Under the pieces are notes generated by a model. That model saw only the letters and a program-made list of their open reading frames with translations, made no database searches and was not told the origin of the DNA. Positions 1-64,000 of a stretch of 64,000 nucleotides of DNA are shown here, one piece after another (the stretch's first letter is position 1; every line of letters begins with the position of its first letter). A program made the position numbers and the translations under genes. The DNA is from Chrysemys picta bellii (taxonomy: Eukaryota): assembly GCF_011386835.1 (NCBI RefSeq), contig NC_088809.1, positions 1,488,001 to 1,552,000 on the forward strand, in the 5' to 3' direction.

Positions 1-551
1 GGCGTTGTATTCCAGCAGGCCCCACCTCCAGGATTTGAAGAGGAGGGTGGCTTTGAGTCAGCCATATTGTGGAATTCTGTAAACCAACCATTGTTCAGGT
101 GCCCCTCCATCAGTCCAATCCATTCATAGCCAATATGATCCCAAACGACATCCTACATCTTCTCAGGTACCAGAAAGCCCACATGCCGCTCGACTAGCTG
201 CCAAGACCGCCAGCTTCTCCTGGAACATAAGGCAGTTATGGGTTTTCAGTACAAAGTTCTGCAGCACGCTGACAATTAAAGTTGTAGAAGCAGAGTACAA
301 TTGAACTTACTGTCGGGTTCCGTGGCCCGCTGGTACGGTATTGATTGTTCAGTGCACCCGTCCATTGGTCAGCTATCTTAAGCTGCAGCCGATTCTCCAG
401 TTTGAAGTGCCCCAGAATCCAGGGGCCCTGGGTCGGGGCAGTTCCAGCTTGTAGCAGAGTATACATACAGAGTATGCTCTGTCAGCCAGCACCGCAGGGG
501 TCTAACGAGTGTCCCTATAGACACCGCGCTGAATACACTGTTCCTCTGCAG

Positions 552-22339
<21,788 letters not shown>

Positions 22340-23190
22340 GCCTTGCTGGACCTGACCCTTAACCTCTGTTCTTTCTCTGGGGAGGGGAAGGGGAGGGAGA
22401 ACAGCTGAGAACGAGTTCCCTTCCCTTCTCCACACAACTCCTATTTTATACTTCATAAAACGATGTGAAATGACACTTGGTGTGTCCACCCCCATGAGCT
22501 GATATACTTGGCAGGGCTGGTATAATTAGACACACACATAGATCATAGGAAGGGATGCTGCAGATGCCTCTGCGCACTAAACTTTGGTTCACCGTGTGGG
22601 AAGCTCAGCAGAACAGTTATAAAGGTCGAACGAGACCCTTTAGAAATGAACAGCGACCTGCTTTCACAGCCAAAGACTAGAAAGCAAACCTAGCAGGAGA
22701 TGCAAGCTCTTGGCCTAGAGCGAAGTTTTATTTTGATCGTCTTGTATTCTGACCGTCGCCCATCCCCGTTCCGACCCACGGAACGAAATCACGTGGGGGC
22801 TCGGACAACTCAACCCAGATCCGCTGACGTTTCTGCTACTGTATGCTTGGTGGCTCCTTGTATAGTGGGCTCTGCAAAAACTCCACCAGCTGCCCCCGCT
22901 GTATTTGCAAGGGTGTGAGCAGCTCTGGGCGAGGGCTCTTGCCAGAGAGAGGAGCAACTGTTCCACAGGCTCATCCTCTCCTGGCTTCATTTGGGACAAT
23001 ATTTATTCAGTTGGTTTTTAACTCAGACGGCAAAGCAAACCCCTGGGTAACAGCAGCTTTCCCAGGCGTTAGCAGGCCCTAAGGCACTGCAAGGGCAGCC
23101 ACTCCTGGGGTGAGGAGAATGCAAATCAGCCTGAAGTGCATGTCCTCTGTCATACCGCTTAGCTCTGTCCACATGTAACCGAAAAGGGTG

Positions 23191-23196
23191 AATAAA
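23191..23196 (+). promoter_or_regulatory. Candidate SUPT6H polyadenylation signal (proximal); a second AATAAA is at 23990-23995
   Basis: AATAAA about 850 nt after the stop, followed by a small 7-bp hairpin (TAGTGTT/AACACTA). The distal AATAAA follows a T-rich tract. Confidence 0.4.
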
Positions 23197-26100
23197 TAGT
23201 GTTTCTACTGAACACTAGTCTGGGGGTGTTCTCTTCTCATCCTGTATGGCCTGCCCGCTCCTCTCCACCACCGAGTAGAGTACAGCAGTGAGCCAGGAAA
23301 TGCCCCTCTTGTGTTGCCCGAGTTGCCTGCTGGGTGCTGGTGGGTTGATGCTGAAGAATAGTTTGGGTTGAATGTGTGGGGTTCTCAGCCCAGCGTATCA
23401 GGGCGACCCCCCTGGCGCTGCCCTCCCCTCTGTCCAAGCGGGAGCCAGGGAGGAGGCTGACAGAACGCAGGCACTGTCTGTCCTGGGTCAGAAGCAGCCC
23501 TGAGGGCTCTGTTTCATACACTTCCCTGTATTTCCCCACCTGCCTTCTCCAGGAGGAGTTTGCCTGGAAGCAGGATTTTTGTTGCTTGATCTGCTCCTGT
23601 TTGGCTCTAACATCACAACCCACTGCTGGAAGTCCCAGAGGGCTCTCCCTCAGCTGGGAAAGGAGCAGACAACTCAGGAAACAAAGGTCCTGTTGCATCC
23701 AAGAGATGCACGAGACACGAAGGTGAAGCTGTTCTCCTGAGGAGTGCAGAGCCTGGCTTCCCTACAGCTCCCCGGGGGGCTGGTCTGACTGCATCCCTCT
23801 CCTTACCATGCAGGCGGGCCCTACTTGGGGGTAGATTAACAAGCATACTCACCTTATGCTGTTTGTTTATTTGTTCAGTTCTGTATGACAGGAAATTGAC
23901 TATGGAGTAGCTCTCTGTGAGGGAACCTGCCAGAGAGTCATTACTGCTCCTTATGGCTGTCTTTGGTTTTAGTTTTTTCCTTTTCCATCAATAAAATTCT
24001 ACTTTTGGGATGTTGACTGTACCTAGCGTTCTCCCTGCCTACTGCACTAACGCTCTCCTCTCCGTAAGCCACCTCCTGCCCTGCTCTGCTCTAGGGATGC
24101 CAGGTGGAGCTGCCCCACCATCTCTCTGCTCTGGCGGGATGGGTTTGGTCTGATCTCCAGAGAGATGACTGGGAAGACGTGCACGAGCTGCTGCTAGTAG
24201 CAAACGGGAGCCTGGGTTTCCCATCTTGTATCCCAGGCCCTCCCTCTGCAAGTCGAGATCCCCTCCAACACCCTGCATCTTGCACCAGAGGAAGAGTTAG
24301 TGCCAAGCTGGCTGCAGCACTACATCGCTCCTATTTGCACCCAGGGCATCTCTTGAAAGACTCTGCCTAGCGGCATTTGGCTGAGCTCGGAGGCATTGCA
24401 CCGTGGCTTTAAAGGTCTCTCTTCTGCTATCGCTCTTGCCTGTGGCCGCTTGCTAGGGATGGAAAGCTTTGGAAAGGACGTTTCCAGGGTCAGGCTGTCT
24501 ACAAAACACTTGCTCACTCTGAGCTGCATGGCTGTGCCCGAGTGACAAGCAGCACACTTGGCTCTGTGCAGGGCCCATGGTAAAGGGGCTGCTCGCTTGT
24601 GATGTGGGTCTGGGTTCTCATGATCCTTTGTCTAAGGGCAGGGCAATGGCCCATCCTCTCGTGAGCAGGGGCTGTTCTCTTACTGTATTTGAAGAGTCCT
24701 GCAGGAGGCGGTGCCAGGTTTAAATCAAGATCTCCCCAAAAGTCTGAAACTGTAAACGCTCCTGTGTTTTTTGCTTTAGCACTGCGTGCTCTGGGTGGCT
24801 GGGTAACGCTGTGAGAGGCCTCATTGCATGGACAGGTACCCCCAGCACCTCGTACCCGGGCTCCTGTGTCTGAAAGTGCGATAAAGATCTTCTGGCCAAA
24901 CCCTGATTTTAAATGAAGGCTTTTTTAGTCTCCTGCGAGCCCTCACTAGAATGGCTTGCCTGGCTCCAGGGTGGAGCTCACTGAGAAAATACCTCCCAGG
25001 CATTGGTGGGTCTGTTTTCCAGCATGATCTTTGCATCTCTCAGGGCAGAATGAGAGGGGGCGCAGGGCTTTCCTGATCTGTGTCATTAGGGGCAAACCTC
25101 TGCCTTGTGCCTTCTTAGCGATTCATACACATTTCATCCAAGTGCTCGGCTAGTGCCGGCGAGACCTTGAGCCGATTGGGGATCCTTCGGGCACATCCTC
25201 CACTCGCTTGATCGCCCCGTGGCTGCGGCAAAGCAGCCGAAGTCCACATAATGAGAGACCTTTACTACTAGAGCTGCAGGCTGAGCAGCCAGGGGCGCCC
25301 TGGCTCCAGAACACCGTATCCTTGCCGGGTAAGTGGGCATGAGGGTAATGGTCACAAGTGCCCCTCCAGGAGCCGCCAGCTGTGTGTATAGCGCAGGCCG
25401 GGCCCTGGCCCTTACACGCTGATTTGGCATGTAGCTGTATGCAAGGCACTGACCCTCTCGGTCACATGGAGTTAGTACCTGCCTGCTGGCCAGGGGGTGT
25501 GTGTGAAACTCAGCATTGGAGCAGGGCAGAGAATTATTATCAACTCCCAAGCTCGGTAAGTGGCTCGAGAACTGCTCCAGCAGCAACCCCATTCCGGAAG
25601 AAACAGATGAAGGAAAAGCTGCAGTTAGCGAACGAATGCCCCAAATCAAGGTACGGACGAGCCATGGGAGCTAAAGCGGGGTACGGGCAGGGAAACGCCC
25701 TTAACTCAGGGCAGGAAATCTGCCTGCCCCTCCTCCCTCTGCCATTCCTGCCCTGCCAGCTTGCAGGGAAAACGACTCCGTGCCTGAGCTGAGCAATGTG
25801 AAATGAGAAAGCATGAAGGGTGAGGAGTAACTCAGACTAGTTCTTTAATAACCTGCGCTCCTCTCCCAGCGCCCAACACTCGCACCCAGCAGGATCCTTT
25901 CTGAAAGCCTGAGGTGCCGCCTGCCGGGCCTAGACCAAACAATCCCCCAGTTCACAGAAACCAAAGAGACCAAGTGCTGCTCTGGGAGGGTCAGGTGCTG
26001 GGCTGGCCTCACCGAGCTAACCAGGGGCCCCGGCCCACCAGTCCCGGGACGTGAGGATTAGCCTGAAGAATTCTCCCCCGCTGCTCTGCCCAGCTCTCGC

Positions 26101-26924
26101 CGCTGTTCTCAGTGTCCCATTGTGCTGCTGTTTCCCCTCCAACCAAGGTTATTTCTCTGTGGGGGGGCAGGAACGGCAGCCCCCATCACTATCCTCAGGG
26201 CCCTGGAGCTGGCAACCCCCTGGGAGTCTCACTTTAAAAGGCAGCCAAGCAAAGGGGCTGGATGGGTGTTTTCCGAGGGGGCAGTTAGCATGTCCCCTAA
26301 CATGTCAGTAAAGCAAAAAGGACCAGGGCCAGAGTATCTCCTGGGAACCCCTGGTGCAATGACCCATTTCGGGGGGCGGGGGAAATACAGGAGCTGAGGT
26401 GGGAGCAAGAACGAGACAGCTACTCGCTCTGCACAGTCGTGCAGCGATCACACACGTGCTCTCCCTCGTCCGTTTCTACCCTTCCCCAGGGGCTGTCGTC
26501 TTGCCTGGCCCCTTCAGGGCAGGGACTGGGCCGTTAGCTGCATGGCCAGCGCTGGTGCTACCGCAGTGCCTGCCCGTCCGCTGGGAGAGCAAGGGTGGAA
26601 CAGGCACTAGCAGGGGCTTCTGGCCAGGCCCCTTCCCCCGCAGCAGGCAGCGTTCTCCCCCATTCGGCTGTGCTACGCGCGCTGCTGGATTAGATCTGGG
26701 GGGCACGTGCCTTTCCTGTTCCTTGGCCCGCTTTGCAAGGGGACTCAATTGCATTGTCACCTCTCTCCTGGGCAAACATTTCAACAGCGCTGGGACTCAG
26801 CAGCCAAGTCACAGAGGACTCCCTGCGGCAGGAGCTCCATTTCGTCGGCCCGCTGCAGACGCGGCTACAGCAGCAGGGTTAGGGATAGACCGCTAGCATG
26901 GTGCCATCGGCTGCATCGAGCTAA

Positions 26925-26930
26925 TTTATT
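26925..26930 (-). promoter_or_regulatory. Candidate PROCA1 polyadenylation signal
   Basis: TTTATT on + (AATAAA on -), about 57 nt downstream of the PROCA1 stop. Confidence 0.5.
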
Positions 26931-26986
26931 AGTGACAACCCGCCCTCTGGGGACCGGGGGAAGGTCAGCCTCGGCTGCAGGGAGTC

Positions 26987-29900
26987 TCATACAGGCCTGG
27001 GCAGACTCTCCGCTTCCTTTCTCGGGCGCTTCCTTCCATTTCCTTCCCTCCTCCTCTTCCTCTTGCTGGCAGCTGGGCATGTGGGCTGGAGAGTAGGCAA
27101 AGGCCTTGCCTTCAACTGCCCCCGGTCACTGCTTTCAGCCTGCGCTGCCCCGCGTGGAGTCAGGGTCTCCTCCCCGACGGGGGCATCGTTCAGGATAGCG
27201 TTGAACACATCCTCCTTCCCCGCGAAGTCCAGCACCAGGTGCTTAGGGAGGAGGGAGGCAGTATCTGCAGTGGGGGTGGGCAGCCCCAGCACCTCCGCTT
27301 TGGAATGGACTTTCTTCTTTTTCAGCCCTTTTCCTTTCTTAGTTTTCCTCCCTCTCTTCTTCCCTTTCCCCTTCCGCTGGGTCTTGGCGGGGCTCTCTCG
27401 CTTGGGCCCAGTGGGCGCAGACTTCTGGAAGCTGTCCATAGCCCCTGTGACAACCTGGCCTGGGGGTGGGTGCTTTGTCGGAGGAAGTGCCCATCTGCCC
27501 GTGCTCTCTCTAGGCGGGGGGGTGCCAGGCTGGGGCGCTGGGCTGGAAGGAGCCCTGTCTGAGCCGGCTGCCGCTTCGTCTATCAGTTCCCCACCAAACT
27601 CATAGAGCACCGGCTTCCGGGGCACCGCAATGGCCACGGTGTTGTACTTCTTGCACCTTGAGAGAAGAGGGACGAGAAGCAGAGTGAGGGGGGTGCAGCT
27701 TTGGTGGGGGGCAGGGGAGCACCCCAGGCTCCCTGGTCAGGACTTACCAGATGTACAGATAGGGCTCCACACACTGCTCTTTGTAGGTGAACTCAAAGCA
27801 GGGCACCTGGATCACGTTGAAGAAGGCCTGGCCCACCACGCGGGAGGCAGTGTCATTCACCTGCCTCAGGCAGCCTTTCAACCTGCAAGGGCAACGCAGA
27901 GCATCAGGCAGGGTAAGGAAGGGGCAGGGGGCCTCTCCGGCCGGGCTGAGCTGGGGCAGCAGAGGGAGGAGGTGTCACAGGGACTTCACCCACTCTTGTT
28001 CCTCACACCCTGCCTCTAAGCAAGCTATTGCGGGGTGGCCTTGCTGCTGTTATGGGGAGAGCTGTCCAGTGTCTCCAGCACAAGGCCTTGGGGCCCGAGC
28101 AGCGGGACTTGTTTGGGAGAACTGGCGGGCAGGTTTCCAAACAGGAAACAGCCAACGCGCTCGGTGACGGGGCCTGGAGCGGCTGCCAGCACAGCCCAGA
28201 CGGGAGTCGAGCGCTTTTAGCAGGTCTTTGACGTGGGTAGCATTGTACACCGCATCAGTTAGCTAACCTTACCCTTCTCTGGTCCCTTCCACCAGCGGAT
28301 AAGCTGGTCCTATGCCACAGAGGGGACAGGCTAAGGCCTGGGCTACACTTAACAATTAGATTGGCCTACAAATGTTGTGCCCTGGGTGCTGTGATTGAGT
28401 CAACCAAACCCCCAGGGCAGACGCAGTGAGGTGGACAGGCGACTTCTAGCGCCCGCCTCTTGGAGAGATGGCTTCACTACGTCGATTGGAAAAAACCCTT
28501 CCGCAGGGTCGGAAGCATCTACCCTGCGGCGCTACCACAGCACAGCTGTGTGGACACACCCAGGGGCTGGGTCTTGGCCGAGGTTACAAAGAAACCCAAT
28601 AGCTCCAACCCGCTCTGCAGCCGCCTGTTCTCCAGCGCTGGCTCGGCTCCCTGCTCCGGACAGGTGGGAGGTTAGGGAAATTCCAACCCCTCGCTGCTGC
28701 CCAAGCTCGGTCACTACTTCGTGTTCAACAGAGCAGCGTCTCTCCCCCGCCTCCTCCCGCCGGCTTCCCGTTGCCATCGGCTATGGGCGCCTGGAGCGGC
28801 ACAGACTGGCTTCCCCGGCCAGGGCCCGTACCGCAGGTCGCAGGCGCAGTGGCTGATGGTGTGCCAGCGGAGGTTCCGGTAGCCGTACTTGGCCGTGAAG
28901 GGGTGGATGACGTGCTGACAGTGGTCGTGTTCCCGGCAGCACTCGTCCGTCTCTCGATGTTCTCCTGAGTGGCCGAGGGAGAGAAGGCCTCAGCCCCCCG
29001 CGCCGCACAAGAGCAGCGCGCAGGAGCTGGCCCCAGCTTCAACGCCCGCGGGCTGCCCGCTCTGGGGCTGGCACGGCTGAGGCACCAGGCACCTGGGCTC
29101 TCGGCACATGTAGGGCCCACCTCCCTGCTGCTGCTAGTCTGCCAACGCTGGGTGCTCTGCCCCTGCTGGGGGGCACCAGTTCTGGGGCGGGGGGCATGGC
29201 ACCAACCGCCTTCCAAACTCACGGACGGCCCTGCCCCTCCCTCTTATCCTCGCACCCCTCAAGCACCCTGCACCTCAGCCTGTGCACACCCCCAAACACC
29301 CACACATGCTGCCAACACCCCCAACCCCCCATGCACCCCAACCCCCACACCTCCCACGGACACCCCCAAAACCCCCCCAGACCCAACAACCCCTAACAAA
29401 CCACACCCACACCCCCAACCCCCCACACCCCAAAGACCCCTCCCCCTCCTACACCCCCAACCCCCCACACTCCCAAAGACCCCACACACACACACCCAAC
29501 CCCCCCACACCCAACAACCCCTAACAACCCACACTCACACCCCCAACCCCCCACACCCCCAAAGACCCCTCCCCCTCCCACACACACCCAACCCCCCCAA
29601 AGACCCCACACACACACACCCAACCCCCTCACACCCAACAACCCCTAACAACCCACACCCCCAACCCCCCACGCCCCCAAAGACCCCTCCCCCTCCAACA
29701 CACCCCCAGGCCCCCCAAAGACACCCCCCCACACACACACCCAACCCCCCCACACCCAACAACCCCCAACAACTCCTCCATGCACACACACAACCCCCCA
29801 CACACGGACAGCCCCCCCCAAAAACCCAACCCCCAAAGACCCAACAACCCCCCACACCCCCAACCACTCCCCCATGCACACCCACAACCCCCCACACACA

Positions 29901-30658
29901 ACCCCCCCCACACGGACAGCCCCAAAACCTACCCACACACCCCCAAAGACCCCACCCCTCATGCACACCCCAACACCTCTTCCACACGCACCCCAACTAC
30001 CCCCCACTCACACCCAAACACCTACCCACTGGTTTTCACCGGCCCCGCCCCCCGCGGGGTGTATTGAGTTATCAGCCCCTGAGCACTCCCCCCCCCCCCC
30101 CACCGAGTCTCCCGCCCCCATCCACACTCGACTGGCGGGGGAGAGGGCTGCTGTTTGCGGCTCCCCGCATAGATCTGCTGGGGGAGTCCCGGCCGGCTCC
30201 AGCGCCCCGGGCAGGGCGGGGGGGGGGGGTCCCAGCTCCAGCGCCCCGGGCGGTGCGGGGGGAGTCTCGGAGGGGGGGTCCTGGCGGAGGGGGTCCAGGC
30301 TCCAGCGCCCCGGACGGTGCGGGGGGAGTCTCGGAGGGGGGGTCCCGGCGGGGGGGGGAGTCCCGGCGAGGGGGGGTCCCGTCTCCAGCGCCCCGGCCCG
30401 GCCCTCACCCAGCTGCCCGTAGCTGTCGGCGTTGTTGCCGGCCCCGCACCAGAGGGTGCCCGGGTAGGTGAAGCCCCGCTTGGTCCGTCTGCGAGCGGCG
30501 CCTCCCGCCGGCTCCGGCGCCCACGTGGCGCCCAGCGGCTGCCGCCCGCCCGAGTCCGGGGAGCGGACGGGGGCGCCGGCGGGGTCGGGCTGCCCGGGGC
30601 TCTCGGACCCCTGAGCCGCCGCCAACAAGCACAGGAGCCGCAGCGCCACGGCCCGCAT
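26987..30658 (-). CDS. PROCA1: PROCA1 orthologue / group III secreted phospholipase A2-like protein, 395 aa
   Basis: Exons 30658-30409, 28964-28832, 27882-27748 and 27656-26987 (1188 nt, GT-AG, in frame). Signal peptide [17 protein letters not shown]; RRRTKR|[14 protein letters not shown]; CCREHDHC; HCACD; [10 protein letters not shown]; WCKKY; then a Pro-rich and Lys/Arg-rich tail. It is convergent with SUPT6H, the position PROCA1 occupies. Confidence 0.92.
28335..28561. mobile_element. Harbinger-type MITE in PROCA1 intron 2
   Basis: TAA|GGCCTGGGCTACACTT ... TGTGGACACACCC; degenerate TIR pair of the GTCTACAC/GTGTAGAC family. Confidence 0.5.
29300..30030. repeat. Degenerate C/A-rich minisatellite in PROCA1 intron 1
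   Basis: Reiterated ACACACCCCCAACCCCCCACACCC(C)AAAGACCCC units with almost no G on the + strand. Confidence 0.9.
30178..30400. repeat. G-rich tandem repeat next to the PROCA1 exon 1 donor
   Basis: About four copies of GGGGAGTC(C/T)CGG...CTCCAGCGCCCCGG. Confidence 0.8.
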
Positions 30659-30740
30659 GGCCCGGCCGCCTTCAGCACCGCGGGGCCAGACAGCGCCCGC
30701 CGCCGCCTTATCAACCGGCCGGGCCGCGCCCCCGCCTCTC

Positions 30741-31420
30741 CCGCCCCTTCCCTGGGACCCCCCTCCCGCACTCCCCCCGGGACCGCCCCCCACTGCCCCT
30801 CCTGCCCCCTCTCTCCCCGCCTCTCCCGCCCCTTCCCTGGGACCCCCTCCCGCACTCCCCCCGGGACCGCCCCCCACTGCCCCTCCTGCCCCCTCTCTCC
30901 CCGCCTCTCCCGCCCCTTCCCTGGGACCCCCTCCCGCACTCCCCCCAGGACCGCCCCCCCACTGCCCCTCCTGCCCCCTCTCCCCCCTGCTTCTACCCGC
31001 CCCTTCCCTGGGACCCCCTCCCGCACTCCCCCGGGACCGCTCCCCACTGCCCCTCCTGCCCCCTCTCCCCCCGCTTCTCCCCGCCCCTTCCCTGGGACCC
31101 CCTCCCGCACTCCCCCCGGGACCGCCCCCCACTGCCCCTCCTGCCCCCTCTTCCCCATCTCCGCCCTGCTTCTCCCCGCCCCTTCCCTGGGACCCCCTCC
31201 CGCACTCCCCCGGGACCGCTCCCCACTGCCCCTCCTGCCCCCTCTCCCCCCGCTTCTCCCCGCCCCTTCCCTGGGACCCCCTCCTGCACTCCCCCGGGAC
31301 CGCCCCCCACTGGCCCTCCTGCCCCCTCTCCCCCCTGCTTCTCCCCGCCCCTTCCCTGGGAACCCCTCCCGCACTTCCACCGGGATCGCTCCCCATTGCC
31401 CCCTCCCGCCCTCTACCCCT
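30741..31420. repeat. About 85-bp C-rich minisatellite (about 8 copies) immediately upstream of PROCA1
   Basis: Unit CCGCCCCTTCCCTGGGACCCCCTCCCGCACTCCCCCCGGGACCGCCCCCCACTGCCCCTCCTGCCCCCTCTCTCCCCGCCTCTC repeated with small indels. Confidence 0.92.
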
Positions 31421-31697
31421 GGGACCCGTTCACCGCCACCTTTCCCACTGCCCCCCCTCGACCGCTCCCCAACCCCCACTACCCCCTCCTGCCCCCTCTC
31501 CCCCCTGCTTCTCCCCTTCCCCAGGACCCCCGTCCAACACTCCCCCCAGGACCACCCCTTCGCCTCCTACTACCCCGTCCCCCACCCCCTTCCTGTCCCC
31601 TCTCCCCCTCACCTCTCCCTGCCCCCTCCCCCCCCAACGTGCTCCCCGCCCCCTTGCCCGGGGACCGCCCCTTCACCCCCCACTACCTCCCTCCTGT

Positions 31698-31863
31698 CAG
31701 GGCTGGCGCAACCCATTAGGCGACCTAGACGGTCGCCTAGGGCGCTAACATTTGGGGTCCGCGACCGCGGTGGCCAGATCTTCAGCCGCCCCGGTCGTTG
31801 TCAGTATTTCGGGGGCAGGACCTTCTGCCACCTAGGGCGTCAAAAAAGCTGGCAGCGCTCCTG
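31698..31863. mobile_element. hAT MITE (166 bp)
   Basis: CAGGGCTGGCGC ... GGCAGCGCTCCTG termini with a perfect 8-bp TSD CCTCCTGT at 31690-31697 and 31864-31871. Confidence 0.8.
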
Positions 31864-31906
31864 CCTCCTGTCCCCTCTCCTCACCAGCCCCTTCCCTGGG
31901 ACCACC

Positions 31907-32574
31907 TGTCCCGGAGTCCCCGGGCGATGCTCTGGAACTGCTCCCCACAAAGCCAGTCAGGACCTTGGGGAGCCTCCTCTCCCTCGGAGCAGACCGTCTT
32001 CAGGGCAAGAAGCTCACACGGCTTCACCTTCCTGGGTCTCTCCTTGGAGCATTCAGCATCTGCCCCTCCGTGCGCTTCCCACAGCGAGTCCGCCCAGGCG
32101 GGGTCCTGGGGAAGCCAGAGGGTCCTGCACCCCCACTTCGCAGTCAGACGTGACTCTCAGCCAGCCAGTAAAACAGAGGTTTATTAGATGACAGGAACAT
32201 CGTCTAAAACAGAGCTTGTAGGTCCAGAGAACCGGATCCCTCAGCTGGGTCCATTCTGGGGTCCCATGAGCCAGACACCCCCGTCTGCCCTCACTCCTAG
32301 TCCCCAGACAGCTCGAAACTGACTCACCCTCCAGCCCCTCCTCCTCTGGGCTTTGTCCCTTTCCCCGGGCCAGGAGGTCACCTGATCTCTTTGTTCACCT
32401 TTAGCTATTCCCTTGCCAGGAGACAGAGTGTCGGCCATTTATGTGCACTGGCCCTTTGCTCTGCAACCATCACACTCCCTTATCCACCACCTAGCGACTT
32501 AAGAAATGCATAGGGGAAACTGAGGCACCCCTACAGTATTCAGAGGAAACATTAAGAGGAGTCCCACTTCGTCA
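31907..32574 (-). mobile_element. Solo LTR (Gypsy-type), related to the copy at 39756-40266
   Basis: The reverse complement starts (TG)TGACGAAGTGGGAC and ends CTCCGGGACA. It shares CTAATAAACC..TTTACTGGCTGGCTGAGAGTCA with the 39756 copy. Confidence 0.7.
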
Positions 32575-34997
32575 ACCCCCCCCCCCCAGCACTCCCCTCG
32601 CCCAGACCAGTGTTGAAAGGCAGGGCAGGCTGGGTCTCCCTCTGGCACCTGACTGTAAGGACAGCCATGACTCTTCCACGTGTATCTGCAGCCCCCTCCC
32701 CCCCGGCTCCCCACTAGCTGAATATTGAACCAACGGTGCAGCCACCTCTGGGGTGACGATGGGAGCCACCACCCAGCACACTCTGTGGGGAAGGAGAGGT
32801 TTGACCAAGGGCATCAGGAAAAGCCCCTTGAGTTCTTGGTACCAGCAGAGCAATGCTCACAAGGAACCTGCACGATGCTGGATGTATCTGATGGGTCTGA
32901 AGGGTTGGGACAACCCTGCCAGGGGGTGAAAGGGGCTGTGAGCCCTGGGGCTCAGATCCCCAAGCCACTGCTCTGTGGCAGCCCGGCACAGCGCCTCATT
33001 CTGGGCTCTGCCCTGGTGCTGATGGGTCTGTTCGCTCAGGAGCCAGGTTGTGCCACTGGAACAATGAGCTTGTCCTGCCCCGCGTGGGCTACCAGGGCCC
33101 TGCAAGGGGCTACAAGGGCTGCTGGGTGAGGGGAGAGGGAGCAGACCCTCCCTGGCTGATGCCTGAAGAGCGTCTTTGGGAGCTGTGTGCCTCTCGTTGC
33201 TGGCCTTTGACGGGAGCTCTGGGGAACACAGAGGCCCCCCCCCCGCCAGCTGTGAGACTGTAGAGAATAAATGCAGTGAGGTGGGAGTTGGGGCAGAACC
33301 GGCCTGTCTGGGACCAGGATCCCACATGGGTGGGTGAATCGCTCCTGTCAGCCCGGGGGGCAGTTGGCCCTGCTCTCTGCACAGTCGGGAACGGATCCAT
33401 GGCCCCTGGGACCCAGACCGGCCCTTCCTGGTCTCAGCCTATCCGCCCCAACACCCTCCGCGTGGGTTCATCTGACGCAGGAGACCCAGGCACCCTGTCA
33501 ATGGGCGGCTCGGCCCTTCCCAGGCCAGGCTCTGTTCAGCTGCATTCGCAGGCCTCAGCCTGGCAAGGAAAGGGTTAGTGCTTAATCCGCCTTCTTCCCT
33601 TCCCAGGCCTCTGACCGAGAGTTACCCCCAAGCCCCCCTCGCCTGAGTTCGTGAAGGGCTTCCAAGGGGCCGGCTGAGCCGGTTGCCTGGCAGCCTGCAA
33701 TGGGGTGATGTTGCAGGGCCCATAGGACTCAGGTTCCTTTCAGGTTTTGCCTCCACCCGAACACGCCATCGGCTCTTTCATGTTCCTGTCCCTGTGCCGG
33801 GACAGGGCCTTTGTGAGGCAGCGGCCAGGCCGGAGCAGGGGGCGTCACCACGGGAATTCATGCCAAGAACGCCTCTTGAGCATATTAATAAAAGTTGCAT
33901 TAAGGAGCCTAGAGACTTGGGCTGGATTACGGAAAAGCCGCACGATCGACTGGGGCCTTTAACATAGGGCTGGCAGCCCCTGTGCTGTGGGCTCCCGCTG
34001 GCTGGGCTGCCGCCCGCACCTGCCAAGGCAACGCGCCCTGTTCTCACACAGGCAGACTCTGCACCCGCCCTCCCCGCTCTGGGCTGCAGCTGCTGGGGGC
34101 CCAAGGTACCCAGGGTTGGATGGCGCGGCTCAGGGCTACCTCCCACTACAGGGATGCAGCTGGCAGAGGCCACAGGCTCCAGCATGCAGCGGTTGGCCTT
34201 GCGCTGAGCAGCCTGGCTCCTGCATGAGCAGCACAGGGGGGCCTAGCGTACTCGGGGGGGGGGGTTCGGTTCTGGCTTTGGCCCATGAGCATCAGGCCTC
34301 GGGCTTTCAGCAAGTTCCCAGTGCCCTGCCGCTGGCCAGCTGACAGCCCCCTGGCTTCTGGACGGTACTGGGGAATGGGCAGATGAGCTGGGGGTGCGTC
34401 TCTAAAATCTCTGCCCAAGAATTGCAGCCGGACACTGCCCCCCGTGTACTCCATTCATGAACCCTGCCTGGCAGGCAGCGTCTGTAACCTCTGGGCAGCT
34501 CCTTCACGCCGGCCTGGAGGGAGGCAGGGATTCCAGACCTGACACTGCCTCCGTCTCAGATCTGTCCTCCGGCTGGGAAGCCTGGGCACCAGCAGGATGG
34601 GGGGCAGCTGGGTCGCCTCCATGGCCAACAACCGGCAGCCCTCGGGCCCGCTCCGGCTGCATTTTGATGGGAACTGGCCTGTGCAGGGCTCCCTGGGAGC
34701 CTGGCTCCGAGGTGGGCCCAGTCCCTTTAACAGCTCAGCTTCCAGGGTTACTCTGGTTCGCTGAGTGCCAGACTTGGCTGCCTGGCCCCTGGAGGCTGAC
34801 AGCTCCTGGGAGCGGTTGCCAGGGCTCCTTACCCTTCTTCACTGGTTTCACACAACCCCTTTCAAGGAGCCCATTGACAATTCACAGTCACAGCCCGGCT
34901 CAAAGTGGCGCATTGTGTCACTGGGCCAAGGCAGAGGCCGCCAGAGCTGGGCCTCAGAATGTAAAGTGCCCAGGAGACCCGTGGAAAGATGCAGGGG

Positions 34998-35294
34998 CGT
35001 CTGTCTGTCTCTCCCTTCCCACCCCCCGCAGCCAGCCTTCCACTCGTCTGTCTGTCTGTCCCTTCCCACCCCCTGCAGCCAGCCTTCCACTCGTCTGTCT
35101 GTCTCTCCCTTCCCACTCCCTCCAGCCAGCCTTCCACTCGTCTGTCTGTCTCTCCCTTCCCAGCCCCTCCAGCCAGCCTTCCACTCGTCTGTCTGTCTCT
35201 CCCTTCCCACCCCCTGCAGCCAGCCTTCCACTCGTCTGTCTGTCTGTCCCTTCCCACTCCCTCCAGCCAGCCTTCCACTCGTCTGTCTGTCTGT
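34998..35294. repeat. 47-bp VNTR, about 6.3 copies
   Basis: Unit CGTCTGTCTGTCT(C/G)TCCCTTCCCACCCCCTGCAGCCAGCCTTCCACT starting at 34998, 35045, 35092, 35139, 35186, 35233 and 35280. Confidence 0.95.
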
Positions 35295-35299
35295 CGCCA

Positions 35300-35390
35300 T
35301 ATATACCCCGCTCTGCCTGGTACTGCAGGTCCTTACGGACTGAGCATCCTCCCCCTGCTCCAGCCCCTTCCCCTGGCTTGGCAGGTAAGT
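35300..35390 (+). promoter_or_regulatory. Candidate TATA box and short non-coding first exon
   Basis: TATATA at 35300-35305. A consensus donor CAG|GTAAGT at 35384/35385 implies an exon of about 55 nt starting about 25-30 nt after the TATA box. Confidence 0.4.
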
Positions 35391-36069
35391 TGGCAGCAGG
35401 CACCTCCTGGCTGCCCTGGCTGTGGGGAGGAGATGGCAGCTGGGCACTGGTTACCGGCACTGGGGCCATTCCCCCCCCCCACAATGTGGGGGCACCGTGC
35501 TGGCCCTGGAGCGACGTGCACCCTGCACCTTCCAGATGCAGGGCAGCCCCCTGGAGACCCAGCAGCACCACCCCTGGCAGGGGGAACAGCACACGGCTCT
35601 GGCGCCAGAGGCAGGGTCTGGGAGAGGGGCCCCATCCCTGAGCTAGAGGAGGGACTGGGCATGTGCCTGTTGCGGGGGGGGGAACCCCTGAGCCAAGGGG
35701 CTGCGGGGGGGCACTGCGAGAGCCTGGCCGGGGCCTGACCTCCCTCGTGGGCCTGGCAGTAGTGTCTGCCTGAGAACAGCGCCGGGCGACGCTCCCTGCG
35801 GCCCCCTGCCCCAAGCACGCCAGTGACTCGGACATTTCCACGGTGCTCCCTGGCCATTCTGGGCGGCTCTATGACCTGGTGGGATGGAATCCCGGTTCCT
35901 GCTCATTCCAGCGCACCTGGGCCAGGGCCAGTCCCTTCTGAAGCACTCGGCCCTGCGCTGGCGTCTCAGCCCGGCTCCGGGGACGGGTGCTCTCTGGAGT
36001 TGCTGGCTGGACGAGGAGCTGGGCAGCTGGGAGCCACTTGCCCTGGCCCTGGCTCTCCAGGCACAATCC

Positions 36070-37060
36070 ATGCACAAGGTACTGGAGCCTGTGGGGCCTA
36101 TGGGGAGCACAGTTAGCCAGAAGCTGAGATGTTCCAGCAGCTTCCAGCTGCACAGCCGGGAGCAGCAGCTGCGGCTGATCAGGGACTGTCCCTCCCGGCC
36201 GAGGAGGAGATCCTCACTGGTAAGTCACCCAGGGGCTCTTCTCCCTCAGCTCCTGATACTCGCATGTGGGGAACCTGGCACGTGGGGCTGGGCCGGCTCT
36301 GACTCCGCTTCACCACAGGCTGGGCAGGACAGCAGGCAGCAGGCGTCTGGCCCATCTGGGGGCATGGGCTGGTGAGACCCCCCCCCACTGCTCTGTAAAT
36401 CAGGGGAAACCCTGCAGTCCCCCCACCCTATCGGGAGTGAGGGGCCACACCCCGGGGCGGAACATGTGCCACACGCTCACACCTGTGCGGGCCAGGGGAG
36501 GGGAAGGGCCACCCAATCAGAACTCTCTGCCACGCCCATGGGGTGGCGTTCACACCTGCTTGGCCCTTGCTCTGCACAGGGGTGATGCCATCCAAGGTGC
36601 AGGCAGGGAGACCAGGCCTCTTCTGTCACAGGGAGGAAGTGGAAGGAGAAATCTGCCACCAGGCCCTTGCTCAGTCCTTGCCTGTAGCTCTCCTCCAGGG
36701 AGGACAAGGTGTGCCCAGGCTGCAGGTCCAGTAGGGTGGGGGCAGATGCTGCAGGTCATGCTTCTTAGCACTGGGGGGGCCTTGCAGTGCACAGTGGGGT
36801 GTACTTGTGCTGGACTCTTCCGGAGTTCCCTGGGGGTTCGCCCATGGCTGGGGGAGAGGGGTCCTGCAGTGCGTGGGGGCTATGCCGTGTGCTCCTTGGC
36901 TTGGGGAGGTCCTGCAGTGCGTGGGGGCAGTGCCCGAGCTGTGTGCTCCCTGGCATTATTTCGTGCTCTGCGCCTGCTCCATTAGTGGTTACATTCCTTT
37001 AACTCTTCCCTTGCCAGGTCCCACCCCATGAACCCATCGTCGAGCACCCTGATGAGGATT
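36070..37060 (+). CDS. Candidate upstream coding exons (36061-36219, 37018-37060); possible N-terminal extension of the APRT-like gene, or a separate small gene
   Basis: CTCTCCAG|...CTG|GTAAGT and CCCTTGCCAG|...GATT|GTGAGT. Spliced frame: MHKVLEPVGPMGSTVSQKLRCSSSFQLHSREQQLRLIRDCPSRPRRRSSL-VPPHEPIVEHPDED. Its phase-1 end matches the phase-1 acceptor at 42538. No homology recognised. Confidence 0.4.
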
Positions 37061-37946
37061 GTGAGTCAGACGCAGGCCCCAGAGCAGCTCCTGGGGATCC
37101 CTGCTTTGCCAGGGGCCCTGCCGAGGCCCTGGCACTTGGCCCCCCTTCCTAGCGCCACGTGCTCGGTGGGTGCCGAGGGACGCGGGTTCAGAGGGGAGCT
37201 ATTAAAAGACAATGTTCTGAGTTCCCTGCGCTCCGGCCAGGTTCTGTGGGGTGGGCTAAGCTGGTGCATTGTGGGGTAGGGCATGGGCCGAAGAGGAAGG
37301 GGAGGCTGGTTGGAAGGGGGGGAATGACGCTTTTCCTACCCGGGAGTGAAGAGGCGTCCCCATGGGACTCCAGCCCTGCCCACCCCCAGCCTGCTGCTCC
37401 ATGGCTCCGGGACCAGCAGGTATGAGGGAGCTTCTCTGACCTCAGCCCTTCCCGACGCTGCCCTAGGCCATGGGGCTGCAAACAGGTGGGGGGCTGGGAG
37501 GACAAGAGCCCATACCCCAGCCTCATGGACTCATGACAGACACTGCAGTGTCCACACTGGCCTCTGTGGGGCACTCTGGCAACCAGCCAGCCTGACCCCC
37601 AGGGCATGGCCACTGACCTCCCCGGGCCTGCTGGGCCAGCCCACGGGAGTGCAGTCAGCTACACGTGAGCCCTGGCTGGTCTGAGGGCGGCTTGGCCAAT
37701 TGGCTCCCAGCCCGGGCTCCTCCTGGCACCGCGGCATCACCACCTCTCCTGGCCCCCGCCAAAGCCCCTGTGGAATGTGCAGGGACCCTGGGAGCCAACA
37801 GCACGGACAAAGGTCTCAGCCATCAGCCGGCCAGAAACACCTTGGCCGTTCCCCAGCACAATGCAGCCGTGCGCCGTCCTTCACCCAGGCCCCAGACACA
37901 GCTAGCGCCAGGCCCCAGCGGCGTCCCGGGAGAAGCTGGGGCAGGT

Positions 37947-38098
37947 GGGGCCAAGACCCAGTGGAGAGGGTCGTGGGGGACGGGGGGGCCAAGACCCAGT
38001 GGAGAGGGTCGTGGGGGACAGGAGGGGCCGAGACCCAGTGGAGAGGGTCATGGGGGGCAGGACAGGCCGAGACACAGAGGGGAGGGTCGTGGGGGGGG
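37947..38098. repeat. About 40-bp G-rich tandem repeat (about 4 copies)
   Basis: GGGGCC(A/G)AGACCCAGTGGAGAGGGTC(G/A)TGGGGG reiterated. Confidence 0.85.
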
Positions 38099-39755
38099 CA
38101 CTAGCCTTTATCGCTGGGGACATAGGTATGAATGCAGGTTCAGTGACCAGTGCAATGAGTTTGGGGCCCTGAGCCCCCTCTTCCTCCCATTTCTATCATC
38201 GCCGGCCACTCGTCTCATGAGCCATGTGTGAGCCCCCTTGGCAATCCCGCTGGCTGGCCGAGAGGAGCCCAGACTGGGCGCTCTGCTGCGGAGCGCGTCC
38301 GGGGGGCAGCGTGACGCGCTGGGAACGTCCGCACATGGCCGAGCACGTGTTTGTTCAGCCACCCCCGGGGTCACATCACCTTGGCATGCGCAACCTGGCG
38401 CCAGCTGGGTTTTACCTTCTCAGCCTGTTTTCACGTTACGAACCCCCCCCACCCAGGAGCACAGGGGTCCCCGCATGTGTCGGTATCCGGTGGCCCCCGC
38501 CCAGCTGCTGCTGGGGGTGCAGGGCCAGGCCGGGGCCCAGCACTGGGTGGGTGGGGACGGGGGCAGTCGCTTCCATCCAGCTAGCGAGTGTCCTGACTTT
38601 GTACATCTGCTCGGGTCTCTGGCTCTGTGCACTGGCAGGGCGGCAAACGGCTGATTGCCAGCCAGAGGAGCACCCACCTGCGGCACGGACACCGCCGGGC
38701 TCTCCCCTGGCAGCAGGTGAGCTGGTCCCCGATGTGATGGACAGTGATGGTGCCACGCTGCTTCGCCAGCGTTTGCCATTTCGTCCATGCTGCTGGGGCA
38801 GGGCTGTGCCCGCAGGGCCATGTCTGGAATGCAGGCTGCGGTGGGGCCAGATGTCTCGGATACCATGGTGGGGGGCAGAGGGCAGGGCCTGACTTGGGTG
38901 CAGCCTGTAACCAGCCAGCCCGATGCCAGGGAGCTGAGCGGATAACTCATATCCCCATCACCCTCTGGTTTCCAACATCACCTGCTTTCGATGTTCAGCT
39001 CAGGGGAGCCGCGTGCTCCCTGCCCATCCCCCCGAGCCCCAGCACACCCCGCCACCTGGGCACCAGCCCCAGTGCAGCAGCAGAGAGGATGCAGTGCTTC
39101 CCGGGGTGCCAGCTGAGCGCTGGCATCCCCCTTAGCATGAGATCCCGTCCCCACCTGCTCACCCACTGCGCCCCCTGGTGGCCATCGAGGGGGCACCGGG
39201 CCTGCGAGCTCTGCGTGGCTATAAGGGACCCCGTTCTATTGCTGCCCAGTCTCTAGTCTCGGCCTACGGGCTCCATGCCCGGGTCACCGCTTGAATGGGG
39301 TCCCTGGGGGGACTGACCGCTCGCTGCACAAACCCTGCCGCTCAGGAGGCAGAGCCCTTCGAGTGCAGGCACCTGCTCCCCACCAGACAGGCCCTGCCCC
39401 GCTCTGCAGGGCGGGGGAGAGGGACCCTGGACTCTGTGCCCCCCCACAGGGCGATGGGGTTCTCAACACGTTTGTTCAGGTGAAACCAGGTGAAGGCACC
39501 AGCCTGCATGTGAGCCAGCCCTGCAGGGGGCACGGGGGGAGACAGGCCATGCCAGGAAGCCCCTGCCTGATGCCTGCTGCTTCCCCCGCCCTGGGCCGAT
39601 GGTGCCTTGTGCTGCCATGACCCCAGCCCCCGAGCGAGCAGCGACAAGGTCCTTGTGCACGAGGGACGGGGTCTCTGGAGAATGAATTCACACCTGGGAC
39701 AAGGTTCTTCCTGTGCACACGCGAGCCCAGCAAAGCAAGAAAGCAGCAGCGTGTC

Positions 39756-40266
39756 TGTGACCAAGTGGGAATGTTCTTGATGTGTTATTTGAATGCTGAA
39801 TGGGGAGTATTGACCTGGGAAGGTTGCAGGGGAGTTGTGCTGGGGCTGCCTGCGTTGGGGAAGGGAGCAGACCTGAGCATGTAACCTGAGAACCCAGGAT
39901 GGGGTTGGAGGCCAGGTGACACCTCTGCCCTGGGGAAACTGGACAAAGGACACAAAGGCTGGGGGAGGAGCCAGGGGAAGGCCAGAAAGGAGAAGGCTGG
40001 AGGGAGTTTCAGTTTGGAGCTGGCTGGAAAATGGAGAGGGGCGCCCCGATGGGGCTTGGGCTTCCCAACAGGGCAGTGGCCTCCCTGGGGCCCCCAGATG
40101 GACCTAACTAAAGGGGGAGGGGGCTGTTGTTGGTACCAGCAAGACCTGTTTTGGCCTGTGTTCCTGTCGTCTAAATAAACCTTCTGCTTTACTGGCTGGC
40201 TGAGAGTCATGGTGAATCGCAGGAAGCCGGGGGTGCAGGGCCTGGTCTCCCCCACCCTCCGTGACA
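39756..40266 (+). mobile_element. Solo LTR (Gypsy-type)
   Basis: TGTGACCAAGTGGG ... CTCCGTGACA (TG..CA) with AATAAA at 40174-40179. Flanks GTGTC and GTGGC resemble a TSD with one mismatch. Confidence 0.75.
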
Positions 40267-42572
40267 GTGGCCCCTGCCCCTTCCACAGTGCCAGGGCACG
40301 GGGATCACCGCTGGGGCAAAGCGAAGGCCGCAGGAGGGGTCAGATGTTGGGCACGTAGCCCAGGGGGCAGTGCCAGTGAAGGGCATGGAACTGGGCGGCT
40401 CAGCGTGGGGAGGGTGCTCCCAATCCGGGGCAGGACTGTGCCAGGCAGCCAGGAGCCGGCCGTGGGCTCCAGATACTTCTCCTGGGGACTGGGTGGGCTT
40501 GGTTCCAGCCCGTGCTCCCCAGGCTCCCGCCCTGGGGGCTGGTCCCAAGAGAGACCCAGGTGCTATTCGGTCCCCTGGCTCTCAGGAGGCTTGCTTGGCT
40601 CAAGCAGTGCTGGCAGGGGGCACCATGGCTCAGGAGTGCTGGGGGAGGGGGAGTCAGGATGTTGATAAGGCGCTTCACTGGGCTCCCCTTCCCTAGGCAG
40701 CAATACCAGGGCTCTGGGGCTCTCTCCGCCCTGCAGGGTCACTAGGGAGGCTCCCTGCTCCCTCTGCAATGAGTCTCCAGGGCCTGTCCAGCACGTGGGT
40801 GCGGGAGGCTTGGGGAAAGTCTGGGGGACGAGCTCGGCCCTGACTTGCGGTGGGCTCGGCTGCCGTGTGCCACCCCAGAGGAGGAGCAGCCGTGTGCAGC
40901 GTGTGGAGGCAGTGACGCGGAGCCGCCGGAGGGCCCGGTGAGTAGAGCACTCAGGCCTGAGCAGGGGTGTGCAGGAAACCAGCTGCCTTTGCCGTCGGAC
41001 AGTCGTGGTCCCAGGCGACCCAGGGTCTGTCTCCGCCAGTCAGAAGCTGGGATTGTCCCCCGTGCAGCCACACGGGTGCGGGAGCAGAGCCTGGGTGCTG
41101 CCCCCGGGGCCAGCCCATGTGCTGCCTGCCGTAGCGACACTGCTGTGGTTACCCAGGCGAGCTTCCACGTTAGCTGGGGGCTGCGATGTGCTGCAGTCGC
41201 TTGCCTGACTACAGGACTGACAGGCCCTGTGTGAACAGGGCTCAGGCCCCGGTGATCCTGGGCTTGCACCGGGCACTTGGGCCACTCACGCAGGGGAAGG
41301 ACACCAGTGTTCTCCCATTGGGAGCTCCAAAGGCTCGTGCGTCCCCTGGCTCTCCCTCCCTTTGGCGTCCTCTCCCTCCTGTCCCTTCTCCCAGGCCGTG
41401 TTCTCCGGGGCTTGCCCTGAGACTGGATGGTGAACAACTCACTGCGAGCTCACCGGCCCTTGGCCCCGGCCTGAGCTTTCCCCAGCTGTTGTTGTCTGTG
41501 ATGGGAGCTTCAGCCGTGTCCAGTTGCACTTTGGCTCTGCAGGGACGTGGGTGTGGCCTGCCTGCTGCCCGTCTTCCAGGGCTCCGAAGCACTGGGACAA
41601 GGGCTCCACAGCAGAGACCCTCCTGCAGGTACTGAGCCAGCTTGGACCCCACTTGGGGGGCATTTAAAGGATGCCTGCTTGGGACACGTTAGTGGGAATG
41701 AGCTGCAGCAGCCCATGGGAAGCGAGGGATACGGGGCAGGAAGGTGGATGAAATGCACCAGGGCTCGGGCTGAAGGACCTGAGGGTTGGCCCAGCCAGGG
41801 CCCCTGGAGCAATCCTGACTGGTCTCCAGGGACTGTGCAGCGCTGCCTGGATGCCAAGGGTCTGGGGGGGTTACTGGGAGGCCAGGCCCCTCCCAGCCTT
41901 ACTCCTCCTCGCTTGTACTAACCAGTAGGAAACTTGACAATGAAAGCTGTTTCCTTGCTGAATGTTGTGTGCGCTCCAGCACGCAGGTTTGTTATTGTAG
42001 GGTTGCTCACAAGCACTGGGCAGCATTGGTTTGTTTTTGTAGGGTTGTTTCCAAGCACTGGTTGGTGTTGGTTTGTTATTGCAGGGTAGCCCCTGACCAT
42101 GGGATCCTGCAGTTGTTTATTTCAGACACTGGAGCACTGAGCCCACCTCCAGCGTCTAGGACTCAGGCCCCGGATGCCAAGTTGTCCAGACTTTGCTCGT
42201 TTTGAGCGGTGAGAGAGCAGCCCGCCGGTAAATGGAGCAGTTGGGTGGCTGGACTCTGCTCCAGACGTGAGGGCCTGGCAGGTACTTCCCGTGCAAAGCC
42301 AGTTCATCCCTGAGCTCGGCTCATCCCGGCTCCTTTCCTGGGGCTCACAGGCTGCTCTGTGGTTCCTGGGCTGCCTGTGAGCCGCAGGCCCCTGCCGTGG
42401 GGGGTCTGCTCTCTGCTCCCATGGGGCACTGCAGTGAGCCGCTTTGCTGGGCGGTAGGAGGTGGGTGAGGTGCCCATTGAGCGTCTCTCCTGCCAGCCAT
42501 GCCAGCGCATTTAGGGCCGACTCTTCTTCCCGTGCAGCTGGTTCCATCCGGGCCCTGCCCCTCCGTGCGCTC

Positions 42573-45500
42573 ATGGACCTGCGGCGTGTTCCCGCCAGCC
42601 GAGAGACGGGATGGTACTTAGCGCTCATGGCTCCGAATGTCAAGGGCCCCAGTTACGCTTGGCTTGACCCCTCCAGGCTGTACTGTCACCGGCAGGTAGG
42701 GCCCCCCACCCCTACCCCCAGTAAGGAAGGGGGCTGCACGTGGCGAGCTTTCTAGCTGCAGGGTTTCTGGGCCCAGGGGTGTGTAGCCGGGGGTGCGGGG
42801 GGGTGGTTAAAGGCCCTGCCTGTTTCCTGGGGAAGAGGAGAGCCAGGAGGGTCACCCGCCCTAGCTAGCCACGCCCCAGCCCCGCGGTGATGGGCACAGC
42901 TGGCCAGGTGAGTGAGCAGGGCCTGCCTGGCACCAGTCTCTGCCAGGCATCCCATGGTGCTGGGCTGGTGGGTTAGTGAGGGGGAGGATGGGCCCCAATC
43001 CCTGGGCATGGAGACCCGGGACACGATGGGCTGCAGCCTCGGACACCTGGGCATGGAAGGCAGCCTAGGGCTCTGCCTTACTGACCCTGCTCCCAGGGCG
43101 TCGCTGGCCGGGCACCTGCTGGCTCTGAGCCGATCAGGGGGACGCAGGCATTACCTGGGCGCTGCCTGGCAGATTGGCTCCCACTGAGCAGAGCAGGAGG
43201 GGACTGGCTGCCTAGCTCTCCCGGCCATGCTGCCTGAGGGGGCTGGCTCGGTGCCAACGCAGGGGCCAGCGGCGTCCCTTCAGAGGGCCTGGGTCCCATG
43301 CCCAGCCACCTAGCGATGAAGTGAGCACCGTCCAGTTAGTGCTGGCATCTCTGCTCCAGACTGGGCGGGCGGGCGGCACCCTCAGCAGCTCTGCCGTCTC
43401 CCCAGGGCCTGCAGGACTGCATTGCGGACCTGCTCCAGCCCTTCTGCGAAGACCCCATCGACCTGGTCGCGGGAATCGACGCCATGGGCTTCATCCTAGG
43501 TAACCCGCCGGCCTCTCCCGGGTGTCTCCTCCCTCGGGGCTAGGGATGGGAGTGTGTGCTGGGGTGAGGGCACCACCTGACCTCCAGTGAACAAAGGGTT
43601 CACCTGGGCGCTGGCCTGCCCTCTCCTTGCTGGGGCGCTCGGGGCAGAGTCTTTTCCCTGTGCTAGCTGGTTACAAGCTCCATTGGCCCCTCCAGGGCTG
43701 TGCCCCATCTCCCAGGGCATCGGTGCCCATTCACTCCTCTGCTTGCCCTTGTGCCAGGCGCTGCCGTAGCCAGCACCCTGCAGAAAGGCTTCCTGGCCAT
43801 CCGCAAAGCCGGACACCTCTGTGTGGAGACCTGCACGCAGCCCTACACCGACTACTCGGCCCGCCAGAAGCTGCTGGAGATGAGGACGGACGCCATCCAG
43901 CCAGGTGAGAGCTGCGGCAGGCACGGCCAGCAGCCCCCGGGCTCTGGTGCCTGGCTACTGCCCTCGGGCGCTGCCACCCATCTTCTGTCCTGTGGGAAGG
44001 GCCCTCCCCTCGAACTCACCTAAGCATGGGCCCAGCACCCCCTCTACGCCTCACCTGCTCCAGGTGCCTAGCTCCATGGCAGAGCTCCCAGAGAGCAGCA
44101 GAGCACCTCCCTGGCATCCCACGGGCACCGTTACTGCCTGTCTGAGGGCTCTGCCCCAGCCCGAGTCTGTCTGTTGGGCTGCAGGTAACGGCATCAAGGC
44201 GCCAGCAGAGGGAGGGGTCTGTGGGGAGAAACCCACCTAACCGAGCCCTTGCACCCCAGGTCTGCGTGTCTTACTGGTGGACCAGTGGATTGAAACGGGG
44301 GGAACCATGCGCGCTGCCATCCAGCTGGTGGAGCAGCAAGGGGGAGTGATTGCAGGTAGGGGGCAGCATGATGCATGGGGCGGGGGGCTGGCCAAAGGGC
44401 TGTGATCACGCCCAGCCTGGACCCTGGCGGGGCAGGAAACAGAGCCACCTGGACAAGGCGATCGCTGGGCGTGGGAAATGTTGGAAGAGTCTCAGGTTTT
44501 TCCTTAACCAACATTTCCCCTGAGAAGTTTCCAACCCAAACCCCAGAATGTTGGACTGAAATGTTTGAAATCTCCGTGTTGGTGATGAAAACCAGAAACC
44601 TTTTCACAACTGAAACGTCCCCAGCACTGGGCCAGCCATTGTGTCATTAAACCCCTCATCTGGGTTCACACAGTGGAGCGGGTGTAGAGGTCTCCACAGT
44701 GCTGCGGGGGCACCCACCTGGGTGGGGCAGACTTGAGAAGGGCATGAGCCCCCTCCCCCATTATCACACAGGCCCCTCTCAGAGGGTAGCTGGCCCTCTG
44801 AAGGAGTCAGGGCCACCTGCCTCTGACAGGCTCCACACGGGGTAACGAGGCAACTCAGGTTCACCTGGGACTAGGGGAACTCCTGGAGGTGCTGGGACGG
44901 GAGGCCGTTAATTAGGCAGGGAAACACCTGGGCAAGCTAAAAAGGAGGCTCTGGGCCATGTGGGACAGAGGAGAGAGGCTCTGGGCGAGAGGCCCAGTTC
45001 CCAGAATAAGAGAGCTCCCACGGGGAGGGCGTCAGGAGGAAGCTGGTGATGGGGCTCACCCAGAAGGGAAATTGAGGAAGAGCGGGCCTGGTGGGAGAGG
45101 CTTTGAAAGGGAGGTGCTACGAATGCCACAGCTCAGCAGACCCTAGCCCATGCAAGGACTTCAGCCGGTAGCAGCAGAAGCCCCAGAGCACAGGAATTAC
45201 TGTCTCGAGGCAGGATCGTTGTGGTTTGTCCCCTGTGCGGACCCTTCCCCTAGCTGATGACAAGCCCTGGCTCCGGAAGCGGGGTCTGGGTCAAGAGAGC
45301 CTTGCTGGGGAGGGATCTGGATGGACATAAGTGGGGCTGATGGACTAAGATTACCTCTGCCCCCCACGGCTTCACCTCCTGGGTCTCCCCCCATAATGCA
45401 ACTGGTCACTCATGCAGTGTTGGGCCCGGGCTGTCTCCTGGGGCGAGAGCACAGGCTGGCGTGCGTCATTGACAGCGCTGGTTAGTTCTTGCCATGTGGG

Positions 45501-45873
45501 GGCTGCTGCCCATCCTTGGCAGTGCCCAGCAGAGGGTGGCACCCCCCCCACAGCGACTGGCACGGGGAGTGTGGACGCAGCTGTGCCAACAGCAATGCAG
45601 CCTTCCCGCCACGGCCCCTCCCCAGGCACTGCCCAGCTCAGCCAGCACTGAGCTCGAGGGCCTCTGGTTGTCCGGTCCCCGCCGTAACCCCCCCACTCTA
45701 CTCCCTGTCGCACAGGCATCGCTGCCATCTGCATCGAGGACAGTGAGGGAGGCAAGTGGATCCAGGAGCATTACAAGTGTTCACAGTGTGTCCCCCAGCA
45801 CCTGATGCCCCAATTCAACAGGCACCAGCTGGAGTCCTTCCAGGCCTTTGGGGCCACGCCTGGCCAGGCATAA
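42573..45873 (+). CDS. Adenine phosphoribosyltransferase-like type I PRTase, 205 aa (a paralogue, not canonical APRT)
   Basis: Exons 42573-42695, 43406-43499, 43758-43904, 44260-44355 and 45716-45873 (618 nt, GT-AG, in frame, TAA). Protein: MDLRRVPASRETGWYLALMAPNVKGPSYAWLDPSRLYCHRQGLQDCIADLLQPFCEDPIDLVAGIDAMGFILGAAVASTLQKGFLAIRKAGHLCVETCTQPYTDYSARQKLLEMRTDAIQPGLRVLLVDQWIETGGTMRAAIQLVEQQGGVIAGIAAICIEDSEGGKWIQEHYKCSQCVPQHLMPQFNRHQLESFQAFGATPGQA. It carries APRT-family motifs VAGIDAMGFILG, GFLAIRKAG and the PRPP loop VLLVDQWIETGGT. Confidence 0.92.
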
Positions 45874-46613
45874 TTAATGGGATCTCCTGCCCTGCAGCTG
45901 AGCCTTGCACCAAGGTGCCCTGGACCACCTGCTCCATGGCCCGTGGGTTGTCCCTGCTCCCAGAGGCCGGAAGGGAGGGGTCACAGCTTCCAGAAGAGCT
46001 GCTTCCCCTCCCCCACCCCAGTCTAATCCAATTAAGCCATGTAACCCTTACTAATCACAGATGCCCTCCTGCGCCCTCCAGAATGGCTGCATCACGTGGG
46101 CAGGGACAGTGCTCAGACACCAGCTGCGCCCCTGCGTCTGGGGAGCAATCTCACCACTTGCTGCTGCGTATCAAACCTGCCCCACGCCGGCCCCCACCTC
46201 TGCCAACACCCCCACCCAGCTGCTGCCCTGGGGAGCCCTAGGTCGCCTCCCTGAAGTCTGTTACTCCCTGAGAGCAGAAGGAAATCTTGGTCTGGGCATG
46301 GCCCAGCTCCCTGCTGGCAGCGCCCCCAGCGTCTGTCTGAAATCAGGCACGCTGCTCCTTCTTCCTCTGGCTGGCTGGGCGCTCAGCTGCTGTGCGGTCA
46401 GTGTGCCGGGGGGATGGGGCTGCAGCCCCAAGCTGCTTCCTCCTTGTTCGGATGCCCCTCACACCGGCCCCCCGCCCCCCAGCAGCTCCCACCCTGCCGA
46501 GGCTTCACAGAATGCTTCGCACCCTCGCTCCCAGGGGAAATCCGGCCAGCACTGCTCCCCACACCCCCAATCACTGGGTATTTTATTTTTTTTAAAAAGC
46601 GTAGAAATTCGGC

Positions 46614-46619
46614 TTTATT
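46614..46619 (-). promoter_or_regulatory. Candidate RAB34 polyadenylation signal
   Basis: TTTATT on + (AATAAA on -), about 690 nt after the RAB34 stop; a second one is at 46582-46587. Confidence 0.5.
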
Positions 46620-47308
46620 CCATAGCGTCAGCGCCTGATTACACACTGATTTGCATAGTTAACAAGCTTGTGCAGTCTCTTCCCTTTCTCTGCAGGCAGC
46701 AGGGTCTCGGTAGGCGGAAGTGGGGCAAGTCCCAGGCTACTGCTCCAGCTGCTTCCTGACTCTTGTTGCGGTAGGTGGGCAGGACGGCTCCTGGCAGCAT
46801 TAACACCACCGGAGCGAAACCAGGGCAGCGCCCTGCCCAGCCAGCACCAGCCACAAGGCCAGCAGGGGACAGGGCCGGGGCACGCAGAGACCACGCTCTG
46901 CCCTAGCCCGGGAGGGAGGGAGCGAGGGGGGATTCCTGACCCAGCTAGGAGGGGGCACTGCAGGGCACAGAACGAGGGATGCTCAACTGCCTCCATCGCC
47001 CACCCGGCCGGTCAAGGCAAGGAGCGGTGCCGGCAGCTCTTCCAAACGCCTGGCTGCTGCCTATGCTTCAGCCCAGCCCCATGCCAGGAGCCGGAGCCAG
47101 GCCGTGGTTCCCAGCTGCCCCGGCCCAGGGCGCAGAGGGAAGGAATAGTTCTGGGTGAGCGGCGGGGGCAGGAGCTGAGCCGGGGGGAGGGATCTGCGCT
47201 GAGCAGGCACCAGCCCCCGCAGGCCCACAGCTGGGATCCGCCAGCAGCTCTTTGGTCGCGAAGAGAGTTCAGTGCACGCAGCGGGGCGGGGCTGGCGTCC
47301 GTCCCCCG

Positions 47309-50300
47309 TCAGCGGCAGCACTTGGATTTCTTCCTCTGCGCCGTCAGGTACAGGTCGCTGTCCGTGCTGTGAATCCCTAGGAAAGCAGCACACGTGGGAT
47401 CCCGGGAAGTACAGTGAGCGCCCCAGCCCCCTCCAGTGCCACAGAGACCTTCGCCCGGGCTGCCAGCTCCAAGCCTGCCGGGGTCGGGAGTGCCACCAGC
47501 TGTTCCCAGCTGCCCACTTGCAGCTCCCGTGGGAAGCTGGCTGCGGTTCTCAGCTCAAGCCTAGGGGCCGGGGCTGCGCTCTCCCCCAGAGCCGGAGGGT
47601 CCCCCTAGGGCAGCACCAGGCGGGTTGCAGGGCGTGGGGAGGAGCCTGGCCCTGCCCCTGCTCTTGGTTACCTAGCGGAGCCAGCCCAGCGCTAGATGCC
47701 CCCGGGCGTCAGCTCAATGTACAGTGGTGGTGCTAGCTGGGATCCCAGCGGCCGCGAGGTGGATACTCACGCACGACGTCCCCGATCTTCCTGGCGCTGC
47801 TCTTCTCCAGCTCGGCCAGCACGCTGCTCTCGAAGGTCAGCGAGGCCACGCGGAAAAAAAACTCCCTCACGTTCTCCCCTGCCCAGAGAGTCGACAGTGA
47901 CCCCTCCGTCCCTGGCTCCCAGCCCCAGGGATGTGCCAGTGCTGGGACCGTACTCTGGGGTACACCGAGCCGTGGGCAGCTGCGTGGTCACCGCCTGCCA
48001 GCAGTGAGCCGTGCCCAGGGCGATGCCCACAGAGGGGCAGAGGGCGCTCGGTGTCTGAGGCTGGCACAGGCACGAGTGTGCTGAGGGGAGGTCTGGGGGC
48101 AGGAATGCAGAGCGTGGGGGTGGGGGGCAAAGGTGGGGGTGGTCAGACCCCTCAACAGTGATGCCAGCTGGGAAAACTGGGCTATGCTTCAGCCCTGGGG
48201 GCACCAGGCCTCCACTCTAGGGGGCCGAGAGAGGCAGCAGCCAGGGGCACCTCTCCCCTCTGACCCCCCCTCATCACAGCCTGCCCCGGCACTCACCGGT
48301 GAGCGAGGAGACAGCCCAGTACTCCGCCCGCATCTCCTTGGCCACCTTGATGGCGTCTCTCTCCAGGAGGCTGTACTGTGCAGGCAGCTGCGGGAGGAGA
48401 CAGGAGGTCACCGCCTGAGCCCTGGGACCAGCCCCATGGCAGGAGTGCTGGGGGGACGGCTCCTGGGGGCTGGCTGGGACAGACAGGGGGATGGAAGGCA
48501 GCTCCATGGCCTAGATCGACCCCAGGGCTCTGTCCTAGGGAGTTTGCTGAGTCGAGCCCCCCAGGACAATGAGGGGTGGCCCCAGGCTCTCCCCGGCAAG
48601 CACCATTCAGCTTGGGGGGGCTGGGACCCACACTCACACTCAGATCCTTCTTCGAGCCCACCAGGAAGAGGATCACGTTGGAGGGGTCATTCTCCTTCAG
48701 GGCGTCGGCCAGCCACTGCCTGGAGGGCGAGAGAGGCCATTAGCCGGGGAGGCAGGCGGGGCCCTGGGCTCTGAGACTTTGCCCACTCAGCCTGGCCCTA
48801 GGGATGGCAGCAAACAGCCCCCCAGCTCAGCCCTACCCCCGGCCCCCCACCTTCAGCCCCCGCATGGCCCAGTGCCTGCACCCAACCCCCACACCCTGAC
48901 CTACAGCCTGGTCCCCTTACGCCTCGAGTCCCCCACCCCAGGCCCCAGCCCCCTGCGCCTCCCCCAGGTCCCAGCCCCCTGCGCCCCCCCAGGCAGACCT
49001 CTAGAAATCCTCACTTGTCAGTTACAAACCCTGCTCCCCCCCCTGCCCTCTGGCTCTACTGGCTGCCATCTTCCCTCCCCTCTGCCCAGACCCTCTTGGC
49101 TGCCATTGCCCTGAGCGCCCCCCCCCCCCGCTCGCTGCCCCTCCCCACCCTACACTGCCATCACCCCTGCCCCCGGCAACCAACCCCGCTCCCTGCAAGA
49201 AGAGTCCCTTCGCCCTCTGAGCTGGCGTTACCGTACCTGGTGTGCGCTAGAGACGCCACGTCGTTCACGTCGAACACAATCACTATCGCTGGGGGGAGAG
49301 CGAGAGGAGGTGAGAGACGGGGGGCTGGGGGGACCCAACACAGGGCTGAGAGGGACCCCACAAACCCTGTGTGCTTGTTATCGAGAGCACCAGCCTGTGC
49401 TTGGCGTAGGGCCGATAGTTCGCACTGGGCCTGCAGGGGCCAGATTGTTATGGAAGGGCCACGTGTTTGTTATGGTAGGGTTGCCGGCAGGGCGCTGTGT
49501 TTGTGATTTTAGGGTTTATTGCAGCAGGCTGCTCATTAGGACTGGGGTACAAGCTCTTGGCGCCCCGCACACTCCTGGACCCTGGCCCTCACCTTGTGCT
49601 CCGCGGTAGTAGGTGGATGCGATGCACTTGAACCTCTCCTGGCCGGCCGTGTCCCACCTGGGGAGAGGGGCAGCGGGTTAGCTGTGGCTGTGACGGGAGG
49701 GCCGAGAGGCTGGGCTGAGCCGGTACTCACAGCTGTAAGCTGAAGGGGACGCCGAGCACCTCAAAGCGCTCCATCTCGAAGTCCACCCCGATGGTCGCCT
49801 TGTAGTTCTTATCGAATGTGTCCTTGCAGAACCTGCGGGGGAGACCCAGCCGGTGGAGCTGGGGGGTCAGCATACAAAGGGCCGGCCCCCTGGGGCTTCC
49901 TGCCAGGGACCCAGGGACCCACCACTGAAATGCAACCCCCTCTTGGGTGCGACACAGCAGCTGGGTACCAGCTGCTCCCCAGTGAGATACCACTGGGAGA
50001 GGACGTGAAGGAACAGTCTGTGTCTAGCTAACTGCCAAGGGAGGACTCGGGGAGCCAGTGTCCTAAGCAGCCCACGATGGGGTATTAGTTCTGTCCTGAC
50101 AGGGGAAAACTGCTCAACCGACTCACCTGGATTCTCCTGGGACTCTCCCATCCAAGCAATAAACAGGCCGAGCTCTACGGAGCTGACAAGCCCGGAGCCT
50201 CAGGGGGCCAGACCCTGATCCTGCTCTTGGACAAGTCGACACGTTCCCGGGCAAACCTCCCCGAAAAGCCCCCCTAAAGCAGCGCCAGAAGCAAACGGGA

Positions 50301-53300
50301 AGTGGGGACACCCCATAGCACCGACTCGGGGGCTGGGGGGTCAGCCTGGGGATCAGGGGTGTCTGGAACAGTCTAGGCCACTGGCTGACTCCCCATAGCC
50401 CCGGAGAGCAGGGACCGCGTCTCCTGTGTGTCTGCGCAGTGCCTTGCACAGTGGGGCCTGGCCCTGAGATAATAAACGACACTTCCCCCCTCCCAGAGAG
50501 GGGCCTTTCCCCCTTCCTGGGGCCCTGGCAGCGCAGTCCCGCCCACCCCCAGGCAGCCCCACCTACCGGTTGATTAAGCAGGTCTTGCCCACTGACAGGT
50601 CTCCCACCACGATGATCTTGGAGATCTTAAACCTGCTGGGGAGAGCCGGGCACGTCGCTGTCAGCTGTGAGCTCCCGTCCCCCACCCAGGATGGGCAGCG
50701 CCAGCTCCCACAGCTGGTGGCCGGGCCAGCAGCCTCCCCCCCAAGGGGCCATGGGACGGTTTGGTGTCTCCAGTGCTTGCACTCGCTGCCATGCTGAGCG
50801 GGTGCTCCCAGGGCTCCCTGCCCATTCCCAGTGCACGCCAGCTTCCACTGGGGTACTGAGTAATCGCCGGAGCAGCTGTCTCCTGGTAACCTCAGACACC
50901 CAGGCAGGCTCCTCCATCTGCTCAGGAAGCTAACGAGTCCAGGCAATTAGCCTCCCCTCCTCCAGGTGTTTGTCAAAAGCAGCCTGCTCGGAAACCTCAA
51001 CCTCACCTTCCCCCCGCGCACCCCGTCCTGCTGCTCCCCCCGTGCACCCCATTTCTCCCCCCGCGCACCCCGCCCCGCTGCTCCCCCCACGCCCCATCCT
51101 GCTGCTCCCCCCACACACCCCATTTCTCCCCCCATGCACCCTGTCCCACTGCTCTCCCCATGCACCCCGTCCCACTGTTCCCCCTGCACACCCCGTCCCA
51201 CTGTTCCCCCCTGCGCACCCCATTTCTCCCCCCGCACACCCTGTCCCGCTGCTCCCCCCATGCACCCCGTCCTGCTGCTCCCCCCACGCACCCCATTTCT
51301 TCCCCCAGGCACCCCATTCCGCTGCTCCCCCCACGCACCTCACCCTGCTGCTCCCCCCATGCACCCTGCGCCACTGCTCCCCCCACGCACCCTGTCCCGC
51401 TGCTCCCCCCATGCATCCCATTTCTCCCCCCGCGCACCCTATCCCGCTGCTCCCCCCATGCACCCCATTTCTCCCCCCGCGCACCCTATCCTGCTGCTCC
51501 CCCATTCACCCCATTTCTCCCCCCATGCACCCTGTCCCACTGCTCCCCCCATGCACCCCATTTCTCCCCCCGCGCACCCTATCCTGCTGCTCCCCCATTC
51601 ACCCCATTTCTCCCCCCATGCACCCTATTCCGCTGCTCCCCCCATGCACCCTGTCCCGCTGCTCCCCCCGCGCACACCGTCCTGCTGCTCCCCCACGCAC
51701 CCCATCTCTCCCCCATGCACCCCGCCCCGCTGCTCCCCCTGCATACACTGCCCCGCTGCTCCCCCCATGCACCCCACCCCATAGCCCTTTTGCTTTTACA
51801 GATCTGGACATTGGACCTGGCTGCAGCTTCCCCCAGACTCCATCCAACAGGGAGGCCAGACAATGCGGATGACCCGCAGGCGGTTTCCAGGCTCCCGACC
51901 CCCTTGCCCACGGCAGGCAGGCCAGGCACTTTGTAAAGGGACTTTAGGGAGACTCCGAGTCGAGTCCTGGGGCAGCAGCAATGTGGAGCAGCCCCCGGTC
52001 ACAGAGTGGGGACCAGCACCGCGATGCTGGGGAGCTGGCAGGGCGACCAGCCCCAGGCTCAGACGGTGCCGGTTTCCCTGAGCGCTGTACTGGGGAGCCA
52101 GCGCACGGCATCTCCCACTGAGCCCCCCAGTCACCTCCAGCAGCAAGTCCGAGGGTTGCCCTGCTCTGGGCTCCTCCTCCCAGCTGCTCACTGCCACAGG
52201 CTTGGGCACAGGCCTTCCCGCTCCCTCCCAGCACGCAGCTCTGAGCCGGGCAGGGCTGGGGTTCCCCTCGGCTGCTGAGCCAGAGGGAGGCAAGGATGCA
52301 CCTAGCTCCCTCTGCCTTGCTCTTCTGGCTCCTGGGGGATTTCAGGCCAACCCTTCTCATTAACCCAAGGCAGGACCCCCACCTCCTCCCCTTCCCCTCC
52401 CCAGCACATTCCTGCAATGTGAGTAAGCTCCAGACATGCCCCAGCACGCAGGGCTCTTAAAGAGACACTGCTCAGCCCTCCCCGGCTGCTGGGAAAAACC
52501 AAAGCAGCCTGATTGGGTTCCATTCCATTCCGAAAACTGGCCCTGGCACCAAACCGGGCTCGGGCCTGGGCTGGCTCAGGGCAGTCGTGATGAGGTCCCC
52601 AGGATCCGGGGCATGCTGCTGCCTGCCGGGAGCTCCTTAAAGGGCTCTGTCCCTTCCCTTGGGAGGCGGGAGTTCCCCGGGGCCCAGCACGGCTTACCCC
52701 ACTGTCCCCGTTCGCTGCTCCTGGCAGGCGCCGCTTACTTGGGGATGAAAGCTGGAGCGCGAATGGAGGGCGGCCTCTTTGTGAAAGCACTGAAATGGGA
52801 GCACAGACAGTGAGCTGGCAGCTCCTGGGAAGTCGGCAGTGCCCGCTAACGGCTCCCCCAAAGAGAGCGCGAGCGGGAATGCCCCCGGAGCCTGCCCAGA
52901 ACAGCCAGCCACATACCCTGCAACACCCAGCCCGGAGCCTGCCCAGAACAGCCAGCCACATACGCTGCGACACCCAGCGCCCTGCGGCTCTCCCTAGCTC
53001 GGCTGGCTGAGAGGGGATGGACAGCCTGTGGCAGGGACCACACACGGAGCAGTCCCAGCTGAGGGGGAGGGGTGGGGAGCTGCCACCACGTCAGCCAGAC
53101 GGAGGACAAGCTGGGGAGAACCCGCTCAGCACCCCCAACAATCCCCCCGGCTCGCGCTTCACAGGTGCAGCAGAACCCGGAGAGCTTGGCTCCTTCCCTG
53201 GCTCTGATACTCTTCTTCCCTTGGGCCCGCGCGGGTATCCATCACCCTCCCCTAGCCCCGCCTCGAAGCACTGGCCTGCTTACCTGAGGCAGCTCCGCAA

Positions 53301-53340
53301 TGATCCGGTCCCTCCGGACTGGTGCTAGCACACTCATCAT
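47309..53340 (-). CDS. RAB34: Ras-related protein Rab-34, 260 aa
   Basis: Exons 53340-53284, 52789-52698, 50632-50567, 49832-49731, 49657-49593, 49288-49237, 48719-48638, 48387-48297, 47878-47771 and 47376-47309 (783 nt, in frame). [19 protein letters not shown]; G1 GDLSVGKT; TIGVDF; WDTAGQERF; the RAB34/36-type VGSKKDL; C-terminal KCCR*. Confidence 0.97.
51009..51780. repeat. C-rich degenerate minisatellite in a RAB34 intron
   Basis: Alternating subunits of about 16-17 bp: TGCTCCCCCCATGCACCC, CATTTCTCCCCCCGCGCACCC and TGTCCCGC. Confidence 0.92.
52884..52977. repeat. 47-bp tandem duplication
   Basis: CCCGGAGCCTGCCCAGAACAGCCAGCCACATAC(C/G)CTGC(A/G)ACACCCAG, two copies. Confidence 0.85.
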
Positions 53341-54873
53341 TTGGAGCCCGACTTCGCTGGGGAGAACCCAGGCACCCAAACTAGCGGGGGAGAAGCCTCC
53401 CCGTTTGCTGACTGCAGATTTGAAGCACGTCCTGCAGGATTACAGCACAACGGGCGGGGAGAGGGGAGCTGCAGTCTCTGCTTTGCAGCTGGCAGCAAGT
53501 CCCCCAAGCCTGGCACTGCTGGGGCTGGTGTTCTGACCCTTCTCCTCGCCATGGGCAGAGCCAACACATTCAGGGCAGCCCAACCACAGCCAACTTGCCA
53601 GAAGTGCAGCACGGAGTGGAGCAGATTGCAGCTGCCCTCCTATTTCCGGCAGAGGCGTGAGCAATGGAGAGCAGCGTGGCGTGGGGATCGCTGGAGCAGT
53701 GCACCCTGCGATCTCCGAGGGCGGCTGCAGGCTGCATGGCCAGTTCCATGGCTTGCACGTGGTCTCTAGCAGCAGCACGCTGGCCACCCTGTAGCCCTGG
53801 CTCTGGGCCGGTTTCTTTGCTATTCAGTGTGGAGACCCTAGAGCACCACGGTGTGTCTGGGGGTCGCTGTGCAGCATTGGCCAGTTCTGGCCAATCCGTG
53901 CCAGGCTATGGGGATACCCACGGGGGAAGAAAGTGCCCGAGCCGGTGGCAGGTGATAGCTGTGAACCTTGGCCTGAAGGGCAGGGAGCCTGGCCTACTCC
54001 AACGCTCTGTTGAAGGAAATCTTCCTGGCTGATCCAAGGCACCACAGTGAGACATCAGGCTGGTGGGAAAGGGCCATACCGGGAGTGGCTCCCAGAGCCT
54101 CTGCACGGACCCTGCATTCCTGCCTGTGCCTCTGGTACTGAAGGGCCTTTCCTAGCACTCTGTGTTACATTTGAGGTTTGCTGTTGGCCCAGCAGCTGCC
54201 TAGCACCTGGGGAGATTTCATCTGGTACATGTGGTACAGAGAAGGACTTCAAAGCCATTTCCCTGGCTCCACAGACACAGCTCCTACTCTGGGCTCCGTG
54301 GCTACCTGCAGGGGTCCCTGGGCCAGCAGAGCGGGTTGCTGACCGCATGGCTCGTTGGACAGCACCCAAGGCAGAGCTCTCCTGCAGCTCCATCCTGGGA
54401 GTTTGCTCTCCAGCCAACGCGCCTTGTCCGCTTTCTGGAGCACGACAATCACTTGCTATTTCACTCCGGGCGGCGCAGTGCTGCCTGGAGAGAGGCCAGG
54501 ATAAATGGCTGGCTGGGGCCACCAAGAAGCCAGTCCGGGTTGTAATCACAGCAGCTACTTTCTTTGGTCTGGTTTCTCCTTTGGATCCATGTCGAGGGGC
54601 GTGCTAGAGAGAGGTGCAGCCGACCCTCGGCCTCACCAGGGAAGCCCCACAAGCTAGAAGGGTCTTGGCTCCCGAGCGGGCTGCAGACAAGCTGACGTGC
54701 GGGGCTCCACCTCTGCCCAGCTGGACTGGCACGGTTCTCAGGGCCAGACTGAGCTAGGCACCAGCTTGGCAGGGCCTGGGCTACCCCCACCCCCGCCGGG
54801 CACTGTCTAGTCTACACTGGCTACCGCGGAGGGTCCTCGGGCTGGAGCTTCCCCGAACCCAGCACCCTGCAGT

Positions 54874-55036
54874 CAGGGCTGCCCAGAGGATTCAGGGGGC
54901 CTGGAGCAAAGCAATTTCGGGGGCTCTTTCCATAAAAAAAAGTTGCAATACTGTAGAATACTATATTCGCGTGGGGGCTCCTGTGGGGCCTGGGGCAAAT
55001 TGCCCCACTCCCCCCCCCCCCCCCCCCGCAACCCTG
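54874..55036. mobile_element. hAT MITE (163 bp)
   Basis: CAGGGCTGCC ... GCAACCCTG termini flanked by the direct repeat CCCTGCAGT (54865-54873 and 55037-55045). Confidence 0.7.
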
Positions 55037-55049
55037 CCCTGCAGTAACT

Positions 55050-55950
55050 ACCCGGGACTCCTGGGCACCCGCCACGGGACTGGGGGGGATGCATCCGGCA
55101 AGAAGGAGGGCTCCCCAAGGGGCTCTTGCCGGGGGGGGGCACCCAACCCAGGAAGCCCGCCCGACCCCCCTGCCCTCACTCACCCGCACCAGCGGCGCCT
55201 TCGGGCTGCGGGGAGCTCGGGCGATGAGCTGCATTTCGGGGGAGGGGAAGGTAACCTGATCCCCGGAAATTCCAGGGGCTGCGCCGGCAGCAGCCGGCCG
55301 GGCTGCGCGTCCCGAGGCTGGGAGCGGGGCCGGGGAGAGAACCCGGGCAACGGGCACCGCGGGACAAAATGCCCCCCAGCCCCTGCAGAGATACCCCACC
55401 GGGCCAGCCCCCCTCTCACCCCGCCGCCCACCTCGGACCTGGGCCGCCCCCTCTCCTGCTCCCCTCCTGGGGCCCGGGCAGCCCCCTCACCGCGCCGCTC
55501 CCCGGGATGTCCCTTCTCCCCCGGGGCCCCGGGATGTCCCCTCTCCCCGCTGCCCCCCTCCTCGGGCCCGGGCAGCCCCCTCGCACCCGAGATGCCGCGG
55601 AGCTGGCTCTTCCCGCCCGGTCCCCACTTGCCGGTTTCTGGCTCTAGCTCGTGTTGGGCCGGGTCCCCTCCGTACCTTCCGCACGGGGGCTCTCCGGCTC
55701 CGGCGGGGCTGGGAGGCGGCTGGGCTCCTTCCCACGGCAGCTGCTCCTGGTTAATGACTCACAGGCTGAGGCTCCGGGGGGCGGGGGCAGGCAGAGCCCC
55801 CCGCAGAGCATCCGGCCCGGTTCTCCGGCGGGACATCCCGACCTCGCCCCTCCCGGGTGCCGGGGCACCAGTCCCGTCTGTTCGCCGGGACCCGGCGGGC
55901 TCCGGCTGTCAGGTCTGCAGAACAAGCGGCCGGAGCAGGGGCCGGGGGCG
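55050..55950 (-). promoter_or_regulatory. CpG island / RAB34 promoter with candidate 5' exons
   Basis: CpG-dense, with a GC box near 55778-55787 and TGACTCA at 55755-55761. Minus-strand donors: AAG|GTACGG (exon end 55676) and CGG|GTGAGT (exon end 55184). The acceptor of the ATG-containing exon is at 53356. Confidence 0.6.
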
Positions 55951-56151
55951 CCAGGCCAGCCACAGCTTGGCCCAGAGAGGAGCCCTGCCCCGCACAGCCC
56001 GGCTGCGATGGGAGAGGCTCCCAGGCTGGTGTGTGGCCGAGCCAATGCTGCTCTCTGGGGACAGCAGCCACCCAGGCCCCTGCTCAGGCCTCTGCTATTA
56101 GCCAGCGTGTTCAGGGATGCAGCCCCACACCCTGCCTGCTAGAAGTGCTGG

Positions 56152-56533
56152 ATCATAGAATATCAGGGTTGGAAGGGACCTCAGGAGGTATCTAGTCCAA
56201 CCCCCTGCTCAAAGCAGGACCAACCCCGACTAACTCATCCCAGACAGGGCTTTGTCAAGACTGACCTTCAAAACCCCTAAGGATGGAGATTCCACCACCT
56301 CCCTAGGTAACGCATTCCAGTGCTTCACCACCCTCCTAGTGAAATAGTGTTTCCTAATATCCAACCTAAACCTCCCCCACTGCAACTTGAAACCATTGCT
56401 CCTTGTTCTGTCATCTGCCGCCACTGAGAACAGCCGAGCTCCATCCTCTTTGGAACCCCCCGTCAGGTAGTTGAAGGCTGCTATCAAATCCCCCCTCATT
56501 CTTCTCTTCTGCAGACTAAACAAGCCCAGTTCC
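56152..56533 (-). mobile_element. CR1 LINE, 5'-truncated 3' end
   Basis: The minus-strand frame [23 protein letters not shown]...[48 protein letters not shown] is the CR1 ORF2 C-terminus. It ends at the CR1 3' motif (ATTCTATGAT on the minus strand). Confidence 0.93.
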
Positions 56534-56674
56534 CATGTTCTGTTCACTCCCTCTAAAGCAATGTCATCTTGTGTCTTCTTACATTTTAAAAATATTTGTA
56601 TTAACACATCTCATTATTATTAGATGTACTGAATTTCAATATGTGATTAGAAATGTCACTGCCCCATATTGACA

Positions 56675-56803
56675 GGTTTCAGAGTAACAGCCGTGTTAGT
56701 CTGTATCCGCAAAAAGAAGAACAGGAGTACTTGTGGCACCTTAGAGACTAACAAATTTATTAGAGCATAAGCTTTCGTGGACTACAGACCACTTCTTCGG
56801 ATA
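56675..56803 (-). mobile_element. Penelope-like element pLTR fragment with a hammerhead-like motif
   Basis: GTTTCAGAGTAACAGCCGTGTTAGTCTGTATCCGC...GGCACCTTAGAGACTAAC...GCATAAGCTTTCGTGG matches the turtle PLE terminal repeat as I recall it. The minus strand reads CCGAAGA-A-GTGG..CCAC-GAAA-GCTT. Confidence 0.7.
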
Positions 56804-56877
56804 CCATTAATTTGTAACCTGTTTTGGGACTCCTGGATGGAAGCTGCTTAATAAGATAAAAATCTTAAACTATTAAT

Positions 56878-58758
56878 TAGGTCTGTCAAGCGATTAAAAT
56901 TAATCGCACGATTAATCATGCTGTTAAACAATAATTGAATACCATTTATTTAAATATTTTGGATGTTTTCTACATTTTCAAATATATTTATGTCAATTAC
57001 AACACAGAATACAAAATGTACAGTGCTCATTTTATATTTATTTTTATTACATATATTTGCACTGTAAAAAACAAAAGAAATAGTATTTTTCAATTCACCT
57101 CATACAAGTACTGTAGTGCAATCTCTTTATCATGAAAGTTGAACTTAAAAATGTAGAATTATGTACAAAAAATAACTGCATTCAAAATAAAATAATGTAA
57201 AACTATAGAAACTACAAGTCCACTCAGTCCTACTTCTTGTTCAGCCAGTCGCTAAAGACAAACAAGTTTGTTTACATTTGCAGGAGATAATGCTGCCCGT
57301 TTCTTGTTTACAATGTCATCTGAAAGTGAGAACAGACGTTCACATGGCACTGTTGTAGCTGGTGTCGCAAGATATTTACGTGTCTGATGCGCTAAAGATT
57401 CATATGTCTCTTCATGCTTAAACCACCATTCAAGAGGACATGCATCCATGCTGATGACAGGTTCTGCTCGATAGCCATCCAAAGCAGAACGAACCGACGC
57501 ATGTTCATTTTCATGATCTGAGTCAGATGCCACCAGCAGAAGGTCGATTTTCGTTTTTTGGTAGTTCAGGTTCTGTCGTTTCCGCATCGGAGTGTTGCTC
57601 TTTTAAGACTTCTGAAAGCATGCTCCACACCTCGTCCCTCTCAGATTTTGGACGGCACTTCAGATTCTTCAATTTTTTAGAAATCTCACATTGGTACCTT
57701 CTTTGCGTTTTGTGAAAAAATCTGCAGTGAAAGTGTTCTCAGAATGAACATGTGCTGGGTCATCATCCAAGACTGCTATAATAGGAAATATAAACCAGAA
57801 TGTGGGTAAAACAGAGCAGGAGACATACAATTCTCCCCCAAGGAGTTCACTCACAAATTTAATGAACGCATTCTTTTTTTAACAAGCATCATCCCCATGG
57901 AAGCATGTCCTCTGGAATGGGGGCCAGGGCCAGCTCCAGGCACCAGCCCAGCAAGCAGGTGCTTGTGGCAGCCAATGGAGAGGGGTGGCACGTCCGGCTC
58001 TTCGGCAGCAATTCGGCGGCGGGTCCCTCGGTCCCTCTCAGAGCGAAGGACCCGCCGCCGAATTGCCGCCGAAGACTGAAGCGGCGGCGGTAGAACTGAT
58101 TGCGATCGCATCTTTTTTTGTTTTTTCTGCTTGAGGCGACAAAACCCCCAGAGACGGCCCTGATGGTGGCTGAAGCATGAAGGGGCATACGAATGTTTAG
58201 CATATCTGGCATGTAAATACCTTGCAACGCCGGCTACAAAAGTGCCATACGAACACCTGTTCTCACTTGCAGGTGACATTGTAACTAAGAAGCAGCCAGC
58301 ATTATCTCGTGTAAATGTAAACAAACTTGTTTGTCTTAACAATTGGCTGAACAAGAAGTAGGACTGAGTGGACTTGTAGGCTCTGAAGTTTCACATTGTT
58401 TTGTTTTTGAGTGCAGTTATGTAATAAAAAAAAATCTACATTTGTAAGTTACACTTTCACAATAAAGAAATTGCACTACGGTACTTGTATGAGGAGAATT
58501 GGAAAAGACTATTTATTTTGTTTTTTACAGTGCAAATATTTATAATAAAAATAAGATACAATGAGCACTGTACAGTTTGTGTTCTGTGTTGCAATAGAAA
58601 TCAATATATCTGAAAATGTAGAAAAACATCCACAATATTTAATAAATGTCAATGGGTATTCTCTTGTTTAACAGTGCAATTAATCACGATTACTTTTTTA
58701 ATCGCGATTATTTTTTGAGTTAATTGCGTGAGTTAACTGCGATTAATCGACAGCCCTA
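56878..58758. mobile_element. Non-autonomous hAT element (1881 bp) with long inverted arms carrying transposase C-terminal remnants
   Basis: Termini TAGGTCTGTCAAGCGATTAA and TTAATCGACAGCCCTA; perfect 8-bp TSD CTATTAAT at 56870-56877 and 58759-58766. The hAT dimerisation-domain motif CPLEWW...LATPATTVPCERLFS is on the minus strand at 57252-57587, with an inverted second copy on + at about 57898-58270. Confidence 0.9.
57925..58162. mobile_element. hAT MITE nested in the larger hAT element
   Basis: CAGGGCCAGCTCC ... GAGACGGCCCTG termini; TSD ATGGGGGC / ATGGTGGC (one mismatch). It splits the PLEW|W codons of the right-arm transposase remnant. Confidence 0.8.
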
Positions 58759-58907
58759 CTATTAATTAACAAAATTAATATTAATAAAACATTACAAACG
58801 CTGAGGTAATAAAAAAAACCACAACCCCCAATATGCACCGCCCGCAGGGACTTCTCTGCGCATGCTCTCGTGCCTACTCTCCTTCCGTCTCTCTGTCTGG
58901 AACGAGA

Positions 58908-59028
58908 ACTACCACTCCCGGCATGCCATGCGCGATCTCGCGTTGCTTGTGCCTACTCTCGTGAGAGTTGGCCCTATAAGCCCGTGTGAGGCGGCCGAGC
59001 AGGCCCTTTTCGCTTCCCTTTTCCCAAG

Positions 59029-59036
<8 letters not shown>
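58908..59036 (+). promoter_or_regulatory. RPL23A core promoter with 5'TOP tract
   Basis: ZNF143/SBS-like ACTACCACTCCCGGCATGC at 58908-58926, TATAA at 58975-58979, polypyrimidine CCTTTTCGCTTCCCTTTTCCC at about 59005-59025, and a YY1-like CAAGATGGCG overlapping the ATG. Confidence 0.75.
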
Positions 59037-62425
<3,389 letters not shown>

Positions 62426-62457
62426 AGTGCATCCACCAAGAGCCGGGCAGATGAGAT

Positions 62458-62463
62458 AATAAA
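62458..62463 (+). promoter_or_regulatory. RPL23A polyadenylation signal
   Basis: AATAAA 32 nt after the stop codon, typical of the short 3' UTRs of ribosomal protein genes. Confidence 0.8.
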
Positions 62464-63049
62464 CTTTTTGTAAAACCACTTGTGGGCTCTTGTCTTCTGT
62501 AACGGAGTGCTCTCTGGGAGACTTTTGGGGCACTTTGCACAATTTCAGTGGCTTGAAGCACACATAAAGACTGTATGGGGCAATAGCTCAGTTTCATGCA
62601 ACATTACGGAAGTGGAAGACTCTACATGCCATTTCCGAGGTGGGACTGTAAGGCTATCCCGAACACCTGCAGCACGGCAGGCTTCCCGGGAGCTAGTCTG
62701 CAGGAATTTGGTGGTGGTGAAGCACAGGAAGAGGTACAGGGACATCTCCACCCCAGCTCATTATTCTCCTTGCACAAGACGTAAATCTCGGTCTGTTCTG
62801 TTCAACACGCGGCTCTTGTCTTACCCCGGCTACTCTTGCAACACATTGCTGCTGCTTTCATTACATGGAGTTTAAATACCAATGGCTTCTGATGCTGCTG
62901 TTCCCACTTTATCCCTAGGCTCAGTCAGACCCTGTTCAAAGTGCTCTGTGCAGCGCGTTTCACAGAGAAAAGTTCGTCATGGATCAGGGCTACATCCTTT
63001 GGTGGGTTGGTTTCGTTTTTTTGCCTGCTGCTGCCGCCATTCTGTAACT

Positions 63050-63230
63050 CAGTGGTTCTCAAACTATTGTACTGACAACCCCTTTCACACAGCAAGCCTC
63101 TGAGTGCGACCCCCGCTTATACATTCAAAACACTGTTTTATATATTTTACACAATTATAAATGCTGGAGGCAAAGTGGGGTTTGGGGTGGCGGCCGACAG
63201 CTCGTGACTCCCCGTGTAATAACCTCATGC
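63050..63230. mobile_element. Truncated hAT-Charlie-like MITE
   Basis: Starts CAGTGGTTCTCAAACTATTGTACTG, a Charlie/MER5-type terminus. The right end was not recognised. Confidence 0.45.
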
Positions 63231-64000
63231 TGGGTGTAGCTACTTCACTGATTTCAAATGAGATGTTTAGAGAAGTTCTCATGTTCAGTTCATCTGGTTG
63301 ATCACAAGTGCCTTCACCCTGTCTGGCTTAGCCAGATACCAGCTTCTCTTCTGTCAGACACACATGTGTTTTTAGTGGTAAAAATAAAGTCAACTGAAGG
63401 ATGTTCCTGGGAGATTCCAGCTGCTCATGTACTGTGGGGGTGGGAGCCATGAGGGGAACCAAGTTTATTCAGTGCTTAGGGAGGTGTTACTGCACAGGGG
63501 CCATTGCATACAAACCAGAGCCAAGGGTGAGAGGAGGGCTGTCTTCTGACAGTGGCTGAAGGCCAGATTCTTGTAAATAGGGGGCAAATAGATGTTGCCC
63601 TCGCAGGATCTCCTGGGGGAAGATGTCTGTCTTGAGGGATAGGCAATAGGATCTTAAAACCTTTCCTTAGTTTTAACACTGCTGTAATTAGCCTCTGTTT
63701 ACAATCTAGTCATATGGTCATCGCTATAGTATGTGAGCATCTCACAGTCTAACCATGCTTATCTTGTCACATGCCTATAAGAGTAGTAACTTAACCCCAC
63801 CTTTGAGCCAGGTGCAGGACCAGAACTCAGAGACTGGTGGCTCCTGGATGTGATGCCTTCATCTTACAACCACCCTTCCTCATTCCTACTCACAGCCTGA
63901 GTTGGCTCTTTCCAACTACTCCGTTATAGATTCACTAACACTACAATGCCCCTTTGATTACCAGCCCTTTAAAAATAAGGTTCATTTGGTTTTGTCTGGC

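What the first reader, a model, noticed from the sequence alone, without database searches (positions are those of the whole stretch)
42573..45873. APRT-like phosphoribosyltransferase with a rewired active site, in a block where I know of no human gene
Seen: an intact 5-exon, 205-aa type I PRTase gene between PROCA1 and RAB34. Known: canonical APRT has a PRPP loop of the form V(V/I)VDDLLATGGT and a catalytic flexible loop with Y-x-LEYG, while 6-oxopurine PRTs use EDIIDTG. Here the PRPP loop is VLLVDQWIETGGT (second acidic residue replaced by Gln, a Trp inserted, and Glu where APRT has Ala and HPRT has its catalytic Asp). The flexible loop is YTDYS, and the N-terminal hood (GWYLALMAPNVKGPSYAWLDPS) differs from APRT. 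Inference: this is a distinct enzyme family that probably does not use adenine in the usual way, retained in non-mammalian vertebrates and lost in mammals. It could be an uncharacterised nucleobase-salvage or modification activity.
Basis: partly seen in the sequence, partly recalled or inferred. Interest (0 to 1): 0.75.

Follow-up and report, generated by a model that had tools for sequence, protein, structure and literature searches.

The report
Expressed, divergent APRT-like gene in turtle
This turtle gene between PROCA1 and RAB34 is real, transcribed and under selection. It belongs to an uncharacterised branch of the adenine-phosphoribosyltransferase superfamily with a changed active site, and its bacterial and protist relatives are always paired with a BtpA-type TIM-barrel enzyme in pyrimidine-breakdown gene clusters.

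Summary
A 205-aa ORF in five GT-AG coding exons lies between PROCA1 and RAB34. Contigs from four public runs are spliced at exactly these four introns and add a non-coding 5' exon.

The gene is the orthologue of the database-annotated but unstudied "adenine phosphoribosyltransferase-like" gene (zgc:174895). Named members come from hagfish, shark, teleosts, coelacanth, lungfish, amphibians, reptiles, birds and acorn worms. None of about 150 named hits is a mammal.

Evidence that it is not ordinary APRT:
- dN/dS is 0.13-0.18, and intron positions are shared with hemichordates.
- The fold is APRT-like, but every NCBIfam APRT model scores below its cut-off.
- The pyrophosphate-loop Arg is Met, the PRPP loop reads DQWIETGGT, and the hood Phe-Arg is Trp-Leu.
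- In trees the "DQW" clade (animals, marine protists, marine proteobacteria) separates from canonical APRT.

New here: in 79 of 80 bacterial loci, and in the multi-domain non-animal members in hand (protists such as Diplonema among them), this domain is fused to or directly follows a BtpA-family TIM barrel. The surrounding clusters often carry UPRT, URC1-like, DUF1688/URC4, a deaminase and an ABC transporter. A role on a pyrimidine-derived ribotide is therefore more likely than adenine salvage, but this is inferred. No partner was found for animals, and loss in mammals is not proven.

The parts
41388..41628 (+). Non-coding 5' exon. The 3' end at 41628 is exact; the 5' end is only approximate.
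   Evidence: Joint 41628|42538 (GT..AG) appears in contigs of all four runs, and depth begins in the 41388-41584 bin. An in-frame stop and the absence of any ATG make it untranslated in this frame.
42538..42695 (+). Exon carrying 35 nt of 5' UTR and coding exon 1 (ATG at 42573; residues 1-41, including the N-terminal 'hood').
   Evidence: Residues 13-38 are invariant or nearly so across 13 vertebrates.
42609..42674 (+). Hood segment GWYL..AWLDPS. Trp-Leu stands where canonical APRT has Phe-Arg.
   Evidence: position 30 is W in 100% of animal members and F in 86% of canonical APRT; position 31 is L against R.
43406..43499 (+). Coding exon 2 (94 nt).
   Evidence: The exon is the same length in Carettochelys, gecko, budgerigar and the acorn worm Glandiceps.
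43472..43492 (+). Pyrophosphate-loop equivalent GIDAMGF. Met replaces the conserved Arg of canonical APRT.
   Evidence: alignment to 4m0k: GIESRGF; position 68 is M in 100% of animal members and R in 93% of canonical APRT.
43758..43904 (+). Coding exon 3 (147 nt), with IRKAGHLCVET and the flexible-loop equivalent.
43844..43858 (+). Flexible-loop motif YTDYS. It corresponds to APRT Y-x-L-E-Y-G and is one residue shorter; Asp-Tyr stands for Glu-Tyr.
44260..44355 (+). Coding exon 4 (96 nt), the PRPP-loop exon.
44268..44306 (+). PRPP loop VLLVDQWIETGGT.
   Evidence: Q130 and W131 are 100% conserved in the DQW clade (66 sequences); E133 is 100% in animal members and 91% in the others. The 5'-phosphate-binding TGGT is retained.
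45716..45873 (+). Coding exon 5 (158 nt with TAA), including a C-terminal extension beyond the APRT core.
   Evidence: AF2 predicts confident helices up to about residue 198 in the orthologue.
45874..46500 (+). 3' UTR. It runs at least to the end of the stretch that was laid.
   Evidence: Spliced contigs continue to 46500 in all four runs (tables 2 and 8).
27569..30493 (-). Upstream neighbour PROCA1 (group III PLA2-like exons).
   Evidence: tblastn of bird and gecko ORFs. The orthologous genes carry PF05826.
47729..53340 (-). Downstream neighbour RAB34.
   Evidence: Ras/Arf Pfam hits in the orthologous loci.

Best explanation
Shown: this is the turtle orthologue of the vertebrate 'APRT-like' gene (zgc:174895). 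It is a transcribed, selectively constrained 205-aa protein with the type I phosphoribosyltransferase (APRT) fold. It belongs to a distinct 'DQW' clade of the APRT superfamily that also holds hemichordate, marine protist and marine proteobacterial members.

Inferred: it is an enzyme that still grips a ribose-5-phosphate group, because the TGGT phosphate loop, the first loop Asp, the Arg-Lys pair and the loop Tyr are kept. Its pyrophosphate/metal side is altered (Arg to Met, second Asp to Gln). Its base pocket is altered too (Phe-Arg to Trp-Leu, Leu to Trp, Ala to Glu). It therefore probably makes or cleaves the N-glycosidic bond of a 5-phosphoribosyl compound other than AMP. The invariant Glu lies at the position of the HPRT catalytic Asp by the motif register (from memory, not tested here) and is a candidate acid/base.

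Outside animals the domain is always fused to, or translationally coupled with, a BtpA-family phosphate-binding TIM barrel. It sits in clusters with UPRT, URC1-like, DUF1688/URC4, a CDA-fold deaminase, a PuuE-like hydrolase and a Pot-type ABC transporter. The most likely substrate class is therefore a pyrimidine-derived (ureido or ring-opened) ribotide of a URC-type nitrogen-salvage route. In animals the gene stands alone. Whether a partner exists elsewhere in the genome is unknown.
For: - Gene model and motifs.
- Spliced transcripts in four runs from four studies.
- Start codon.
- Orthologues from hagfish to birds and in two hemichordates.
- Identical internal exon sizes (94/147/96 nt) in the acorn worm, and dN/dS of 0.13-0.18.
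- Synteny with PROCA1/RAB34 in turtle, gecko, bird and teleost.
- APRT-like fold (AF2 pLDDT 95; Foldseek TM 0.7-0.8, 26-34% identity to APRTs).
- Below all NCBIfam APRT cut-offs (best 109.8 against 170; 102.4 against 125).
- Bacterial APRT 4m0k scores 90 bits and human APRT 56 bits.
- Clade-specific residues.
- DQW clade is one side of a branch at SH-aLRT 100, and at 86/96 with the motif columns removed, with animals at 99/95.
- BtpA-like gene fused or adjacent in 79 of 80 bacterial loci spanning Alpha- and Gammaproteobacteria.
- The same N-terminal domain in every non-animal multi-domain member in hand, Diplonema and Amoebophrya among them.
- Cluster content (Pot-type ABC 59-65 loci, CDA 39, PuuE-like 33, UPRT 24, URC1-like 21, DUF1688 20, DUF1989 9).
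- The partner models as a phosphate-binding TIM barrel nearest to TrpA, ribulose-phosphate epimerase, MJ1099 with PRPP, and PRAI.
- URC pathway roles of URC1, URC4 and URC6: PMC7530994.
Against: - No biochemical data exist for any member. The literature searches found nothing.
- The pyrimidine link rests on bacterial gene neighbourhood only. URC1/URC4/UPRT lie within 8 kb in only about a quarter of loci, mostly Gammaproteobacteria.
- No animal member carries a BtpA-like domain, and none lies in the window or in four orthologous loci. The one search for an animal partner was filled by bacterial hits. The animal protein may therefore have a different job from its microbial kin.
- Loss of the Arg and of the second Asp could equally mean loss of catalysis.
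- The structure model is of the Carettochelys orthologue (86% identical), not of the window protein itself.
- No ligand docking or pocket inspection was possible.
Confidence: 0.55

Rival explanations
1. It is simply a second adenine phosphoribosyltransferase isozyme. It would salvage adenine with PRPP despite the changed motifs, and mammals dispensed with it.
For: All the best sequence, family and fold matches are APRTs. The Arg-Lys pair, the loop Tyr, the hood Asp, the first PRPP-loop Asp and the TGGT phosphate loop are kept. Databases name it APRT or APRT-like.
Against: It scores below every curated APRT equivalog cut-off. The pyrophosphate Arg is Met. The second acidic residue is an invariant Gln. 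The base-stacking Phe-Arg of the hood is Trp-Leu, and Ala is Glu. It forms a separate clade from canonical APRT. Its bacterial kin sit beside pyrimidine genes rather than purine genes and are tied to a TIM-barrel partner that no APRT needs.
Confidence: 0.12
2. It is a catalytically inactive PRT-fold protein, a ligand sensor or regulator in the manner of PurR or PyrR. It would bind PRPP or a nucleotide without turning it over.
For: The residues lost (pyrophosphate-loop Arg, second loop Asp) are ones that canonical type I PRTs use for PPi/Mg binding (established knowledge; positions). The PurR PRT domain appears among the PDB and NCBIfam hits.
Against: The replacements themselves are strictly conserved from bacteria to birds (Q130 and W131 at 100%; E133 at 100% in animals and 91% in the other members), which points to a new function rather than decay. 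There is no DNA- or RNA-binding domain. Microbial members are fused to an enzyme-type TIM barrel inside catabolic operons with a transporter. dN/dS of 0.13-0.18 fits either reading.
Confidence: 0.15
3. It is a purine PRT with switched specificity (hypoxanthine, xanthine, guanine or an oxidised or modified purine). It would use the loop Glu as HPRT uses its Asp.
For: The Glu in D-Q-W-I-E-T-G falls at the position of the catalytic Asp in the HPRT E-D-I-I-D-T-G motif (motif register from knowledge; Glu conservation). There are weak hits to the archaeal HPT and XPRT models.
Against: Those hits are far below cut-off (44.5 against 200; 23.6 against 177). No purine-catabolic genes were seen in the bacterial clusters, whereas UPRT, URC1-like, DUF1688 and a CDA-fold deaminase recur.
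Confidence: 0.1

Closest known systems
Canonical adenine phosphoribosyltransferase (APRT/Apt, EC 2.4.2.7; e.g. PDB 4m0k, 2dy0, 1ore)
   Same: It has the type I PRT fold of similar size (TM 0.7-0.8). It shares the IRK-G-L segment, the loop Tyr, the hood Asp, the first PRPP-loop Asp and the TGGT 5'-phosphate loop. It is 26-34% identical.
   Different: It falls below all APRT equivalog cut-offs. Arg is Met in the PPi loop. The PRPP loop reads DQWIE where APRT has DDLLA (bacterial DDLIA). The hood has Trp-Leu instead of Phe-Arg. The flexible loop is one residue shorter, with Asp for Glu. There is a C-terminal extension of about 25 residues. The genomic locus differs and the clade is separate.
Bacterial 'D[D/E]WIETG[A/S]Q' APRT-like proteins of about 173 aa (uncharacterised; annotated as adenine phosphoribosyltransferase)
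   Same: This is the nearest outgroup in the trees. It shares Trp and Glu in the PRPP loop, DYS in the flexible loop and, mostly, a non-Arg residue (Leu) in the PPi loop.
   Different: It keeps an acidic second residue (D or E, not Q). The loop ends in A/S-Q rather than G-T. It lacks the WYL...AWLDPS N-terminal segment. No BtpA coupling was seen in the one locus inspected; one member is fused to a GNAT domain.
BtpA~PRT fusions and gene pairs of marine proteobacteria and protists (e.g. MAG protein MEJ2177434.1, named 'BtpA/SgcQ family protein'; Diplonema papillatum KAJ9467344.1)
   Same: They belong to the same DQW clade, with the same VDQWIETGGT, DA(M/A)GF and WYL..AWLDP motifs. They are 34-49% identical to the turtle orthologue.
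   Different: They are always fused to, or directly preceded by, a BtpA-like TIM barrel and lie in transporter and pyrimidine-catabolic clusters. The animal gene is a stand-alone, intron-bearing gene with no such domain.
URC6/Upp uracil phosphoribosyltransferase of the URC uracil-catabolic pathway
   Same: It is also a PRT encoded beside URC1-like and URC4-like genes (PMC7530994).
   Different: The bacterial clusters already encode a canonical UPRT (PF14681, 244 bits), so the DQW protein is not the URC6 equivalent. It gives only a sub-threshold UPRTase hit (16 bits).

Membership tests
Type I phosphoribosyltransferase superfamily (Pfam PF00156) | Pfam Pribosyltran hit above the gathering score | tested here: met
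   Orthologues P0002, P0135 and P0039 score 37.8, 43.5 and 35.3 bits against a cut-off of 26.3. The window's exon 4 alone scores 22.7 bits. The spliced window protein could not be submitted because it has no reference.
Type I phosphoribosyltransferase superfamily (Pfam PF00156) | Rossmann-like PRT core fold with a hood | tested here: met
   The AF2 model of orthologue P0002 has pLDDT 95.1. The top 48 Foldseek PDB hits are APRTs, followed by XPRT.
Canonical APRT (NCBIfam TIGR01090, NF002632-NF002636) | Score at or above the curated equivalog cut-off | tested here: not met
   Best scores are 109.8 against 170, 102.4 against 125, 95.5 against 224 and 95.1 against 185.85. The coelacanth and chicken orthologues behave the same way.
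Canonical APRT | PPi-loop Arg in G-x-(D/E)-(S/A)-R-G-F | tested here: not met
   The window has GIDAMGF. Position 68 is M in 100% of animal members and R in 93% of canonical sequences.
Canonical APRT | PRPP loop with two acidic residues followed by L/I-L/I-A-T-G-G-T | tested here: not met
   The window has V-D-Q-W-I-E-T-G-G-T.
Canonical APRT | Flexible-loop Glu-Tyr catalytic pair | tested here: inconclusive
   Tyr is kept. Glu is Asp in animals and Asn in many bacterial DQW members, and the loop is one residue shorter.
Canonical APRT | 1:1 orthology with human APRT (tree and synteny) | tested here: not met
   It lies in the SUPT6H-PROCA1-x-RAB34-RPL23A block. It forms a separate clade from canonical APRT sequences. 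Human APRT scores only 56 bits. No vertebrate APRT sequence could be put into the tree.
Canonical APRT | Adenine + PRPP to AMP + PPi activity | not testable with these tools
   This needs an enzyme assay.
Vertebrate 'APRT-like' / zgc:174895 orthologue group (DQW clade, animal branch) | Groups with the named orthologues, with the same exon structure and the same neighbours | tested here: met
   It is 96-97% identical to the Gopherus and Mauremys proteins and 86% to Carettochelys. The animal clade has 99/95 support. Exons are 123/94/147/96/158 nt, as in Carettochelys and gecko. RAB34 is adjacent in turtle, gecko, bird and teleost.
BtpA-coupled DQW phosphoribosyltransferases (microbial) | BtpA-like TIM barrel fused or encoded immediately upstream | tested here: not met
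   No BtpA-like domain occurs in any animal member, and none in the 64-kb window or in four orthologous loci. A partner elsewhere in the genome could not be searched for.
6-oxopurine PRT (HPRT/XPRT) | Family model above cut-off | tested here: not met
   Archaeal HPT scores 44.5 against 200 and XPRT 23.6 against 177.

The most novel reading that the evidence does not exclude
The gene is the animal survivor of a previously undescribed two-part enzyme system: a BtpA-type phospho-sugar TIM barrel plus a 'DQW' phosphoribosyltransferase. This system would process a pyrimidine-derived or urea-bearing ribotide. It is widespread in marine proteobacteria and protists, was present in the deuterostome ancestor (possibly by ancient transfer from marine bacteria) and was dropped in mammals. 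Under this reading, non-mammalian vertebrates have a nucleotide-metabolic reaction with no mammalian counterpart.
Probability: 0.25. Interest if true: 0.8.

Novelty: new variant of a known kind. Interest (0 to 1): 0.6.

Why it matters
Nucleotide salvage in vertebrates is usually treated as a closed list of enzymes. This conserved, expressed PRT-fold gene is present from hagfish to birds, has a systematically changed active site and has no described function in the literature searched. That points to a reaction missing from vertebrate metabolic maps, one that mammals apparently do without.

The microbial link found here gives concrete starting points for experiments. It names candidate substrates (uracil- and cytosine-derived ribotides such as phosphoribosylurea). 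It offers tractable bacteria for genetics, such as Gemmobacter aquatilis DSM 3857 and Mameliella alba. It also bears on the still unresolved middle steps of the URC pathway and on the unknown biochemical role of the BtpA/SgcQ family. Finally, it flags systematic mis-annotation: both this family and its BtpA-like partners are labelled 'adenine phosphoribosyltransferase' in public records.

Tried and rejected
- The spliced 205-aa window protein has no reference, so it was never sent to a remote tool. Exon references, a stop-free open frame around exon 3 (window:43667-44020, region 32-79) and orthologue ids were used instead. The structure model is therefore of orthologue P0002.
- Literature searches for zgc 174895, 'adenine phosphoribosyltransferase-like', BtpA/SgcQ with PRT, and URC terms gave nothing on this family. 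Searches were badly posed and wasted.
- The search for an animal BtpA-like partner, using the N-domain of the protist fusion P0156, returned 120 bacterial hits and no answer.
- tblastn of BtpA-like proteins against the window and four orthologous loci found nothing.
- I tested the idea that the SDR gene next to the hemichordate orthologues matches the SDR of the bacterial clusters. It was rejected for lack of specific similarity.
- I tested the idea that the long N-terminal extensions of some database isoforms hide a BtpA domain. It was rejected: hmmsearch found no hit in any animal sequence, and the goby extension has no BtpA-like domain and reads like a mis-joined gene model.
- The context of the sister D[D/E]W clade was uninformative.
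- Rfam found nothing in the 5' region.
- No HPRT, XPRT or vertebrate APRT sequence was available by reference, so the tree has canonical APRT-type sequences of unnamed origin only and no outgroup.
- Two long-branch rows (P0268, P0279) were left out of the second tree.
Full report
**Observation.** Every intron is GT..AG. The quoted motifs are all there. Exon 4 alone hits Pfam Pribosyltran.

Contigs from four public runs, belonging to four studies and two organism labels, were laid on 40600-46500. All four coding introns are removed at exactly the predicted sites. There is also a further upstream exon ending at 41628, joined to 42538. Contigs that skip GT..AG introns can only come from RNA, so the gene is transcribed. 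The contigs of two runs match the window's exons with no or one mismatch each. The joined 5' exon carries an in-frame stop and no later ATG, so 42573 is the start codon of the main transcript.

**Identity and distribution.**
- A word search using the stop-free frame around exon 3 returned turtle, crocodilian, lizard, bird and pike proteins named 'adenine phosphoribosyltransferase-like'.
- The full-length Carettochelys orthologue (P0002, 86% identical to the window protein) then found the family in tuatara, snakes, frogs, salamanders, a caecilian, lungfish and coelacanth, where it is named zgc:174895.
- The window protein is 96-97% identical to the Gopherus and Mauremys proteins, so the genome is that of a cryptodiran turtle.
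- An exhaustive profile search, followed by cluster look-ups, added a shark, a hagfish and two acorn worms.
- No mammal appears among about 150 named hits, although more distant lineages do. This fits loss in mammals but does not prove it, because the lists are truncated and no mammalian genome could be searched.

**Locus.** The window order is SUPT6H, PROCA1 (minus strand), this gene (plus strand), RAB34 (minus strand), RPL23A. The same order, with annotated Pfam content, is seen in budgerigar, gecko and Carettochelys. A teleost has gene-RAB34-TLCD1. The gene has therefore sat beside RAB34 since at least the bony-vertebrate ancestor. From my own knowledge, this is not the APRT locus.

**Constraint.** CDSs rebuilt from the orthologous loci have the same exon sizes: 123/94/147/96/158 nt in the other turtle and in the gecko. 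The three internal exons (94/147/96) are identical in the acorn worm, so the introns predate the split between hemichordates and vertebrates. Nei-Gojobori dN/dS is 0.18 against Carettochelys, 0.16 against budgerigar and 0.14 against gecko.

**Relation to APRT.** The best solved relatives by sequence are all APRTs: bacterial 4m0k at 90 bits and human 1ore at 56 bits. An AlphaFold model of P0002 (pLDDT 95) superposes on APRT structures at TM 0.7-0.8 and 26-34% identity. Yet every NCBIfam APRT equivalog model scores below its curated cut-off in turtle, coelacanth and chicken.

Column statistics over 122 aligned sequences show what differs. Human APRT residue numbers below are from memory.

| Site | This clade | Canonical APRT |
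|---|---|---|
| Hood (human F26-R27) | Trp-Leu | Phe-Arg |
| PPi loop (human R67) | Met (Met or Ala in microbial members) | Arg |
| PRPP loop | D-Q-W-I-E-T-G-G-T (Gln and Trp invariant in all 66 members; Glu 100% in animals, 91% in the others) | D-D-L-L-A-T-G-G-T (bacterial D-D-L-I-A) |
| Flexible loop | Asp-Tyr in animals, often Asn-Tyr in bacteria; one residue shorter | Glu-Tyr |

Kept in this clade are the hood Asp, the Arg-Lys pair, the loop Tyr, the first loop Asp and the TGGT phosphate loop. The Arg-to-Met change was missed.

**Phylogeny.** A maximum-likelihood tree of 74 domain sequences puts all DQW sequences on one side of a branch (SH-aLRT 100). They sit next to a bacterial clade of about 173-aa proteins with D-(D/E)-W-I-E-T-G-(A/S)-Q, and away from canonical APRT-type sequences. 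Removing the PRPP-loop and PPi-loop columns and using the careful search keeps the DQW branch (86/96) and an animal clade (99/95). Limits: there is no outgroup, the canonical sequences are of unnamed origin, and there are few columns.

**Microbial kin and the functional lead.**
- Several non-animal representatives are 430-1160 aa long and carry an N-terminal BtpA-family domain. Named ones include Diplonema papillatum and Amoebophrya.
- A scan of one genome per bacterial species gave 80 loci in marine Alpha- and Gammaproteobacteria: Rhodobacterales including Gemmobacter aquatilis and Mameliella alba, SAR116, Arenicellales and sponge symbionts.
- In 21 loci the protein is a BtpA~PRT fusion. In 57 a BtpA-like gene of about 248 aa sits just upstream on the same strand, in most cases overlapping or within a few tens of bases. 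In one locus it lies 7 kb away. The single exception sits at a contig end.
- The partner models confidently (pLDDT 95) as a phosphate-binding TIM barrel. It is nearest to tryptophan synthase alpha, ribulose-phosphate epimerase, MJ1099 (solved with PRPP) and phosphoribosylanthranilate isomerase.
- Around the pair lie a PotABCD-type ABC transporter (59-65 loci), a CDA-fold deaminase (39), a PuuE-like polysaccharide-deacetylase-fold protein (33), a canonical uracil PRT (24), a URC1-type 'GTP cyclohydrolase II' (NF005536, 706 bits; 21), DUF1688/URC4 (20) and DUF1989 (9).
- In yeast, URC6 (a UPRT), URC1 and URC4 degrade uracil via ribosylurea to urea and 3-hydroxypropionate, and the intermediate steps are uncharacterised (PMC7530994).
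- Because these clusters already hold a canonical UPRT, the DQW protein is not its equivalent.

**Mechanism.**
- Shown: an APRT fold, a retained 5'-phosphate loop, an altered PPi side and base pocket, and strict conservation of the new residues.
- Inferred: the protein makes or breaks the N-glycosidic bond of a 5-phosphoribosyl compound other than AMP. The invariant Glu is a candidate acid/base at the position used by HPRT. In microbes the protein works hand in hand with the BtpA-like barrel on a pyrimidine-derived ribotide. One candidate is phosphoribosylurea or a ring-opened UMP product, in analogy with the PRT-plus-isomerase logic of TrpD/TrpF.
- For the turtle gene this is extrapolation. 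No animal member has the barrel, none lies nearby, and the one search for a partner elsewhere was uninformative.
- Rivals are a plain APRT isozyme, an inactive ligand-binding protein, and a purine PRT with switched specificity.

**Novelty.** The gene model is already in RefSeq and UniProt under a misleading name. I found no paper on its function in the library searched. Its separateness from APRT, the full set of active-site changes, its reach beyond vertebrates and the obligate BtpA coupling are, as far as these tools show, undescribed. I rate it a new variant of a known kind, with interest 0.6.

No human or mammalian sequence was consulted.

Noticed in passing
window 41985-42100: About 2.5 tandem copies of a 42-nt unit (GGTTTGTTATTGTAGGGTTGCTCACAAGCACTGG...) lie in the intron between the 5' exon and coding exon 1. 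Many RNA-run contigs from elsewhere end in or run through it (loose ends at 41986-42087), so it is a dispersed, transcribed repeat. There was no Rfam match.
   Followed up: partly
window 42615 and 46102: In all four runs a low-depth contig (3-4x) joins 42615 to 46102, with 36 foreign letters between and non-canonical AC..GC ends. It is probably another transcript sharing short matches rather than a splice form. It remains unexplained.
   Followed up: no
window 42080-42247: One run (X4, depth 10) joins the 5' exon (41628) to about 42085 instead of 42538. This suggests a minor alternative exon.
   Followed up: no
window 44356-45715 (intron 4): Low but continuous contig coverage (depth 2-10 against 40-460 on the exons) runs across the 1.36-kb last intron in three runs. 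This fits pre-mRNA or some intron retention.
   Followed up: no
L005-L084 (bacterial loci): A conserved cluster occurs in marine Alpha- and Gammaproteobacteria: UPRT, CDA-fold deaminase, BtpA-like + DQW-PRT, a PotABCD-like ABC transporter, URC1-like, DUF1688/URC4, a PuuE-like hydrolase, DUF1989 and sometimes an SDR or 2-hydroxyacid dehydrogenase. It looks like a bacterial URC-type pyrimidine utilisation locus with two extra, uncharacterised enzymes.
   Followed up: partly
P0301, P0308, P0400, P0404: Stand-alone BtpA/SgcQ-family TIM-barrel proteins of Rhodobacteraceae are named 'adenine phosphoribosyltransferase' in NCBI records. This is probably annotation carried over from the fusion proteins.
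   Followed up: no
L003 and L086 (hemichordate loci): In both acorn worms a short-chain dehydrogenase gene lies divergently upstream of the orthologue. It shows no specific similarity to the SDR of the bacterial clusters.
   Followed up: yes
P0149, P0111, P0140, P0038, P0040, P0046: Several database isoforms carry long, non-conserved N-terminal extensions, and none of them holds a BtpA-like domain. These look like gene-model artefacts. The conserved protein starts at the Met of MDL...
   Followed up: partly
P0154 (Siedleckia nematoides transcriptome): A vertebrate- or hemichordate-like member sits in the transcriptome of an apicomplexan-like parasite of polychaetes. It could be host contamination or a real protist copy.
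   Followed up: no
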